Positions 1 to 64,000 of a DNA stretch of 64,000 bases are shown here, in pieces. How positions within the stretch are numbered: position 1 is the stretch's first letter; each line of letters starts with the position of its first letter. Source of the DNA: Candidatus Spongiisociaceae bacterium (lineage in GTDB: Bacteria > Actinomycetota > Acidimicrobiia > Spongiisociales > Spongiisociaceae); the NCBI GenBank assembly GCA_965202665.1, contig OZ241841.1:2400001-2464000 (forward strand), in the 5' to 3' direction. The position numbers and the translations under genes are program-made. The notes beneath the pieces were generated by a model that saw only the letters and a program-made list of their open reading frames with translations, was not told the DNA's origin and made no database searches.

Positions 1-2
1 TG

Positions 3-3000
3 GTCGGGACGGAGTTTCGGATCGTGGACGACGAAAGCGCCCCCACCGAGGTGGAATGGACACTCAACCCGACTTCGGTGGAGGAAAGCGCGGGCGAGAT
101 AGGGGTGGAGGTGACCGCTTCTTTGGCCGACGGCGGGGTGCGGAGCGATGACACGGCGGTTTCCTTCTCGGTGGGGAAGAGCACAGATTCGGCGGTCGCC
201 GGAACGGACTATCAGGTGGTGGCCGACTTTACGGCCGTCATCCCGGCCGGGACGAACCGGGCCTCGGCCGCTTTCAGCCTGTCCGGCACCGCCGACCTTT
301 TGGACGAACCCGCCGAATCCTTGACCGTGTCCGTCTCCGTCCCCGCCGGGTTGACGGCGGACGCCGACCAACGCACCCTGGCCCTCACCGACGCCGACGA
401 CACCCCGCAACGGCTGGTGTTGACCGTCGACGCCGACCCGGACACCACGGGGACGCAGAGCACCCTGGCGGAAAACGCCGGAACCCGCCGGGTAACCGTA
501 ACGGCCGCCTTCCCGGCGGGCGCGCAGGTTTCTTCCCAAACCCGGACGGTGGCGACGGCGACCATCGGCGGCCAGGCGGGCCTGCGCAGCACCGCCACCA
601 GGGGGGAGGATTTCACGGCCGCGTCGCAGGTCAGAATCGTCATTCCCCCCGGCAGCCGCCGCGGATCCGCCTCCTTCGACCTGGAGGTGATAGACGATTC
701 GGTGACCAGCGAAGGCAATGAGACGATCAGCGTGGTGGGAACCATCACCGAAGGCCCCGCATTCCCGTTCGACAACACTTCCCTCACCATCACCGACAAC
801 GATTCCGGGATCGTCCTCAGCATCACCCCCGATCAGGGATCCGAGGGCTCATCGGCCGTTAGCGCCACCGTTACCGCCGCTTTTGAAGCCGGAACCACCC
901 CGCCCGCCGTCCCCACCCAGGTTACGGTAACGGTCGGGTCCCCCGGCGATTCGGCCGTCCGCCGCCCGGCCGACGATCCGGCCACCACCGACGTGGACGA
1001 GTCGCAGGCCGGGGATTTTTCCGCCCCCGCCACTTTGACCATTGTCATCCCGGCCAACACCCGCTCCGCTACCGCCCCCTTGGCCTTTCAGCTGCGCGAC
1101 GACTTGGACGTGGAACAGGCCGAAACCATTTCCCTCACCGGGACGGCTGCCGGGCACGCCGTTTCCCCAACCGTCTTCACCATCGAGGCCAGCGACCCGT
1201 ATCCCACTTCGGTCATTCTGCGCCTGAACGTGGACACCACCCACGAGCCGGTCGCCGGCGTCCGCACTTTCACCACTTCCCTCATCGCCGCTTTCCCGGA
1301 CGGTTCGCCCCCCCTGACCCGGGACCTGCTGGTAAACGCCTCGGTGGTGACCGTAACGGAGGACACCGCCTCCTACCGTTCCGACTTCCAACCCCGGGAC
1401 AACCTGGCCTTGACCATCCCGGCCGGTTCCACCAGTGCTTCCGCGGATTTCAGCCTGGTCATTCTCGGCGACGAGGAGACGGAAGGGGCTGAGACGTTGA
1501 CCATCTCCGGCCGGGCGGCCGGGTTGGCCGTCGTTCCCGCCCGGTTGACCATAACCGATCCGTTGACCATTCCCGATTCGGCCGTCCTGCGGGTGAGCCC
1601 GGACGAGGTTTCCGAAAACGCCGCCGACCACACGCAGGTCATCACCGTCAGCGCCGAACTCAGCGCAGGGGTGATGGCCCCCGCCGGGGGTGTCACCATC
1701 GTCGTGACCGTGGCGGGCGGAACCGAAGCCGGGCAGGCCGAAGAGGGGGCGGCCAAGGATTTCACCGCCACCGCCCCCGCAAACATTTCCATATCGGCCG
1801 GCCAATCCACCGGATCGACTACTTTCCGCCTGACCGTCAAACCCGACGACATAGCCGAAGGCGACGAGACGATCTCCGTTTCCGGAGTCCTGTCCGGGCT
1901 GGCCGCCACCGGGGTTTCCGACACGACGGTGATCATCCCCGGCAACGACGGGACCATCCCCGACCTGAACCGGGCCCATTGCGGGAACGGAACCTATGTG
2001 GGAAACCCCGGCGGCAACTCCGGGCTGGTGTCCGATTGCCAGACCTTGGTGGACATCCGCAACCACTGGATGGACAATCCCGACAACGCCGACCTGCCCG
2101 CTGATCATCCGCTGCGCACTTGGGGCGGCCGCATTGAAACCTGGGCCGGGTTGTCGTTTGAGCGACTCCGGATAGGTCACAACCATCGGAGACGGGTTAC
2201 GAAACTGGAGCTGGGCGGTTCCGTCGGCTCCCGCATCCGGGGAACTCTTCCCTCCGAGGTGCATTCCCTAGAGGGACTCACGCATCTGGTTCTGAAAGAC
2301 AACCAACTGATAGGCCACATTCCATCACAGTTGGGTTCTATGAATTTCCTGGAAGTTTTGGATCTGCGCAACAACCAACTGTCGGGCGCCATTCCGGCTA
2401 GCATCACTTCCCTCCCCGGTGGCAGCTATAGATTTGATTTGCAGGAGTTGCGTCTGCAAAACAACCGGCTGTCAGGTTCCGTCCCTGCTTGGAGTTCGAC
2501 CGCCGACAACTATTCTTTGCGACATGTGGATCTGAGCGGAAATGAACTGACCGGTTCAATGGCCGGCTTCGAACATCTGACCGGACTCAGCTATCTGGAT
2601 TTGAGCCAGAACCGGCTGTCGGGAGCGATTCCAGCCGATTTCGTGACGCGGGGAAGCGGGGCTCTTAACACCCTGCGCCTGAACGACAACAACCTGTCGG
2701 GCTCCATTCCCAACTTGTCCCGGTTGCCGGATCTGAAAACTGTCGATTTGAGCGGAAACCGGTTGTCGGGCTCTTTAACCGGCTTGCGCCACGATCATCT
2801 AACAGACCTAAATGTGAGCGACAACCAGTTCAGCGGCTCCCTTCCCAACCTGCCTTCGTTGCCCTTTTTGGAGAGGCTGGATTTGAGCGGAAACAGGTTC
2901 ACCGGTTTGCTTTCCGCTTGGAGCGTGACCCAGGCGCCCCGATTGAACACTTTGGATCTGAGCGACAACCAGCTGTCGGGGACGATCCCCTCCTGGATCG

Positions 3001-6000
3001 GCAGGGCCGGCAACCTGGTCAGCGTGGACTTGGGGAACAACAACCTGTCGGGCCCCATTCCCCCCTGGCTGACTTCCCGCACCAGAATAAGCAGACTTGT
3101 TTTGTCCGGCAACCAGTTGACCGGTTTAATCCCCGATTCGGTGGGGAACATGACCAGTTTGACGGAGCTGGATTTACACGACAACCGCTTCAGAGGCCCG
3201 GTGCCTTCCTCGCTGGGAAGACTTCGCAACCTGGTGGGACTCTATTTGGATGACAACCAGCTAACCGGCCCCATCCCCGATGAAATAGGAGCGCTGGCTT
3301 TCTCACCTGGTTCCACCGGGCGGTTGCGCCGGTTCAGCTTCTGCGGAAACAACCTCACCGGGTTTTTACCGGGCGGTTTGCGCAACCCGTGGGTGCATTT
3401 AGAGGATTCCCCATCCGACTCCGGGTTCGCCTACGGCCCGTTCGCCAACTGGTTCGCCCCGGTTTCGGACTGCCGCCGGGCGGTGGAGTTAAGCGTGGAC
3501 CGCTCCGTATCCGAATGGGCTGCCCGCTCCGTGGAAGTTACGGCCACTCTGGCCGGGTTCGGCGGGAGCATCGGGCGCCCCATGCCCGACGAGGACACGG
3601 AGGTGACCGTTTCAGTGGAGGACGGAACCGCCTTCGCCCCCGGCGACTACGCGGTGGTGAATCCGTTCAAAATAACCATTCCCGTCGGTGAAACCTCCGC
3701 TAACGGCTCTTTTACCCTAACCCCCGTCAATGACAGTAGCGACTTCGAGGGGGACGAAACCGTGCGCGTCGACGGCGCTGGCGAGACCATTTCGGTTACG
3801 GGAACCGACCTCGCCATCATCGACGCCCGGCGCGCTATCGACGGAATCATTGTGACAGCCAGCCCGTCGGTGATCCCAGAAGGGGAGACCACCCGCGTAA
3901 CTATCACCGCTTCCATACCGGACCACGCTGCCCCCGAAACCAACACTCAAATTAGGTTTCGGTATTTGAGGACGGTGGACGGGACGGCGACGAAGGGGAC
4001 CGATTTCACCGATAACATCAGCGGCGAATTTCGTATTAGCCCAAATCAACGGTCAGGTAGCCGTGATTTCAACATATCCGCCACCGAGAACACAACGGCG
4101 GAAGCGGATAAGACTTTCTACGTATATGTGACTCCTTACTTAAACCGGGATGTAGTGAGGTTCAGAAATAGGATTATGTACGCCACGGTTACCATCGCCA
4201 ATAACGATATCCTTCCGGCCTTAGATTCGGCTATCTGTAACAACTCGGCCGTGGTGCCGGCTGGCAATTCCGCCCTGGCGAGACAATGCCGGGCCTTGGT
4301 GGCCATCCGCAATCACTGGACCAACCGGCTGGACAACGCAGGCCTTCCCGCCACCCATCCGTTGCTCGATTGGAACGGGTCCTCATCCATTGAGACTTGG
4401 CCGGGGGTGACCGTGTCCATTCCCTCCGGGGGGAGTAGCAAACGGGTCACCGGTTTGGACTTGTCCGCCGACTCCGACCCCAATACCGCTGACCGCATCT
4501 CCGGAGCCATCCCATCTTTCGGCTGGCTGTCCGACCTGACCTCCCTGGACTTGTCCGGCAACTTGCTGACCGGCTCCATCCCGGCCGTCTCTTTGCCGAG
4601 TACCCTCACCTCTCTGGATTTGTCCGGCAACCAGTTGAGCGGCTCCATCCCGGACCGTCTGCGCCGCCTGACCGCCTTGACGTCTTTGGATTTGTCCGAC
4701 AACCAGCTGACGGGGTCCATTCCGACCGGGATAGGCGCTTTGACTGCTCTGACGTCTTTGGATTTGTCTGACAACCAGCTGACGGGGGGCATTCCGACTG
4801 GGTTGGGTGCTTTGACTGCTTTGACTTCTTTGGACATGTCCGACAACCGGTTGAGCGGGGGCATTCCGCGCGCTTTAGGCGCTTTGACTGCCTTGATCTA
4901 TTTCGATTTGTCCGACAATCTGCTGACCGGGGACATCCCACAGGAGTTGGGCCGTTTGAACAAACTGACCACCTTCAGTTTCTGCAACAACGCTTTGACC
5001 GGCCCTCTGCCCCAATCCCTGCGAACCGGGGTCACCATACCCGATTTCACGAACACGTACACCAGGGTGCAATCCTGCGCCAGCGTCATCTACATTACGG
5101 CGTCCCCGGATACCGCGACCGAGGGGGATAGCCGGCTCTTGCGGGTGACCGCCGAACTCCCCCCGGGGAGAACCGCCCCCGCTGGAGGCCTGGCGGTGAA
5201 CGTAAGTACCATCTCCGGAACCGCCGCCTCCGAGATCGATTTCACCCCCGTCTCCACGGTGATCACCATCCCGGAGGGGGAAACAGAGAAGACCGACCGC
5301 CTCCTCCTATCTGTGACCGATGATTCAGTGAACGAACCGGCCGAGAACCTGTTCGTCGTCGGCTCCTCGCCCGGCTACCGAAACGGAGTGGATACGGTGA
5401 CCATAGCCGCCAGCGACCGAACGCCCGCCACCAACGTGGAGTGGAGTTTGAGCCGCACTACGGTGACGGAAGGGACCTCCGACATCACCTATGAAATGAC
5501 CTTGGTCGTTTCCATCCCCGACGACCAGAGCTCGTTCACCACCGCCCAACGGATATACCCGCTCTTCGGGGCCTCCGGGTCGGGAAGCACCGCCGCCAGC
5601 CCGGCGGATTACGCGGCGGTAACCGATTTCACCGGCGACCACATTATCCTGCCCGCCGGACAACGGCAGGTAACCCGCACCTTCTCCCTCACGGTCAAGT
5701 CCGACACCCTGGTGGAAGGCGATGAGACCATCAAAGTAACCGCCGAGGCCGGCACCGGCCGGTTGGTGCCAACCCCGCTAACCATCACCGTCGCCGACCA
5801 GGACGCGGTGGCGACCGTGCAGGTGGACACCGACGGCGGCACCACCGGCGATCAGACGACGGCGGCAGAAAGATCCTCCCCCCATTCCGTTTCCGTAACC
5901 ATCTCCCTGCCCTCCGGCGCCACCAACTCCCTGGGCCGGGACCTGGTCATCCCACTCACCGTCATGCCCGGAACCGCCTCCTCCTCCGACTTCACCGCCG

Positions 6001-9000
6001 CTTCCCCCGGTTCCGCAACCATAACCCGCGGAACCACCACTTCTTCCCCGGTCACTTTCAACCTGACCGTGGCCCAAGACGCCGCCAACCTAAGGGAGCT
6101 GTCGGAGACGATATCAGTGTCCGGCTCTGCAACCGGATTTACCTTCAATCCGGCCGAAATCACTATCCCCCCCGATAACAAGCTGGCCATAATTCCCCTC
6201 TCAGTGGAAGCGGAGAACGCCAACAACGGCAACCCCCGCATCAGGTACGGCCCGGCGCGAACGGCTACTGGTTCCTCGGCAACTGATGATCATAGAGGCG
6301 CCTATTTTGGGATACGCATCAATTGGCCAGCCGGCGGAAGTCATAGAGGTGGATCGCAAACTACGCACCAGCATATTCCCTACGGGCAGTCGCGAGCTTC
6401 CGCAACTAACGTTATTACACTCTCCGGCTACGACGATCAAGTTGTCAACACTACCCCCCCTCGCTACGTCACAATCGACCACACTGTACATATGAGAGGT
6501 TGGCTATTTGCGGCCACCCGGGCTCTGATCGTAGACGATGAGTGGGATCGGCGGCCGACGGGCATCGACCTGACCGCGGACATGTCAACGGTGAACGAGC
6601 GGGCGGGGGCCACCCCGGTCACGATTACCGCCTCTTTCACCAACGCCGCCGGCAATCCGGCCCCCTTGGATACGTACGTGGACATTCCGCTGTCGGCGCA
6701 GTCCGGTTCCGCCATCGCCGGCTCCGACTTCCGTTTGACGGACGCCGCAGGCGGCCCGGTCCCCTTCGATTTCACCCTGCGGATTCCGGCCCGTCAAACC
6801 AGCGGCTCGGCCACCATCTACCTGGCCCCCGTCGCCGACGACACGCGGGAGATGGAAGAAGGTTTGTGGGTGGGGGCCCGCAGCGTCCCCAGCCCCAACG
6901 GCTTCACGTTCGGCAACGGGGTGGATCCGGTGCGCATCGCCATCCTCGATCAGACCGGCATCGTCCTGCGCGCCCTCCCCGACTCTCTAACGGAAGGCCC
7001 CGCCTCGTCCGCCATCTCGATCATCGCTTCCCTCCCGGACGGCTTCCCGACGCTCGACGAAAACCTTGTCATCCGCAACGTGCGTTTGCGGCCCGGCACC
7101 GCTTCCGCCGCCGATTTCACCGCCTCCCCGACGGGGGGAACCACCCTGACCATCCCAGCCGGGAGCACCACCACCTCCCTCCTGTCGTACAGGGTGATGG
7201 TGACCGACGACGACCTCGTGGAAGGCCCGGAAACGATCCTGCTGCAAGGCGACATCGGCCCCGAATACACGGCGCAAGGGGTTCTGACCATCAACGACGA
7301 AACCGGGGAAGCCCCGGTTACCGGCGTCAAGTTGGAGTTCGCGCCGAATCCGATCGGGGAGGGAGCCGCCGCGCAACAGGTGCAGGTAGTCGCCCGGCTG
7401 GGGACATGGATTCCCGCCCCCACCTCTCACACCTACACCGACGCGCAGGGCGACGAGGCGAGCGCCACCTGCCAGCAGGACGAGTTCGGCGTGACCCGTT
7501 GCGAATATCCCACCCCCTCGGGTTCGGGCACGACATTGGTGATTTACCGGCCCCGATTTACCCCCGTCGCCACCGCCGCCCCCACCTCTCACACCTACAC
7601 CAACCGCGCCGGGAACCGGGTGACCATTTCTTGTCCGCACGACGAGTTCGGCGTGGCCCGTTGCTCGCACCCCGATCCCACCGACCCGGACCAAGAAAGA
7701 ATGGTGTCGGTGGTGTACCGCCCGCAGTTCCGGTCCGTGGCCCTACCGCCCACCTCTCACACTTACACCAACCGCGCCGGGAACCGGGTAACCATTCCTT
7801 GTCCGCATGATGAGTCCGGAGTGGCCCGTTGCTCCTATTCCTATGTCGACTCCTCCGACCCGGACATGCCGCAGACGGTGGTGGTGCAGGTGGTTTACCG
7901 TCCAGACCCCGTGTCCGCGGCGCGGGCGGTGGACACGGTGGTGACCGCCTCGCTGGAAAGCGTCGCCGCCCGAACCGGCGTGGTTCCGGCCGCGCTGGGA
8001 ACCGACTTCACGGCGGCGCCCCCCATTCGGGTGGTTATCCCGGCGGGGGAGACGGAGCGAAGGGTTTCTTTCCATCTGGATGTCAAAGACGACGGGGTGG
8101 CGGAGCCGGAGGAAACCTTCAAGTTGACCGGGAGGGCGGACGGGATGACCATCTTCGCGGAGCCGGTGGCCATCACCGGAGATTTGCGAAAGCCGCCGAT
8201 TTCTTTGCGAGTCGTTCCCGGTTCGGTGAGCGAGGAGACGGGAACGGCCCTGATCCGGGTGACCGCCTCGGTGGACGACATTGTGCGGGATGTGTCGTCT
8301 TGCGTTCGCAGGGTAACCAACGACAGGGGAACCCCCGGCGACCCCAGCGATGATATCCAGGAATGCGTTGAGTTTGACACCAGGCAGGTTTCTTCCCCCG
8401 GTTTGCTTTCCTCCGTAGATCTTCCCATCAGGGTGTCGGTGGGGGAGGCCGGCGACACGGCAACCGAAGGAACCGATTACACGGCGGTGCCCGATTTCAC
8501 GCTGGTCCTCCCCGCTGGCCGCCGTTCCGCCTCCGCCGTCTTCAAAATCGCCGTTGCTTCCGACCGGCTGGACGAACCGGCGGAGACGATAACCATCGCC
8601 GGTTCGGATCCTTCGGTGGGGTCGTCCCCCTCTCATATCCCCCTGTCCGTTTCCAGCGGACTGTTGACCATCACCGACTCCGACGCTTCCCCGGTGGTGG
8701 AGTTGGAGTTGGACGAGGCGACGGTCGCCGAAGGGTCGGGAACCACCGAGGTGGCCTTCACCGTTTCTTTGGTGGACGGTTTGCGCTCCGCCGCGCCCTT
8801 GACGGTGGCGTTGGGCGTAGCCGGGGCGGATGAGGGGGCCTGCGAAACCGACGACGACGCGGGGCGGGTTAACTGCCCGTCGCAACCGGGGAAAGCCCGG
8901 GCCGGCGCCGACTTTACGGCAGTGCCCAATTTCAACGTAACCATCCCCGCCGGCCAAAGCGCCGCCCGGGGCAAATTCAATTTCACGGTGACCGACGATC

Positions 9001-12000
9001 GGCTGGTGGAAGGGGAGGAGCGGTTGACGGTCACCGCCCGGCTGGGCGACGCTTCGGCCACCGGCCGGCTGTCCATCGCCGACGACGACGCCGCCCCCTC
9101 CGATTTGCGTCTAAGCCTGGTTCCGGCTTTCACCACCCGCGACGGACCCGAGGTTCCGATGAGAGAAGGGGGCCTGGCCCGTTCCTATTTGATTTCAGCC
9201 GCCGTACCCCCGGGTCAGGGTTTGCTGTCCTCCCCTTCCACGGTGACCCTGTCGGTGGGGGGCGGAACCGCTTCTTCCAATGACTATTCGGTTTCCATGT
9301 TGCCGGACAACACGGTTCTGGTTCCGGCTGGTCCGGTTACCAATTTGGGGCCGGGGGCGCAACCGGCGGACCTGCAGGTGCTGTTGGTGGTCACCCCCCT
9401 ATCCGACCGGGCGGTGGAAGGCCTGGAGTCGCTGGTGGTTTCCGGGACGGCCACCGGCGGCCTGAACGTGGCCCCGGTGACGCTGGCCATCAACGACGCC
9501 GCCGGGTCCACCCCGGATCGGATCAGCCTGACTTTGGACCGGAGCGAAGTGGAGGAGGGGGCGGGGACGGTGCGCCTGGGGGTTACCGCCCGCATGTTCT
9601 GCCAGTCGGGGGCATGTTCGGTGTTGGCGGAGGACAGAACGGTCAACCTGGAATTGTCGGAGTCGTTGAGCACGGCCGCGGCGGACGACGATTTCGTTTT
9701 GGGATCCGGTTCGGTGACCATCCCCGCCGGTTCCTACAGTGGTTCCGCCCAGCTGGAGTTGCGGGTGTTGGACGATCGGCTGGTGGAAGGCAACGAGTCG
9801 GTGGCGGTGGGGGGTTCCGCTTTCGGTTTTCAGGTGAACGCGGCCACCGTGTTGATAACCGACGACGAACCGGCGGCCGGGGAGTTGGATTTGCGTTTCA
9901 ACCGGGGGACGGTGGGCGAAGGGGACGGCCGGGCGCCGTTGGTGCTGACCGCCGGATGGCCGGCCGGTTTGAGCGTGACATCCGACACGGAGGTGTCGGT
10001 GGTGCTGGGCGCCGGTTCGGCGGCGGCCGGGATCGATTACGAGTTGCTGGATCGGGAAAGGTTCGTCTTGACGATTCCGGCGGGCCGTTCCAGCGTGTCG
10101 GCGGCGGCGGGCATGTTGCGGTTGGTGGACGACCGGGTGGCGGAAGGGTTGGAAACCTTTGAGGCCTTCGGGTTCGCGCGGTCGGTGGACGCCGCCGTTC
10201 CGGTGCGCTACAAGGTCAATTCGGCGGTGTTGCGCATCGCCGACGACGACCCGGCGGCGGTGAAACTGACCGTAGACGAAAACTACGTTTTGGAGGGCCG
10301 GCGCGGGGATATGACTCCTTCTCCGGCGGAGGAGGCGGTTCCGATAACGGTTACCGCTTCTTTGACGGGGGACGTCGCCGGCGGCACCGTGGTGCGGGAC
10401 CGGGACACGTTGGTGCGGGTGGCGGTGGGGGACGGCGCCGACCGGGCCGTCTCAGGGGCGGACTACGTAGTTTCCGATGGTTTGCGCAACGGCGTCTTGC
10501 CTATTGTCATCCCAGCCGGGGAAAATTCCGCCTCCGCCGCCTTCCGCATGCGGGTGATCGACGACAACGTGGCGGGCGAGACCGACTGGTCGGCCGTTTC
10601 CCGCCCCGGCGGTTTGACGACGGTGGACGTTTCCCGCACCGAGTCGGTTTCCATCACCGGGGCGGTGGCTAAAGGTAGGGGAACCGATTTCTCCATCGCC
10701 GTGACGGGGACGGAAGTGGAAATCTGGGATCTGAACGATCGTTCCCCGACCGCGGTGGACTTGGCCGTGTCGCCGGTGCGGGTGACGGAAGGCGACGCCC
10801 GGCACACCGCCCGGCTGACGATCACCGCCTCTTTGAGGGCTCCGCCGATCGCGCAACCTTCGCTGGTCTGCCTGCAACGCAGTTCCCAAGGAGCGTGCCT
10901 GCGCAGTTACGCCCCGGTTGTCCCCAAACAGCCGCCGTCGATGGTGTTGGCGGAGGATCTGACGGTTCCCATCAGCTTGTCGGCTGATACGGATTCGGAA
11001 GGGAACCCGTCGCTGGGATGGGCGACTTCGGGGACGGATTACGGAACGCCGGTGCAGGTTTCCCCCCGGCCCGCTACCGGGCAGAGCGGGGTGACGGTGG
11101 TCATCCCGGCGGGCAAGTTGAGCGGGTCGACGGTGGTTGATTTGCCGATCATCGGCGACATTTTGACCGAATCCAATGTTCTGTTCGGACCGTCGGGCAA
11201 GGAGCTGTTGCGGGTGGGGGCCAACTTGGAGGGTCGGACCGCGGAGGGGGACGACTCTGAGACCAACCAGGAACTCATCCTCCATCCCCATCTGGAAGGT
11301 TGGACGGTGGAAGGGGCCATCTTTGAAATCACCGACGACGACCCGGCCTCCCTGCAACTGGAGCTGGACAAAACCAGATTAGAGGAGAACGCCGGGTCGC
11401 AGTCGGTGCGAGTGACCGCCCGGGTGGTCGCGCCGGACGGTTCCGCCGGCGCCTTCCCGGAGGACATTCCGTTGGTGTTGCAATGGGCGAACTTCCACCA
11501 GAATGAAGGGGATGAATCCCGCTTGTCGGCTACCGGCCTGGCTAAAGAAGATCACGACTTCCGACTGCAGGGGACTGCGCAGTTGGAGGACGACGAACCG
11601 GTAACCATATCGGGCCCTAATCTCCGCGCGACGGTGAATAGGTCGCAGGTGACGGAGGGTTCAGAGGTAGATGTTCTGTTGAATTTGCGTTTCCAGTCGA
11701 TACTCGGTGACGGTGGCGCGAATGTTACGGTGTCGGTGGGGGTGGCGGGGGATTCGGCTGTGGCGGGGACGGATTATGAGTTGGTTTCGGCGCATTTTCA
11801 GAGTCCATTGACGATCACCAACGGACGGTTTAGCGTTCACGCTCGGAAGGGTACCATCGGTGCGAACATTACTTTGCGATTTAGGGTGACCGACGACGCG
11901 ATGCATGAGGGGGCGGAGGTTATTACCATCGGTACCGATCGGGGGGCCTCGACGCAGTTGGTTATTCCGGCCAACGACATCCCACCCCCCGCGGATCGCA

Positions 12001-15000
12001 AGTTGGTGACCATACCGGCCGGTTCCAGCAGCGCCTCGGCCGTCTTCGACTTGGAAGTGGTGGATGACATTCTGGACGAGGGCGCGGGGGAGGACATTGT
12101 GTTTAGAGCGGTCGGCGCCGCCCTGCTCGGCTCCGACCTGTCCGCCCGCTTGCGGATAGTGGACAACGATTCGGCGGCGGAAACCATAATTCTGACCGCA
12201 ACCCCGGGCGGGTCGGGTTCGGGGCCGGGGGTGGTGAGCGAAAGCGCCGGCGCCGATCTGGAATTGAACATGGCGGTGGGCTTCCCGCAGGGTTCGGCGG
12301 AGCGGTTGGAGGATACGGTGGTTACCTTGTCGGTCGAAAACGGTTCGGCGGACTCCTCCGATTACAGTTTGACCTTCTCAGACCCGGACGGGGCCGGGCC
12401 GTTGACGGCGGGGCAAGTGGTGATTCCGGCGGGAGAGACAGCGGCCCAGGTCCGGCTCGGTCCGGCGGTGGCGGACGATCCGGGCACTGCCGATGTGAAC
12501 GAGGCGCAACCGGCTTCGGCTGATTTCGACGTGACCGATGACACGGCCGCGGAAGGCGACGAAACCTTCTTCATCAAAGGCGCGGCGGAAGGGTTTGCGG
12601 TCCGGTCGGAAACGGTGACCATTCGGGATTCGGAACCGGCCGCCATCCTGTTGACCATCGGCTCCACCCAGTTTGCGCAGGAGTTGGAGTTGGCGGAGGA
12701 CATTCACGCCTCCACCACCGGGACCCTGACCCTGAAAATTAAAGCGGCTTTCCCGGAGTCGGTGGCGGATGGGGATTTGCCGGGCACGGCCACCGTAATC
12801 ACTTTGGGCGGCGCGGACGGGAAGTTGCGGGAGCGGAACGGGGCGGTTTCCCGGCCGGCCACCGCGGGCGACTACGCGGTGCAGAGCGCGGTGCTCGACA
12901 CTCGCAACACCCCCCTCACTCTTACCATTCCGGCCAACACGCGCAGCGCGGAGGGGACGATTCGGGTGGGGCTGACCGATGACCAAATCGTGGAAGGAAT
13001 GGAAAACCTGCAAATAGTGGGTTCCGCCTCCGGCCAAGTGGTGTCCCCGGCGGTTATCCACATCGCCGACGACGACACTGTTCCGCCCGCTTTTGACCTG
13101 TCGGTTTCCCCGTTGTTCGCCGCCGAAGGAGCGGCCGCTCCCGTCCCGGTCACGGTCACCGCCCGGGCCCGGGGCGCCGCCCGGCTGGGGTTGGACACGG
13201 TCATTCAGTTGGCCTTGAGCCCCACCGAAGTGGGGGGTCCCGACTTCCAGCCGGTGGCGGCGAATGATTTGCGGTTGACGGTTCCGGCGAACGCGGCCAG
13301 CGGCTCGGTTACCTTCAATTTGACGATGGTGGACGACAACGTAGCGGAAGGGGTGACCGCCGTGTTGGACGCCGCGCAGTTGTCCGGGTCGGCCACTTCG
13401 CCTTTCAGCGGGGAAGAGTTGACGGTGGCCGCGGTGGGACAGCAGTCGCGGGTGGTGATGTTAGACAACGACGTAGCCCCCCGCAGCATCGCTTTGAGCA
13501 TTCCCACCGGCGGGGTGCGGGAAGGGTCCGAAACCAATTCGGCCACGGTGCGGGCCTCCTTCCCGGACGGGTCGCCGGTGCGGCCGGTGGACACCAAAGT
13601 GTTGGTGCGGATCGGGGGAGCGGTGAACAACGCGGACGAGGAGGCGGGCGCGGGGGATTACGCGGCCCCCTCCAACCTGCTGGTAACCATCCCCGCCGGA
13701 CAGACGTCCGGCCAAGCCTCGTTCGACATTCGCCTGGTGGACGATCGGCTGAGCGAAGAGCCGGAAAACGTCACTTTGACCGGGCGGGCGATCGCCCCCT
13801 ACCACAAACCCTATCCGGCTTTGCCGCAAACCGATTTCACAGTGTCCCACGCCGTTTTGACCATCACCGACAACGACGTGCCGCCTTCTTTCGTAACCCT
13901 GCAAGTGGCCCCCGTCCCGCCCGCCGGGGCCGCCGGGGCGTCCGGGACGGCGGCGGCCAGGCTGTTTACGGGGATGGTGCGGGAAGGGGACGAGGTGACC
14001 GAATACACGGTGACCGCCTCTTTCGGCCCGGGGGCCGCCCGCTCCAAAAACACCGTCCTCACCCTCGGCTTGGGCGGCCGGGCGGCCAGCACAGTGGGGC
14101 TCACCCTCCCCAACGGACAGCCGATTATCGGGCCGGACGGGCTCCCGGCGACCATCACCATCCCCGGCGACACCGCAGTCAAAGGCGCCGACTTCCAAAT
14201 AGTGGACGAAGACGGCGACCCGGTAACCGACGACTTGACCCTCACCATCCCCGCCGGACAAACCCGCGGCTCCGCCTCTTTCCGGCTGAAAGTGGTAGAC
14301 GATTCGGTAGCCGGCGAAAACCCGGAGACCCTGACCGTCTTTTCCACCGCCGCCCCTCCGGCAAACTCCAATCCCCGGTTCGCGGTCATGCCCGCCACCG
14401 TCACCATCCTGGACAACGATCAAGTGTCGGAGATAGTCCTCACCCTGCTCGACTCCTCCGACCAGCCTTTGGAGTCGGTGAATGAAAACGCCGGGAGGGT
14501 GACGGTGAAAGTGAAAGCCTCCTACCCGGGAACCGCCGTCCTCGGCGCCAACACGGCCCTGAACGTGTCGGTGAACGACGGGAGCGCCGAAGGAAAAGGC
14601 GTGGACTACACCCCCGACCCCGCCGACACGGACGTGACCATACCGGCCGGAGACAACTCCGTCACCGCCACCTTCGACATTGACATCAACGACGACCCCC
14701 TGCGGGAAGCGGACGAAACCATCCGCTTCGAGGCAACGGTGACCGGGTTGCAAACCGCCGAATTCACTATTCGTCCGGTGGAGTTGACCATCGTGGACAC
14801 CCTGCCGGTAACCATCACCGCCGACGTGGATTCGATAGCCACCGGCGTCCAAACCGCGGTCGGCGAAGACAGCGGAATCACCGATGTGGCCGTCGCCGTC
14901 TCGCTGGAAGCCGGCGAAGTCGCTCCCCCCGGCGGCTTGGCCTTCACCCTCGCTTGGGCGGAAACCGCCGACTCCGACAAAGCCGACCTGGGAACCGGAA

Positions 15001-18000
15001 CCGGCGATGATTTCACGCTGGTGGACGGATCCGGCGACCCGCTGGACGACGCAACGGCCACCATCCCCGAAGGCCAAAGCAGCGTTTCGCTCACCATGCG
15101 CCTCAAAGTGGCCGACGACCGCAACGTGGAACCCAACGAAACCCTGACTATCACCGCCTCGTTGGCCGACCTCGCCCTGGAACTCACCCCGCCCACCCTG
15201 ACCATAAACGACAACGATGCGGACCTGACCGTGGACAAGGCTACGGTGACGGAAGGGGAGGCGGAAACCATAACCGTCACCGCCTCCGTAGGCGCCCCCG
15301 CCCCGGCCGGCGGGCGCACCGTGGCCGTCGCCGTCGCCGACTCCGCCGACGACCCCGCCTACACGGCCGCCTCCGGGGATTACACCGCCAACCCCTCCTC
15401 TCTCAACGTGACCATACCGGCCGGGCAGACCAGCGCCGCCGCCTCCTTCGACCTAACCGCCTTCACCGAAAACACCCGGGCCGAAGATCATAAGACGTTG
15501 GCGGTGACCGGTTCTTTGACCGACTTCCAAGTGGATGCGGCCGATTTGACTTTGCTGGACAACGACCGGGGAATCACTGTGACCATCACCGACTCCGCCG
15601 ACCAGCCCCTAACCCTGACCGAAAACGGAACGCCGGTCACGGCCAAAGTAACCGTCGCCTTGAACGCCGCCTCCAACGCCTTGAGCGGGAACGTCCCGGT
15701 GGCGGTGGAAGTGGGGGCGACCGGTCCGGGGACGGCCGGCCGCGGCGCTTCCGCCACCGACTTCACCGCCGCCTCCAACACCCTCAACATCCCCATCGCC
15801 GCCGGTTCCACATCCGCCTCCGCCACCGTCGACATCACCGTCGCCGCCGACCAGATAGCCGAATGGGACGAACCCATCTGGTTCGCCGGCGCCGCCGCCG
15901 GATTCACTTTCACCGACGGCCATCTGCGCATCGAAGACGACGATTCGGAAATAGCGGTAACCCTCAACAAGTCCTCCGCCCGGGAAGGGGCCGCCGGGGA
16001 CGTCACGCAAGGCGGCGTAAGTTACGTGCGTTTCACCGCCACGGCCAGCTACACGGGGGCCGCCTCGTCGGAGATGGGCGCCGTTCAAATACAACTCAAC
16101 CCGCGGGGCTCCGGCTCCAAACCGGCCGACGCCGCCGACTACGCCTACCCCACCCCCAACAGCATCCAAATCAGCGCCGGCTCCCTGCAAACCGCCTCTT
16201 CCCAGAACTTGGACCTGCGGATAGTCGACGACGCCCGGGTGGACGACGGCTCCGGGGCCGACAACGCGGAAACCCTGGAATTTTACGGGACCGGTTCATA
16301 CACGGCGCATGGGATAAGCCAAACCGTCACCGCCAAGTCGGGTTCGGTTTCCATCTTGGACAACGACCATCAGATCACTTTGGCCCTCACCGAATCCGGT
16401 TCCCCTTACACCGGCGGAACCGAAGGAGACGACCTGGGGACGGTGAGCGCCAAAGCCTCCTTCCGCAGCGGCGTCACCTCCGACCGTACTTCCCCCACCG
16501 TGATCACCTTGCACATCGACGACGTAAACAACGCCGGCGACTCTTCCGACGACGCTATCACCGCCGAAGCCGGGGACGTTACCGACCCGGCCGCTCCCAT
16601 AACCATCACCATCCCGGCCGCCGGGACGGAAAGCAACACGACCGCCCTCACCGGATTTTCTTTCACCGACGACTCCGTAGCCGAATTGCGGGAAAGGGTG
16701 TTGGCGGGCGGGACCGCCGACGACAGCCTGCCGGTGAGCGACGTGGCCTTGGACATCGTGGACGACGACTCCCGGATCACCCTCGATTTTGGAACCACTA
16801 TGGCCGAAGAGTCGGACGCCAACGCCGGCGACGCCATGGTCACCGCCAAATTCGCCTCCACCGCCCAAAGTGTGGAATTCAACGCCGCCACCACCATCAC
16901 CCTCGCTTTCAGCACCGAAGGCGCCGCCAACGCCGAAGCGGCCGATTTCACCGCCCCCGCCGCCGGCAGTGAAATCACCGTCACCATCCCCGCCGGTTCC
17001 ACCAGCAGCTCCGCGGTCGCCCTGACTAGCGTGGTCCTCGACGACGACCCCCGGGCCGAAGGTAACGAAACCATCGCCGTAGACGGAACCGCCGCCGTCG
17101 CCGGAGACAGCGTCGGCTTGCCCGTCGACCGCTCCTACCTGACCATTCTGGACGACGACTTGCAGTTGGTGATTACCCACGGCACTTTCCAAAACTACGA
17201 GGACTCTAATGACGTTGTCCCGGTCAAGGTCAGCTTCGACTCCGCCACTACCTACTCCGACCTGACCGAAGATTTCACCGTCCGCGTGTCCACATCCGAA
17301 TCTGACCCGGTTTCCGCCCGGGGCGGCGGCGCGGACTTCCACAACAGGTCCCGCACTCTCACCATTCCGGCCGGCCAGCTCAACAGCGGCAGTTTCAAGT
17401 TTTTGTACGGAGTTGTCATCGTCGATGACACCATCGCCGAACCACAAGAAAATTTCCTACTCACCGGAACCACCTCCCTGCCCTCCGAGTGGGGCGTTAC
17501 GGTAACCCCCGCCACCCTTTACATCAGGCAAAGCGATACGGATATTGCCTTATCCTTCGGTAATACGAGGGCCGAGGAGAATAGTGACGAAAACGCCGAG
17601 GACGCGAAAATTACCGCCAGTTTCAGCTCGGCGACCTCCTCGGAGATAAGCACCGCCACCACCGTCACGCTCTCCTTTGGCAACGGAACCGCCACCTTGG
17701 GTTCCTGTACCGGGACCGGCCAGGCGCGGACTTGTACCGGGGATTTCTTAAATCCGAGTTCGGCGATAACAGTGGTAATTCCCGCCAACACCCTCACCTC
17801 GGCGGCCAAATCTTTGTCCGGTCTACCCCTTGTAAACGACAATGTTGCGGAGAAGAATGAAACTATCAAAGTGACAGGAAGTTCTCCCTCCTTTGGTGTA
17901 GACAGGACGGATTTGGTGGTGGCGGATTTAGATTCGGTGGTTTCATTCAAATTTAAGTCGACGTCTAGTAATACGATCAGCTTGAATGAAGGGACTGCCG

Positions 18001-21000
18001 GATCGGATGTGGAGGTGAAGGCAGAGTTCTTCTACCCCGGCGTAACTAATGGAATCGGCTCCAATCTAGATATCGAAGTGGTTTTCCGACCTGGGTATGA
18101 TGGGGACTCCATCGACGACTATACTTATTCCCCCTCCACCCCCAACACGTTAACCATTCCCTCGACGGGTTTATCCAGTAGCTTCGTGGCTTTGAATGGT
18201 CTGACCATCGTAGACGATGCGGTAACCGAAGACTCGGAACTTTTTTGGATTGACGGAACCACTACTACCAGCATTGCCAATATCATTAATGGTGAAATAA
18301 CGATAAACGACACCGACACCGGCATCGAACTGTCGGTTTCCCCCGAAGTGGTAGTGGAAGGGACCACCCAGACCGTCACCGTAACCACCGGTTTCGCCGG
18401 GGTAACCTCCTCCACCCGCAACGGGAACACCGATGTGACGGTATCGATTACCGGCGATGGGTCGACCGGGAAGGCGAAACTGGGTTCCGCGGGGCCGCCG
18501 ATCGACGGCGACTTCGACACCAATAAAACAAACGACCAATTCACCATCACCATCCCCGCCAGGTCAGTCAGCCACACCGGTACTTTTGAACTAACCGCCT
18601 TCAAAGAAGACCCCGATCTTGTCGAAGCGGCCGAAGAGGTAACAGTTTCCGGGGCGGCAACCGTGGGCACCTCGGTTACGGCCAGCGACACCCTGCAAAT
18701 TTATGACAAAGGCATCACCCTGACTTGGGAGGACAGCGAGGGCAATCCCTTGACCAGTGTGGAGGAGGCGAGCGGGTCCACCCAGGTGACGGTGAAAGCC
18801 ACTCTGCCCGACGGTATAAGGTCCACCAGCAATCTGGTGGTGGGGGTGAACGTGGCCGCTGGCACCGCCGGTTTGGATGCTGGCACCACCTGGGATGTGG
18901 GGGAGGACTTCCGAGTAACCTACCCGGAATTGCGCTCCGGCACGCCCGCCGGATACGCGTTGGGGATCCCCATCGCGGCGGGGGCAGGTAGCGGGACCGC
19001 CACTTTCACCCTGCTGATAAACGACGACGAGGTAGCGGAGGGGACCACCGGTGAAACCATCCTCCTGGAGGCGGGCAACGTAACCGTCAGCGGCTCCAAC
19101 TTGCCGGCGACCGCCGAATCTTCTTTGTCCGTCACCGACGACGATTCGGACATTGAACTGACCTTCGGTGATACCAAAGCCATGGAAGACGCCGACCTGA
19201 ACGCCGGGGACGCGGAGATTACCGCCCGTTTCAACTCGGCGGACACTTCGGAGATAAACGCCATCACCACCGTCACGCTTGCTTTCGCCGATGGGACCGC
19301 CACCTCCGGGTCGGGTAATGATTACACGGCTCCGAGCACGGCTATAACGGTGCAAATTCCAGCCAACACTGTTTCTTCGGCGGCCACATCTTTGTCCGGT
19401 TTGGCCCTGATAAACGACACCGTTGCGGAACCGGAGGAGACCATCGTCGTGTCAGGGACCGCCGGTTCCCACACCGTTACCGGAGCGGACCTGGCGGTGG
19501 TGGATGATGATTCGGTGGTTACTTTGACACTCACCCCGGCCAAACTGACCGAAGGCGGCGCCGGGTCCGATGTGATGGTGGCGGCCGCCTTCCCCTCCAC
19601 AACCACCTCCAACTCAATCGGCGCCGATACCGTCATCACCCTGTCAGTGGCGGCCGACGGGAGCGCCACCGCCCAAGCCGCCGATTTTGCCTACTCCCCG
19701 GCCCAGAGTTCTCCCGACACGGTAACCATCCCCTCCACGGCCACCTCCAGTTCCACCAGCGGCACGTTGACCGGTTTGACCATCGCCAACGATGCCATAA
19801 CCGAAGATCTGGAAACTTTGCTGGTGTCCGGAACCCCCGACCAGGAGGTGATAGTTAACACTTCCACCCTGACGATAAACGACGCCGACAACGACTCCGG
19901 CATCTCCATTTCGGTGATACCACAGACGGTGGCCGAGCGGAGCGCCGCCCACACCATTACCGTCACCGTCGGTTTTGCCGGAGAGGTAACTTCTTCCACC
20001 CGCGCCTCCGATACTACGGTGAGGGTGGAAGTCAACGGCGACGGCGCCGCCGGGAAAGCCACTTTTGGATCGGTGACCACCGGCGACTTCTATGCCACCG
20101 ATAACCAGGTGCCTGTCAACAATATCACCTATATAGACATAATCATCCCAGCCGGTACCACCTCAGCCACCGGTACCTTCCAGTTGACCGCCCGGGACGA
20201 CATGGACGACGATGAAGGAGCGGAGGCGGTGACCCTGGTCGGGTCGGCCACCGTGGATGGGGAGGCGGTAAGCGACTCCACCGATGTAACCATAGTGGAC
20301 CGGGTGATCACGCTGTCGCTGGCGGACGGCGACGGGAACGCCCTGACCAGTTTGGGGGAGGCGAGCGGGACCACGCAGATAACGGTCACCGCCACATTGC
20401 CCTCCGGGTTGGTGGCGGACGCCGGCGGGGAAGTGGTGGGGGTGAACGTGGTCACCGGCAACGACGCCGGCACCGCCACTATGGGTGCTGCCGGCCCCAC
20501 CTGGGGCGCCGGGGAGGACTACCGAATTAACTTCCCGGCGATTGTGCCCGCCGGCACGCCCGCCGGATACGCGTTGGGGATCCCCATCCTGGCGGGGCAA
20601 GACTCCGGGACGGCCACTTTCTCGTTGGAGATAAACGACGATACGATAGCGGAAGGGCTGACCGCGGAAACCATCCTGTTGCAAGGTTCGGACACCACCG
20701 TCGGCGTCTACACGTTGAAGGTATCCGAAATATCCCTGGGCGTAGACGACGATGATTCGCAGATCGCCCTGTCCTTCGGCGACACGAAAGCCTCCGAGGA
20801 GGACGGCAACGCCGGAGACGCCCAAATCACCGCCAGTTTCACCGGGGCGACCAGTTCCGTAATCGGCGTCACCACCGTCACACTCTCTTTCGCCGCCGGA
20901 ACCGCCACCGCCGGGGGAACCGACTTCACGGCCCCCACACCGGCGATAACGGTGGAAATCCCCGCCAACACCGTTTCCTCCACGGCCCTGTCCCTGTCCG

Positions 21001-24000
21001 GGTTGTCTCTCACCGACGACGCCCGGGCCGAAGGGGAAGAAACCATCACCGTTTCCGGCTCCTCCGGTTCCTACACCATCAGTTCGGCCACTTTGTACAT
21101 AGTCGACGACAACTCGGTGGTGCAACTGACCAACGTCGACGGCGACTCCGTGCCCGAAGATTCGGACGGTTCGGGAGTGTCGGTGTCAGCCGCCTTCCCC
21201 GCCGGCACCACCGCCAGCGACATTAGTTCGGATACGGTAATCACCCTGTCGGTAAGCGATGGGACCGCCATGGCCTCCGACAACGATTACTCCTACGGCG
21301 CGGCCGATACGGTAACCATCCCCGCCAACGCATTATCCTCTTCCACTTCCGCAACCTTGCGCGGGTTGAGCGTGGAGCCGGACACGGTCACCGAAGGGCC
21401 GGAAACGGTGCTGGTGGGCGGCTCGTCTTCGCTGGGGGATGCCGCCGAATTCTCCCTGACCTTGGACGACGGGGACACCGGCATCGCCATTTCGGTTTCG
21501 CCGTCGACGGTGGTGGAAGGCGCCGACGCCCACGACATTACCGTCACCGCCGAATTCGCCGATGTCGCATCCTCCACCCGCGGCGCCGCCACCACGGTGA
21601 CGGTGGACATCACCAACGACGGCACCGCCACCCTCGGTTCACCCCCTCCCGGAACAAGCAACGACTTCTACACCGACAAAACCGGCAACCAGTTCACCAT
21701 CACCATCCCGGCCCGTATGACCAGCCACACCGGCGCCTTCAAGCTGACCGCCCCGGACGACGCCGACAACGGCGAAGGGGAGGAGACGGCCACCGTGAAA
21801 GGGTCGGCCACCGTGGACGGAAACGATGTTTCGGACACCGCCGACATCACCATCCTCAACAAGCAGGTCAGCCTGTCGCTGACGGACAGCGAAGGGAACG
21901 CTCTGACCAGCGTGGCGGAAGGAAGCGGATCCACGCAGGTGACGGTCACCGCCGCCCTGCCCGGCAGCGTGGTAGCGGACTCCGGCGGGGAAGTGGTGGG
22001 GGTGAACGTGGTAGCCGACACCGCCGGTTTGGACGATGGCACCACCTGGGATGCGGGGGAGGACTTCCGAGTAACCTACCCGGCGAAACCCCCCGGCACC
22101 CCGGTCGGGTATGCGCTGGGGGTTCCCATCGCGGCGGGGCAACAGACCGGGACGGCCACTTTCACCCTGGTGGTGAACGATGATGCGGTAGCGGAAGGGC
22201 TGGAAGCGGAAAACATTCGGGTGCGGGGCGGGGATGTGACTGTAAGCTCCTCCACCCTGTCGGTGCGGGGGGCCGGCCTGGGAATCGAAGATAACAATTC
22301 GGCGATCGAGCTGTCCTTCGGCGACACCAAAGCCTCAGAGTCGGACGGACACGCCGGCGACGCCATGCTCACCGCCGCATACGCCGGGGCTACCAGTTCG
22401 GTGATAAGCGACCCGGTTACCGTCACCATCTCCTTTAGCAACGGCACCGCCATCTCCGGTCCCAGCAGTGATTACACGCCCCCGGTTTCGGCGATGACCG
22501 TGCAGATCCCGGCCAACACCGCTTCTTCGGCCGCCCGGGCTTTGTCCGGCGTGGCCCTTCGGAACGACAAGCGGGCCGAAGTGGAAGAAACCATCGCCGT
22601 ATCCGGAACCGCTACCGGCGACTACATGGTTACCGGCACCGACCTGGCGGTGGTTGATGATGATTCGGTAATTACTTTGACCGTATCCAAAACCACCTTC
22701 GAGGAGGGTGAAACCGTGTCCGGGGTGACGGTGTCCGCCAAATTCCCAGACGGCATCACCGGCAACGACATTCTCGGCGATACGGGCATTCCGGTGGACA
22801 CCATCATCACTTTGTCGGTGTCGGGAGGGGGGACCGCCACCGCCGATGGCAACGACTTCACCTATAACCCGGCTTCGCCCATAACGTTGACTATTCCCGA
22901 GCAAAGCATTTCGCCTTCCGTCAGCCAAACTGTGACCGGGTTGGTTTTTTCCGACGACGATGTGACCGAGGACCCGGAGACTTTGCTGGTGGGAGGAGAC
23001 CCCAATGTGGCGGTGGTGGTCAACCCCGTTGTCCTGACGTTGAACGACGCCGACAACGACCTGGACATTTCGGTGTCGCCGGCGACGGTGGCGGAACGGA
23101 GCGACCCGTATGATGTGACCGTAACCGCCGGATTCGCCGGGGCGACTTCTTCCACCAGAACTTCCCCCACTTCGGTGGCCGTGCAAATAGGAAGCGGCGA
23201 CACCGACGGGGCGACTCGGGGTGCGCCGTCCCCTCCCAGCGGCGACTTCTGGACCGACAAATCCGGCGACACTTTCACCATCAACATCCCGGCCGGGGAC
23301 CACACCGCCACCGGGACTTTTGAGTTGACCGCCCGCAGCGACGGCGACAACACCGAAGGGACGGAGACGGTAAAAGTGTCCGGGAGCGCCACCGTAGACG
23401 GGGAAGCCACCAGCGACGCGGAGGATATAAGCCTCTTGCAGCAAGGGATAGAATTGTCGGTAGTTGACGCCGACACCACCCTCGCTGGTATCCAGACGAC
23501 CCTTACAGAGGGCGCGGGAGACTCCGCGGGAGACACCAATGTGAGCATCAAGGCCGCCCTCAAGTCCGGCATACCCGCTGGCACAGGGGCGGTTACGGTC
23601 AGCGTGACGGTGACCACCCATTACACCGACAGCGGGCAACCGGTGACACATACCGGAACCATCACCATCCCCGACGGGGACACCGAAAAAACCGCCGACA
23701 TTCCGGTAAACGTGAAAGACGACGAAGTAGTCGGCGAAGGCGACGGAACTTGGATGATCGACGCCACCGCCGACGAAGGCTACCGAGTGGAAGGAACGAC
23801 GGTGGACGTTGTCGACGACGACGCCGTCGCCCATGTGGAACTGATGGTTAGCCCAAGCGCGGTAGACGAGGGTACCAGCAACCAGAGCGTATCCGTAACG
23901 GCCCAGTTCCCGGCTGGTTCGTCCACACTCACCTCCGCCACGACGGTAACCGTCGATGTGGGCGGAACGGGCACCACCGCCGGTTCCGGTACGGACTTCG

Positions 24001-27000
24001 ATAATCTGAATCCCGCCTCGCTAACGCTGACCATCCCCGCCGGGAGCCGGCAGTCAGAGACCAAGGCTTTCAGCGTGGACATCCTGGACGACGACGTAAC
24101 CGAAGGCCCCGAGCAAATCGCGCTGGGCGGCTCCGCCACTGGCGGCGTAGCGGTCAATGATTCCAACTTAACCATAAACGACCTGGACGACGACATAGAA
24201 ATTTCAGTGTCGCCGACGACGGTAGCGGAGCGGACCGACCCGTACGATGTGACCGTAACCGCCGAATTCGCCGGGGTAGATTCTTCCAGCAGAACCTCCG
24301 CCACCCGGGTAACAGTGGACATCACTGACGACGGCACAGCTACCCGGGGTTCATCCACCCCCACGCCCAGCGGCGATTTCGGGACTGACCAAACCAATAA
24401 CAGATTCACCATCGACATCCCGGCCGGGGATTACAACGAGACGGGGACTTTCCGGTTGACCGCTCACAGCGACGGCGACGACAATGAAGGGACGGAGACG
24501 GTAGAAGTGTCCGGGAGCGCCACCGTAGATGGGGAAAGCACCAGCGACGATGCGGAAATCAGCCTATTGGAGGACGGCATAGAGTTATCAGTGGTAGACG
24601 CCGACACCACCGTCACCGACACTCAGACGACCATTTCGGAGGGAACGGGAAGGGCCGGGGTGAGCATCCGGGCCGCTCTCCAGTCCGGTGTACCCGCCGG
24701 CACAGGGGCGGTTACGGTCGACGTGACGGTGACCACCCATTACACCGACGGCGGGCAACCGGTAGCCGAAGCCGGAACCATCACCATCCCCGACGGGATG
24801 ACCAGCGGAACCGCCGACATCATGGTGGACGTGCAGGATGACAATGTGGCTGGCCAAGGCGGCGGAACCTGGAACATCACCGCCACCGCCGACGAAGGCT
24901 ACACAGTGGCAGGAACAACGGTGGATGTGACCGACGACGACACCGCCCCCACCCAAATCGAACTGTCGATCAACCCAAGTGCGGTAAATGAAGATGCGTC
25001 GAACCAAAACATAACGGTGACGGCCAGTTTCCCGTCCGGTTCGGCCACCCTCACATCCAACACGACGGTTGCCATCACCGTAGGCGGCGGAACAGGCACC
25101 GGTGTCGCCACTCCCACTACTGACTACACCGCGAATCCATCCTCGTTCTCCGTGACAATCGATGCGGGTGATACATCGGCAACGGGGTCATTCACGGTGA
25201 CCACTGTGAACGACCAAATCACCGATGGAGCTGAGCAGGTCGCGGTAACAGGCGACTCCTCCGGGTTCACTGTCAGTTCCGCCATTTTGACCATCAACGA
25301 CACCTCCACCGCCCCTACGCAACCTCCACCTACGCAACCTCCGCCTACGCCGCCTACGCAACCTCCGCCTACGCCGCCTACGCAACCTCCGCCTACGCCG
25401 CCTACGCAACCTCCGCCTACGCCGCCTACGCAACCTCCGCCTACGCAACCTCCGCCTACGCAACCTCCGCCTACGCAACCTCCGCCTACGCAACCTCCGC
25501 CCGATGACGGCGGGACGCCCCCGCCCGACGGCGGCGATGGCGGCGGTACGACGCCTCCGCCCGACGACGGCGAAGACGGCGGGGAGGGCGGCGGCGACGA
25601 CGAAGAAGGTCAGGACAGCGAAGGCGGCGAGATTGTTGACGACGGCGAGCAGGACGGCGAGGCCGGTTCCGGCGGTTCGGGCGGCTCTGGCGGGGGCGGT
25701 TCCGCCGGGTCGCGGTGCGATGGCCGTTTCTGCGACGACGACGACAACGTCCATCAAGCCAACATCGAGAAGATGGCCGAATGGGAGATCACCTTGGGAT
25801 GCGACGCCGACAACCCGACCCTGTTCTGCCCGTCGCAGACTATCCAACGGCGCCAGATGGCCGCTTTCCTGCACCGGGCGTACACTTTCCGGTTCGGTGA
25901 ACCGCAGGCCCCGGAAGGGGTGGTCCTGACGGACGTGTCCCCCACCATCTGGTACCGCCCGTTCGCCGAATGGGTGGTGTCGGTGGGGGCTTTCGAAGCC
26001 CCGCAGGGACTGTTCCGGCCCAGGGGGGTGGTGACCAGGGCTGACATGGCGGTGATGATGGTGGCCGCTTTCCCCCATCTGCTGGCGGCGGAGGAGCCGC
26101 AGAACCTGTTCGAGGACGTGTCCGACCTGCCGGAGGATACGGTGCGGGCCATCGAAGGCCTGTACGCGGCGGAAATCACTTTGGGCTGCACCACTTCCGC
26201 CCCGTTGCAGTACTGCCCGGACCGGCGGGTGACCCGGGCGCAGATGGCTTCTTTCTTCGTGCGGGCTTTGAGCATCGGGGTGGAGTTGTCGTTCACGGAC
26301 GGGTCCGGCGCCGATTTGACCGAGTTGGCGGAGGACAGCGGATCCACGCCGGTGACCGTCACCGCCTCTTTGCCCACCGGGGTGACCGCCCCCGCCGCCG
26401 GGCTGGTGGTGGGCGTGAACGTTTTAGCGGGCACCGCCCGTTTGGACACCGGCATCCATTTCACCGACGAGGATTTCCGGGTTTCTTTCCCGTCCGACGC
26501 CAGTCCCCCCGCCGGGCATTCGCTGGGGATCAGCATCCCCGCCGGGGAATCATCCGGTTCGGCGGTTTTGACGGTAGTGGTGAACGACGATGACGTGGCG
26601 GAACGCGCCGTCCCCGAAACCATCAGGTTGCGGGGCGCGCCGGTGACGGTGAACCGAAGGCCGTTGCCGGTGCTGGATTCTTTCCTGGGCATAACCGACG
26701 ACGATTCGGCGATTTCTTTGAGCATCAGTTCCCGGGCCCGGGAGCAGGACGGCCACGCCGGGGCGGCCCGCGTCTCCGCCCGGTTCGCTTCCGCGGCTTC
26801 TTCTGAAATCAGGGCGGGCATCCGGGTGGTGTTGTCGTTCGCCGCCGGGTCCGGGACCGAATCCTCCGATTTCACCGCACCCCGCCGTTTCCTGAACCTG
26901 ATCATCCCAGCCGGCGAAACCGCTTCTGCGGCTTTGGCTTTGAACGGGTTGGCGGTCAGAAACGACGCCATCGCCGAAGGGACGGAGGTGATCACGGTGA

Positions 27001-28400
27001 GCGGCAGGGCGGGCGACTACACGGTGATACCGGCCGGTTTGTCCGTCTCAGACGACGATTCGCAGGTGAGGTTGACTTTGGTTCCAGCGTCGCTGGCGGA
27101 AGGCGGGGACGGCTCGGCGGTGGCGGTGTCGGCCGCTTTCCCATCCGGGACGGCCTCTTCCGAAATCGGTTCCGACACCGTGATTGTCCTGTCGGCGGCG
27201 GACGGAACCGCTTCTTCCGATGATTACGCATACGCCCCGTCTTCTCCCAACACGGTGACCATCCCTGCCGGCGCCCTGGCTTCTTCCACCGCCGGCCGGT
27301 TGGCCGGGTTGACGGTCGCCGCCGACGGGACCGACGAGGGGAACGAGACGATCATGGTGGGCGGCTCTTCGCCTTTGGGGACGGTTTCCCCGGTTCCGCT
27401 GACCATCACCGACGGGGGAGGGGCCCCGGTTCCGGTCGGTTTGGAGTTGGAGGTTGCGCCCGCTTCGGTGACGGAAAGAGAAGACCCCTATGAGGTTTCG
27501 GTGACCGCCCGCCTGACCGGGGTGGACGTTTCCTCCCGCACCGCCCCGGTGACGGTGACGGTGACGGTGGCCGGCGGCTCCGGTGAGAACGGGGCCGTTC
27601 TGGGCGCGGCCGGGCCGCCCCCCACCGGCGATTTCGCCGTTAATCAGCCGGGCGGGACGTTCACGATCACCATCCCCGCCGGGTCGGTTGTTTCTTCGGG
27701 GACTTTCCAACTGTCGGTGTGGGAGGACGGGGCGGACGACGAGGGTTCGGAGCGGGCGGCGGTGTCCGCTGCGGCCTCCGTGGACGGGGAGAGCCTGTCG
27801 GCCACCGCAACGCTGACGTTGTGTTCGGGCCGGTTCTGCGATGAGGACGGCAGCGTCCACGAGGCCAGCATCGAGCGGCTGGTGGAATGGGAGATAACCC
27901 TGGGTTGCGATGCCGCCGACCCGACCGTGTTCTGCCCGTCGCAGACTATCGCCCGCCGCCAGATGGCCGCTTTCCTGCACCGGGCGGTAACGTTCCGCTG
28001 GGGCGCCCCGGAGGCGCCGACCGGGGTGGTGATAACCGACGTGCCCGCCGACGCCTGGTACCGGCCGTTCGCCGAATGGGTGGTGTCGGTGGGGGCTTTC
28101 GAAGCCCCGCAGGGCGTGTTCGACCCGTCCGGGGTGGTGACCAGGGCCGACATGGCGGTGATGATGATAGCCGCTTTCCCCCACCTGTCAGCGGTCGCAA
28201 CGCCCCAAAACCGCTTCGCCGACGTGAATAACCTAACCGAAGACCAAATAAGGGCGGTAGAGGGCCTGTACGAGGCGGAGGTAACGCTGGGCTGCACCAC
28301 CACCGAACCGCTCCGTTTCTGCCCCAACCAGGAGGTAACCCGAGCCCAAATGGCCTCCTTCTTCGTAAGAGCCCTAAACCAAGCCACCCCCACCCCCTAA
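3..28400 (+). CDS. Giant cell-surface protein (Calx-beta/Ig-like repeats, two LRR blocks, Pro/Thr linker, two SLH blocks); 5'-partial
   Basis: The 9458-aa track ORF stays open back to position 3 (VGTEFRIVDDES), so the start lies outside the window. It has a recurring Calx-beta-like signature (A..GTDY/F...VTIPAG..S....L...DD...EG.ET..V.G), LxxLDLSxNxLSGxIP repeats, and SLH-like motifs (FCP...I.RRQMAAFL.R, VTRADMAVM, VTRAQMASFFVRAL). Confidence 0.93.
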   Translation, partial: VGTEFRIVDDESAPTEVEWTLNPTSVEESAGEIGVEVTASLADGGVRSDDTAVSFSVGKSTDSAVAGTDYQVVADFTAVIPAGTNRASAAFSLSGTADLLDEPAESLTVSVSVPAGLTADADQRTLALTDADDTPQRLVLTVDADPDTTGTQSTLAENAGTRRVTVTAAFPAGAQVSSQTRTVATATIGGQAGLRSTATRGEDFTAASQVRIVIPPGSRRGSASFDLEVIDDSVTSEGNETISVVGTITEGPAFPFDNTSLTITDNDSGIVLSITPDQGSEGSSAVSATVTAAFEAGTTPPAVPTQVTVTVGSPGDSAVRRPADDPATTDVDESQAGDFSAPATLTIVIPANTRSATAPLAFQLRDDLDVEQAETISLTGTAAGHAVSPTVFTIEASDPYPTSVILRLNVDTTHEPVAGVRTFTTSLIAAFPDGSPPLTRDLLVNASVVTVTEDTASYRSDFQPRDNLALTIPAGSTSASADFSLVILGDEETEGAETLTISGRAAGLAVVPARLTITDPLTIPDSAVLRVSPDEVSENAADHTQVITVSAELSAGVMAPAGGVTIVVTVAGGTEAGQAEEGAAKDFTATAPANISISAGQSTGSTTFRLTVKPDDIAEGDETISVSGVLSGLAATGVSDTTVIIPGNDGTIPDLNRAHCGNGTYVGNPGGNSGLVSDCQTLVDIRNHWMDNPDNADLPADHPLRTWGGRIETWAGLSFERLRIGHNHRRRVTKLELGGSVGSRIRGTLPSEVHSLEGLTHLVLKDNQLIGHIPSQLGSMNFLEVLDLRNNQLSGAIPASITSLPGGSYRFDLQELRLQNNRLSGSVPAWSSTADNYSLRHVDLSGNELTGSMAGFEHLTGLSYLDLSQNRLSGAIPADFVTRGSGALNTLRLNDNNLSGSIPNLSRLPDLKTVDLSGNRLSGSLTGLRHDHLTDLNVSDNQFSGSLPNLPSLPFLERLDLSGNRFTGLLSAWSVTQAPRLNTLDLSDNQLSGTIPSWIGRAGNLVSVDLGNNNLSGPIPPWLTSRTRISRLVLSGNQLTGLIPDSVGNMTSLTELDLHDNRFRGPVPSSLGRLRNLVGLYLDDNQLTGPIPDEIGALAFSPGSTGRLRRFSFCGNNLTGFLPGGLRNPWVHLEDSPSDSGFAYGPFANWFAPVSDCRRAVELSVDRSVSEWAARSVEVTATLAGFGGSIGRPMPDEDTEVTVSVEDGTAFAPGDYAVVNPFKITIPVGETSANGSFTLTPVNDSSDFEGDETVRVDGAGETISVTGTDLAIIDARRAIDGIIVTASPSVIPEGETTRVTITASIPDHAAPETNTQIRFRYLRTVDGTATKGTDFTDNISGEFRISPNQRSGSRDFNISATENTTAEADKTFYVYVTPYLNRDVVRFRNRIMYATVTIANNDILPALDSAICNNSAVVPAGNSALARQCRALVAIRNHWTNRLDNAGLPATHPLLDWNGSSSIETWPGVTVSIPSGGSSKRVTGLDLSADSDPNTADRISGAIPSFGWLSDLTSLDLSGNLLTGSIPAVSLPSTLTSLDLSGNQLSGSIPDRLRRLTALTSLDLSDNQLTGSIPTGIGALTALTSLDLSDNQLTGGIPTGLGALTALTSLDMSDNRLSGGIPRALGALTALIYFDLSDNLLTGDIPQELGRLNKLTTFSFCNNALTGPLPQSLRTGVTIPDFTNTYTRVQSCASVIYITASPDTATEGDSRLLRVTAELPPGRTAPAGGLAVNVSTISGTAASEIDFTPVSTVITIPEGETEKTDRLLLSVTDDSVNEPAENLFVVGSSPGYRNGVDTVTIAASDRTPATNVEWSLSRTTVTEGTSDITYEMTLVVSIPDDQSSFTTAQRIYPLFGASGSGSTAASPADYAAVTDFTGDHIILPAGQRQVTRTFSLTVKSDTLVEGDETIKVTAEAGTGRLVPTPLTITVADQDAVATVQVDTDGGTTGDQTTAAERSSPHSVSVTISLPSGATNSLGRDLVIPLTVMPGTASSSDFTAASPGSATITRGTTTSSPVTFNLTVAQDAANLRELSETISVSGSATGFTFNPAEITIPPDNKLAIIPLSVEAENANNGNPRIRYGPARTATGSSATDDHRGAYFGIRINWPAGGSHRGGSQTTHQHIPYGQSRASATNVITLSGYDDQVVNTTPPRYVTIDHTVHMRGWLFAATRALIVDDEWDRRPTGIDLTADMSTVNERAGATPVTITASFTNAAGNPAPLDTYVDIPLSAQSGSAIAGSDFRLTDAAGGPVPFDFTLRIPARQTSGSATIYLAPVADDTREMEEGLWVGARSVPSPNGFTFGNGVDPVRIAILDQTGIVLRALPDSLTEGPASSAISIIASLPDGFPTLDENLVIRNVRLRPGTASAADFTASPTGGTTLTIPAGSTTTSLLSYRVMVTDDDLVEGPETILLQGDIGPEYTAQGVLTINDETGEAPVTGVKLEFAPNPIGEGAAAQQVQVVARLGTWIPAPTSHTYTDAQGDEASATCQQDEFGVTRCEYPTPSGSGTTLVIYRPRFTPVATAAPTSHTYTNRAGNRVTISCPHDEFGVARCSHPDPTDPDQERMVSVVYRPQFRSVALPPTSHTYTNRAGNRVTIPCPHDESGVARCSYSYVDSSDPDMPQTVVVQVVYRPDPVSAARAVDTVVTASLESVAARTGVVPAALGTDFTAAPPIRVVIPAGETERRVSFHLDVKDDGVAEPEETFKLTGRADGMTIFAEPVAITGDLRKPPISLRVVPGSVSEETGTALIRVTASVDDIVRDVSSCVRRVTNDRGTPGDPSDDIQECVEFDTRQVSSPGLLSSVDLPIRVSVGEAGDTATEGTDYTAVPDFTLVLPAGRRSASAVFKIAVASDRLDEPAETITIAGSDPSVGSSPSHIPLSVSSGLLTITDSDASPVVELELDEATVAEGSGTTEVAFTVSLVDGLRSAAPLTVALGVAGADEGACETDDDAGRVNCPSQPGKARAGADFTAVPNFNVTIPAGQSAARGKFNFTVTDDRLVEGEERLTVTARLGDASATGRLSIADDDAAPSDLRLSLVPAFTTRDGPEVPMREGGLARSYLISAAVPPGQGLLSSPSTVTLSVGGGTASSNDYSVSMLPDNTVLVPAGPVTNLGPGAQPADLQVLLVVTPLSDRAVEGLESLVVSGTATGGLNVAPVTLAINDAAGSTPDRISLTLDRSEVEEGAGTVRLGVTARMFCQSGACSVLAEDRTVNLELSESLSTAAADDDFVLGSGSVTIPAGSYSGSAQLELRVLDDRLVEGNESVAVGGSAFGFQVNAATVLITDDEPAAGELDLRFNRGTVGEGDGRAPLVLTAGWPAGLSVTSDTEVSVVLGAGSAAAGIDYELLDRERFVLTIPAGRSSVSAAAGMLRLVDDRVAEGLETFEAFGFARSVDAAVPVRYKVNSAVLRIADDDPAAVKLTVDENYVLEGRRGDMTPSPAEEAVPITVTASLTGDVAGGTVVRDRDTLVRVAVGDGADRAVSGADYVVSDGLRNGVLPIVIPAGENSASAAFRMRVIDDNVAGETDWSAVSRPGGLTTVDVSRTESVSITGAVAKGRGTDFSIAVTGTEVEIWDLNDRSPTAVDLAVSPVRVTEGDARHTARLTITASLRAPPIAQPSLVCLQRSSQGACLRSYAPVVPKQPPSMVLAEDLTVPISLSADTDSEGNPSLGWATSGTDYGTPVQVSPRPATGQSGVTVVIPAGKLSGSTVVDLPIIGDILTESNVLFGPSGKELLRVGANLEGRTAEGDDSETNQELILHPHLEGWTVEGAIFEITDDDPASLQLELDKTRLEENAGSQSVRVTARVVAPDGSAGAFPEDIPLVLQWANFHQNEGDESRLSATGLAKEDHDFRLQGTAQLEDDEPVTISGPNLRATVNRSQVTEGSEVDVLLNLRFQSILGDGGANVTVSVGVAGDSAVAGTDYELVSAHFQSPLTITNGRFSVHARKGTIGANITLRFRVTDDAMHEGAEVITIGTDRGASTQLVIPANDIPPPADRKLVTIPAGSSSASAVFDLEVVDDILDEGAGEDIVFRAVGAALLGSDLSARLRIVDNDSAAETIILTATPGGSGSGPGVVSESAGADLELNMAVGFPQGSAERLEDTVVTLSVENGSADSSDYSLTFSDPDGAGPLTAGQVVIPAGETAAQVRLGPAVADDPGTADVNEAQPASADFDVTDDTAAEGDETFFIKGAAEGFAVRSETVTIRDSEPAAILLTIGSTQFAQELELAEDIHASTTGTLTLKIKAAFPESVADGDLPGTATVITLGGADGKLRERNGAVSRPATAGDYAVQSAVLDTRNTPLTLTIPANTRSAEGTIRVGLTDDQIVEGMENLQIVGSASGQVVSPAVIHIADDDTVPPAFDLSVSPLFAAEGAAAPVPVTVTARARGAARLGLDTVIQLALSPTEVGGPDFQPVAANDLRLTVPANAASGSVTFNLTMVDDNVAEGVTAVLDAAQLSGSATSPFSGEELTVAAVGQQSRVVMLDNDVAPRSIALSIPTGGVREGSETNSATVRASFPDGSPVRPVDTKVLVRIGGAVNNADEEAGAGDYAAPSNLLVTIPAGQTSGQASFDIRLVDDRLSEEPENVTLTGRAIAPYHKPYPALPQTDFTVSHAVLTITDNDVPPSFVTLQVAPVPPAGAAGASGTAAARLFTGMVREGDEVTEYTVTASFGPGAARSKNTVLTLGLGGRAASTVGLTLPNGQPIIGPDGLPATITIPGDTAVKGADFQIVDEDGDPVTDDLTLTIPAGQTRGSASFRLKVVDDSVAGENPETLTVFSTAAPPANSNPRFAVMPATVTILDNDQVSEIVLTLLDSSDQPLESVNENAGRVTVKVKASYPGTAVLGANTALNVSVNDGSAEGKGVDYTPDPADTDVTIPAGDNSVTATFDIDINDDPLREADETIRFEATVTGLQTAEFTIRPVELTIVDTLPVTITADVDSIATGVQTAVGEDSGITDVAVAVSLEAGEVAPPGGLAFTLAWAETADSDKADLGTGTGDDFTLVDGSGDPLDDATATIPEGQSSVSLTMRLKVADDRNVEPNETLTITASLADLALELTPPTLTINDNDADLTVDKATVTEGEAETITVTASVGAPAPAGGRTVAVAVADSADDPAYTAASGDYTANPSSLNVTIPAGQTSAAASFDLTAFTENTRAEDHKTLAVTGSLTDFQVDAADLTLLDNDRGITVTITDSADQPLTLTENGTPVTAKVTVALNAASNALSGNVPVAVEVGATGPGTAGRGASATDFTAASNTLNIPIAAGSTSASATVDITVAADQIAEWDEPIWFAGAAAGFTFTDGHLRIEDDDSEIAVTLNKSSAREGAAGDVTQGGVSYVRFTATASYTGAASSEMGAVQIQLNPRGSGSKPADAADYAYPTPNSIQISAGSLQTASSQNLDLRIVDDARVDDGSGADNAETLEFYGTGSYTAHGISQTVTAKSGSVSILDNDHQITLALTESGSPYTGGTEGDDLGTVSAKASFRSGVTSDRTSPTVITLHIDDVNNAGDSSDDAITAEAGDVTDPAAPITITIPAAGTESNTTALTGFSFTDDSVAELRERVLAGGTADDSLPVSDVALDIVDDDSRITLDFGTTMAEESDANAGDAMVTAKFASTAQSVEFNAATTITLAFSTEGAANAEAADFTAPAAGSEITVTIPAGSTSSSAVALTSVVLDDDPRAEGNETIAVDGTAAVAGDSVGLPVDRSYLTILDDDLQLVITHGTFQNYEDSNDVVPVKVSFDSATTYSDLTEDFTVRVSTSESDPVSARGGGADFHNRSRTLTIPAGQLNSGSFKFLYGVVIVDDTIAEPQENFLLTGTTSLPSEWGVTVTPATLYIRQSDTDIALSFGNTRAEENSDENAEDAKITASFSSATSSEISTATTVTLSFGNGTATLGSCTGTGQARTCTGDFLNPSSAITVVIPANTLTSAAKSLSGLPLVNDNVAEKNETIKVTGSSPSFGVDRTDLVVADLDSVVSFKFKSTSSNTISLNEGTAGSDVEVKAEFFYPGVTNGIGSNLDIEVVFRPGYDGDSIDDYTYSPSTPNTLTIPSTGLSSSFVALNGLTIVDDAVTEDSELFWIDGTTTTSIANIINGEITINDTDTGIELSVSPEVVVEGTTQTVTVTTGFAGVTSSTRNGNTDVTVSITGDGSTGKAKLGSAGPPIDGDFDTNKTNDQFTITIPARSVSHTGTFELTAFKEDPDLVEAAEEVTVSGAATVGTSVTASDTLQIYDKGITLTWEDSEGNPLTSVEEASGSTQVTVKATLPDGIRSTSNLVVGVNVAAGTAGLDAGTTWDVGEDFRVTYPELRSGTPAGYALGIPIAAGAGSGTATFTLLINDDEVAEGTTGETILLEAGNVTVSGSNLPATAESSLSVTDDDSDIELTFGDTKAMEDADLNAGDAEITARFNSADTSEINAITTVTLAFADGTATSGSGNDYTAPSTAITVQIPANTVSSAATSLSGLALINDTVAEPEETIVVSGTAGSHTVTGADLAVVDDDSVVTLTLTPAKLTEGGAGSDVMVAAAFPSTTTSNSIGADTVITLSVAADGSATAQAADFAYSPAQSSPDTVTIPSTATSSSTSGTLTGLTIANDAITEDLETLLVSGTPDQEVIVNTSTLTINDADNDSGISISVIPQTVAERSAAHTITVTVGFAGEVTSSTRASDTTVRVEVNGDGAAGKATFGSVTTGDFYATDNQVPVNNITYIDIIIPAGTTSATGTFQLTARDDMDDDEGAEAVTLVGSATVDGEAVSDSTDVTIVDRVITLSLADGDGNALTSLGEASGTTQITVTATLPSGLVADAGGEVVGVNVVTGNDAGTATMGAAGPTWGAGEDYRINFPAIVPAGTPAGYALGIPILAGQDSGTATFSLEINDDTIAEGLTAETILLQGSDTTVGVYTLKVSEISLGVDDDDSQIALSFGDTKASEEDGNAGDAQITASFTGATSSVIGVTTVTLSFAAGTATAGGTDFTAPTPAITVEIPANTVSSTALSLSGLSLTDDARAEGEETITVSGSSGSYTISSATLYIVDDNSVVQLTNVDGDSVPEDSDGSGVSVSAAFPAGTTASDISSDTVITLSVSDGTAMASDNDYSYGAADTVTIPANALSSSTSATLRGLSVEPDTVTEGPETVLVGGSSSLGDAAEFSLTLDDGDTGIAISVSPSTVVEGADAHDITVTAEFADVASSTRGAATTVTVDITNDGTATLGSPPPGTSNDFYTDKTGNQFTITIPARMTSHTGAFKLTAPDDADNGEGEETATVKGSATVDGNDVSDTADITILNKQVSLSLTDSEGNALTSVAEGSGSTQVTVTAALPGSVVADSGGEVVGVNVVADTAGLDDGTTWDAGEDFRVTYPAKPPGTPVGYALGVPIAAGQQTGTATFTLVVNDDAVAEGLEAENIRVRGGDVTVSSSTLSVRGAGLGIEDNNSAIELSFGDTKASESDGHAGDAMLTAAYAGATSSVISDPVTVTISFSNGTAISGPSSDYTPPVSAMTVQIPANTASSAARALSGVALRNDKRAEVEETIAVSGTATGDYMVTGTDLAVVDDDSVITLTVSKTTFEEGETVSGVTVSAKFPDGITGNDILGDTGIPVDTIITLSVSGGGTATADGNDFTYNPASPITLTIPEQSISPSVSQTVTGLVFSDDDVTEDPETLLVGGDPNVAVVVNPVVLTLNDADNDLDISVSPATVAERSDPYDVTVTAGFAGATSSTRTSPTSVAVQIGSGDTDGATRGAPSPPSGDFWTDKSGDTFTINIPAGDHTATGTFELTARSDGDNTEGTETVKVSGSATVDGEATSDAEDISLLQQGIELSVVDADTTLAGIQTTLTEGAGDSAGDTNVSIKAALKSGIPAGTGAVTVSVTVTTHYTDSGQPVTHTGTITIPDGDTEKTADIPVNVKDDEVVGEGDGTWMIDATADEGYRVEGTTVDVVDDDAVAHVELMVSPSAVDEGTSNQSVSVTAQFPAGSSTLTSATTVTVDVGGTGTTAGSGTDFDNLNPASLTLTIPAGSRQSETKAFSVDILDDDVTEGPEQIALGGSATGGVAVNDSNLTINDLDDDIEISVSPTTVAERTDPYDVTVTAEFAGVDSSSRTSATRVTVDITDDGTATRGSSTPTPSGDFGTDQTNNRFTIDIPAGDYNETGTFRLTAHSDGDDNEGTETVEVSGSATVDGESTSDDAEISLLEDGIELSVVDADTTVTDTQTTISEGTGRAGVSIRAALQSGVPAGTGAVTVDVTVTTHYTDGGQPVAEAGTITIPDGMTSGTADIMVDVQDDNVAGQGGGTWNITATADEGYTVAGTTVDVTDDDTAPTQIELSINPSAVNEDASNQNITVTASFPSGSATLTSNTTVAITVGGGTGTGVATPTTDYTANPSSFSVTIDAGDTSATGSFTVTTVNDQITDGAEQVAVTGDSSGFTVSSAILTINDTSTAPTQPPPTQPPPTPPTQPPPTPPTQPPPTPPTQPPPTPPTQPPPTQPPPTQPPPTQPPPTQPPPDDGGTPPPDGGDGGGTTPPPDDGEDGGEGGGDDEEGQDSEGGEIVDDGEQDGEAGSGGSGGSGGGGSAGSRCDGRFCDDDDNVHQANIEKMAEWEITLGCDADNPTLFCPSQTIQRRQMAAFLHRAYTFRFGEPQAPEGVVLTDVSPTIWYRPFAEWVVSVGAFEAPQGLFRPRGVVTRADMAVMMVAAFPHLLAAEEPQNLFEDVSDLPEDTVRAIEGLYAAEITLGCTTSAPLQYCPDRRVTRAQMASFFVRALSIGVELSFTDGSGADLTELAEDSGSTPVTVTASLPTGVTAPAAGLVVGVNVLAGTARLDTGIHFTDEDFRVSFPSDASPPAGHSLGISIPAGESSGSAVLTVVVNDDDVAERAVPETIRLRGAPVTVNRRPLPVLDSFLGITDDDSAISLSISSRAREQDGHAGAARVSARFASAASSEIRAGIRVVLSFAAGSGTESSDFTAPRRFLNLIIPAGETASAALALNGLAVRNDAIAEGTEVITVSGRAGDYTVIPAGLSVSDDDSQVRLTLVPASLAEGGDGSAVAVSAAFPSGTASSEIGSDTVIVLSAADGTASSDDYAYAPSSPNTVTIPAGALASSTAGRLAGLTVAADGTDEGNETIMVGGSSPLGTVSPVPLTITDGGGAPVPVGLELEVAPASVTEREDPYEVSVTARLTGVDVSSRTAPVTVTVTVAGGSGENGAVLGAAGPPPTGDFAVNQPGGTFTITIPAGSVVSSGTFQLSVWEDGADDEGSERAAVSAAASVDGESLSATATLTLCSGRFCDEDGSVHEASIERLVEWEITLGCDAADPTVFCPSQTIARRQMAAFLHRAVTFRWGAPEAPTGVVITDVPADAWYRPFAEWVVSVGAFEAPQGVFDPSGVVTRADMAVMMIAAFPHLSAVATPQNRFADVNNLTEDQIRAVEGLYEAEVTLGCTTTEPLRFCPNQEVTRAQMASFFVRALNQATPTP
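1968..3480 (+). repeat. LRR block 1 with Cys-containing N-cap, inside giant protein 1
   Basis: The cap HCGNG...GLVSDCQTLVDIRNHW...HPLRTW is followed by many plant-receptor-type LRRs (LDLSxNxLSGxIP) and ends in FSFCGNNLTG...SDC. Confidence 0.9.
4210..5080 (+). repeat. LRR block 2 with N-cap, inside giant protein 1
   Basis: The cap ICNN...ARQCRALVAIRNHW...HPLLDW is followed by near-identical 72-bp/24-aa LRRs (LTALTSLDLSDNQLTGxIP) and ends in FSFCNNALTG...QSC. Confidence 0.9.
7416..7905 (+). repeat. Three tandem Cys-pair repeats (PTSHTYTN.AG..VT..C..DEFGVARC...VxYRP) inserted in one Calx-like domain
   Basis: Copies start near 7416, 7578 and 7749 and share the DNA motif cccacctctcacac(c/t)tacacc. 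Confidence 0.85.
25314..25499 (+). repeat. In-frame VNTR encoding a Pro/Thr/Gln stalk
   Basis: Six 15-bp units (CCTACGCAACCTCC(G/A), PTQPP) and four 24-bp units (15-mer + CCTACGCCG, PTQPPPTP), followed by an acidic Gly-rich linker. Confidence 0.95.
25716..26270 (+). repeat. SLH block 1 (internal)
   Basis: RFCDDD..VHQANIE...ITLGC...FCPSQTI.RRQMAAFLHRA...VTRAQMASFFVRAL; closely similar to 27822-28377. Confidence 0.85.
27822..28377 (+). repeat. SLH block 2 (C-terminal)
   Basis: Second copy of the same three-motif SLH block; shares long identical DNA stretches with block 1. Confidence 0.85.
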
Positions 28401-28479
28401 ACCCCCAGACACAAAGGGGGAAAAACCATTGGTAGGGTAGCGGGGCGCGCAAGCGAGACAATCCAGGCAAGGAGAACCG

Positions 28480-28983
28480 ATGGCAAAGCTGAAAACCCAA
28501 AAAGAGCCCCAGGCCCCCAAGGATCCCCCAGATATAAACGTCCCCGACCGTTTCACCAGAGAAGACGCCGAGAGGGCCGCCCTTTTTCTGCAGAACCTGT
28601 TGCGGGCGAACGGGTCTTTGTCCAAGCCGGTCCATTTGTCAAGCAGAAACAAATCAGGCGAGCCGACCGCGGCGGAGCTGCCGCAGTTGGCGGCGCAACT
28701 GTTAGCCGAGTTGTTGAACAAGCTGGGGCAGGGGCACGCGGTGTCGGTGGAGACGGTGGAGGCCGATCTAACCCCCGGACAGGCCGCCAAGGTTCTAAGC
28801 GTAGACCGTCAGTACCTGATGGACCTGCTGAACAAAGGCGAGATCCCATATAGGAAGGTAGGAAACCACCACCAGATTTCCCTAACAGCCCTACTTGATT
28901 TCAAACGCCGAGACGACGATCACCGCCGCGAGATCGCCAGACAACTAACAGAAGAGGCGGAACATATAGGCCTTGGATATTAG
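28480..28983 (+). CDS. Excisionase-family (HTH_17/MerR-like) DNA-binding protein, putative antitoxin
   Basis: RBS aaggag upstream; motif LTPGQAAKVLSVDRQYLMDLLNKGEIPYRKVGNHHQI; ends QLTEEAEHIGLGY, as in PIN-associated Xis-like antitoxins. Confidence 0.85.
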   Translation: MAKLKTQKEPQAPKDPPDINVPDRFTREDAERAALFLQNLLRANGSLSKPVHLSSRNKSGEPTAAELPQLAAQLLAELLNKLGQGHAVSVETVEADLTPGQAAKVLSVDRQYLMDLLNKGEIPYRKVGNHHQISLTALLDFKRRDDDHRREIARQLTEEAEHIGLGY

Positions 28984-29006
28984 CGAGAAGGGTAAAGGAG
29001 CAACCG

Positions 29007-29681
29007 ATGGCAACGCTGGAAACCCGCAAAGGGCCCCTGATTCTGAACATTCCTGACAGTGTGACCAGGAGAATGGCCGAAGACGCGGCAAATTACCTAG
29101 TGGGCCTGCGGAACGTGAACGGACGCATCGCCAGGATCGTAGGGTTCGTCAGCAGCGACGGCGCAGAGGACCCAACTACGGTGATGTTGCCGCAGCTGGC
29201 GTTGGATCTGATCACCAAGTTGCTGACCGAGCTGGGGCAGGGGCACGCGGTGTCGGTGGAGACGGTGGAGGCCGAGCTAACCCCCGGGCAGGCGGCCGAG
29301 GTTCTGAGCGTAGACCGTCAGTACCTGGTGGACCTGCTGAATGAAGGCGAGATCCCATATAGGAAGGTAGGAAGCCACCGCCAGATTTCCCTAACGGCCC
29401 TACTTGACTTCAAACGCCGCAACGACGATTACCGCCGCGAGATAGCCAACCGACCCAACTGGCGTTCCCGGATTCACTTGTCAGGGACCGGACATGAGGG
29501 TGGTATTGTTACTGGCTCGCAAACAAGGGAGCGGGGCATCACCTACGGAGGCAAGGTGACGGCGATTGTGGAGGCCGGGGAAGCAGCGCAGGTGGCCTCC
29601 GCCAAAGAGGTGGTATCGGACGAAGCGCAAGAGGCGCTAGCGTCAGCCGGGGTGGCCCCCGGTTTCATGAGCGGGTGCTGA
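29007..29681 (+). CDS. Second Xis-family HTH paralogue with a replaced C-terminus
   Basis: RBS aaggag upstream. 29230-29448 is near-identical to 28721-28939; similarity stops abruptly after RREIA and the frame runs on into unrelated sequence. Confidence 0.75.
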   Translation: MATLETRKGPLILNIPDSVTRRMAEDAANYLVGLRNVNGRIARIVGFVSSDGAEDPTTVMLPQLALDLITKLLTELGQGHAVSVETVEAELTPGQAAEVLSVDRQYLVDLLNEGEIPYRKVGSHRQISLTALLDFKRRNDDYRREIANRPNWRSRIHLSGTGHEGGIVTGSQTRERGITYGGKVTAIVEAGEAAQVASAKEVVSDEAQEALASAGVAPGFMSGC

Positions 29682-29857
29682 CCGCGCTGGCAGCCTCCGG
29701 GGTCTCCGATGACAAGTAACAGGTCTTGGGGCGTTGGTTTAGCCTCCGGTACCCCCCAGAGCCGGGCGCAAAACCATGGGGGGCGGGATTGCGTTCCCCG
29801 CTCCTCGTCCGGTCAGCACCCCAGCCAATCGAACCGCCGCGGCGGGGGAGGTGAAAG

Positions 29858-31057
29858 ATGATAAAATGGTTTAAGGGGATGGTGACCCGGGGGCGGAGCC
29901 AGGAACAGGTTGGTGGGGCGGAGGTCAGCGACGGACTGGGAGATCATCTGAAGGATCTGGTCTCGTTCGTGCAGGGGGACTACAAGTCAGCGCGTGAGGC
30001 GACGCCGGGACTTTCAGGACAGCTCGACTATTTGAGAGAGAAGACTTCCGGTATAGAAGGGGAGATCAAGGAGGGTCGAGACGCGGTGGTGGATGTGGCA
30101 GGCAAGGTTGGCGATTTGAGAAGGGGGCTTAGTGATGCCAGCAAGGCAATCAAAGAAGCCGCTGAAGAAGGCCAAGAAGTTGAATGTTTGATGCAGGACG
30201 CCGCGGAACTGGTGGAAAAATACAAAGACGTCGCAAGTGATGTCAAGCAGGCCGTAAATAAAACTAGGGCGGTAGCGAAGGGTGCCGGGGACGTGATGCC
30301 GGATATTGTCGATGTCGCGGCTAAAGCCAGGGAGGTGGTGGAGAGGCAGTACTCCACAGAGCAGAAACTTACCCAGATGGTGGAGCGTGGGTTGTCTCTT
30401 GTTTCCACCACAAGTATCAATAGTGTAGCGGAGAGATTCAAAGAGTCTGCCCGGCGGCAAAGCCGCAAAATCCTTTACCTCTGGATAGCCCTAGTTGTGG
30501 TGGTCTTGGGGGCTGTTTATATATCCATAGGGTTGTGGAATTCGTGGAAAATGGACGAGGTAAAAGAAGGTCTCCCTCTTTTTCTGATTCTGCGGTCCGC
30601 CACGCTCAGCGGGCTAGCCACTCTTATTGTGTTTCTGTATAGGGCGATGAAGCCCGCCGAGCAGGAGCGTAAGAACTACGAGATGAAGAGCAATGTGCTT
30701 GCGTCGTCGATGGCGGTTCATAAAGAATCGTTGTCCGCCCCACTGCAGAGGGTGGTCGCAGAGGAGCTCGGCTGGAAGGCGGCGCCGAGCAGATTGAAAA
30801 TGTATCTACGAAACGATGATGTCGTTTGCCTAGAGAATCTTCTGAACGAGGACATCAACGTGGCCGGGTACGGGGTCATATGCTGGGACAAAGATAACCG
30901 TCGCATAGCGGATTACTCCTACCATATCACCGCGCAAGATATCCTTGCCGGGCATGAATCTATGTCGGTGCTTGATAAGGACATCAGTGAGGTGAGTCGT
31001 GTTGAGTTATATGATGGGGAACGGAATGTCGTGGCCCGATGGACGAATAAAGCGTAA
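29858..31057 (+). CDS. Coiled-coil + two-TM membrane protein with a small C-terminal beta domain (lamin-tail-like pattern)
   Basis: RBS ggaggtg; long heptad-like N-terminal half; hydrophobic segments ILYLWIALVVVVLGAVYISIGLW and LPLFLILRSATLSGLATLIVFLY; C-terminus LENLLNEDINVAGY...VELYDGERNVV. Confidence 0.7.
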   Translation: MIKWFKGMVTRGRSQEQVGGAEVSDGLGDHLKDLVSFVQGDYKSAREATPGLSGQLDYLREKTSGIEGEIKEGRDAVVDVAGKVGDLRRGLSDASKAIKEAAEEGQEVECLMQDAAELVEKYKDVASDVKQAVNKTRAVAKGAGDVMPDIVDVAAKAREVVERQYSTEQKLTQMVERGLSLVSTTSINSVAERFKESARRQSRKILYLWIALVVVVLGAVYISIGLWNSWKMDEVKEGLPLFLILRSATLSGLATLIVFLYRAMKPAEQERKNYEMKSNVLASSMAVHKESLSAPLQRVVAEELGWKAAPSRLKMYLRNDDVVCLENLLNEDINVAGYGVICWDKDNRRIADYSYHITAQDILAGHESMSVLDKDISEVSRVELYDGERNVVARWTNKA

Positions 31058-31147
31058 GGGGACTCCGCCGGGCTGATTTATTCGCCTCCCATAGACAAGG
31101 GGCCACCATATCCACAACCACGTTCACTAGCCTCAGTACACTTCCTG

Positions 31148-31621
31148 TTATCCGCGTTTATCGTAACGAGCACATAGATTTTTCTTTTGATGTATACTTC
31201 TACGCGCTCTTTTAGCTTTGTCATTTTCACCTGTAGGATATATTCTTCCTTCTTTTATCAACTTCTTAAAATCTGATTTTAAATCATTATCGTGTGTATA
31301 TAGAAGTCGCGCTCCACTGATGAGAGCTAATGCAATGATGTGTTGATCATTGGACTTACAGTTACCTTGCTGTAGCAACTGTTGGCATTTTTTATCAACC
31401 TTATCGTCATCTTTTGAAGAAATGCGTATAGCATTACCCGTTCTAAAGGCATTACGATACCAATTGCGAAACAGTAAAGTTCTATCCAGCTCTCCAAGTA
31501 GAGTTTTTCCAACCACTAATTTAATTCCTCCTTTCATAATCCAATTACGCAAATCGTCACCGGATGCCGACTTTTGTCCTAACACCTCGCTAACGGAGTT
31601 CGTATCTAATATAACGCACAT
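31148..31621 (-). CDS. PIN-domain ribonuclease
   Basis: N-terminal VILDTN and the later motifs SNDQHIIALA and LLYTHDNDL match PIN acidic catalytic positions. AT-rich; 8 bp downstream of the ATPase. Confidence 0.8.
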   Translation of the reverse strand: MCVILDTNSVSEVLGQKSASGDDLRNWIMKGGIKLVVGKTLLGELDRTLLFRNWYRNAFRTGNAIRISSKDDDKVDKKCQQLLQQGNCKSNDQHIIALALISGARLLYTHDNDLKSDFKKLIKEGRIYPTGENDKAKRARRSIHQKKNLCARYDKRG

Positions 31622-31629
31622 TTTATATG

Positions 31630-33027
31630 CTATAATCCGATAGATCTGTCTACTTCTTCCATAAAAAACTTACCATAGCCCGGCGGTGCTCCCACAACAT
31701 TCCCCGCTTTGTCGTATCTCATAGAATGTATCTTCACATCGAGTCCAGTCCGTTCAAAATACAAAACAGAAACATCAGATTCTTTTATTTTTCCGTCTCT
31801 AACGTCCATACGCACACGATCTATTATAAAGTCACTGTGCGTTTCAATAATAAACTGTCTATTATTGTTGGCGTATTGGCAAAGCAAAGAAGCTATCTCG
31901 GCTTGAGCCCTAGGATGAAGATGCACTTCTGGTTGCTGTAAAAGATACATACCAAAGCTATTATCTCCAAAGATGTCGGTTAGCAGAGGTAAGATTTGGC
32001 TGACACCATAACCAACATCCTTCAGGTTTCTCCAAGGCCCTGTTTTGCCTTTACCTCCTTTTCTAATCATAACCTGAAAGGGTTCACTTTCATCGCCAAA
32101 ATGTTTTATTCTTATTCTATCTAAGATGCCGGACTGTTGCCCAAATTGTTCTATCATTTTTTTGATATGTTGCCATTCTTGTTTATTTCTGAGAGAAGCA
32201 TCGGCCAGATACATAGGAATATGACCACCCTCATGTTCTGGCTTAGGGTTGTAAGGATCGTAAGTTCGAAGAGGTTTAGTTCTAAATGGACCACTAGCAT
32301 ATGGACGCTTACCGTGATGTCTCACAAAAGTAAAGGAACTTATCCTATCAAGTTTCCGAAAATGCTCCCAATCTTCGGCTTTTATAATCGGTGACCCCTT
32401 AAGAGATTTAAACTTTTTCTGTAAGTCACCTGATTTGGAAGGAATAGTCACAAGACGAAGTCCAGATAGCTCCTCAAGAGTATCATAAGATCTAATCTGT
32501 CTTTGAAACTGCCAACTACCATTTGCAGTAGATAATGTGGCCGTATATTTCTTTGAATTTATTTGTTGTATAAGTGAATTATTACCTTTGGTGATTTCTT
32601 TTCGTTTTAGAACAGGGTTAGTTCCATCTTTTTCAAATTGGACACCAAAATGATATTTGTTTTCTTCGAAAGCTGCGTAAAAATATTCCGCCTGTTCACC
32701 ATTAGTATGATGGTAGGCGATATCCTTGAAGGTACCCATATCGAAGGGTTCTTCATTGAAATTATAACCTCTGCGGTTATGGACGGCATCCCAAAGGATC
32801 CTGATCATGGCCATGAGGGAGGTTTTGCCGGTGCTGTTTTCACCGACCAGCAACGTTAAAGGGGCCAACTGTGCGGTTTGCTTCTCGTGGAAGCACCGAA
32901 AGTTTTCGAGGGTGATGCTATCCATGATGCTGGCTCCGGCGCGCGTCGGCTTGGCGGGCGCGCCGTCTTTTTTGGTGCGACGGGCCTTCTGATTTGCGGT
33001 TGGGCGGGTGGTGGTGGTTGTCGCCAT
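31630..33027 (-). CDS. ABC-type (AAA_21 / DUF3696-like) ATPase
   Basis: ITLENFRCF; Walker A GENSTGKT; signature-like VGYGVSQ; Walker B/D-loop LLQQPEVHLHP; H-loop IIETHS; C-terminal G..PPGYG.FF. Start placed at the second ATG, 6 nt below an extended -10. Confidence 0.85.
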   Translation of the reverse strand: MATTTTTRPTANQKARRTKKDGAPAKPTRAGASIMDSITLENFRCFHEKQTAQLAPLTLLVGENSTGKTSLMAMIRILWDAVHNRRGYNFNEEPFDMGTFKDIAYHHTNGEQAEYFYAAFEENKYHFGVQFEKDGTNPVLKRKEITKGNNSLIQQINSKKYTATLSTANGSWQFQRQIRSYDTLEELSGLRLVTIPSKSGDLQKKFKSLKGSPIIKAEDWEHFRKLDRISSFTFVRHHGKRPYASGPFRTKPLRTYDPYNPKPEHEGGHIPMYLADASLRNKQEWQHIKKMIEQFGQQSGILDRIRIKHFGDESEPFQVMIRKGGKGKTGPWRNLKDVGYGVSQILPLLTDIFGDNSFGMYLLQQPEVHLHPRAQAEIASLLCQYANNNRQFIIETHSDFIIDRVRMDVRDGKIKESDVSVLYFERTGLDVKIHSMRYDKAGNVVGAPPGYGKFFMEEVDRSIGL

Positions 33028-33033
33028 AGGCAT

Positions 33034-33042
33034 ATTTTAGCA
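33034..33042 (-). promoter_or_regulatory. Extended -10 (TGcTAAAAT) for a leaderless ATPase-PIN transcript
   Basis: Reverse complement of attttagca; ATG at 33027 is 6 nt downstream of the hexamer. Confidence 0.6.
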
Positions 33043-33055
33043 CAGCCCCGGGGGC

Positions 33056-33083
33056 TTGCGCGCCGGGCGCCCTGTGCTAGGAT
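33056..33083 (+). promoter_or_regulatory. tRNA-Gln promoter (TTGCGC-N16-TAGGAT, extended TG)
   Basis: Hexamers lie directly upstream of the tRNA 5' end at 33094. Confidence 0.55.
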
Positions 33084-33093
33084 GGGTGTCCCT

Positions 33094-33165
33094 TCGGGAG
33101 TGGTGTAATTGGCAGCACGACAGGTTCTGGCCCTGTTAGTAGGGGTTCGAGTCCTCTCTCCCGAG
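33094..33165 (+). tRNA. tRNA-Gln(CTG)
   Basis: Acceptor TCGGGAG/CTCCCGA; anticodon arm ACAGG-TTCTGGC-CCTGT; T-arm AGGGG-TTCGAGT-CCTCT; CCA not encoded. Confidence 0.95.
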
Positions 33166-33168
33166 CCG

Positions 33169-36100
33169 TTACCCCAGAGGGGCTGGGCGCCCGGCCTGCT
33201 GGTCGGCGGTTTGGCGGGTCTCGTTGATCGCTTTTTGCAGGGCCTTCACTATGCGGGAGCCTCTTCTGGCGAACCCCAGTTCTTTGATGGCTATGTCCAT
33301 CAGTTCCGAGTCGGTCAGCAACCGCCCGTCGGATTCGATCCAGCGGATCAGTTTGACCAGGGACTGGGGACTGTATTCCCCTATGGGATCGCCCGGAACT
33401 ACCGGGCAGGTGCCTTGGCGTTGCGGAACCCGGCCGTTCCTGTCCGGTTCGGGCGGCGGCTCAGCCGGTGGGGGAGTGGCGGGGTGGCTGGGCGCGTCCG
33501 TTTCCGCCGCGGCCCGTTTCCACGCCGTCACCGTTTTTTCTATTTCCTGTTCGCGGTGCAGAAACCAGTCGGTGGACCAGATGCGGTGGAACCGCCACCC
33601 GATGCGCTCCAAGTGTTCCTGCCGGAGGCGGTCGCGGTCGCGGGCCGTCCGGGAAGAATGGTACCGGGCCCCGTCCGCTTCTATGGCCAGCACCATCTGA
33701 CCGGGCCTTTCCGGGTGGGCGGCCGCAAAATCAATCCAGTATCCGGCGCTTCCGTACTGGGCGACCAGCGGGATGCCCGCTTGTTGCAACCCTTTTTGGA
33801 TGTCGCGTTCGAAGCCGTTGAGGGGGGTTTTGTTGGTGCGGGCGAAACCCAGTTTTTCGCCCCCCGTTTCGGCGTAGGCCAAGTACGCCCCCAGCATTCT
33901 GGCCCCTTCCGCTTTCAGTTTGTTCGGGTCCAGGTCGGCGGAGGTGAAAGACGAAACCACGGTCATGCGCCGCCGGGCCCGGGTCACCGCCACGTTCAGC
34001 CGCCGTTCCCCGCCTTCCACGTTCAAAGGCCCGAATCGGTGCACCATTCTTCCGTCCTGCCCCCGGCCGTAGCCGACGGAGAGGATGATGGAATCCCGTT
34101 CGTCTCCCTGCACCCGTTCAATGTTTTTGATGAACAGCGGCTCCGAATCCGACAGGCGCCGGGGACCGTGGTCTATCCAATGATCCAGTTCGGGATGATC
34201 CGCCCGTTCGTTCCGCAACAGTTCTTCCACCAGCCCGGCGTGTTTGACCCCCATGGTGATGACGCCCAGGCTTTCCTCCGGACGTTGACGGGCGTGTTCG
34301 AAAATCAGTTCCACCACCCGGGCCGCCTCCCGCACCTGTTTGCCGGTTCCGCCCGGGTCGTGGTCGGTCAGCACGTGGTTGACGCAGTCATCGTTGGCGG
34401 TTCCCGGAAAAGTGGTGAGAGAACCGTCGTAGAGGGTGGGTTGCGCGTTGGAGAAGGCGATCAGCCTTTCATTGCGGGAACGGTAATGCCAACTGAGGTT
34501 GCGGGTCCCGTGCGGAGGGGAAAGCAAAGTGGCCATCACATCCAGAATGGACTCAAACCCGCTGGTCAAAGAAGCGGGGTTTTCTTCGTCTTCGTCCTCT
34601 TCTTCGATGGACCCCATGAAAAAGCGGGTGGGCGGCAACTGTTTGGTGTCCCCGGTCACCACCACTTTCCCGGCTCGCAGGATAGGGCCGATGGCGTCGG
34701 GGGCGGTCACCTGCGAAGCCTCATCGAAGATCACCACGTCGAACAGCTGCTCCTGCGGCAAGGTTTCCGCCACCAGCAACGGGCTCATCGCCCAGCAGGG
34801 TTTGAGCGCCCGCAACACGTTGGGGGCCTCCTGCAACAGTCGGCGCACCGTCATATGCCCTCTTTTGAGAATGGCCTGTTTCCGCACCAAAAGGCTTTCT
34901 TCGTGATGGTCGTTGCGAGCGTCCCGGGACCATTTCGCCACCTGGCGGCGAACGCGATCTTTGCCTGATTCGATATGCTGCTGATCCACCCGCTTATATT
35001 GTTCAACCGTCCGGTTCAGCGCCTCCCCTGAAAAAGTCCTTATGGAACGGTCGTCCAATCGTATATGGTCGAGCAGGCTCTCATACCAAACGTAGCGGGC
35101 CAGATCCAGGGTTTCTTCCGTGTCCAACCGGCGGCGGGACGCTTCCACCAAAACCTCTTTCAGCCCCCGGGAGGAAAGATTCAAACCCAACTCTGTTATA
35201 TCCGCCAAATTCAATAATGTTTCCTGATGCTCCAGCAAAATCTCCACCCGCTCCTGGAGTTTCTCAAATGTCAGGTCCCCCAACTCCGGGTCGCCGGTTT
35301 GTTCTACGACCTGCTCCAGTTTTTCCAGAGTTGCGGAAATTTCTTTATCTTTAGCAGAGGCGGGCAAATTTTGGGGAAACGCCGATTCGCCGCCCGAATC
35401 GTATTGCCCCCAAGTAGTCAGATGTGAGACTATCTTGTCCACAATTTTATGCAACATTCTCCGAGAAGGCTTGGTGTTATGTTGCCACAGTTGTTTCACC
35501 TCTTTCATAGCCTGGCGGTATTTGCCGTTGAAAGTCAAAAACAAACTCGGTTTGCTTTCCGCTATGACATTCAGCAGTTCGCGATCCAACTCATAGGCGG
35601 CCCATTCAACATATTCACAAAGTTCCTCAATTTCCGTTATAAACCCCACCAGATCCTTCCATTCGGAGACGGTGTTTAGCATTCTGAAACCGAGCTTTTC
35701 CGCAAACTTTTGCCATTCTCTCAAAATCTGAACCAGCTGGCTGTCCAGAAAGCGCAACGATTCAAGGGAATCGGATATTTGGTCGCGAGCGGTGAGGTTT
35801 CCCGCCTGATACGCCAACGCCCAGGGACTGGCCGGCAGTTCGGTTTCCGGCAACAAGGCTAAACCTCCCAAATCGACATACTGCCTTACGTCGCGAAGGG
35901 CCTGCTTCCACTCATCTTCCGCCAGGGCCTGGAGACTATCATCTGTGAAACGGATGTGGGAAGGGACTACTTTGCCCCGAAGGGTAATCAAATTTTCTTC
36001 AATGTCGTAAAGAGTTTCGTCCCAGGGGTCCCTCTTTTTATGCACGGAAGCGGTGTGCTCATTCAAACTTCTGCGATGCTGGGACAAATTTTCTTGTACG

Positions 36101-37263
36101 GGTTGAACATCGGGTTCCTGCGAATTAGTGTATTTATCCAAGGTCATACGCAGATCATTGGCCACCCGGCGCTTCAAACTGCTGGCCCCCGTCTCATGCA
36201 AATCCAAAGCTATGTCCAAATCGTTGTCGCGCAGACGTTTCAGCACCGCATCAATGGCGGCCCGCTTCTCGGCGACGAACAGGACCGTTTTCCGGGAGGC
36301 CACCAGGGCCGCGATAAGGTTGGAGATAGTCTGCGACTTGCCCGTCCCGGGCGGGCCTTCCACCACCAAATCCCGCCCGGCCAGCACCGTGTTGATGACG
36401 CCGGACTGGGAAGCGTCCGCATCCAACACCAGAAACTCTTCGGAAGGGTGCACCATATCGGGATTGACCGGTTCAAAATTAGCGTGTTGCGTGCGGAGCC
36501 TGGATCGGGCTTCGGTATCGCCGGCGATGGCGGCCAGCAGATCGTGTTCGCCCAGCAAACCGTTTTCTTCGGCTTCTTGGATGTCTTTCACCATCGCCAA
36601 CTTCTGATAGGAAAAGTTTCCGACGACGGCCTTGCTCCGGTCGACCGAAAAATCCGGAATTTCGCCCCGGGCCTGGGCGGTGAGCCGGTCCGCCAAAGCC
36701 ATGCGCTCCCCGATGCTGGAAAACTCCCCGTTCCGACCGCCGTCGAAAAGAAACTCGAACTCCGTTTCCAAATGGTGATGCAAAGTGGGATTGACCTGCC
36801 ATTCCCCGCTGATTTGCAAATCGAAGTCTTTGGCGACCCCGCCCCTGGGCTTAAGCGACAGCGGAGTCAGGAGCAAAGGCGCCGCCGGAATGGAAGACGA
36901 CCCCGGTCCGGAAGTGCGCTGGTTCGTCCAAGTCGTCAAACCCCAGGCGAGGAACAGGGTCTGCACCCCGCGTTCCTCGTCGTTTTCCCGCGCTTTGGCG
37001 GCCACCGTCCGGGCCCGCCGCGCCGCATCTTCCAGCCGGTCGGGTTCGGGGAACAGGCGCGAAAGCCGGGTTTTGCGGCTGTTCGTCAACTCGGCCAGGG
37101 CGGTTTGGTCGGCGCCCCCGCCCGCCGACAGGTCCAGCGTGCCCCGGCTGAGATCCCGGTAGTAGAGGAGCGGGTTGCGCCCGCTGCGGTCCAGCAGGTC
37201 GCTGCTCCATTTCTCAGCCGCCTCGGAAATCAGGTGGGCCGTGATCGGGTTGGCTGTGCTCAT
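33169..37263 (-). CDS. DUF4011-type SF1 helicase with a C-terminal Vsr/MTES_1575-like nuclease (Hhe-like defence protein)
   Basis: W...LLD.S.RNPLL N-terminus; Walker A GPPGTGKSQT; FDEASQ; GDTKQLPP; HYRSRNE; ERVQGDERD; RLNVAVTRARR; C-terminal IDFA...AIEADG..YH...ARDRDRLRQEHLE.IGWRFHRIWSTDW. Start taken at MSTANP. Confidence 0.9.
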   Translation of the reverse strand: MSTANPITAHLISEAAEKWSSDLLDRSGRNPLLYYRDLSRGTLDLSAGGGADQTALAELTNSRKTRLSRLFPEPDRLEDAARRARTVAAKARENDEERGVQTLFLAWGLTTWTNQRTSGPGSSSIPAAPLLLTPLSLKPRGGVAKDFDLQISGEWQVNPTLHHHLETEFEFLFDGGRNGEFSSIGERMALADRLTAQARGEIPDFSVDRSKAVVGNFSYQKLAMVKDIQEAEENGLLGEHDLLAAIAGDTEARSRLRTQHANFEPVNPDMVHPSEEFLVLDADASQSGVINTVLAGRDLVVEGPPGTGKSQTISNLIAALVASRKTVLFVAEKRAAIDAVLKRLRDNDLDIALDLHETGASSLKRRVANDLRMTLDKYTNSQEPDVQPVQENLSQHRRSLNEHTASVHKKRDPWDETLYDIEENLITLRGKVVPSHIRFTDDSLQALAEDEWKQALRDVRQYVDLGGLALLPETELPASPWALAYQAGNLTARDQISDSLESLRFLDSQLVQILREWQKFAEKLGFRMLNTVSEWKDLVGFITEIEELCEYVEWAAYELDRELLNVIAESKPSLFLTFNGKYRQAMKEVKQLWQHNTKPSRRMLHKIVDKIVSHLTTWGQYDSGGESAFPQNLPASAKDKEISATLEKLEQVVEQTGDPELGDLTFEKLQERVEILLEHQETLLNLADITELGLNLSSRGLKEVLVEASRRRLDTEETLDLARYVWYESLLDHIRLDDRSIRTFSGEALNRTVEQYKRVDQQHIESGKDRVRRQVAKWSRDARNDHHEESLLVRKQAILKRGHMTVRRLLQEAPNVLRALKPCWAMSPLLVAETLPQEQLFDVVIFDEASQVTAPDAIGPILRAGKVVVTGDTKQLPPTRFFMGSIEEEDEDEENPASLTSGFESILDVMATLLSPPHGTRNLSWHYRSRNERLIAFSNAQPTLYDGSLTTFPGTANDDCVNHVLTDHDPGGTGKQVREAARVVELIFEHARQRPEESLGVITMGVKHAGLVEELLRNERADHPELDHWIDHGPRRLSDSEPLFIKNIERVQGDERDSIILSVGYGRGQDGRMVHRFGPLNVEGGERRLNVAVTRARRRMTVVSSFTSADLDPNKLKAEGARMLGAYLAYAETGGEKLGFARTNKTPLNGFERDIQKGLQQAGIPLVAQYGSAGYWIDFAAAHPERPGQMVLAIEADGARYHSSRTARDRDRLRQEHLERIGWRFHRIWSTDWFLHREQEIEKTVTAWKRAAAETDAPSHPATPPPAEPPPEPDRNGRVPQRQGTCPVVPGDPIGEYSPQSLVKLIRWIESDGRLLTDSELMDIAIKELGFARRGSRIVKALQKAINETRQTADQQAGRPAPLG

Positions 37264-37357
37264 GCTCCGAACTTTACCCAAAGGGTGTGACGGAAAACCG
37301 GGTCCCCCGGAGTGCGGGAGTGCGGGCGGCGCTTTCATCCGGCAACGGCCGCCGGTC

Positions 37358-37366
37358 TGCTACAAT
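37358..37366 (+). promoter_or_regulatory. Extended -10 (TGcTACAAT) for tRNA-Glu
   Basis: TACAAT at 37361-37366, 10 nt before the tRNA. Confidence 0.6.
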
Positions 37367-37376
37367 CGGCGGGCAC

Positions 37377-37449
37377 GGCCCCGTCGTCTAGTGGCCTAGG
37401 ACGCCGCCCTCTCAAGGCGGTAACGCCAGTTCGAATCTGGTCGGGGCTG
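37377..37449 (+). tRNA. tRNA-Glu(CTC)
   Basis: Acceptor GGCCCCG/CGGGGCT; anticodon arm CCGCC-CTCTCAA-GGCGG; T-arm GCCAG-TTCGAAT-CTGGT. Confidence 0.95.
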
Positions 37450-37499
37450 CCGGGGCCGGGGGCGGTCCGTTAACTCCGCCGGGCGGTTATTATCCGTCT

Positions 37500-38411
37500 A
37501 TGCCCAAAATCATTCCCTCCCAAGCCCTCCCCTATATGGCCGACGCGGTGGCGTCGGGCCGCATCGAAGGGGAGTTTTGCGACCTGTCCACGCTCATCCT
37601 GTACGAGTTGGGGCCGGTGCCCGGCATGAGGATCGTCAACGAAGGGGATTACCGGAGGGTTTCCAACATGTGGCGCGCCACGATGGAACTCCGCCGCCGC
37701 CCCGGCGCCCGCCTCGCCCTCGATTTCCACCGCCGCCTTTTTCGGGAGGCGATGGAGCCGGGCGCCGAATGGGAGGCGGGTATTTGGCGCACCGTCCGGG
37801 TTTACATCCACCGGGGATGGATTACCCACATGGACTTCGACGGGGAATGGCAGTTGAAACCGGACCTGTTGCATATGCCGCCCCCGGAGGAGGTGCCCGC
37901 CCTTATGGCGAAATGGGATCGGGAGATGAAACGGGACTGGGAAACCGAGGCCGCCTCGCCCGCCGAAGCGGTGCGCCGGGCCGGGAACGCCCACGCCCGC
38001 TTCGAACGCATACACCCTTTCCCCGACGGCAACGGGCGGGTGGGGCGCGCTTTGGCCGGCGCGCAGATGGGCTTTTGGGGAATCTCCGAAGTGCTGTGGG
38101 AGCGGCGGCCGGACTACTACGACTGCCTGGACGACCCGGTCCAAGCGGGGGTTTTCTTCGAAAAGGCCTGGTCGGAGGCGGAGTCCCGCCGGGCCGGCCG
38201 CAACCGGAACTTCGAGGGCCCTTTGGCCGTAGCCGGGACCCGTCCGGGCGGGCAATGGGAGCTCATCCATCCCCGCGCCGAAGGAATATGGGCGGCGCGG
38301 GAGTTGCTCGATGAATACGGCCCCTCCCTGGGGTGGGGCGACGAAGGCTGGGGGCGCGCCCGCGTTGAGGGCCAACCCTGGAACCCCGAATACGGCGCCG
38401 TCTGGGAATGA
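37500..38411 (+). CDS. Fic-family protein (class II-like, with N-terminal inhibitory motif)
   Basis: Canonical HPFPDGNGRVGR; N-terminal SGRIEG fits (S/T)xxxE(G/N). TATTAT at 37488-37493 is 6 nt before the ATG (leaderless). Confidence 0.88.
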   Translation: MPKIIPSQALPYMADAVASGRIEGEFCDLSTLILYELGPVPGMRIVNEGDYRRVSNMWRATMELRRRPGARLALDFHRRLFREAMEPGAEWEAGIWRTVRVYIHRGWITHMDFDGEWQLKPDLLHMPPPEEVPALMAKWDREMKRDWETEAASPAEAVRRAGNAHARFERIHPFPDGNGRVGRALAGAQMGFWGISEVLWERRPDYYDCLDDPVQAGVFFEKAWSEAESRRAGRNRNFEGPLAVAGTRPGGQWELIHPRAEGIWAARELLDEYGPSLGWGDEGWGRARVEGQPWNPEYGAVWE

Positions 38412-39496
38412 TCGCCGCGCCGGCGGGGGTGGACGAAACTCCGGTGTTGGCGGTGGACGAGGCGAAACTCCGCCGCAACATCGGGCGGATGGCTTCGGCG
38501 ATGAAAACGGCGGGGCGGGCCTTGCGTCCCCATTTCAAAACTTCCAAAATGATCCGGGTGGCCCGGATGCAGGCGGAGGCGGGGGCGGCCGGGTTCTGTT
38601 GCGCCACCGTCGCCGAATTGGATGCCCTGATCAACGCCGGTTTCACCGACCTGCTGTGGGCGCATCAGCCGGTGGGCCCCGCCAAAGTGCGGGCCGCCGT
38701 CGACCTCAACCGGCGGGCCCGGGTGATGGTCGCCTTGGATTCCGCGGAGGCCGCCGCCCCTCTCAGCCAAGCGGCCGTCGCCGCCGCCCTATCCGTCCCT
38801 TTTCTGCTGGAAGTGGACACCGGCCTGGGGCGGGCGGGGGTGCTGCCGGAGGAAGCGCCCGCCGCGGCCCGCCGTCTGGCCGGCCTGCCCGGGTTGGAAC
38901 CGGCGGGGGTGATGACCCACGAAGGCCATGTGTCCGCCCACGGCTCCGACCGCCCCGCCTTGGAAGAAGCGGGCCTGCGGGCGGGGCGGGCCCTGGCCGA
39001 AGCGGCGGACAACCTGCGGGCCGCCGGAGTAAAAGCCGACATCGTGTCGGTGGGTTCCACTCCCGCCGCCTCTTCTTCCCCGTTCGCCGACGGGGTGACC
39101 GAAGCCCGGCCCGGAACCTACGTTTTCCACGACGCCAACCAGGTGTTTTACGGGAGCGCCGACTGGGAGGACTGCGCCCTTACGGTGGTCGCCCGCGTCG
39201 TTTCCCGTCCCCGCCCGGGTGCGGCCGTCATCGACGCCGGTCGGAAAGCGATGAGTTCCGACCCTCCCCATGCCGGACGCGGATTCGGGACTTTGCCCGG
39301 CCGGGATGTCATCTTCGAACGGGCCTACGAGGAACACGGCGTCCTCGCCGGCCCCGGGGCCGACCGCCTGCGGGTGGGGGATCTGGTTTCCATCATCCCC
39401 AACCACGCCTGCCAAACCGTCAACATGTGGTCCGGGGCCGCCGTCGCCCGGGACGGCGCCGTAGCCGACCGCTGGGACATCGTCGCCCGCTACTGA
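38408..39496 (+). CDS. PLP-dependent fold-type III enzyme, D-threonine aldolase / D-serine dehydratase (DSD1) family
   Basis: RPHFKTSK (PLP Lys), EVDTGLGRAG, EARPGTYVFHD, EEHG, PNHAC; ATGA overlap with the fic stop. Confidence 0.88.
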   Translation: MIAAPAGVDETPVLAVDEAKLRRNIGRMASAMKTAGRALRPHFKTSKMIRVARMQAEAGAAGFCCATVAELDALINAGFTDLLWAHQPVGPAKVRAAVDLNRRARVMVALDSAEAAAPLSQAAVAAALSVPFLLEVDTGLGRAGVLPEEAPAAARRLAGLPGLEPAGVMTHEGHVSAHGSDRPALEEAGLRAGRALAEAADNLRAAGVKADIVSVGSTPAASSSPFADGVTEARPGTYVFHDANQVFYGSADWEDCALTVVARVVSRPRPGAAVIDAGRKAMSSDPPHAGRGFGTLPGRDVIFERAYEEHGVLAGPGADRLRVGDLVSIIPNHACQTVNMWSGAAVARDGAVADRWDIVARY

Positions 39497-39498
39497 TG

Positions 39499-42312
39499 TC
39501 AGGCGTGGGCGTCTATCAGACGGGGGAGGGAATCATCGGGGGTCATCACTTCGAAAGCCCAACGGCCGAAGCCGCCGTGGGCGTTCACCGCTTCTATCCA
39601 ATCCCGCATGTACGCCCATTTGGAGTCGTCCAACTCTTTCGGTTCGCCTTTCACTTCCAACACCAGGGTGGTTCCGTTTGTCAGCCGGATCAGAAAATCG
39701 GGTAGGTAGCGGCGCACCACCCCCCGGTGCGCATAGGACACCTCAAACCCCAGATGGTCGTTTTTGACCCACGCCTCCACCGCCGGATTCCCGTCCAATT
39801 CGGGGGGTACCACCGGTTCGAAAGTCCCGTCGTAAACGCAGAAGTTGATGTGGCTGCGCCGGGCGGGCCCCACCGCTTTCCCGGTGTACCACACCCTCAT
39901 ATCCCCGGTGGAGCGGATGGGCTTTTCCGGGTCGAACACCGGCGTCAAACTTTCCGTGTTGGAAGACTCGATCGCCTCCCAGAAATGTTGCACGATGCGG
40001 GTCATGTTCATCCCGATCAGTATCCGCCGCCGCAACGGATTCTGGTTCCACAGCCCGTTGATGACGATCCGGTCCGACTCCAGAAACTTTAAGGTGAGGG
40101 CCACCAGCCGGGCGCACAAAGTTGCCCGGGCGCCCGGCCAGTCGGGGGCCATCTGGTCGAAGATTTCCGCCGCCGACCCGAAGGCCAGCTCCTGCAAGCG
40201 CCGCTCGCCCCAGAACTTTTCCAAGTCGATGCGCACATCCGCTTCGTCCGTTTTCCCTTCCACGGTTACCGCCAAATCAGCCATAGTGGGCGTGTTGCGC
40301 GGGTCCAGTTCCAGCGGTTTCACCTTCTCCCAGTCCAAAGAAAGGCCGGTGCGGTACGCCCGTTCCACCCGTATCACCACCGGGAATTTGATTTCAAACC
40401 GGGCTTTTTCCGGCAAAGGGCCGATAGGGGTTTTCGGCTTCGGCGGCTTCGGCGGCCCGCTCTGCGACTCGTGGGGCAGAAACGTGAACGGCACCCCGAA
40501 AATATTCACGTATTCCGGTTCGAAAAACCCGTGTTCGTTCACTTCGTAGGAGGTGCGGCGCAACCCCCGGCCCACCACCTGTTCGCACAACAACTGGCTG
40601 GTAAAAGCCCGCAACCCCATAATGTGGGTGACGGTTTTGGCGTCCCACCCTTCCGACAGCATGGCCACCGAAATCACATGCCGTATCCGCTCGCCCGGAT
40701 GCCCCTGCCGCCCGATGGTGTCCACCTGCCGCCGCAAGAGTTCGGCCCGTTGCTTTGCGTTCAGTTCCCCCGGCCCGTCTTCCGCCTCTTCCGCGCCCAG
40801 TTCGGCGACCGGGGTTTCGCTTTCTTCCGCCTTTTTGAGAGTGTTGGAGTCGATATGCAAAGTCAGTTGCGGGTCGCATAGTTCCGGAACCGGTATCCGC
40901 CCCCGGTCGAAGGCGTGTTTGACGCGGGCCGCCGTTTCAGTGCGGTTGGCGACGGTGATCATCACCGGCGGCGTCGGATGCTTCAACTCCTCCCAGGCGC
41001 GCCGGGCGGCCGCCCAGTCGGATCCGAGCAGGGTGTAGCCCGCCACCACCAGGTCGGGCAGCGGAGCTTCCGCTTTCGCCCGCCGGTTCAGGTCGGCTTT
41101 CACATCCTCATCGTTGTAAATGTGATACAGCCGGGATTTGAAAGTTTCCGGATCGTATTGCGTGTCGTCCCGCACTACCACCCGCGGCGTTTTCACCAAC
41201 CCCGATTCGATGGCGTCGTTCAGGCTGAAGTCGCTGACAATCCACCCGAACAGGGCTTCTTCGCTGGCTTTCTTACCGGAGGGGACGAAAGGGGTGGCGG
41301 TGAAGTCGTAACAGCGCAGGATGCCCCGCGCCCGATGCAGGCGGTCCAGCGCCTCCACCCATTTGGTGGCTTCCTCCAGGTCTTTTTTGAAAAACTCGTT
41401 TGCTAAGCGGCCGGGGGGTATGCGCCAGGCGTGATGGGCTTCGTCGTTGATGACCAGCAGATTGCGGGAGCGGGACATTTCGTCCCCCAGCGCTTCCCGC
41501 ACCCAAGCCTCATCGCTTTTCGCCCCCCGTTTGTCCACCGACCGCCTCCTTTTAATCTGCTCTTCGGTCTGCCAGCCCAAAGCGTGCCAGTTGCGCACCC
41601 GCACCCGCCCCTGCCGCAGGCGGTCCCGCAGGTTGGAGGGAACCAGGTCGAACTCGTCGAAGTAGTTGTCCGCATTTTGGGGGTCGATAACCGACAGTCG
41701 GCTGCGCACCGTCAGTCCGGGGGCCACCACCAGCACGTTGCGTGAGAAGCGGGGGTCGTTGGGATGGGTCACCTTGTTGAGAATCTGCCAGGCGATGACC
41801 ATCCCCATCACCACCGTTTTTCCGGCACCGGTGGCCATTTTGCAACATTCCCGAACGAACCCGCCCCCGTCGCCGGGAACATCGATTCCGGTGCGCTCCG
41901 AGTGGGGGGCTTCTATCAGCCACATCAGGGTTTCGATGGCTTCCAACTGGCAGAAGAACAGGCGCTTGTCATCGACTCCCCGGTTGCGCCAATGTTCCAA
42001 CAGGCGCCGGGTGACGCCGGTGGCCCCCGGATAGCCGGCCCGCCGCCAAGCAGCCACCCGCGGGCGGATGCGGTTGACCAGTTCTATCGGATGGAAGACG
42101 CCCGGGTCGTCGAAGGCCTGGGAGTCGGGGGTGGCCACCAAATATCCGGCTTCGCGGCGCCCTTCCACGTATTCGAATTCCCGCCCCGCCCGGTTGTAGC
42201 GCCAGTGGCTGGAAGGTTCGTTGTAAGGGGAGTTGACGATTAACCGGTCGATGCCGCCGGTGTGGGACAGGCCCCGTTGCGCCCCCTCGGTCGGCGGGCC
42301 TTTTTTGGCCAT
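39499..42312 (-). CDS. res: Type III restriction enzyme Res subunit (BPTD_3080-like)
   Basis: KMATGAGKT, INDEAHH, MLSEGWD, EQVVGRGLRR helicase motifs; C-terminal YLPDFLI...LEVKG PD-(D/E)xK nuclease; start overlaps the mod stop (TGATG). Confidence 0.92.
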   Translation of the reverse strand: MAKKGPPTEGAQRGLSHTGGIDRLIVNSPYNEPSSHWRYNRAGREFEYVEGRREAGYLVATPDSQAFDDPGVFHPIELVNRIRPRVAAWRRAGYPGATGVTRRLLEHWRNRGVDDKRLFFCQLEAIETLMWLIEAPHSERTGIDVPGDGGGFVRECCKMATGAGKTVVMGMVIAWQILNKVTHPNDPRFSRNVLVVAPGLTVRSRLSVIDPQNADNYFDEFDLVPSNLRDRLRQGRVRVRNWHALGWQTEEQIKRRRSVDKRGAKSDEAWVREALGDEMSRSRNLLVINDEAHHAWRIPPGRLANEFFKKDLEEATKWVEALDRLHRARGILRCYDFTATPFVPSGKKASEEALFGWIVSDFSLNDAIESGLVKTPRVVVRDDTQYDPETFKSRLYHIYNDEDVKADLNRRAKAEAPLPDLVVAGYTLLGSDWAAARRAWEELKHPTPPVMITVANRTETAARVKHAFDRGRIPVPELCDPQLTLHIDSNTLKKAEESETPVAELGAEEAEDGPGELNAKQRAELLRRQVDTIGRQGHPGERIRHVISVAMLSEGWDAKTVTHIMGLRAFTSQLLCEQVVGRGLRRTSYEVNEHGFFEPEYVNIFGVPFTFLPHESQSGPPKPPKPKTPIGPLPEKARFEIKFPVVIRVERAYRTGLSLDWEKVKPLELDPRNTPTMADLAVTVEGKTDEADVRIDLEKFWGERRLQELAFGSAAEIFDQMAPDWPGARATLCARLVALTLKFLESDRIVINGLWNQNPLRRRILIGMNMTRIVQHFWEAIESSNTESLTPVFDPEKPIRSTGDMRVWYTGKAVGPARRSHINFCVYDGTFEPVVPPELDGNPAVEAWVKNDHLGFEVSYAHRGVVRRYLPDFLIRLTNGTTLVLEVKGEPKELDDSKWAYMRDWIEAVNAHGGFGRWAFEVMTPDDSLPRLIDAHA

Positions 42313-44890
42313 CAGCCGGCTCGGTCGTCCAAACTGAGCAAACGCAGGCTTTCCACCCCCCGGTCGTCCACCACTTTCACCGCGACCCGCCGATGTTCGC
42401 CCGCCGGAAACGGCAACGAAACCGTGCCCCGGTAGGCCTCAATGCGGGACTGGTCTATTTGCGCCCGCAAGGTTTTAGCCAGCCTGTTCCACCCCCCGTT
42501 TTTCTTAGTTCCGTCCAGAGGGAAAAACACTTGGCGGGGAAATAGGCTGCGCCCGTCGTAGTCGGGATCCAGCATCCACACCGCGATCTTGTCCGCCCCC
42601 CCGGAGGTAACCTGCCCGGTGCGGGTATCGAAGTAGTCAAACCCCAGCACTTCCACCAGAAACTGCCCGTCGTCGGTGCGTTCCAGATGCACATCAGGCT
42701 GGCCGACCAACCAAAAACTCTCGTTGCCCGAACGGGCCTTCTTCAGGTCTGAGGTGAGCAGGTCGGCGTTCATCTGCGCCCGCAGCAAGGTAACGCCCGG
42801 CCAGTTGGTTTCCTCAATGTCTTTGGCCGCTTCCGGGTCAAACATGAAAGCGGCGAAAACCAACAGTTCCGGTTTGTGCGCCAAGGTGCGGGCATCTTCG
42901 ATAGCCCGTTCCACCTGCCGAGTTTCCAGGGGAGAATGCTCCGGCCCAAACGAAACCGCCAACCGAGACCCGTCATCGGTTTCACCTTCGGCATGCAAGG
43001 CGGGAAGAGGCAAAGGTTCCAGCCGGATCAGTTCGATACGATTCCCACCCGTTCCCCGCAACCCGGTCTTCAGCAGTTCATCCCGCCATTCAACCTGCCG
43101 TACGGATTCTCTACTTCGCGAAACTGATGCATCAGATGGGGGGGGGGGGTAGCGATTCCAGCGGATCTGCCAATGGCAGTACAGCAGGAGCAGGAACCGC
43201 CTCCATCGTGAAAGGACCGGTAACCCTTGTTTTACCGGTGTCTTTCAAAGGTTGGTCATATAGGGTTGTAACTTGAGGTGGTTCATCATAGGCTAGAATT
43301 CTCGCCGAAACTTTAGGCACCGTTTTGTAGACGAACCCACTCCCTACCCCCTCATCTGGTTGAGCTAACTTATAGTAATCAAAAACGGATGTCATAAGTC
43401 GCTGGCGAGCCAGAGTGAGTGCCACTCGGCTAGTGTCGCAAGTAATCCAACGCCGTCCCCATTGTTCCGCTACTACCGCAACAGTGCCACTCCCACAAGT
43501 GGGGTCTAACACTAAATCACCAGGGTCTGTAGTCATTAATATGCACCGTGTTATTACACTACGGGCTGTCTCTACTATATATTGTTTATTGTGAGCTGCC
43601 ATAGGGGTGTTCCAGAAATTATTGATTCTCCGTCCTGGTACTTCGTCCTCATAATACTTATACCTAAGGTTATCTGAGGTGTCTAAAGAATGGAGTCGTC
43701 CTAATTCTGCTAAGTGATCTAGGCCTTTTTTAGATACACTCCACTGGCTATTGGATCGACAATGGTACATCTTACCGTTCCATTCATAGGGTTCGGAACG
43801 GCCAGTTGTTGACCAGCCTTGAGAAGTTAAACTTACGCGTTGAAAAATTCTTGCATCTTTAGGTAAAATATCAGGATCAAACCTCTCCTCGTTAGTTAAT
43901 TTACGAATTGCACCATCTGCTAACTCAAGAAAGACATAAGAGCTAAAAAACTCAATTATTTCCTTTCGATTAATAAGTTGTTCAAATAGATGATGATATT
44001 TTACTAAAGATCTATCTTTCGTATACCACAGTAGATAGTTTGCTACATCTGGTAAAGTATTGCCAGAGCTCCCTCCTGAAGTTGCATAGCTTATAATAGT
44101 AACGCGGTTTTCAGCTCCAAATATTTCATCCATCAGTAATCCAACTCGTAATATATTTTCATCGCCTATTTGTACGAAACAACTGCCTGATGGAGTGAGT
44201 AGTTCGCGGGAGAGCAATAATCTATCTCGCAAATAAGACAGATAGGAGTGGATTCCCATTTCCCAAGTATCTCGGAAAGCTTTAATCATTTCCGGTTCGG
44301 TAGTTAGGTGTTCCCCCTTGCCATCTTTTACTTGGTTCTGATTGACGAAGGGCTGGAAGTTGGAGCCGTATTTGATGCCGTAGGGGGGGTCGATGTAGAT
44401 CATCTGGACTTGACCGCCCAAGGATTCTTTTTCCAGGAGACTGTTCATCACCAGCAGGCTGTCTCCCGCAACGAGGCGGTTGCTCCAGTTGTGGGGGTGC
44501 CGGTAGAACTCGATGGCTTTGCGCAGGGGAGGATTTTCCTCCTCTGTCTCAAACAGGGACTCCTGCCCCTCCGGGTGTCCGTTGCGCTTGCGCACCGCCT
44601 CCATGATGGTGCGGGGATCGATCCGCTCGTGGACATGCAGGGAGACGGTAGGGACGGCGAACGATGCCCCCTCCGCCTTGCCCGCCCAGTTCAGTCGGGG
44701 GTCGATATGCGGGTCATGATCCGCCGGGTGGTTATAGGGGGGGGGGGGGTGGCTTCGGGTGCTCGTAGGTTTGGGCGGGCAGGTCGGGATCGCCCTCCGC
44801 CGTCACCAAGCCCGCGGGCGGGTTGTTGGTGCGCTCCTTGTCGGAATGCGTATAGCTCTTGATGGGCTTGGTCGTCTTGGGCTTGGCCAT
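42312..44890 (-). CDS. mod: Type III adenine methyltransferase Mod, split into three frames by two poly-C tracts (phase-variable or frameshifted)
   Basis: Frame 1 MAKPKT...HPKPPPP; frame 2 DPRLNWAGK...VPTVSLHVHERIDP...DPPY...DPTCGSGT...GPFTMEAVP; frame 3 SDASVSR...EWRDELLKTG...VAVKVVDDRGVES. Removing one C from each tract gives a single 858-aa ORF. Confidence 0.9.
43138..43149 (-). repeat. C12 homopolymer in mod (G12 on +); in frame at 11 or 14
   Basis: Coding strand CTA-C12-ATC-TGA; the conserved continuation requires CTA-Cn-A-TCT. Confidence 0.9.
44737..44749 (-). repeat. C13 homopolymer in mod (G13 on +); in frame at 12 or 15
   Basis: Coding strand CCA-C13-TA-TAA; the conserved continuation is TAT AAC CAC...GAC CCC CGA CTG AAC TGG. 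Confidence 0.9.
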
Positions 44891-45011
44891 AGGTTGCAAA
44901 CAGTACACCTGAAAGCCTGCTCTCGTAGCCAATTTGACAGATTTCTTTAAATATCGTAGAATATGGGAATAATCTACTCAACCAAGTAGTTATACTCTAC
45001 ACAAATAAAAA

Positions 45012-45033
45012 TGTCACACCCCCCTCCTAAGGT
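45012..45033 (+). promoter_or_regulatory. RecA-NDp/PafBC-like DNA-damage promoter (TGTCAC-N10-TAAGGT)
   Basis: Spacing matches the actinobacterial TGTCGG-N10-TAnnnT motif; ATG at 45041 is 7 nt downstream. Confidence 0.6.
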
Positions 45034-45040
45034 AAACACC

Positions 45041-46315
45041 ATGCAACACCACAACCACAAACCAACCGATACGCTGGAACGGGACTGCCAGCGGGCACTG
45101 GCCTCGCTGGACGCCCTGGGCGGGCGCCTGCGTAACGGGCCCGGCCAGGCGGAGTTGGACCGGTTGGCGGATACGTTGCGGCGGGCGGAGGCCAAGGTCG
45201 CTTCCCTGAAATGCGACCTGGCCGCCCAGGTGACCCGGATGTCGGGGGAGGCCGCTACTCGGGACGCGTTGCGGGATCAGTTGGGGATGACCAACCATCA
45301 GGCCAAGCACTTGACGCGGGTGGCGGACACTTTGCGGGAGATGCCCAACACCCGGGCCAAACTGCAGGCGGGGGAGATCACTTTGGAAAACGCTACGGCC
45401 CTGACCGCGGCGGCGGGGGAGGTGGGAGCTGCGCAGGTGGATAAGAACCGGGGTTTGCTGGAAGACGCCGCGCAAGCTAATCCGGATCATTTCCGCAAAC
45501 AGGCTAAGCAGTGGGCCAACGCCCGTTCCGCTGACCGGGGTGAGAAACTGTTGGAGCGGCAGCGGCGGATGCGGCATGTGAAGCTGTTCACCGAACCCGG
45601 CACCGGCATGGGCATTTTGCATGCCGAGTTGGACCCCATCCGCTTCGGACAGATACGGCAAGCCCTGGACCTCCACGCCGAAAAGCTACGGCGGGCCGAC
45701 TCCGGCGGGGACATCCACCCCGATGATATTCGCACCCATATGCAACGACGGGCTGACGCCCTAGTGGAACTGTTGACCGGCCGCGACGCCGACACCCTGC
45801 ATCCTCTTTCCGACAACAAGTCGGGTAATGTTACTCAGTTGGTGGTGGTAGCCGACTTGGGCCTGTTGGACGGAACCCGCCCCGACGGCGACTGCGAAAT
45901 CCTGGGAACCGGACCAGTACCGCCGTCCGTTCTGGAAACCCTCACCCCCGACACCAACATATGCGGAATCATCTTCGGAGGCAAAGGCCGGACGCTGTGG
46001 CTGGGACGCAACAAAAGACTGGGCAACGACGCGCAACGGCTGGCGGCCGCGGTACGGGATCGGGGATGCGTCCGCTGCGACCTTCCCACCCACTCCAACC
46101 AGCTACACCATATAAAGGACTGGTACGACGGGGGACCCACCGACATCGACAACCTGGCCTCGCTCTGCGGAACCCACCACCGGGAACTCCAAAAACACAA
46201 CCTAAAATTGGAAAAAATTGGAAAAAACTGGCAAACCCGCCCCCGAACCGGGCCGCCTCTCCCTCCGCCGCCTCGGTCAACCCGGCCGCCCACCCGAGCC
46301 GGCCCCAGCCCATAG
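45041..46315 (+). CDS. DUF222/13E12-like protein with a C-terminal HNH endonuclease
   Basis: Helical N-terminus (LQAGEITLENA; QRRADALVEL), LWLGRNKRL...QRLAAAVRDRGCVRC...LHHIKDW.DGGPTDIDNLASLCGTHHR. Start chosen from the promoter position. Confidence 0.88.
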   Translation: MQHHNHKPTDTLERDCQRALASLDALGGRLRNGPGQAELDRLADTLRRAEAKVASLKCDLAAQVTRMSGEAATRDALRDQLGMTNHQAKHLTRVADTLREMPNTRAKLQAGEITLENATALTAAAGEVGAAQVDKNRGLLEDAAQANPDHFRKQAKQWANARSADRGEKLLERQRRMRHVKLFTEPGTGMGILHAELDPIRFGQIRQALDLHAEKLRRADSGGDIHPDDIRTHMQRRADALVELLTGRDADTLHPLSDNKSGNVTQLVVVADLGLLDGTRPDGDCEILGTGPVPPSVLETLTPDTNICGIIFGGKGRTLWLGRNKRLGNDAQRLAAAVRDRGCVRCDLPTHSNQLHHIKDWYDGGPTDIDNLASLCGTHHRELQKHNLKLEKIGKNWQTRPRTGPPLPPPPRSTRPPTRAGPSP

Positions 46316-46359
46316 CGGGCGCCATTCCCAACTGGGGGGCAGGCGTAGCGCGCTGGCAA

Positions 46360-46456
46360 TTGGCTTCGGAAGTTTTTGGACATCATCGGGAGTTGCAGGA
46401 ACACAACCTGGATTTGGTTCGAGTCGGTATCGGTAACAGATAGCAAAACCCGCCCG
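46360..46456 (+). pseudogene. Degenerate second copy of the HNH C-terminus
   Basis: LAS.....HHRELQEHNLDLVRVG...*Q versus LASLCGTHHRELQKHNLKLEKIG..WQ at 46154-46242; both end in acccgccc. Confidence 0.7.
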
Positions 46457-46471
46457 CATATAATGGGTGCC

Positions 46472-46681
46472 ATGCTGACCATATTGACCGCAGCCGAACA
46501 TAACCGCATTGAGGAGGCTATCCGAAGCTGGCGCGCCGCCCCTTGCTGAAACTGCGGTATGACATCGGGCAAGCCCGACGAATACGTGACCGTCTCCAAC
46601 ATTTTGCACGACGCCACGGCCTCCCATCAGCGGCGGGCAATTCAAAAAAAACTGGCCCCGGAGTTGCGCCGCGTCCGATAG
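46472..46681 (+). pseudogene. Possible small leaderless gene with an in-frame TGA inside a C-*-N-C motif
   Basis: TATAAT (46459-46464) is 7 nt before the ATG; MLTILTAAEHNRIEEAIRSWRAAPC*NCGMTSGKPDEY...LRRVR*. Confidence 0.3.
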
Positions 46682-46950
46682 CGGGACGGCCATGTCGCTC
46701 ATTACAAACCCGGAACATACCCGGAACAGATTTGACGGGTGATCCCTCCGCCATTGGCCCCATGCTCGGCGTGGATGACCCCGACCCTTCCGCTCTCAGC
46801 GCGGAGCGCGGAACGCAACGGGCCGCGCCGCGTTCCCGGTTCGGTCCGCCCGATGGGGTAAATCAACCCCAAGAGGCCGCGGAGCAACCGGAATACGGGG
46901 GGGGGGGGGATAATTCCCGGTGGCCCCGCTGACCGGGCGAGCCAAACCCG

Positions 46951-47077
46951 GAACGCGAAAAATATCTCTAACGACCCCCTTGAATTTTCAACAAAAAACT
47001 CGTATGTTATGGGCGGGAGGGCGGGGGGCGGGTGGGCCCCCCGAATTTTAAAAATTTTTGAGAACGCGAAAAGTTTT
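46951..47077 (+). repeat. Intergenic direct repeat, copy 1 (core only)
   Basis: gaacgcgaaaaatatctctaac...ttgaattttcaacaaaaaactcgtatgttatgggcgggagggcggggggcgggtggg...gagaacgcgaaa. Confidence 0.9.
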
Positions 47078-47169
47078 CTTATTCGGCGGGGCGTGCATCA
47101 CCAAAATTTGGGCAAGGGAGGTGCGGTTCGGGCGCTGGCCGCCTCCTCATTCTACGCGGGAAAATCCAA

Positions 47170-48142
47170 CTGAAGGCCTCCTGGTGTTATGGGGAGTGAA
47201 TGAACCCTATAGCACGGGAGGAGGTCTTCGGGATGCATGGTAACGCGAGGTCATCGCCTTTGGGACGTTTGGGGATGGTGTTGCGGGTGCTAGAAGAAGG
47301 AGAGCCGGTGGCGCGGGTGGCTCGGCGGGGTGGGCATGTCTCGGCAGTGCGTGTCCAAGTGGGTGCGTCGCTACCGGGAGGAAGGCCGAGCCGGTTTGGA
47401 GGACCGGTCGTCGCGGCCGCGTTGTTCCCCCATGCGCACCAGCCCGGCGGTGGAAGAACAGGTGTTGCGGGCGGGGCCGGGCCGGTTGTCGGTGTTTACG
47501 GGGTGCCGGAGCGGACGATCAGCCGTATCCTGCGCCGTCATGGGATGTTGCGTCTGTGGGAATGCGACCTGTTGATCGGCGAGCCACTCAAACCCCCTCC
47601 CAGGCCGGTGGTGCGGCATGAACGGGGCAGGCCGGGGGAGTTGTTCCATACCTCCCGGCGGGGGATGGAGGATACATGGCCGGGGAAACGCTCCGGGGGG
47701 ATGGACCTTTGTGCACTCTGTCGTGGACGACTGCACCCGCCTCGCCTACTCCGAACCGTTGCCGTACGAGGAAGGAACCACCGTCGCCGCGTTCACCGAC
47801 CGCGCCTTGCACACCTTCCGCCAACTGGGCATCACCGACATCACCGACATCACCGACATTGTGGAGATCATGACCGACAACCATTGGAGATACACCCGCA
47901 GCCGCCTATTCGCCGTCCTGCTCGCTCAGCACGACATCCGTCATATCACGATCAAAACCCTATATACCCAGCAGAACGGCAAAGTGAACGATACAGCCAA
48001 ACCCTCAAACCAAAATGGGTCAACTCCCAACCCTGGCCGGATAACCAAACCCGAAACCAAGCCCTCAACCACTGGCTCCACTACAGCATCGGAGGCAAAA
48101 CCACCAATCTCCAGACCGTAACCAACCTACCGGCCATGTACA
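47170..48142 (+). mobile_element. Degenerate IS481-family element (frameshifted transposase from ATG 47233)
   Basis: Leader hairpin gaaggcctcc...ggaggtcttc; MHGNARSSPLGR; SRQCVSKWVRRYREEGRAGLEDRSSRP; VHSVVDDCTRLAYSE; IMTDN; QQNGKV; right end ...VTNLPAMY ending in ACA at 48142. Motifs fall in several frames. Confidence 0.85.
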
Positions 48143-48243
48143 TCTAATCCGCGCCCGGGCCAGCCTGTAGACCCAAACGCCCCAGCGGGCACCGCCGAGC
48201 CCACGGCGCCAGCCTGTTCTCAAACATCCGCCTGCTTTGTCAG

Positions 48244-48454
48244 AACAACCGGCTCCTTCTCCGTTCCGCCGGCTTGCTCCCAGCGGGCGCTCTCCCCCCG
48301 GACGATCCGGGACTTCGTTCCCGATGTTGTTTCCAAAAACCTAGAACGCGAAAAAAATCTCTAACGCCCCCCTTGAATTTCCAACAAAAACCCCGTATGT
48401 TATGGGCGGGAGGGCGGGGGGCGGGTGGGTACCCCAAAAATTTTAAATTTTTTT
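48244..48454 (+). repeat. Intergenic direct repeat, copy 2 (3' end cut by the ISL3 terminus)
   Basis: About 210 bp, near-identical to 49414-49625; lacks the final gagaacgcgaaa. Confidence 0.92.
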
Positions 48455-49410
48455 GGCTCCTCGGGTTTTTTTGGTGGGGGCGGGGGTTTAGTTGGTGTTG
48501 TGGGTTAGGTTAGTAAGATGCCTCGGTGGGCGTAGTTTTGGGGGTTGGAGGGGCTGTGGGCGGTGCGTTTGAGTTTTTGGAGGAGTTGTTGGCGGCTTCT
48601 ATGGGTCCGTTGATTCGTCGTCCGATGGTGTGTAGGAGTTAGGCGAGGATTTCGTTGGACCAGCGGAGGATGGCGGTAACGGGTTTTGCGGTATTGGGGA
48701 ATTAGGCCCGTTTGGCAGAGGTCGGTGAACCGGTCCAGGGCCCCGGTAGGAGATTTCCAAGTTGGGGGCCTGGAAGATTTGGTGTAGTTGTAGGGCTTGC
48801 CAGCCGGTTTCCAGAGCCGTTCCCGTTCGGAGGGGGTGAGACGGTCTTGGCGGGAGCGGTGCAGGCTGGGTTCCCAGGCCGAGGGACGGCCCTGGGATCG
48901 CGGCGGAGTTGGATCAGCGACGTTCCGAACCAGCGGATGACGTGGAAGCGGTCCGGCACGTGTTGCGCCCGGGGCAGGTACTGGTCGATGGCGGTCTTGT
49001 AAGGGGCGGCCCCTTCGGTTGCTACTACCTCCACGCCCCTTCTCCAGGCGGGGCCTTGATCCCGGAAGAACCTGGCCAACCGGGGAGCATACCCAACGTC
49101 TGGTTGGCCTCCCCGTCCGCTACCACCGTCACATACTTGTGGCCCCGGCGGAGGGAAGTCTCATCCACCAGCAACACTCGACACGCCCGTCCCCGCCACC
49201 GGGCCCCCTCCCGCTCCGCCGTCGCTTTTACCAAACCCATGATGACGCTCCAACTCACCCCCGCCCTGTCGGCTTCCCCTCAAACTCGGCATGCCCCTCC
49301 ACATGCGCGCCACCGCACCCCCCGCACTCAAACTGCCGCCGCCCCCAAATCAGCACCGTCTCCCGCTCCCGGGTCGGGAGATCCCGCACCCGCCGGCAAC
49401 CCCCTCTCCA
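48455..49410 (-). mobile_element. Degenerate ISL3-family element
   Basis: VRDLP...VLIWGRRQFECGGCG; VDETSLRRGHKYVTVVAD; VEVVATE.A.PYK.AI...LP.A.HV.DRFHVI. The right terminus GGCTCCTCG (encoding the terminal EEP) is at 48455 beside an AT-rich target. Multiple frameshifts; left end not found. Confidence 0.85.
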
Positions 49411-49413
49411 GTT

Positions 49414-49640
49414 AACAACCGGCTCCTGCTCCGTTCCGCCGGCTTGCTCCCAGCGGGCGCCTTCCCCCCGGACGATCCGGGGCTTCGTTCCCGATGTTGT
49501 TTCCAAAAAACCGAGAACGCGAAAAATATCTCTAACGCCCCCCTTGAATTTTCAACAAAAAACCCGTATGTTATGGGCGGGAGGGCGGGGGGCGGGTGGG
49601 TACCCCCGAATTTTGAAAATTTTTTGAGAACGCGAAATTT
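49414..49640 (+). repeat. Intergenic direct repeat, copy 3 (most complete)
   Basis: 5' GC-rich segment bounded by aacaac/gttgtt, then the core bounded by direct GAGAACGCGAAA motifs. Confidence 0.92.
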
Positions 49641-49654
49641 CCCCCCCGGTTCAG

Positions 49655-50128
49655 TCAGCCGATCCACCATTGGAGGAGCCAGGCGGCCGCCAACCCCCAC
49701 AGTCCGGCCACTGCGTCGTCGGCGGCTATGCCCCATCCTCCCGGCAGCCGTTCCGCGGCCGCCACTAGCGGGAAACGTTTGGTGATGTCGGCTGCCCGGA
49801 ACACTACGAAACCGCCCAGGGCCGGAACTAATCCCACCCCGATCACGGCGATGAACGCCCCGGCCGCTTCGTCGATCACCACCCACCCCGGGTCGTTCTC
49901 CCCGGCTTGGGCGGCCGCCGCCCCGCCCGCCCAGGCCGACAGTCCGGTCACCGCCGCCGCCGCCGCCGCCTGCGCCTCCCATCCCCACCATCCCAGCAAC
50001 AGGGCCGGCCCCAAGGCGAACAGCGCCCCCACCGTCCCCGACCCGGCGTCCGACCCCCGTATGCGGCGCAAGATCAGGCCGGTTCCGAACCAGGAGGCGA
50101 GGGCGGTGACGGCGGTTTTTCTGTTCAT
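49655..50128 (-). CDS. pgpA: Phosphatidylglycerophosphatase A
   Basis: LASWFGTG, SGTVG, DPGWVVIDEAAG, FRAADITK, GGWGIAADDAVAG; RBS ggagg before MNRK. Confidence 0.88.
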   Translation of the reverse strand: MNRKTAVTALASWFGTGLILRRIRGSDAGSGTVGALFALGPALLLGWWGWEAQAAAAAAVTGLSAWAGGAAAAQAGENDPGWVVIDEAAGAFIAVIGVGLVPALGGFVVFRAADITKRFPLVAAAERLPGGWGIAADDAVAGLWGLAAAWLLQWWIG

Positions 50129-50253
50129 TCCTCCCCGGCGGCGCCGCGGGTTAATCGGCCTTGGCAACGAGGGTAGCGGAGCGCGGCGGGCCTTTCCCGC
50201 TCCGGCGGGCCGTTTTGGCCGCGTACGTCTTTTACCGGTTATATTATGGGGCT

Positions 50254-51165
50254 ATGGAGACCTCGAAATACATTTGGATGGACGGCCGCCGGGTGCCTTG
50301 GGAGGAGGCCAACGTCCATGTGCTGACCCACGCCCTGCATTACGGGACGGGCGTCTTCGAAGGCATCAGGGCTTATGAGACGGAAGGCGGGACGGCCGTT
50401 TTCCGCTTGCGCGACCATATGTTGCGCCTGCATCGTTCCTGCCAGGCCTACCGGATAGACCCCCCCTATACGGTGGAGGAACTGGTGGAAGCCGCCAAAT
50501 CCCTGGTGGCGGCCAACGAGTTGGAAGCCGGATACATCCGCCCCATTATTTTCCTGGGTTTGGGGGCGCTGGGGTTGGATCCCCGCAACGCCGAAGTGCG
50601 GGCGGCCATCGTCACTTGGCGGTGGGGGGCCTATCTGGGCGAGGAGGGCGTCCGCAACGGCATCCGGGTGAAAGTGTCCTCCTGGCGGCGCTTCTCCCAT
50701 GACGCCTTCCCCAACGCCAAAGCCACCGGCACCTACATCAACTCCATTTTGGCCAAGCACGACGCCCTCACCGACGGCTACGACGAGGCGCTGATGCTCG
50801 CTTCGGACGGGGCCATCTCCGAAGGTTCGGGGGAAAACCTGTTCCTGGTCAGCAAAGGGACCGTTTACACCCCGCCCCTGTCGGCCGGTTGCCTGGACGG
50901 GGTGACTCGGGACACGGTCATCACCTTGCTGGCCGACGACGGCTATAAAGTGGTGGAGAAGGTGATTCACCGGGCCGACCTTTACTACTGCGATGAACTG
51001 TTCATGACCGGAACAGCCGCCGAAGTAACCCCCATCCGGGAGGTGGACAACCGGCGGGTCGGCTCCGGTTCCCCCGGCCCGGTCACCCGCCGCGCCCAGC
51101 AACTCTACGCGGAGGCCTACGGGGGGAAACTGGACCGCTACGCCGGTTGGCTGGACTACGTCTGA
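50254..51165 (+). CDS. ilvE: Branched-chain amino acid aminotransferase
   Basis: IWMDG, HALHYGTGVFEGIRAY, AKATGTYINS, EGSGENLF, LDGVTRD, GTAAEVTP; TATTAT (50242-50247) is 6 nt before the ATG. Confidence 0.95.
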   Translation: METSKYIWMDGRRVPWEEANVHVLTHALHYGTGVFEGIRAYETEGGTAVFRLRDHMLRLHRSCQAYRIDPPYTVEELVEAAKSLVAANELEAGYIRPIIFLGLGALGLDPRNAEVRAAIVTWRWGAYLGEEGVRNGIRVKVSSWRRFSHDAFPNAKATGTYINSILAKHDALTDGYDEALMLASDGAISEGSGENLFLVSKGTVYTPPLSAGCLDGVTRDTVITLLADDGYKVVEKVIHRADLYYCDELFMTGTAAEVTPIREVDNRRVGSGSPGPVTRRAQQLYAEAYGGKLDRYAGWLDYV

Positions 51166-51183
51166 GAGGCGGGAGCGGAATCA

Positions 51184-51696
51184 GTGGGCCGCCGCCCCTA
51201 CATTGAACTGGGAACCTCCGACCCGCCGGCGGAGGAGTTGGAGCGTTCCGCCGAGCGGCGCTGGCGCCCCACCCGCCCCGGCGAAATCCTGTCGCCCGCC
51301 GACGTTCCGGCGGGGGCCTCCTTCGGCCGCCCCGGCCCGGACGCCGGTTGGAGCCTGCGCCTCATCCGCCGCGCCGAATACGACCGGGGGAGCCGCCCCG
51401 GCCGGTTGGAAAGTTTGCTGACCTCTTTGGCGGCGGCGCGGGCGGCGGCGGCGGGCCGGGGTCCGGTTCCCCAAGATGTGGAGACGGCCCTGTCGCTGGT
51501 CGGGTTGCGCCCCGACGGTTTAGGGGAGGAGGCCCTGCAACGGCTGGCCGCCCGCCGGGAAGAATGGCTGGACGCCGTCGCCCATGAGCCTACGGCGGGG
51601 ATGGCGGCCCTGGCGGACATACCGGCCGACCTGCTGGCCGACGCCCCGGAGCGGGCGCGGGCCCGCTTGGCCGCCGACCCCGGCCTGGTCGGCTGA
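51184..51696 (+). CDS. Hypothetical protein
   Basis: Fills the gap between ilvE and the FAH gene on the same strand with typical high-GC codon usage; no family recognised. Confidence 0.6.
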
Positions 51697-51733
51697 CCCG
51701 CCGGACGCGGGATCATCGGCGGGCGGTCGGCCT

Positions 51734-52513
51734 ATGAAAGTGGTGCGCATCCAAACCGAAGAGGGCATCCGCTACGGGGTGGTGGAAGAGGAGGGCATCC
51801 GGGTGTACGACGGCTCGCCGCTGGTGATGTGGGAGCCGACCGAAGCGCTGGTGGAATTTTCCGCCGCCCGCCTGCTGGCCCCGGTGTTTCCCACCAAAGT
51901 GGTGTGCGTGGGACGCAACTACGGGGAGCACGCCCGGGAAATGGATTCGGATGTTCCGGAGTCGCCCCTGATTTTCCTGAAACCGTCCACGGCGGTGATC
52001 GGCCCGGAGAAGCCGATCGTCCTGCCGTCCGTCTCGCAGGAGGTGCATCACGAGGCGGAAATGGCGGTGATCATCGGACAGGTGGCCCGCAACGTGGCCG
52101 CCGAAGACGCATACCGGGCGGTGCTGGGCTACACGGCCGCCAACGATGTGACCGCCCGCGACCTGCAACGCCGGGACGGGCAGTGGACGCGGGGCAAAGG
52201 CTTCGACACGTTCTGCCCGCTGGGGCCGGCCATCGAAACCGAATTCGACCCGTTGGAGGATCATTCGCTGGAATGCCGGGTGAACGGGGAGGTGCGGCAG
52301 GCGGGTTCGGTGCGGGACATGATTTTCGGGGTGGCTCGGCTGATCGAATTCATTTCCGGGGTGATGACGCTCCTGCCCGGGGACGTTATCTTGACCGGCA
52401 CCCCGTCCGGGGTGGGCCGGTTGCGGGCGGGCGACCGGGTGGAAGTGTCGCTGGAAGGGGTGGGCGCCCTGTCCAACCCGGTGGCGGACGCCCCGGCCGG
52501 GGGGCCGGAATGA
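51734..52513 (+). CDS. Fumarylacetoacetate hydrolase family protein
   Basis: [58 protein letters not shown]; its position just before gltX is typical of actinobacteria. Confidence 0.93.
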
Positions 52514-52547
52514 CGGCCGGCGGGCGCGGTTTGCGGCGCGGACGACG

Positions 52548-54026
52548 GTGACTCCCCGCCTCCGAATCGCCCCTTCCCCCACCGGGTTTCTGCATGTGGG
52601 CAACGTGCGGGCGGCCCTGTTCAACTGGTTGCACGCCCGCCGCACCGGCGGGGTTTTCATCGTCCGCATCGACGACACCGACCGGGCCCGTTCGGAGGAA
52701 AAATATGTTTCCGACATCGTGTCCGGGTTGCGCTGGCTGGGTTTGGACTGGGACGAAGGGGCGGAAGCGGGGGGGCCGCACGGCTCATACCGCCAGTCGG
52801 ACCGGTTCGACCGCTACCGGGAGGCGGCGGAAGGCCTGGTTTCCGCGGGGCGGGCCTATCGCGATTTCCGCCCGGCGGGAAAGCTGGACGAATTGCGGTC
52901 CCGAGCGCAGGCGGAGCGCAAACCCCCCGGTCATTACATCCGCCGCCCGGATGACTCCGATGCGGAACGGGATCGGGCCCGGGCGGAGGCGGGGGAGGAG
53001 GCGACCATCCGGTTTTTGGTTCCCCCCGGGGAGGCGGTGGCTTTCACCGACCGGGTGCGGGGGGAGGTGCGGTTCGAGGCGGAGGCGGTGGACGACTTCG
53101 TGATCCTGCGCTCCGACGGGTCGCCCACCTATCATCTGGCTTCCGTAGCGGACGATGTGGACTACCGGATCACCGACGTGGCCCGGGGGGAAGATCTGCT
53201 GTCCTCCACCCCCAAGCACATTCTGCTGACCCGGGCTTTGGGGGCGGAGCCGCCCCGCTACGCCCATCTGCCTTTGCTGTTGGGGCCGGACGGGCGCAAA
53301 CTTTCCAAACGGCACGGGGACACCGCCCTGCGGTTTTACCGGGAGGCCGGTTTTCTGCCGGACGCGGTGTTCAACTACATGAGCCTGCTGGGATGGTCGT
53401 TGCATCCGGAAAACGAAGTGTTTTCCCGGGCGGAGGCGACGGCCGCGTTTGATTTGGACGATGTGCAGAAAAGCCCCGCCGTCTTCGATACTGAAAAACT
53501 GGAATGGATGAACGGGTTGTACATCCGGGCTCTGCCGGCGGCGGAATTCGCGGAGTCGGCTTTGGCGGCGGCGGCCGGCGGACTGGGGCGGGAGTTGCCG
53601 GAGGCGGAGCGGGAGAGGTTGCGGGCGATCGCCCCCCTGGTGCAGGAACGGGTGCGGCTGCTGTCGGAGGTGACCCCCATGGTGCGGTTCCTGCTGGAAG
53701 AGGTGGAATACGATGAGGCGGCCTGGGCGAAGGTCATGAAAGAAGAGGCCCGCCCGGTTCTGGAGGCGGCGGCGATCGCGTTGCAGGCGGTGGAGCCGTG
53801 GGGCAAAGAGGGGATAGAGGAGGCCCTGCGGGGGATGCTGGACGTACTGGGGGTGAAGCCCCGCAAAGGACTGCAGCCGATCCGGGTGGCGGTAACCGGC
53901 TCCAACGTTTCCCCGCCGCTTTTCGAAAGCCTGGCCGCCCTCCCGCAGGCGGAGGCGCTGGCCCGCATCAAATCGGCCGCCTCCCGCCTGGGGGAGACCG
54001 CGGTACCAGCGAATGGGCTAGACTAA
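52548..54026 (+). CDS. gltX: Glutamate--tRNA ligase
   Basis: RIAPSPTGFLHVGN (HIGH), RIDDTD, LRWLGLDWDEG, RGEDLL, KLSKRHG (KMSKS), IRVAVTG...SPPLF. Confidence 0.96.
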   Translation: MTPRLRIAPSPTGFLHVGNVRAALFNWLHARRTGGVFIVRIDDTDRARSEEKYVSDIVSGLRWLGLDWDEGAEAGGPHGSYRQSDRFDRYREAAEGLVSAGRAYRDFRPAGKLDELRSRAQAERKPPGHYIRRPDDSDAERDRARAEAGEEATIRFLVPPGEAVAFTDRVRGEVRFEAEAVDDFVILRSDGSPTYHLASVADDVDYRITDVARGEDLLSSTPKHILLTRALGAEPPRYAHLPLLLGPDGRKLSKRHGDTALRFYREAGFLPDAVFNYMSLLGWSLHPENEVFSRAEATAAFDLDDVQKSPAVFDTEKLEWMNGLYIRALPAAEFAESALAAAAGGLGRELPEAERERLRAIAPLVQERVRLLSEVTPMVRFLLEEVEYDEAAWAKVMKEEARPVLEAAAIALQAVEPWGKEGIEEALRGMLDVLGVKPRKGLQPIRVAVTGSNVSPPLFESLAALPQAEALARIKSAASRLGETAVPANGLD

Positions 54027-54040
54027 GGACTTCCCCGGTG

Positions 54041-54116
54041 GGCCCCGTCGTCCAGCGGTCTAGGACGCTGGCCTTTCAAGCCAGAAACGCGGGTTCGAAT
54101 CCCGTCGGGGCCACCA
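54041..54116 (+). tRNA. tRNA-Glu(TTC)
   Basis: Acceptor GGCCCCG/CGGGGCC; anticodon arm CTGGC-CTTTCAA-GCCAG; T-arm GCGGG-TTCGAAT-CCCGT; ACCA end encoded. Confidence 0.96.
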
Positions 54117-54238
54117 CTGTCGTAAATGTTGTCGAGATTCGACCGCGAGGAGCGTAAGTGGGCATTTCGGCTTTAGGGGCGCGTGAGGTTGTGGAGTTCT
54201 CATTCAAGCCCGAACAGCGATACAGCCATCCACCTCCA

Positions 54239-54319
54239 GCTTAGGTCCGGTCTGGTGCGCGGCGCTCGAAATGCCGTAGGGGTTTTCGCCCCTCGTGGGT
54301 TCGAATCCCACCCCCTCCG
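54239..54319 (+). pseudogene. 5'-truncated tRNA-Ser(CGA)
   Basis: Anticodon arm CGGCG-CTCGAAA-TGCCG, long variable arm GGGG-TTTTCG-CCCC, T-arm GTGGG-TTCGAAT-CCCAC and 3' acceptor CCCCTCC-G are present; the required 5' GGAGGGG is missing. Confidence 0.75.
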
Positions 54320-54365
54320 CTTTTGTCGGTGGGCGGGTTTGGCGGCGGGGCGGGCGGGCGGCGGT

Positions 54366-54394
54366 TTGACATATTGGGGGGGGGGGGTTAGGGT
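54366..54394 (+). promoter_or_regulatory. Sigma-70-type promoter TTGACA-N17-TAGGGT with a G12 tract in the spacer
   Basis: TTGACA 54366-54371; G12 54376-54387; TAGGGT 54389-54394; about 90 nt upstream of giant gene 2. Confidence 0.75.
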
Positions 54395-54483
54395 TTTGGG
54401 TGCTGGGCTTGTTGTGGGTTCAGTAGCCCGTTGCGGCGGCGGGTTTGGTATTGGTTCGCCGTTGGAGAGTTTGGAGGTTGGTG

Positions 54484-57400
54484 ATGGGGCGGATGTCGGG
54501 GTTGGGTTCGGTGGGTGGGGTGTGGGGGCGTGTGTTGGGGTTGGGTTTGGCGGTGGTGTTGGTGGTGGGGTTGTTGCCGTTGGTTCCGGTGGGGGTGGAG
54601 GGGCAGACGCGGACTATTTCGTTTAGGATTACGGATCGGAATAATAATCCGGTTTCGGCTGTTACTGAGAATGCTGGGGATTTGCGGTTGCGGCTTCATA
54701 TGGATATTTCGCCTGCGGCGCATAAGGGCGGTTCTGTGTATTTTAATACGGGTGGTAGCGCTACTCGTCATACGGATTATGGGTTTGGTTATGCTGACCA
54801 ATGTTGTATATCTGCTGGTAATTGGTATAGTCATGTCCAAGATAATTCGTGGCTTTCTTGGGGTACTGGGGATACTCATAAATCAGTTGATTTTACGTTG
54901 AGGATGGTGGATGATAGGTTGTTTGAGTATTATGAGTCGTTTAAGATTGTGAGGGGTACTGCTACTGATGGTTTTACGTATGCGAATTCTGAGGTGGGGT
55001 TGTCTGTGATTGATCAGGATCGTAGGTTGGGGGTGTCGTATTCTGTTAGTGAGGTGGGGGAGAGTGCGGCGGGGCAGTGGCGGTCGGGTACGGTGACGTT
55101 GAGTAGGGGGGATGTTTCGAGTGGGGTGTTTGTGCCTGCTACGGCGAATTGGACTACTTATGGTGTTAATCCTTTGCAGGTGAAGGTGGTGGATGGTTCT
55201 GCGAAGAATGAGGTGGCGGGGGTGACGGATGAGAGGCGTGATTTTGTGTTTTCGCATTTTAATGATGTGGTGGTTGCGAATCGGCGGATTGTTAGTGTTG
55301 CTAAGGGGCAGGTGTCGGGTACGGTTGGTGATGTCGGGTTTCGGGTTTTGTCGGAGGTGGGGGAGCGGGTGGCGGAGCCGCCGGAGGTGTTTTATGTGAC
55401 GGTGGATACTTCTCCGGTGTGGGGGGCGCCGGTGACGATTGTGGATGATGATGTGACTATTGCGTTGTCGTCGTCGTCGTCTAATAGTTCTTTTGCGGGG
55501 TTCGCGGAGAGTGATATTCCGCAGCCGGTGACGGTGACGGCCCGGTTTTTGCATGCGGCTCGTTCGGTGATTCCTACGGATACGGTGGTGAATGTGAGTG
55601 TGAAGTCGTTTTCGGATAGTCCTGTGTTGACGGGTGGGGGGGCGGTGGTGTCGTCGGGGGCGTGTCCGCAGACGAGTGGGGATGTGTGTTTGGATGTGGG
55701 GAATTCGTTTACGGTGACGATCCCGGCGGGGCAGGTGAGTGGGTCGAGGACGGTTTTGATGACGGCGCGGGATGAGGGCGGTACGGCGGAGGGGGTGGAG
55801 GGGGTGGGGTTGGATGGGTCGGCGTCGGTGGGGGGGGAGGCGGTGTTTGTGTATGGTCATGCTATCCGGGTGTATGATGCGGCTGACGCGAAGGTGATTG
55901 GGTTGTCGTTGCATGAGGCGGCGACGGGGGAGGCGGGGTTGTCGTCGGTGGGGGAGGGGGTTGGGAAGGCGGTGCGGGTGCGGGCTACTATGGCTGGGTC
56001 GTGGCAGTCGGTGTGGGAGTCGCGGTATTCGAGGGTGGTGTGGGTGACGCCGGGTTCGGTGAGCGGTTCGGCTACGTTGGGGTCGTGTTCGGGTTCGGGT
56101 CAGAGCCGGGTGTGCACGGGGGATTTCGGGCGGAGCGCGGGGGAGGTGTCGGTTCGTATGGGGTCGGATGATTCAGCGACGGTGGGGGATGTGACGATCA
56201 CTACGTATGATGATACGGTGACGGAGGATGGGGAGTCGGTGGTGTTTTGGGGTCGCTCCAATTCGCAGTGGGTGGTCGCTCCGGCGATGTTGACTATTAA
56301 TGATGGGGATCGGTATGTGGATTTGAGCGTGTCGCCGTCGACGGTAGCGGAGCCTGCGTCGGGCAATACCCGTAATGATATGCGGTTGACGGCCCGGTTT
56401 GGGCAGATGGTTGGTAATGTGTTTGTTCCGTCGACGTCCAGCACTCATAGCAGTAGTTTTACTTCGCGGTTGTATTTTCGGGACCAGTCGGCGACGCAGG
56501 AGGACGATCAAGGCAATGTAGATGATTTTTATCAGATTGGCTTTTCTTTTAGGGATATTTCCATCGCGGCTGGTTCGGTGTCGGGGTCGGTGACGTGGCC
56601 TTTCAACTTTTATGCTGATAATAAGGCGGAGGGTACGGAGGATTTCCGTTTTGAGTGGGGGAACAGCCAGGTAGCGGGTTATAGTTTGTCGCCGAATCCC
56701 AACGTGTATATCACAGATCCGGATTCGGCGCTTAATCTGTCGATAGACGCTGATGGGGGAACAACTGGGGTGCAGCCGTTGCGGGAGGGGGAGTCGTTGT
56801 CGGGGGCGGTGGGGGTGGCGGCGTTTTCGGCGGGTTCGTCTACGATCGGGTCGGCGACTTCGGTTGTTTTGTCTGCGGGGTTGGGTGCGCCGGGGGCGGG
56901 GGTGGCGTCGGCGGTTGATTTCACGTATGCGCCCGCTTCCCCGAACACGGTTTCGGTGGCGGCTAATAGTGTGTCGGGGTCGGCGGCGTTGGGGGGGTTG
57001 GCGGTGGTGGATGATGGTGTGGTGGAGGGTCCGGAGACGTTTGTTTTGTCGGGGGTGGTTACGGGGGTGGCGGGGGTGTCGGCGGCGGATAGTTCGGTGA
57101 CGATTGTGGATGATGATGCGGATATTGATTTGACGGTGTCGGAGTCGTCGGTGCTGGAAGGAGCCGGGGAGCAGGCGATCACGGTGAGGGCGGCTTTTAG
57201 GGGGAGCAGTTCCGTTTTGACGGCGGCGACTGATGTGACGGTGACGTTGGCGAGCGCGGCGTCGGGTGGGGCGGTGTTGTCGTCGGCGGTGTGTCCGCAG
57301 ACCAGTGGAGACGTGTGTTCCGACAAGACCAATAATCAGTTCACGGTGTCCATCCCGGCGGGCGCCACCAGCGGGTCGGCGACGTTGCGGCTGACCGCCC

Positions 57401-60400
57401 GGGACGACGGCAACGCGGAGGGGGGAGAGGGGCTGGTGTTGTCGGGGACGGCGTCGGTGGGGGGCGCGGCGGTGGCGGTGGCGTCCGCGGAGATTAGCGT
57501 GTTTGATCCGGGGCAGGCGATTGATTTGTCTTTGACCGACACCGCGCAAACTCCTGTGGCGTTGACGGCGGTGGGGGAGGACGGGGGGGCGCGGGTGGTG
57601 CGGGTGACGGCTACTGCTCCGGCGGCGGTGTCGGCGGAGACGGTGGTGTCGGTGACGGTGGGCGCGGCGGGGGGTTCGGCTGATCCGCAGTCGTGCGCGG
57701 GGTCGGGGCAGAACGAGGTTTGCACGGGAGGGGATTACGCAAAGTCGGATCCGGCGACGATCACTATTCCGTCGGGAGGGACGAGCGGGTCGGTGGATGT
57801 GACGGTCACCCCGTTGGAGGACACCATATCAGAAGAGAACGAGACGATCCGCGTCGGGGGTTCGGCGGGGGGGTATGCGGTGCGGGGGGCTGATTTGGAA
57901 ATCACCGACCAGGACCGAACGGTGGGGATAGGGGTGGGGGAGGGGGAGGCGTCGTACGGGGAGGGTGGGGATCCGCAGTCGGGCTGGGCCACCCGCAGCC
58001 AGTGTATGACTTCCGCTCCGTTTTCCAGGACGGTGACCGGCCGCCTGGGTGGGTTGTCGGCGGAGGGGGTGTTCACCGCGTCTACCTCCTCGACGTTGGG
58101 TAGTAATGTGCGGGGGCGGGTGCGGACGGTGGATGGAACGGCTACTTATAATCAGGATTATTCGTCGGATGGGTTCGCGGTGGACACCATGCCTACCGCG
58201 TGGGAGTTTATTACCATCGCGGCTGGTTCCACGTCGGGGACGGCGACGGTGCAGTTGGTGAGTTGCGTGGATGACGTGGCGGAGGGGGATGAGACTTATC
58301 AGATGACTATTTCCAGCCTTCCGGCGGGTTTCGGGGCGGATCCTCAGTTGATGACGGTGACCGATGATGACAGCCGTCCTGGGTTGCGGGGGAGCGTGTC
58401 GGAGGACGCGGGCGGAACAGTGGGGGTGGAGGCTTTCCTCCCGGCGGGGTCGTCGGAGTTGACCGACCCGCTGGTGGTGTCTTTGACGTCGGTGATCGCC
58501 GACAGCGCGGGGACGGCTGATTTTTCTTATCCGTCGCCCGCGCCGGTGCTGTTGACTATCCCGGCTGGTTCCACTTCGGTCAGCGGCGCCATCCCGGGGT
58601 TGGCTATCACTGATGATGGGAGCGTGGAGGGGCCGGAGCGGTTGACTTTGGGCGGGACGGACGCGTCGGGGGCTGCGGTGTCGGGTTCGTTGGCTATCGT
58701 CGATGACGACGCGGTGATAGATGTGCTGGTTTCCCCGGCGGAGGTGTTGGAGCAGGCCGCCGCTCAACAGATCGGGGTGACCGCCCGTTTCCGGGGAGAA
58801 ACTTCCGCGTTGACCGCGGCGACGGCGGTGACGGTTACGTTGGCGGGGGCGCAGAACGGGGCTACGTTGGCGGCGGCGTGTCCGGCTACTTCTGAGGATG
58901 CTTGCACCGACCAGGCCAACAACCAGTTCACCATCAGCATCCCCGCCGGGAGCGTTGAGGCGTCTGGGTCGTTTATGCTGACCGCCCGCAGCGACAACGC
59001 GGCGGACAACGACGAAGACCTGACCGTATCCGGCGCGGCCACTATCGGGGGGGAAGCGGCGGTGGTGGAGGGGACGGAGTTGACGATTTACGATCCGGGC
59101 CGGTCCATCGCGTTGAGTTTTACTGACACTGCTTCTACGCCGGTTCCGTTGGTGGATGTGGGGGAGGATGGGGGGGCTAAAGTGATTCGGGTGGTGGCTT
59201 CTGCGCCGGTGGCGCCGACGTCGGCGGTGGTGGTGGATGTGGTGGTGGGGGCGGAGGGTACTACGGCTGGGGCGGGGGATTATTCGTCGAGTTCGGATAG
59301 GGTGTCGGTGACTATCGCCGCCAACGACACCAGCGGGACGGCGGATGTGACTATCACCCCCGCGTCGGATACCATCACCGAAGACTTGGAGATTATCCGG
59401 TTCGCCGGTTCAGCTACTGGGTATGCGGTGGTGGCGAATGATTTGGTGATACAGGATCAGGATCGGGCGGTGAAGGTGATGGCGGCGGAGGGGGATCTGG
59501 TGGTGCGGGAGCCTAGGGAGGGGGAGGCGTTGACTAACCAGTATAATGGCATTCTCAAGTTTTTCCGGGGTATGACGGCTGTTTTGGGCGGGGTGTCGGG
59601 CGGGGTGTTCACCCCCTCTACCTCTTCTACTTACAGTTCTAATTTGGGGATGCGGGTGCGGGTTGATGCGGGGTCGGCCACCGTGGGCGGCCAGACTAGC
59701 ACTACCGACGATATCTTCCATGAGCACGGCGAGGCGGACGACCCGCTGGAGGTGACTATAAACGCGGGGGCCCTTTCCGGTAATGTGAATATAGTGTACG
59801 CTCCCACCGCGGTTCCGGTGGTTGCTGTTTTGAAGGACACGGTGGCGGAACCGGATCAGATCTTTTACTTCCGTCCCGCCGTTCCCTCCGGTTGGACCGC
59901 GGTCAGGGAGACGATCACCATCCAAGACTCCAACCAGATAGCGATAACGGTGGACACTGACAGCGCGACGGGAACCCAGACCACGCTGGCGGAAGGCGCC
60001 ACCGGTTCCGGCGTGACCGTTTCCGCCGCCTACTACAACGCCACCACCTCGGTAATAGCCTCCGCTACCAACGTGACTCTGTCAGCCGCCGCCCCCACCC
60101 CGGCCGGAGCCGGGAAGGCCGTCGCCGCCGACTTCACCTACACCCCGGCCACGCCCAATACCATCACTTTCCCCGCTAACAACGCCACCCCTTCAGCCAC
60201 CGCCACCCTAACCGGGTTGACGGTCACCGACGACGCGATTGTGGAGGGGCCGGAGACGATTACCATTAGCGGTTCTTCCCCGTTAGGCGACGCCACCCCC
60301 GCTACTATAACCATCGTCGACGACGACGACGACATCACGCTGTCAGTGTTCCCCGCCTCAGTAGCGGAAGGCTCGGGTACGCAGACGATAACGGTTACCG

Positions 60401-63400
60401 CCGCTTTCGCGGGAACCACCTCCGCCCTGACCGCCGCCACCGACGTGACGGTGACGGTCGCTTCCGCGTCCAGCAACGGTGCCACCCTGGCCGCCTGCCC
60501 CTCCTCCACCACTGATGTGTGCGTTACCGGTTTGACCAGCAGCCAGCTGACCGTGACCATCCCCGCCGGGGAAACCAGCGGCGCCGCTACTTTCCAGCTC
60601 ACCGCCCGCGACGACACCACCGCCGACGATGATGAGAAACTGACGGTAACCGGCTCCGCCACCGTCGGCGGCGCAACAGCTACGGTCACCGGAACCGAAA
60701 TGTCGATGCGGGATCCGGGGCGGGCGATTACGTTGAGTTTCACTGACACCGCCCAAACCCCCGCCGCGCTAACCGCAGTGGAAGAAGACGGCGGCGCGCA
60801 GACGGTGCGGGTGGTGGCCACCGTCGGGACGGCCCCCACCGCCGACACCGACGTAACAGTCACCGTAGGCGCCACAGGCGGCACCGCCACCTTGGGAACG
60901 CTAGGGGACTATCTACGCAGCGCCGGGGAGGCAACGGTGACCATCGCGGCGAATGACACCAGCGGAACCGCCGACGTAACCATCACCCCCGTGCAGGACA
61001 GGGTCACTGAAGATCACGAAACTATCCGCTTCGCGGGCGCCGCTACGGGGTATGCGGTAGTACCAGCCGATCTACAGATCATCGACCAAGACCGGGTTAT
61101 CAAGTTCACTTTGAACCCGGACACGATTGACGAGTGGGCTTCCCGCCGTAGCTCGGTTGTTTCGGATGGCACCGCTACTTTAGGAGGCACCTCCGGCGGC
61201 GTGTTCACTCCTTCCACGTCCTCTACTTACAGTTCCAATATGAATTTGCAGGCGTGGTCCCCTGAAGGTTCTGGCAATAGCCAAAATACTAGAACTATTG
61301 CTAGATATCACGTATATGACTGGGAAAGTTATTTGTTTTATTTGAGGAAATATTTTAATATTCCGTCTGGTTCACTCACCGCTTCGCAAGACATATCACA
61401 TTCCGTCGAGGTAAACAACACAGCGGATCCGGATGAGGCGATTAAACGGCTGGGAGCGAGGACGCTTCCAGCGGGGTTCACTCAGGAAAGAGCCTGGATT
61501 AAGGTGCGGGACGTGACGGATTCGCGGGTGGTGTTCAGGGTGGACACCGACGGCAACACTATGGGCAACCAGACCGAAATAGCGGAGGGTGCTTCCGGCA
61601 CAGGAGTGGAAGTATGGGCGGGATGGCCCTCCGGAGTCACCGCTACCCGTCACACGACGCCGGTCACGGCCACTCTTACTATCGAAGAAGATACGGAACC
61701 GGAGGCGGGGGAGGCGGGCGACGCCGATTTTGATTACGCTCCGCCGTCGCCGCTGTCGTTTACCATTCCTGTTAAGGTGGCGGAGGATCTTATGGCTACG
61801 CCTCCGGTGGTGGGTGTGTCTGGGTTGAAGAGTTCTTCGGGGACGTTGGCGGGTTTGTCGGTGGTGGATGATTCGATTGTGGAGGGTCCGGAGACGATAG
61901 CGTTTGGCGGTACTTCCAGTCTGGGTGCCGGGCATCCCGTTTCGGGGGAGTTGGTTATCGCCGATGATGATGCTGATATTTCGTTGTCGGTGTTCCCGGC
62001 GGTGGTAGCGGAAGGGTCGGGGGCGCAGACGATTACGGTTACCGCCCGTTTCGCGGGAACTAGCTCGGTGTTGACTGCGGATACTGTTGTGACGGTGACT
62101 GTTGCGGCGGCGTCGTCGGGTGGGGCGGTGGTGTCGTCGGCGGTGTGTCCGCAGACCGGGGATGATGTGTGTACCGACAAAACGAGCAATCAGTTTACGG
62201 TTACTATCCCGGCCGGGCAGTTGCTGGGGAGCGGTTCTTTCCAGTTGACCGCCCGGGAGGACTCCACCGCCGACGACGAAGAAGGCCTGACGATTTCAGG
62301 CTCAGCCGCGGTGGGGGGGGCGGCGGTGGAGGTGACGGGGACGGCGATGACGGTCCGCGACGCGGATAAGGCGATCACGCTCACTTTGACTGATACCGCG
62401 CAAACCCCGGCCGCGTTGACCGAGGTAGAAGAGGATGGCGGTGCGCAGACGGTGCGGATAACGGCTACTGCTTCGGCGGCGGTGGGCGCATCCCCGGTGA
62501 ACGTAACGGTGATGGTGGGCGCGTCGGGCGGCGACGCGCTGTTGAACACTGATTTCACTCGTAGTTCGGCTACGGCGACGATTACTATTCCCGCGCAGGG
62601 CACGAGTGGTTCGGCGGATGTGACCATAACGCCCCTGTCGGATACCATCACTGAGAATCGGGAGATGATATGGTTTACTGGTTCTGTTGCTGGGTATGGG
62701 GTGGTGGCGGCTGGTTTGGGGATTGCGGATCAGGATCGGTTTATTCGGGTGTCTCCTTTGGTTGATCGGTACACGGAGCCCTTACCTGGTGGTTTCAGTT
62801 ATACTACTCATCAGGTGGGTTTTAGAGCTGATTTGGGGGGTGTGTCTGGTGGGGTGTTCACTGCTTCGACGGCTTCTGCTTACAGTGCCGGTTTGAACAA
62901 TTTGCGGGTGACGATGCGGGAGGGGACGGCGTTGGATTATACTGGGCCATGTCCGTTAGTGAGCTGTGATTGGCGTTGGAATGGTAATTTAGGTCAGGTG
63001 TTGGTGTCTATTCCGGCTGGTTCTTTGTCTGCTACGTTGGCTGCTTCGGCTTTTAGCACTTTGCAGGTGTATAGGTATGGCCCGGTGGCGGAGGCGGTGG
63101 AGACGATAGAGGTGGTGGTGGCTGAGCCGGCGGGTTTTACTGTCGTTGCGGGGATTATCAGCATTGTGGACGAATACGATACTCGGGTTGCTTTGCAGGT
63201 GGATACTGATGGGGATACTGATGGTTATCAGACGGTGATAAGGGAGGGCGGCTCTGGTTCGGTGTCGGTGTCGGGGAGTTTCCGGTCGGGAACGGTCAAC
63301 GAGGTAGGTTCGGATGTGGCGGTGGCTTTGTCGACGGCGGTGGAAATCTCGGGGGCGGGGAAGGCGGTTGCGGCTGATTTCTCGTATGCGCCGCCGTCGC

Positions 63401-64000
63401 CGAATTCTTTCACCATCCCGGGCGCAGCCGTTGACCATGACGGCGACGGCGGTGACTCAACTGCGATGCCCCCAGTTCCTGGGACCGACCCCAGGGTTAT
63501 TTCTTATTCGTTGGTTCCGGCCACGCTAACTGGGTTGACAATTGTGGATGATACGATTGTGGAGGGCCCGGAGACGTTTTTGGTGAACGGTACGTCTTCG
63601 TTGGGGGCGGTTACGGCGGCGACGGTGATTATTGGGGATGATGATGTTGATGTGGATTTGTCGGTGTCTCCGTCGTTGGTGGCGGAGGGGGCGGGGGCGC
63701 AGACGATTACGGTTACCGCTCGTTTCAAGGGTTCTAGTACTGTGTTGACGGAGGCGGTGGATGTGACGGTGCAGGTGGCGGGCGCGTCGGGCGGCGCGGC
63801 GTTGGCGACTGCGCCGTGTCCGCAGATGTCGGGGGATGCTTGTACGGATAAGACGGATAATCGGTTTACGGTTACTATTCCGGCGGGGTCGTTGTCGGCT
63901 AACGGAACGTTCCAGTTGACCGCCCGCGACGACAACGTCGCCGAGGGGGCCGAGGCTTTGACCGTGAGCGGTTCGGCTATGGTGGGGGGTTTGGCGGTGC
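54484..64000 (+). CDS. Second giant secreted Calx-beta/Ig-like repeat protein; 3'-partial, not in the ORF track
   Basis: GGAGG RBS then GTG-ATG; signal peptide MGRMSGL...RVLGLGLAVVLVVGLLPLVPVGVEG|QTRTISF. Frame +1 gives Calx-like domains up to the window end (...DDNVAEGAEALTVSGSAMVGGLAV). The track lists no terminated ORF in this frame, which implies >3,170 codons without a stop. Confidence 0.9.
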   Translation, partial: MGRMSGLGSVGGVWGRVLGLGLAVVLVVGLLPLVPVGVEGQTRTISFRITDRNNNPVSAVTENAGDLRLRLHMDISPAAHKGGSVYFNTGGSATRHTDYGFGYADQCCISAGNWYSHVQDNSWLSWGTGDTHKSVDFTLRMVDDRLFEYYESFKIVRGTATDGFTYANSEVGLSVIDQDRRLGVSYSVSEVGESAAGQWRSGTVTLSRGDVSSGVFVPATANWTTYGVNPLQVKVVDGSAKNEVAGVTDERRDFVFSHFNDVVVANRRIVSVAKGQVSGTVGDVGFRVLSEVGERVAEPPEVFYVTVDTSPVWGAPVTIVDDDVTIALSSSSSNSSFAGFAESDIPQPVTVTARFLHAARSVIPTDTVVNVSVKSFSDSPVLTGGGAVVSSGACPQTSGDVCLDVGNSFTVTIPAGQVSGSRTVLMTARDEGGTAEGVEGVGLDGSASVGGEAVFVYGHAIRVYDAADAKVIGLSLHEAATGEAGLSSVGEGVGKAVRVRATMAGSWQSVWESRYSRVVWVTPGSVSGSATLGSCSGSGQSRVCTGDFGRSAGEVSVRMGSDDSATVGDVTITTYDDTVTEDGESVVFWGRSNSQWVVAPAMLTINDGDRYVDLSVSPSTVAEPASGNTRNDMRLTARFGQMVGNVFVPSTSSTHSSSFTSRLYFRDQSATQEDDQGNVDDFYQIGFSFRDISIAAGSVSGSVTWPFNFYADNKAEGTEDFRFEWGNSQVAGYSLSPNPNVYITDPDSALNLSIDADGGTTGVQPLREGESLSGAVGVAAFSAGSSTIGSATSVVLSAGLGAPGAGVASAVDFTYAPASPNTVSVAANSVSGSAALGGLAVVDDGVVEGPETFVLSGVVTGVAGVSAADSSVTIVDDDADIDLTVSESSVLEGAGEQAITVRAAFRGSSSVLTAATDVTVTLASAASGGAVLSSAVCPQTSGDVCSDKTNNQFTVSIPAGATSGSATLRLTARDDGNAEGGEGLVLSGTASVGGAAVAVASAEISVFDPGQAIDLSLTDTAQTPVALTAVGEDGGARVVRVTATAPAAVSAETVVSVTVGAAGGSADPQSCAGSGQNEVCTGGDYAKSDPATITIPSGGTSGSVDVTVTPLEDTISEENETIRVGGSAGGYAVRGADLEITDQDRTVGIGVGEGEASYGEGGDPQSGWATRSQCMTSAPFSRTVTGRLGGLSAEGVFTASTSSTLGSNVRGRVRTVDGTATYNQDYSSDGFAVDTMPTAWEFITIAAGSTSGTATVQLVSCVDDVAEGDETYQMTISSLPAGFGADPQLMTVTDDDSRPGLRGSVSEDAGGTVGVEAFLPAGSSELTDPLVVSLTSVIADSAGTADFSYPSPAPVLLTIPAGSTSVSGAIPGLAITDDGSVEGPERLTLGGTDASGAAVSGSLAIVDDDAVIDVLVSPAEVLEQAAAQQIGVTARFRGETSALTAATAVTVTLAGAQNGATLAAACPATSEDACTDQANNQFTISIPAGSVEASGSFMLTARSDNAADNDEDLTVSGAATIGGEAAVVEGTELTIYDPGRSIALSFTDTASTPVPLVDVGEDGGAKVIRVVASAPVAPTSAVVVDVVVGAEGTTAGAGDYSSSSDRVSVTIAANDTSGTADVTITPASDTITEDLEIIRFAGSATGYAVVANDLVIQDQDRAVKVMAAEGDLVVREPREGEALTNQYNGILKFFRGMTAVLGGVSGGVFTPSTSSTYSSNLGMRVRVDAGSATVGGQTSTTDDIFHEHGEADDPLEVTINAGALSGNVNIVYAPTAVPVVAVLKDTVAEPDQIFYFRPAVPSGWTAVRETITIQDSNQIAITVDTDSATGTQTTLAEGATGSGVTVSAAYYNATTSVIASATNVTLSAAAPTPAGAGKAVAADFTYTPATPNTITFPANNATPSATATLTGLTVTDDAIVEGPETITISGSSPLGDATPATITIVDDDDDITLSVFPASVAEGSGTQTITVTAAFAGTTSALTAATDVTVTVASASSNGATLAACPSSTTDVCVTGLTSSQLTVTIPAGETSGAATFQLTARDDTTADDDEKLTVTGSATVGGATATVTGTEMSMRDPGRAITLSFTDTAQTPAALTAVEEDGGAQTVRVVATVGTAPTADTDVTVTVGATGGTATLGTLGDYLRSAGEATVTIAANDTSGTADVTITPVQDRVTEDHETIRFAGAATGYAVVPADLQIIDQDRVIKFTLNPDTIDEWASRRSSVVSDGTATLGGTSGGVFTPSTSSTYSSNMNLQAWSPEGSGNSQNTRTIARYHVYDWESYLFYLRKYFNIPSGSLTASQDISHSVEVNNTADPDEAIKRLGARTLPAGFTQERAWIKVRDVTDSRVVFRVDTDGNTMGNQTEIAEGASGTGVEVWAGWPSGVTATRHTTPVTATLTIEEDTEPEAGEAGDADFDYAPPSPLSFTIPVKVAEDLMATPPVVGVSGLKSSSGTLAGLSVVDDSIVEGPETIAFGGTSSLGAGHPVSGELVIADDDADISLSVFPAVVAEGSGAQTITVTARFAGTSSVLTADTVVTVTVAAASSGGAVVSSAVCPQTGDDVCTDKTSNQFTVTIPAGQLLGSGSFQLTAREDSTADDEEGLTISGSAAVGGAAVEVTGTAMTVRDADKAITLTLTDTAQTPAALTEVEEDGGAQTVRITATASAAVGASPVNVTVMVGASGGDALLNTDFTRSSATATITIPAQGTSGSADVTITPLSDTITENREMIWFTGSVAGYGVVAAGLGIADQDRFIRVSPLVDRYTEPLPGGFSYTTHQVGFRADLGGVSGGVFTASTASAYSAGLNNLRVTMREGTALDYTGPCPLVSCDWRWNGNLGQVLVSIPAGSLSATLAASAFSTLQVYRYGPVAEAVETIEVVVAEPAGFTVVAGIISIVDEYDTRVALQVDTDGDTDGYQTVIREGGSGSVSVSGSFRSGTVNEVGSDVAVALSTAVEISGAGKAVAADFSYAPPSPNSFTIPGAAVDHDGDGGDSTAMPPVPGTDPRVISYSLVPATLTGLTIVDDTIVEGPETFLVNGTSSLGAVTAATVIIGDDDVDVDLSVSPSLVAEGAGAQTITVTARFKGSSTVLTEAVDVTVQVAGASGGAALATAPCPQMSGDACTDKTDNRFTVTIPAGSLSANGTFQLTARDDNVAEGAEALTVSGSAMVGGLAV

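Follow-up and report, generated by a model that had tools for sequence, protein, structure and literature searches.

Phase-variable mod genes are regarded as two-state switches, and a repeat tract that removed only the part of Mod that docks Res would split methylation from restriction within one gene. The stretch of DNA analysed here (the window: 64,000 nucleotides of contig OZ241841.1 from Candidatus Spongiisociaceae bacterium) raises the question of whether such genes exist, because its Type III mod is interrupted by two poly-C tracts, the second of them late in the gene. We think it very likely that this is a real two-tract switch. Our preferred account of the operon, in which restriction would need both tracts in frame and tract 2 out of frame would give a Mod that only methylates, has in our judgement about an even chance of being right.

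Both genes lie on the minus strand, mod starting at position 44890. The first 47 codons (44750..44890), an N-terminal arm that matches those of the intact alleles P0003 and P0004, are followed directly by tract 1, C13 on the coding strand (44737..44749), which is out of frame (C12 or C15 would be in frame). The open frame between the tracts (43150..44736) encodes a beta-class amino-methyltransferase and its target-recognition domain (TRD; PF01555, 4.4e-29; PADLOC MTase_III model PDLC03632, 1.5e-118), with the motif order of a beta-class Type III enzyme: the catalytic motif IV DPPY (residue ~167; 44380..44391), the variable target-recognition region (approximately residues ~292-451; 43537..44016, placed by block identity to P0003) and the SAM-binding motif I DPTCGSG (residue ~462; 43486..43506). 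Tract 2, C12 in the window (43138..43149) and 1.6 kb from tract 1, begins at codon 581 in the linker between the methyltransferase (MTase) domain and the C-terminal domain (CTD) and is also out of frame (C11 or C14 would be in frame). The C-terminal region of 274 amino acids (42312..43137) matches positions 734-980 of PDLC03632 (6.5e-24), so that this model covers both pieces of mod, and ends in a TGATG overlap of the mod stop (42314-42312) with the res ATG (42312-42310). The res gene (39499..42312) is a single uninterrupted frame of 937 amino acids; its product matches NCBIfam NF046055 (BPTD_3080-family restriction endonuclease; 1054.9 bits against a cut-off of 800) and PF04851, and carries Walker A GAGKT at 162, DEAH at 290 and PD at 871 with EVK at 886. 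SF2 helicase motifs with a C-terminal PD-(D/E)xK, in a gene adjoining mod, mark the system as Type III.

Among 25 combinations of length changes (-2 to +2 bases at each tract), the full mod frame appears only with -1 or +2 at both; one base less at each gives 858 amino acids, and if tract 1 is brought into frame while tract 2 stays at C12 the product has 585 residues. The sequence-only reading, which had described tracts of C13 and C12 each one base too long, a corrected frame of 858 codons overlapping res, and an unbroken res, is thus borne out by the coordinates and the frame arithmetic. Both tracts surpass the mononucleotide repeat of at least nine bases within the reading frame by which a survey recognizes phase-variable mods (PMC5909438). 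We found no sigma-70-like site upstream of 44890 on the mod strand (searched over 42200-45200). A restart relay after tract 2 (short-form stop overlapping an ATG, a 20-residue peptide, a TTG at 43061) was considered but not adopted, since the linker codons that supply its ATG are conserved ones and L021, a locus of a second species of the genus, lacks that ATG.

All four combinations of in-frame and out-of-frame tracts occur among close alleles, as judged from protein records (which show frames rather than tract DNA, and any one of which could carry an assembly error), loci and contigs. Within one 90% cluster, P0003 and P0277 are full length, with three and four linker prolines, P0276 (602 amino acids) is frameshifted at tract 2, and P0275 (492 amino acids) shares both its internal start and its end with the window's middle frame. 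In a second cluster P0002, P0272 and P0273 are full length, P0270 and P0274 (759 amino acids) lack the N-terminus, and P0271 is frameshifted at tract 2; P0005, P0008, P0009 and P0010 have tract 1 on and tract 2 off. At the DNA level, L021 has C11 in frame and C13 out of frame, and the Acidimicrobiales locus L071 has C13 and C10, both in frame. Because the tracts differ in frame between close alleles, restriction likely requires both in frame; the AND gate that had been proposed for the two tracts is therefore likely for restriction, both tracts being real and frame-variable and full restriction-modification needing both. The identity of the window's Mod to P0003 falls to 45-72% in 40-residue blocks of the TRD, as against 82-100% in flanking blocks, and its C-terminal region is 97-100% identical to P0003 and P0004. 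Several TRD alleles on a conserved backbone, and a frame that differs between alleles, are both hallmarks of phase-variable mods. In these respects, as in a repeat of at least nine bases whose length varies between alleles, a variable central TRD between conserved flanks, and DPPY preceding motif I, the gene resembles known phase-variable mods; unlike them it has two tracts, the second after a complete methylase part, together with an intact BPTD_3080-type res and a host that is a likely sponge-symbiont actinobacterium.

What tract 2 would remove can be judged from a structural model of allele P0003 (pLDDT 86.6, pTM 0.89). Its top Foldseek match is EcoP15I (PDB 4zcf, E 1.4e-19), and residues 31-571 superpose on residues 3-516 of 4zcf_B (Z 26.2, rmsd 8.4, 352 aligned); beta-class methylases that lack a CTD, such as RsrI, MboIIA and BceJIV, fit this core too (Z 23-24). 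Two segments of the model fall below pLDDT 50, and the longer of them is the linker 584-595; according to the model tract 2 lies in this predicted disordered linker, which closes the EcoP15I-like NTD-MTase-TRD part. The geometry of the third state put forward in the sequence-only reading (DPPY, TRD and SAM motif retained, the last ~270 residues lost) holds in that tract 2 comes immediately behind the segment superposable on residues 3-516 of EcoP15I Mod. In EcoP15I the CTD contacts Res and the dimer is formed by NTD and MTase (PMC4490356). The likeness to EcoP15I Mod2Res1 extends to the mod-res operon, whereas sequence identity is ~14-20%, and the C-terminal region (274 amino acids against a CTD of 106) shows no alignment with the CTD of EcoP15I; we found no description of that enzyme as phase-variable. 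Residues ~594-712 of the C-terminal region are predicted to form a restriction-endonuclease-like fold (2vld_B: Z 9.2, rmsd 2.5, 102 aligned; 1y88_A: Z 8.5) that lacks the (D/E)xK motif by column counts, and residues ~730-857 a beta-sandwich, with beta-sandwich matches at Z 5.4-5.8 only. The region has no Pfam or NCBIfam assignment, and its single-sequence model reaches pLDDT 41.6. A complex prediction of P0003 590-856 with Res 15-735 scored 0.00 in two runs with controls not folded, and so carries no weight for or against docking.

In the three-state model that we propose, replication slippage would alter each tract reversibly, aided by a NucS-only repair blind to insertions and deletions. We found neither MutS nor MutL in the genome (94% complete), NucS is present, and in M. 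smegmatis NucS leaves indels unrepaired (PMC7015689). With tract 1 out of frame, translation would end after 52-66 residues, the off state. A shift of frame at tract 2 would cost Mod its C-terminal region and res its translational coupling but would leave the NTD, catalytic domain and TRD, the parts that form the EcoP15I dimer; tract 1 on and tract 2 off should thus give a Mod of 585 or 605 residues, predicted to methylate without docking Res. The population would be a mix of off, probably methylate-only, and restrict-plus-methylate cells, which may hedge between phage defence and DNA uptake, and the middle state could shield the chromosome before cutting is armed. If this holds, it suggests how a Type III system that has been off, its nuclease intact, could restart without cutting its own chromosome, and the suggestion can be tested. 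Since res is intact, switchable defence is a simpler role than the gene regulation implied by the term phasevarion.

Restriction-modification genes with two switches are already known. In the H. pylori Type IIG enzymes JHP1272 (Hpy99XIV) and HP1353-1354 (HpyAXVI), tract 1 acts as an on/off switch and tract 2 decides whether a C-terminal domain is present, so that three states arise, and the product of the second frameshift is active (PMC3936762). As here, there are two homopolymer tracts, the first upstream of the catalytic domain and the second before the C-terminal domain; these enzymes are, however, single chains, in contrast to a Type III Mod with a separate res gene, and their extra domain changes specificity, as SMRT sequencing showed, whereas the part removed here is predicted to dock Res. 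In the N. gonorrhoeae NgoAV hsdS, an early frameshift inactivates and a later poly-G frameshift truncates without inactivating, its product being active (PMC6789123), as is predicted here; NgoAV hsdS, in contrast, encodes a Type I specificity subunit, the half-HsdS changes the site, and the early change is a T insertion rather than a long tract. For Type III, we found no two-tract or CTD-truncated mod among the open-access papers that our searches listed, and none with two tracts is named in the passages of the survey PMC5909438 drawn on here; its supplementary lists of 662 genes may hold some. The middle state that we predict to be active is, on this analysis, evenly poised between being so and not.

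The strongest competing explanation, which we rate a little below an even chance, is that both tracts are real but plain off switches, the CTD-less Mod being unstable, inactive or dependent on Res. Two tracts would then cut the on fraction (~1 in 9 against 1 in 3 at even lengths) and speed switching off, and tract 2 would recur at the linker because Pro-rich disorder tolerates repeats. Res-dependent Mods do exist: two of six m4C Type III Mods gave no methylation without Res (PMC8259958). The CTD is also strongly conserved, and the model suggests that the C-terminal region packs on the rest of Mod, which counts against a middle state. Among 155 loci, the only genes seen without a CTD were frameshifted or cut off by the contig; of ten shorter representatives inspected, several end in what may be a frameshift tail or a truncated contig. 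Two tracts can also do no more than duplicate each other, since the paralog L037 has both (G000:C1:42301 and 42568) upstream of DPPY; two-tract restriction-modification genes are common in this genome, some of them plainly redundant. Late tracts can likewise be plain off switches, since 5- or 11-mer repeats at residue ~505 in five loci (L028, L029, L031 and L032 out of frame, L036 in frame) interrupt the MTase domain before its modelled end; in L030 the repeat at this residue spans a gap, and L161-L163 differ in frame near residues 445-550 without a repeat.

Repeats at the linker itself bear on both explanations. The tract-1 site lies in a poly-Pro insertion absent from more distant homologues and also carries a tract in L021, L023-L026 and L071. 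In other lineages the tract-2 linker carries repeats, of three kinds in all: C14 in L043, G13 in L045, C8 in L046, C12 in L092, G16 in L022 and a 7-mer repeated 24 times in L027, and in all six it is the sole tract found, a point in favour of plain off switches. Mainly the different repeat units and flanks point to several origins of the linker repeat; in a quick tree, built from residues 60-300 of 103 rows with joined frames excluded and no clade test, its carriers also fall into separate clades. Of 76 GTDB loci, 8 have a G/C tract of at least nine bases inside mod, and none of the 79 loci from JGI metagenomes does. The linker may be just a place where repeats are tolerated. Against plain off switches stand the position of tract 2 after the whole EcoP15I-equivalent part, the match of methylases that lack a CTD to the same core, and the use of late tracts elsewhere in the genome to choose protein ends. 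A wider form of the three-state reading, in which a linker repeat gained repeatedly in different phyla uncouples restriction as part of a genome-wide multi-state slippage code, we hold tentatively, as somewhat less probable than even.

It is improbable, in our estimate, that the middle state is active with changed specificity or efficiency, or that slippage during expression gives mixed full and short dimers that tune restriction. Frameshifts do shift specificity in JHP1272 (PMC3936762) and HsdS (PMC6789123), off states are leaky in a Mycoplasma mod fragment (10.64898/2026.04.01.715767), and an EcoP15I Mod2 dimer needs only one Res-contacting CTD (PMC4490356). Here, however, the C-terminal region is constant across TRD alleles and is modelled as a nuclease-like domain plus beta-sandwich rather than a second TRD, although the list of folds excludes nothing.

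It is very improbable that the extra bases are homopolymer consensus errors in a gene that is intact (C12/C11) or dead, given the contigs and genome-wide counts below, even though each tract is one base over its in-frame length. We read tract lengths from contigs of runs X10-X13 (4 of 14 listed runs; X10, X11 or X12 may itself be the source of the window assembly). At tract 2, the contigs that span it read C11, not C12, in X10 (depth 133) and X12 (depth 49), two runs from the same sample and of unrecorded platform; X11 agrees, with just 17 bases on one flank. At tract 1, the spanning contigs of X10 and X11 read C13, and the X10 contig shows no further difference over 2888 bases; the deepest run reads C13/C11 and tract 1 is therefore off there. 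In X13 a depth-2 contig has C11 at tract 1, and a deep contig skips the variable region, having another TRD. Of the lengths named earlier as a sign of consensus error (C12 and C11), the second was thus found and the first was not. The majority state in X10-X12 is tract 1 off and tract 2 on, and the window's C12 represents either a minor allele or a slip in the consensus. Error may still explain the single extra base that the assembly has at tract 2; as an explanation of the tracts' existence it is largely refuted. Contigs lose minor variants, so that within-population switching is not visible in them; hints of variation are the window's C12 against C11 in the runs and an X12 contig that ends inside tract 1.

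Across the genome there are 96 G/C runs of length 8, one of 9, none of 10 and 75 of at least 11, against 0.5 expected by geometric extrapolation; the deficit at 9-10 (~18 runs) is too small to have yielded 75 long ones by error. The tracts cluster at methylases and in promoter spacers. Of 26 methylase-domain loci (from family searches, which replaced a strict motif scan that gave just five methylase frames), 13 have one, against 1.5 expected and a maximum of 8 in 5000 random placements. Non-homopolymer repeats occur in the same gene, and fragmented assemblies of the family carry long tracts too (G022 40, G010 22, G011 16). In this genome hsdS and three Type ISP genes have late tracts that determine how the protein ends; the Type ISP module arrays lie at G000:C1:1215300-1228600. 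Taken jointly with the three-state reading, a slippage code in sponge-symbiont actinobacteria that includes a two-tract hsdS as well as Type ISP genes with a choice of up to six C-terminal specificity modules is possible at slightly under an even chance. Among the open-access papers that our searches listed, we found none on phase variation in sponge symbionts or Spongiisociaceae, nor on poly-G switching of Type ISP enzymes. The locus would show that contingency loci of the kind familiar from pathogens also occur in an uncultured actinobacterial family that is likely sponge-symbiotic, and it warns that "frameshifted" methylase genes in long-read genomes need not be errors. The two richest genera of the family hold 44-81 long G/C tracts per genome (five genomes). 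At the locus itself, the TRD sits inside an AT-rich stretch (43450-44260, 40% GC).

The mod gene lies on the minus strand (44890 to 42312 of the window) and carries two poly-C runs on that strand: tract 1, a C13 at 44749-44737 directly after codon 47, and tract 2, a C12 at 43149-43138 from codon 581. We varied both tracts over -2 to +2 bases in a frame simulation and obtained the full mod frame only with -1 or +2 at both (858 aa for -1/-1); tract 1 out of frame leads to a stop after 52-66 residues, and tract 1 in frame with tract 2 out (the middle state) yields a short form of 585 or 605 aa. The mod stop shares bases with the ATG of res, which is intact (937 aa, with Walker A, DEAH and PD...EVK motifs) and is a BPTD_3080-family restriction endonuclease above the NCBIfam cut-off; the two pieces of mod hit a single PADLOC profile, for Type III methylases. 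The sequence-only reading had described two tracts, their frames, the length of the corrected product and the overlap with res, and coordinates and simulation agree with it throughout.

The two-tract feature is real, and we hold it very probable that the switch itself is real too. The window is part of one 2.77-Mb contig, and G/C run lengths in the genome are bimodal (96 runs of 8 bases, one of 9, none of 10 and 75 of at least 11, compared with 0.5 expected by extrapolation for this last class). These long runs gather at particular sites: of 26 methylase-domain loci, 13 carry one inside the reading frame or up to about 300 bases upstream (1.5 expected), and 24 of the runs are placed between TTGACA and a TAGCGT-like box. 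Each of four relatives from the two nearest genera has 44-81 long runs; the count reaches 40 in fragmented assemblies of the family and is 0-7 in 16 genomes of other families. MutS and MutL were looked for in the genome (94% complete) and not found; NucS, which in M. smegmatis leaves indels unrepaired (PMC7015689), was found. The organism is likely a sponge-symbiont actinobacterium, its habitat being deduced from the family name.

Tract lengths were also taken from contigs of four (X10-X13) of 14 listed sequencing runs, which hide minor variants and among which the window's own source may be. A single 2888-base contig from X10 (depth 133) spans the gene and differs from the window by one gap, without any substitution; it has C13 at tract 1, so that this tract is off in the X10 majority, and C11 at tract 2, so that C12 in the window represents a minority allele or else a slip in the consensus. 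Run X12, from the same sample, also has C11 at tract 2 (its contig stops within tract 1), X11 (depth 3) has C13 and a weakly bridged C11, and X13 has C11 at tract 1 in a contig of depth 2, together with a depth-481 relative with a different target-recognition domain (TRD).

Among the best 120 protein matches, the closest have poly-Pro at one or both tract sites, and in most matches of about 70% identity it is absent from both. One 90% cluster comprises P0003 and P0277 (full length, with three or four linker prolines), P0276 (frameshifted at tract 2) and P0275, which shares the window's own internal start and end; a second 90% cluster shows the same pattern of full-length and frameshifted forms, and P0005, P0008, P0009 and P0010 are on at tract 1 and off at tract 2. 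In nucleotide sequence, another species of the genus (L021, counted once with L038, which shows the same tracts) has tract 1 in frame and tract 2 out, four further loci (L023-L026) have tract 1 only, always out of frame, and an Acidimicrobiales locus at 61% identity (L071) has both in frame. Alleles, DNA loci and contigs together thus place all four in- and out-of-frame combinations on record. Identity to P0003 is 82-100% in the flanks and C-terminal region and 45-72% in the central blocks; the TRD is swapped on a fixed backbone, like in known phase-variable mods.

The part removed by tract 2 was assessed on an AlphaFold2 model of P0003 (pLDDT 86.6, pTM 0.89), whose top Foldseek match is EcoP15I Mod. 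Residues 31-571, comprising the N-terminal domain (NTD), methylase and TRD, superpose on EcoP15I 3-516 (Z 26.2, rmsd 8.4, 352 aligned); a low-confidence segment (584-595) lies at and directly past tract 2. Residues 594-712 have a fold similar to those of restriction endonucleases (2vld_B, Z 9.2; 1y88_A, Z 8.5), which is likely inactive here because the alignment column expected for (D/E)xK reads mostly S-F-G, and residues 730-857 weakly resemble a beta-sandwich (Z < 6). This C-terminal region is much larger than the C-terminal domain (CTD) of EcoP15I and does not align to it. EcoP15I dimerizes via its NTD and methylase, one CTD touching Res and the other being exposed (PMC4490356); by analogy, the short Mod would keep the parts for dimerizing and methylating, and would lose Res docking and the coupled start of res.

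This mechanism for a methylate-only middle state is plausible, and we rate an active middle state about as probable as an inactive one. The second tract may instead be a redundant off switch. A mod paralog (G000:C1:40051-42612) carries G13 and G14, both in frame and both before the catalytic DPPY motif, showing that two tracts can be redundant. A separate mod clade (L028-L032 and L036, from genomes G015, G008, G012, G016, G023 and G018) bears 5-mer or 11-mer repeats; in five of these loci (L030 spans a gap) they lie around residue 505, a position within the modelled methylase domain, and are most likely plain off switches. The linker may draw repeats merely through tolerating them, the C-terminal region of Mod is strongly conserved, no stable CTD-less mod gene was found among 155 loci, and methylation required Res in two of six m4C Type III Mods (PMC8259958). 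In favor of the middle state, late tracts elsewhere in the genome select protein ends, in one hsdS and three Type ISP genes. The repeats of the separate clade sit directly past the motif-I helix, with units that vary by genome.

The methylase-CTD linker carries repeats in other mods as well: C14 in a Rhodothermales locus (L043; its three closest relatives, L040-L042, have none), G13 and C8 in Bacteroidota (L045 and L046), C12 in an alphaproteobacterium (L092), G16 in a paralog (L022) and a 7-mer x24 (L027). Linker-repeat loci fall in separate clades of a quick tree, and, to judge chiefly by the differing repeat units, the linker repeat seems to have arisen more than once. Of 76 GTDB loci, 8 have a G/C run of at least 9 within mod, and none of 79 loci from JGI metagenomes does. 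One Bacteroidota bin has three mod paralogs (L044, L045 and L046) in which the methylase part is unbroken and the reading frame is shifted at this linker (with no long run, G13 and C8, respectively); they could be methylate-only genes that have been kept, or three off switches.

Switching by SSRs is common among Type III mods (17.4% of 3805; PMC5909438), and by comparison with the literature the two-tract mod belongs to this group. Two-switch restriction-modification genes with an active middle form are reported for H. pylori Type IIG JHP1272/HP1353-1354 (PMC3936762) and gonococcal NgoAV HsdS (PMC6789123), and leaky off states for a Mycoplasma mod fragment (2026 preprint, 10.64898/2026.04.01.715767). 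The two-tract mod would work like the H. pylori genes without being one of them. Our search of open-access literature listed no Type III mod whose methylase-CTD linker bears a tract, and no phase variation in Spongiisociaceae.

Outside the window, in three tandem Type ISP restriction-modification genes (L193, G000:C1:1215300-1232872, minus strand), the match to Type_ISP_C stops at about position 150 of 342; two of them have the remainder of the domain as a separate piece downstream (1221114-1220530 and 1227502-1226930). Their ends consist of two to three poly-G tracts alternating with look-alike modules of about 40 residues, each closed by a stop, and every gene also has an earlier tract. In frame simulation tract A gives no module, module 1 or read-through, tract B gives module 2, module 3 or read-through, and tract C gives modules 4, 5 or 6, for up to six alternative C-termini and a null. 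The arrangement resembles a nested selector that would set specificity by frameshifting; our search of open-access literature listed no report of such a poly-G selector in Type ISP enzymes, and it is possibly more novel than the two-tract mod. A Type I hsdS (L195, G000:C1:1870400-1871400) has C11 near its start and an out-of-frame C12 between two Methylase_S domains, resembling NgoAV in its on/off tract plus half-HsdS design. Four further tract-bearing methylase genes (G000:C1 598959, 2263994, 2758626 and 141220) are a mod whose C16 is out of frame, two genes that have C11/C12 close to the start, and an hsdM in which C13 is in frame and the frame breaks separately near 140970.

The promoter-spacer tracts (window 54366-54393 and 23 other sites in the genome) read TTGACA, 4-5 bases, G11-13 and a TAGCGT-like box, with a spacer of 15-17; they may represent phase variation of surface-protein families. 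Upstream of 1180-4559-aa frames, mostly with signal-peptide-like starts, lie 22 of the 24; of the other two, the first stands before a methylase-like frame (C1:846205) and the second has no long frame listed.

The neighbors of mod (window 33169-39496 and 45011-46315) include a 1389-aa DUF4011/AAA/MTES_1575 helicase-nuclease that matches PADLOC PDC-S37 (1.5e-279) and is Hhe/ProA-like, both of these models falling below cut-off. Because res is intact and its neighbors are of defense type, switchable defense is a simpler role for the switch than control of a regulon, as a phasevarion would have it. Also nearby are a Fic-domain gene, an alanine-racemase/D-serine-dehydratase-like gene and, upstream of mod, a DUF222-HNH gene with a near copy behind a Type ISP gene at C1:1196600. 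A G13 run (window 46897-46909), at which the deep X13 relative has 8 bases fewer, lies outside recognized genes and directly before a repeated element, two copies of which (about 100 bases; 46950-47080 and 48340-48460) bracket frameshifted transposase-like remnants at 47200-48147.

Follow-up and report, generated by a model that had tools for sequence, protein, structure and literature searches.

A poly-G promoter spacer as a probable slipped-strand switch of giant SLH-anchored surface proteins in a sponge-associated actinobacterium

The window analyzed here, a stretch of 64,000 nt from a Candidatus Spongiisociaceae bacterium (contig OZ241841.1 of assembly GCA_965202665.1, 2,400,001 to 2,464,000, forward strand), raises the question whether a run of twelve G residues between two predicted promoter hexamers switches the giant surface-protein gene downstream of it. 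The source genome (G000) consists of one 2.77-Mb contig with 64% GC and is 94% complete. The family belongs to the Acidimicrobiia. A sponge-associated host is supported: five of the 22 sequencing runs listed for the genome, none of them an RNA run, carry the label sponge metagenome, and runs X8 and X9, both sponge metagenomes, contain pieces of 0.6 and 2.8 kb near-identical to it. The sole genome of the same genus in our comparison is G001. The locus comprises the following features, given in window positions:

54366..54371, plus strand: predicted -35 hexamer TTGACA; the pair TTGACA..TAnnnT is enriched genome-wide at spacers of 17-19
54372..54388, plus strand: 17-nt spacer TATT-G12-T; sister copies read TATT-G11-T, which gives 16
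54376..54387, plus strand: G12 homopolymer, the slippage-prone element, among 75 G/C runs of at least 11 in the genome
54389..54394, plus strand: predicted -10 hexamer TAGGGT, of the TAnnnT type
54400..54402, plus strand: expected transcription start, inferred from a distance of 6-8 nt 3' of the -10
54473..54478, plus strand: Shine-Dalgarno sequence GGAGGT, 5 nt before the ATG at 54484
54484..64000, plus strand: giant surface-protein gene, an open reading frame of 4473 aa from the ATG that ends at genome position 2467905

A first-pass annotation had described TTGACA and a TAnnnT hexamer 17 bp apart with twelve of the spacer bases forming a G run, and its coordinates proved exact. A stock promoter scan called no site at TTGACA-TATT-G12-T-TAGGGT, because TAGGGT matches TATAAT in three of six positions and thus falls below the threshold. 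Being G-rich, this -10 may be weak. The sequence supports a predicted sigma-70-type promoter whose spacer length is set by the G run. The 1.2 kb downstream of the promoter are skewed toward G (0.40); this skew is too weak to yield G12, and a chance product of the local G/T skew was ruled out. Just 5' of the -35 lies a 21-nt G-rich insertion (54340-54360) that is unique to the window copy; contigs of runs X2 and X7 span it without differences.

The locus is one of many. Genome-wide, we found 24 sites in which TTGACA precedes a poly-G run, 23 of them in front of genes for large SLH surface proteins and one in front of a methylase gene. The products behind the 23 sites fall into three families with SLH matches and signal peptides, comprising 11 (~1850-2400 aa), 3 (~4500 aa) and 9 (~1200-1400 aa) members. 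In a crude ORF set, tracts occur at 27 of 35 SLH-like ORFs of at least 1100 aa and at none of the 14 below 900 aa. TTGACA lies 4-5 nt 5' of 24 of the 76 runs of at least 9, against ~0.013 expected if both were independent; the 24 sites are paralogous and therefore not independent, as this expectation assumes. A TAnnnT hexamer follows within 0-1 nt at 24/24 of the TTGACA sites, in the form TAGCGT (20), TAGGGT (3) or TAAGAT (1), but at only 1 of the 52 other long runs. The copy number of these promoters is inflated by duplication. The methylase site, TTGACA-AAAC-G11-TAGCGT with spacer 15 (genome 846185-846205), precedes an N6/N4 methylase-HNH gene, and the AAAC form recurs in three loci of G001. 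Many copies, e.g. at genome 1460524, 1583553 and 1947347, have an upstream box in tandem form, TTGAC-TTGACA. The genome encodes four sigma factors whose region 4 bears a motif of the housekeeping type; they represent several candidate readers of the promoter.

The runs themselves stand apart from the background of the genome. G/C runs of length 7 and 8 number 865 and 96, respectively, a single run has length 9 and none length 10, while 24, 28 and 14 runs have lengths 11, 12 and 13. Extrapolating the decay of the shorter runs predicts ~2 runs of at least 11, where 75 were observed, and ~30 runs of 9-10, where one was observed. The length spectrum is thus bimodal.

The spacers of the poly-G promoters are mostly shorter than those of ordinary promoters. 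De-duplicated ordinary TTGACA..TAnnnT pairs peak at 17 (17 cases) and 18 (19 cases), followed by 19 (10), 16 (6) and 15 (2), other lengths occurring 1-8 times each. Among the 24 poly-G promoters, 8 have spacers of 15, 11 of 16 and 5 of 17, so that 19/24 stand at 15-16. The 40 sites of G001, tallied from match lengths, read 19 (15 nt), 15 (16 nt), 2 (17 nt), 3 (18 nt) and 1 (19 nt), with 34/40 at 15-16. Fisher tests of poly-G against ordinary spacers gave p values of 7e-8 for this genome and 7e-12 for G001, both overstated as the copies are related. Near-identical copies differ in tract length, from G11 to G13 here and up to G15 in G001. Since most copies are 1-2 nt short of the optimum and the window copy is at the optimum, most of them would be off or low and the window copy on. 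The proposal of the first-pass annotation that G12 represents the ON state is therefore borne out as probable, judged by ordinary promoter spacers (peak 17-18). Its further claim that a change of one G in either direction dims the promoter probably holds in one direction: loss of one or two G should dim it, judged by this genome's other promoters, while gain of one probably does not, because spacer 18 is used freely, as often as 17, by the ordinary promoters.

Homopolymers between promoter hexamers are known from other bacteria. In porA of Neisseria meningitidis and tp0126 of Treponema pallidum, as far as the consulted part of the source describes, a poly-G tract sets the -35/-10 spacing, with 17 nt being optimal and shorter spacers silencing (PMC7864442). 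The window locus resembles them in a poly-G run of at least nine between hexamers, here predicted ones, upstream of a surface-protein gene. In addition, the optimum of 17-18 is straddled by paralogue lengths of 15-17 here and 15-19 in G001, and the product is likely surface-exposed, given a signal peptide recognized by eye and matches to Calx-beta and SLH.

We consider it likely, judging from the sequence, that the G12 run acts as a slipped-strand transcriptional switch of the giant SLH-anchored protein. The run occupies 12 of the 17 nt that separate TTGACA from TAGGGT. Judged by the other promoters of the genome, a spacer of 17 or 18 nt would give activity, one of 16 nt little and one of 15 nt almost none; G12 and G13 would then represent ON states, G11 a low state and G10 an off state. 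Slips would persist: MutS and MutL gave no match in the 94% complete genome, which does encode NucS and one DinB. The mycobacterial NucS of M. smegmatis leaves 1-2 bp indels unrepaired according to the part of PMC11551767 consulted, and a C9 run in this organism mutates at >1% (PMC10159617, section 10). This slippage behavior may carry over, by analogy, to the sponge symbiont. With one cassette in front of 23 surface genes and one methylase gene, a common mode of regulation appears plausible. As 19 of the 24 sites stand at 15-16 in the consensus, any one cell would expose just a small subset of these costly proteins, while the population would be mixed.

What would be switched is a giant protein with a putative signal peptide at about residues 1-40 (by eye), followed by Calx-beta, a Gly/Pro linker and a C-terminal SLH region. 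The Pfam match to Calx-beta scores 36.6 bits (cut-off 27), that to SLH (PF00395) 21.3 bits and thus marginally above the cut-off of 20.8, while a sister copy reaches 28.3. SLH domain and signal peptide together are those expected of an SLH-anchored surface protein. The gene had been annotated as a costly adhesin; surface protein stands, while the label adhesin draws solely on the Calx-beta and SLH domains. A single-sequence fold of the N-terminal 427 aa was unusable (pLDDT 30). The three ~4,500-aa paralogues are mosaics, one pair being identical over ~1000 columns, and they are least alike in the first 250 residues (60-74% alike), far from the wall anchor. The window copy is the sole member with spacer 17; both sisters carry G11 (16). 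Giant genes at window 54400-64000 and genome 2217400, 766738 and 492598 show a GC skew that declines from their 5' ends (~+0.5) to their 3' ends (-0.2); the first 1.2 kb of the window gene comprise 40% G and 13% C. One might speculate that such a C-poor 5' transcript could limit Rho loading. Two tRNA features bear on the origin of the unit:

54041..54116, plus strand: tRNA-Glu(TTC), the probable insertion site, 3' of gltX (52548-54026)
54245..54320, plus strand: 5'-truncated copy of tRNA-Ser(CGA); the intact gene lies at genome 2217376-2217465, before a sister promoter (genome 2217490)

Because the tRNA-Ser is truncated here and intact before the sister promoter, the window unit is likely a duplicate of the tRNA-Ser locus, inserted behind tRNA-Glu. 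G001 likewise has tRNA-Ser followed by a poly-G promoter, and its match over gltX-tRNA-Glu ends just past tRNA-Glu, before the giant gene.

The first-pass annotation had also suggested looking for the same design upstream of another giant gene of the window and of further paralogues. It was found at the paralogues, whereas that gene (12,727 aa) has a poly-C version instead, TTGCTT-T-C13-TCTT-TATCAT, with spacer 18. Poly-C runs lie at genome 2390131, 1172644, 2167818 and 1652180, before genes of 12,727, 10,398, 1,528 and 8,080 aa, respectively. Those before the 12,727- and 10,398-aa genes fit -35/-10 spacers of 18; the one before the 8,080-aa gene shows no clear boxes, and a similar run occurs in G001.

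Besides promoters, long runs are found within coding regions. Of the 52 other long runs, 24 or more fall inside restriction-modification (RM) or methylase genes, which Pfam matches or direct paralogy place among type I, III, ISP, Eco57I-like and solitary kinds; some six further runs occur in DUF1156, DUF4007 or SNF2 genes. The Pfam scan covered 23 tract-bearing proteins, 6 of which gave no match. The window itself holds an example:

42312..44890, minus strand: type III mod gene in three pieces, by reading frames, split at two coding-strand poly-C tracts
44737..44749, minus strand: C13 tract toward the 5' end of mod, not in frame in the assembly
43138..43149, minus strand: C12 tract within the 3' part of mod, likewise not in frame in the assembly

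The middle piece contains N6_N4_Mtase and ResIII lies downstream, so that repeat tracts interrupt a mod frame adjoining res. In type III mod phasevarions, the mod gene is frameshifted by repeats, and the split mod gene of the window is like them. In contrast to these phasevarions, poly-C occurs here in type I, type ISP and Eco57I-like systems as well, with up to four tracts per gene. At the sequence level, the idea of contingency tracts in both surface and methylome genes is thus supported, both classes carrying tracts. A crude classifier with a high false-positive background called 14 of 33 coding long runs frameshift-like, against 140 of 866 runs of 7-8. Among the out-of-frame tracts, some deviate by +1 and others by -1. 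In such genomes, RM genes with a frameshift may represent OFF phases, not pseudogenes. At genome 1215758-1232851, three type ISP RM genes stand in tandem and contain 11 poly-G tracts, several of which fall in the region for C-terminal specificity; in two of these genes, the frame is broken at a tract of this kind. Other long runs comprise a G13 run (window 46897-46909), situated between ORFs in the vicinity of transposase-like pieces and a DUF222-HNH gene, a G33 run with which a 604-aa ORF ends (genome 640404-640436) and a C12-A13 junction (genome 2473121-2473145), the only long A/T run in the genome.

For tract lengths in other populations, evidence was taken from Logan contigs, which drop minor alleles. 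Four of the 22 listed runs were compared at the window tract; run X1, possibly the source of the assembly, was left out of the counts. Contigs one G shorter and one G longer were found in X2 and X7, and one two G shorter in X8. These alleles are unassignable because 20 upstream and 22 downstream bases are common to a paralogue. In X2, the +G contig and a +GG contig from another promoter share a depth of 11.5 and may be one and the same. Many X7 depths lie near 500 and look capped, which makes them unfit for allele shares. The sole sister tract that is wholly unique, at genome 1466368 (G12, spacer 17), was bridged gap-free and unchanged in all three covering runs (X2, X7 and X9, from three studies), X10 lacking coverage (3/4 runs bridge). 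The assembled length is thus confirmed at this site, with no majority shift among the three runs, whose contigs hide minor alleles. Constant G12 fits selection for ON or slow change. A JGI metagenome scan yielded 13 pattern matches, 0/13 with a blastn match to the genome, and thus no further strains.

Could the promoter be real and the G run a slowly changing tuner, spread by duplication and gene conversion, so that lengths vary between copies and strains but not between sister cells? The constancy at genome 1466368 would agree with this, as would the resemblance of the window locus to a copy of the tRNA-Ser locus, the identical kilobase blocks shared among paralogues and the precedent of Cutibacterium acnes, whose 54 mostly G/C tracts vary slowly by clade and not through active switching in the part of the report consulted (PMC4746626). 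On the other hand, length differences between near-identical copies, the near absence of runs of 9-10, as expected of unstable runs that are selected against, and slippage above 1% of a C9 run in a NucS-type actinobacterium (PMC10159617) speak against it, and we regard it as unlikely, albeit as the most serious competitor of the switch.

It is considerably less probable that spacer length is not what is read, and that the run acts through an activator, a G-quadruplex spanning the -10 and the start site, or another sigma factor that tolerates spacers of 15-16 nt. Most copies stand at 15-16, possibly their working length, four group-1/2-like sigma factors are present, a G4 motif covers 54376-54407, and the opc and tprL tracts are said to act without a change of spacing (PMC7864442, in part). 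Yet the -35 is a perfect TTGACA, and ordinary promoters show no excess of 15-16-nt spacers. G4 motifs are frequent in the genome (1353, ~0.5 per kb), and copies of the TAGCGT type have no TTAGGG-TTTT-GGG part. Finally, homopolymers are error-prone, the sequencing platform is not on record and many coding tracts are out of frame, so one might suspect sequencing or assembly artefacts in the long runs or their lengths. However, G12 at genome 1466368 was reproduced exactly in three runs, +1 and -1 changes both occur among out-of-frame tracts and the runs occupy conserved functional positions in five genomes. We consider such artefacts very improbable.

Beyond the genus, a looser pattern was detected in 4 of 28 other genomes of the family and in none of 32 genomes of other families. 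In a second genus of the family (g4), all three genomes contain G11+ runs in predicted promoters of related surface-gene arrays (1, 12 and 18 matches). The hexamers differ (TTGATT, TTGACT, TTGCGG), while the G run still precedes a TAnnnT box, and some surface genes carry a second tract in the signal-peptide region. In G009 and G004, five loci (L159, L160, L161, L165 and L166) carry paired tracts separated by ~100-210 bp: the first belongs to the predicted promoter, and the second lies within the coding region of the signal peptide or immediately 5' of it; such two-tract genes likely form a double switch. Since the pattern was not found in the single-contig family genomes G002, G008 and G015, its absence from relatives is not solely a matter of fragmentation. 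Among 400 genomes of the class and 300 of the phylum, three and one, respectively, gave one or two matches each, and a scan of species genomes returned at least 114 loci, mostly single copies, in many phyla. The promoter design thus occurs widely, unlike its expansion. MAGs at chromosome level from Spirochaetia, Acidimicrobiales, Azotimanducaceae, Arenicellales and Vicinamibacterales contain one or two TTGACA-G11+-TAG sites (L029, L031, L034, L084, L086, L091).

How does the proposed switch compare with known systems? While porA and tp0126 are single genes in pathogens, 24-40 copies per genome occur in the sponge-associated actinobacterium and its congener, mostly 1-2 nt short, and serve a methylase as well as SLH proteins of three families. 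The vlp genes of Mycoplasma hyorhinis have a poly-A tract between their -35 and -10 hexamers, and the vlhA genes of M. gallisepticum use GAA repeats. Both are comparable in that a whole surface family, with its own repeat switch per gene, allows combinatorial display; they differ in their repeat units and in encoding lipoproteins of wall-less pathogens, while the proteins here are giant and SLH-anchored. In Bordetella fim genes, the tract spaces the BvgA activator site from the -10, whereas in the sponge symbiont a consensus -35 precedes the run, and an activator would be unnecessary at the window promoter, given its consensus -35. The promoter C-stretches of fim2, fim3, fimX and fimN alter transcript level in a small paralogous family of surface genes, according to the part of PMC1891110 consulted, and are the nearest parallel to the poly-C designs of the 10,398- and 12,727-aa genes. 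The actinobacteria C. acnes and Gardnerella contain tens of G/C tracts, many upstream of genes (PMC4746626; PMC11287997), and one C. acnes tract sits between -35 and -10 (PMC4746626). Supplements aside, a repeated promoter cassette is not described in the consulted parts of these two reports, and C. acnes tracts change slowly, by clade. For sponge Acidimicrobiia, enrichment of Calx-beta and RM genes is described, and the term phase variation appears 0 times in the main text of PMC11706023, which was consulted in part. Our literature search, with subscription papers and supplements outside its reach, returned no report of such switches in sponge symbionts. Thus, the mechanism is known from porA and tp0126, while its lineage and scale were not found in print.

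Taken together, we tentatively propose, with somewhat less than even confidence, that these symbionts run a default-off bank of 24-40 surface promoters across the genome, all derived from a single portable poly-G cassette, plus ~30 frameshift tracts in restriction and other defence genes, so that each cell would receive a random coat and methylome. This would hedge, at a scale comparable to mucosal pathogens, against phage and sponge phagocytosis, with the floor at G11 reflecting a slippage balance without MutS/MutL. The frameshifted RM genes of such genomes call for caution before they are named pseudogenes. The question touched is how uncultured symbionts persist amid the phagocytosing cells of a filter feeder and dense phage. 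Should the switch prove real, pathogen-style contingency loci would extend to a presumed mutualist, in a class for which we found no report of them, and 24-40 loci would have a state readable from DNA, the spacer length predicting which surface proteins are expressed.
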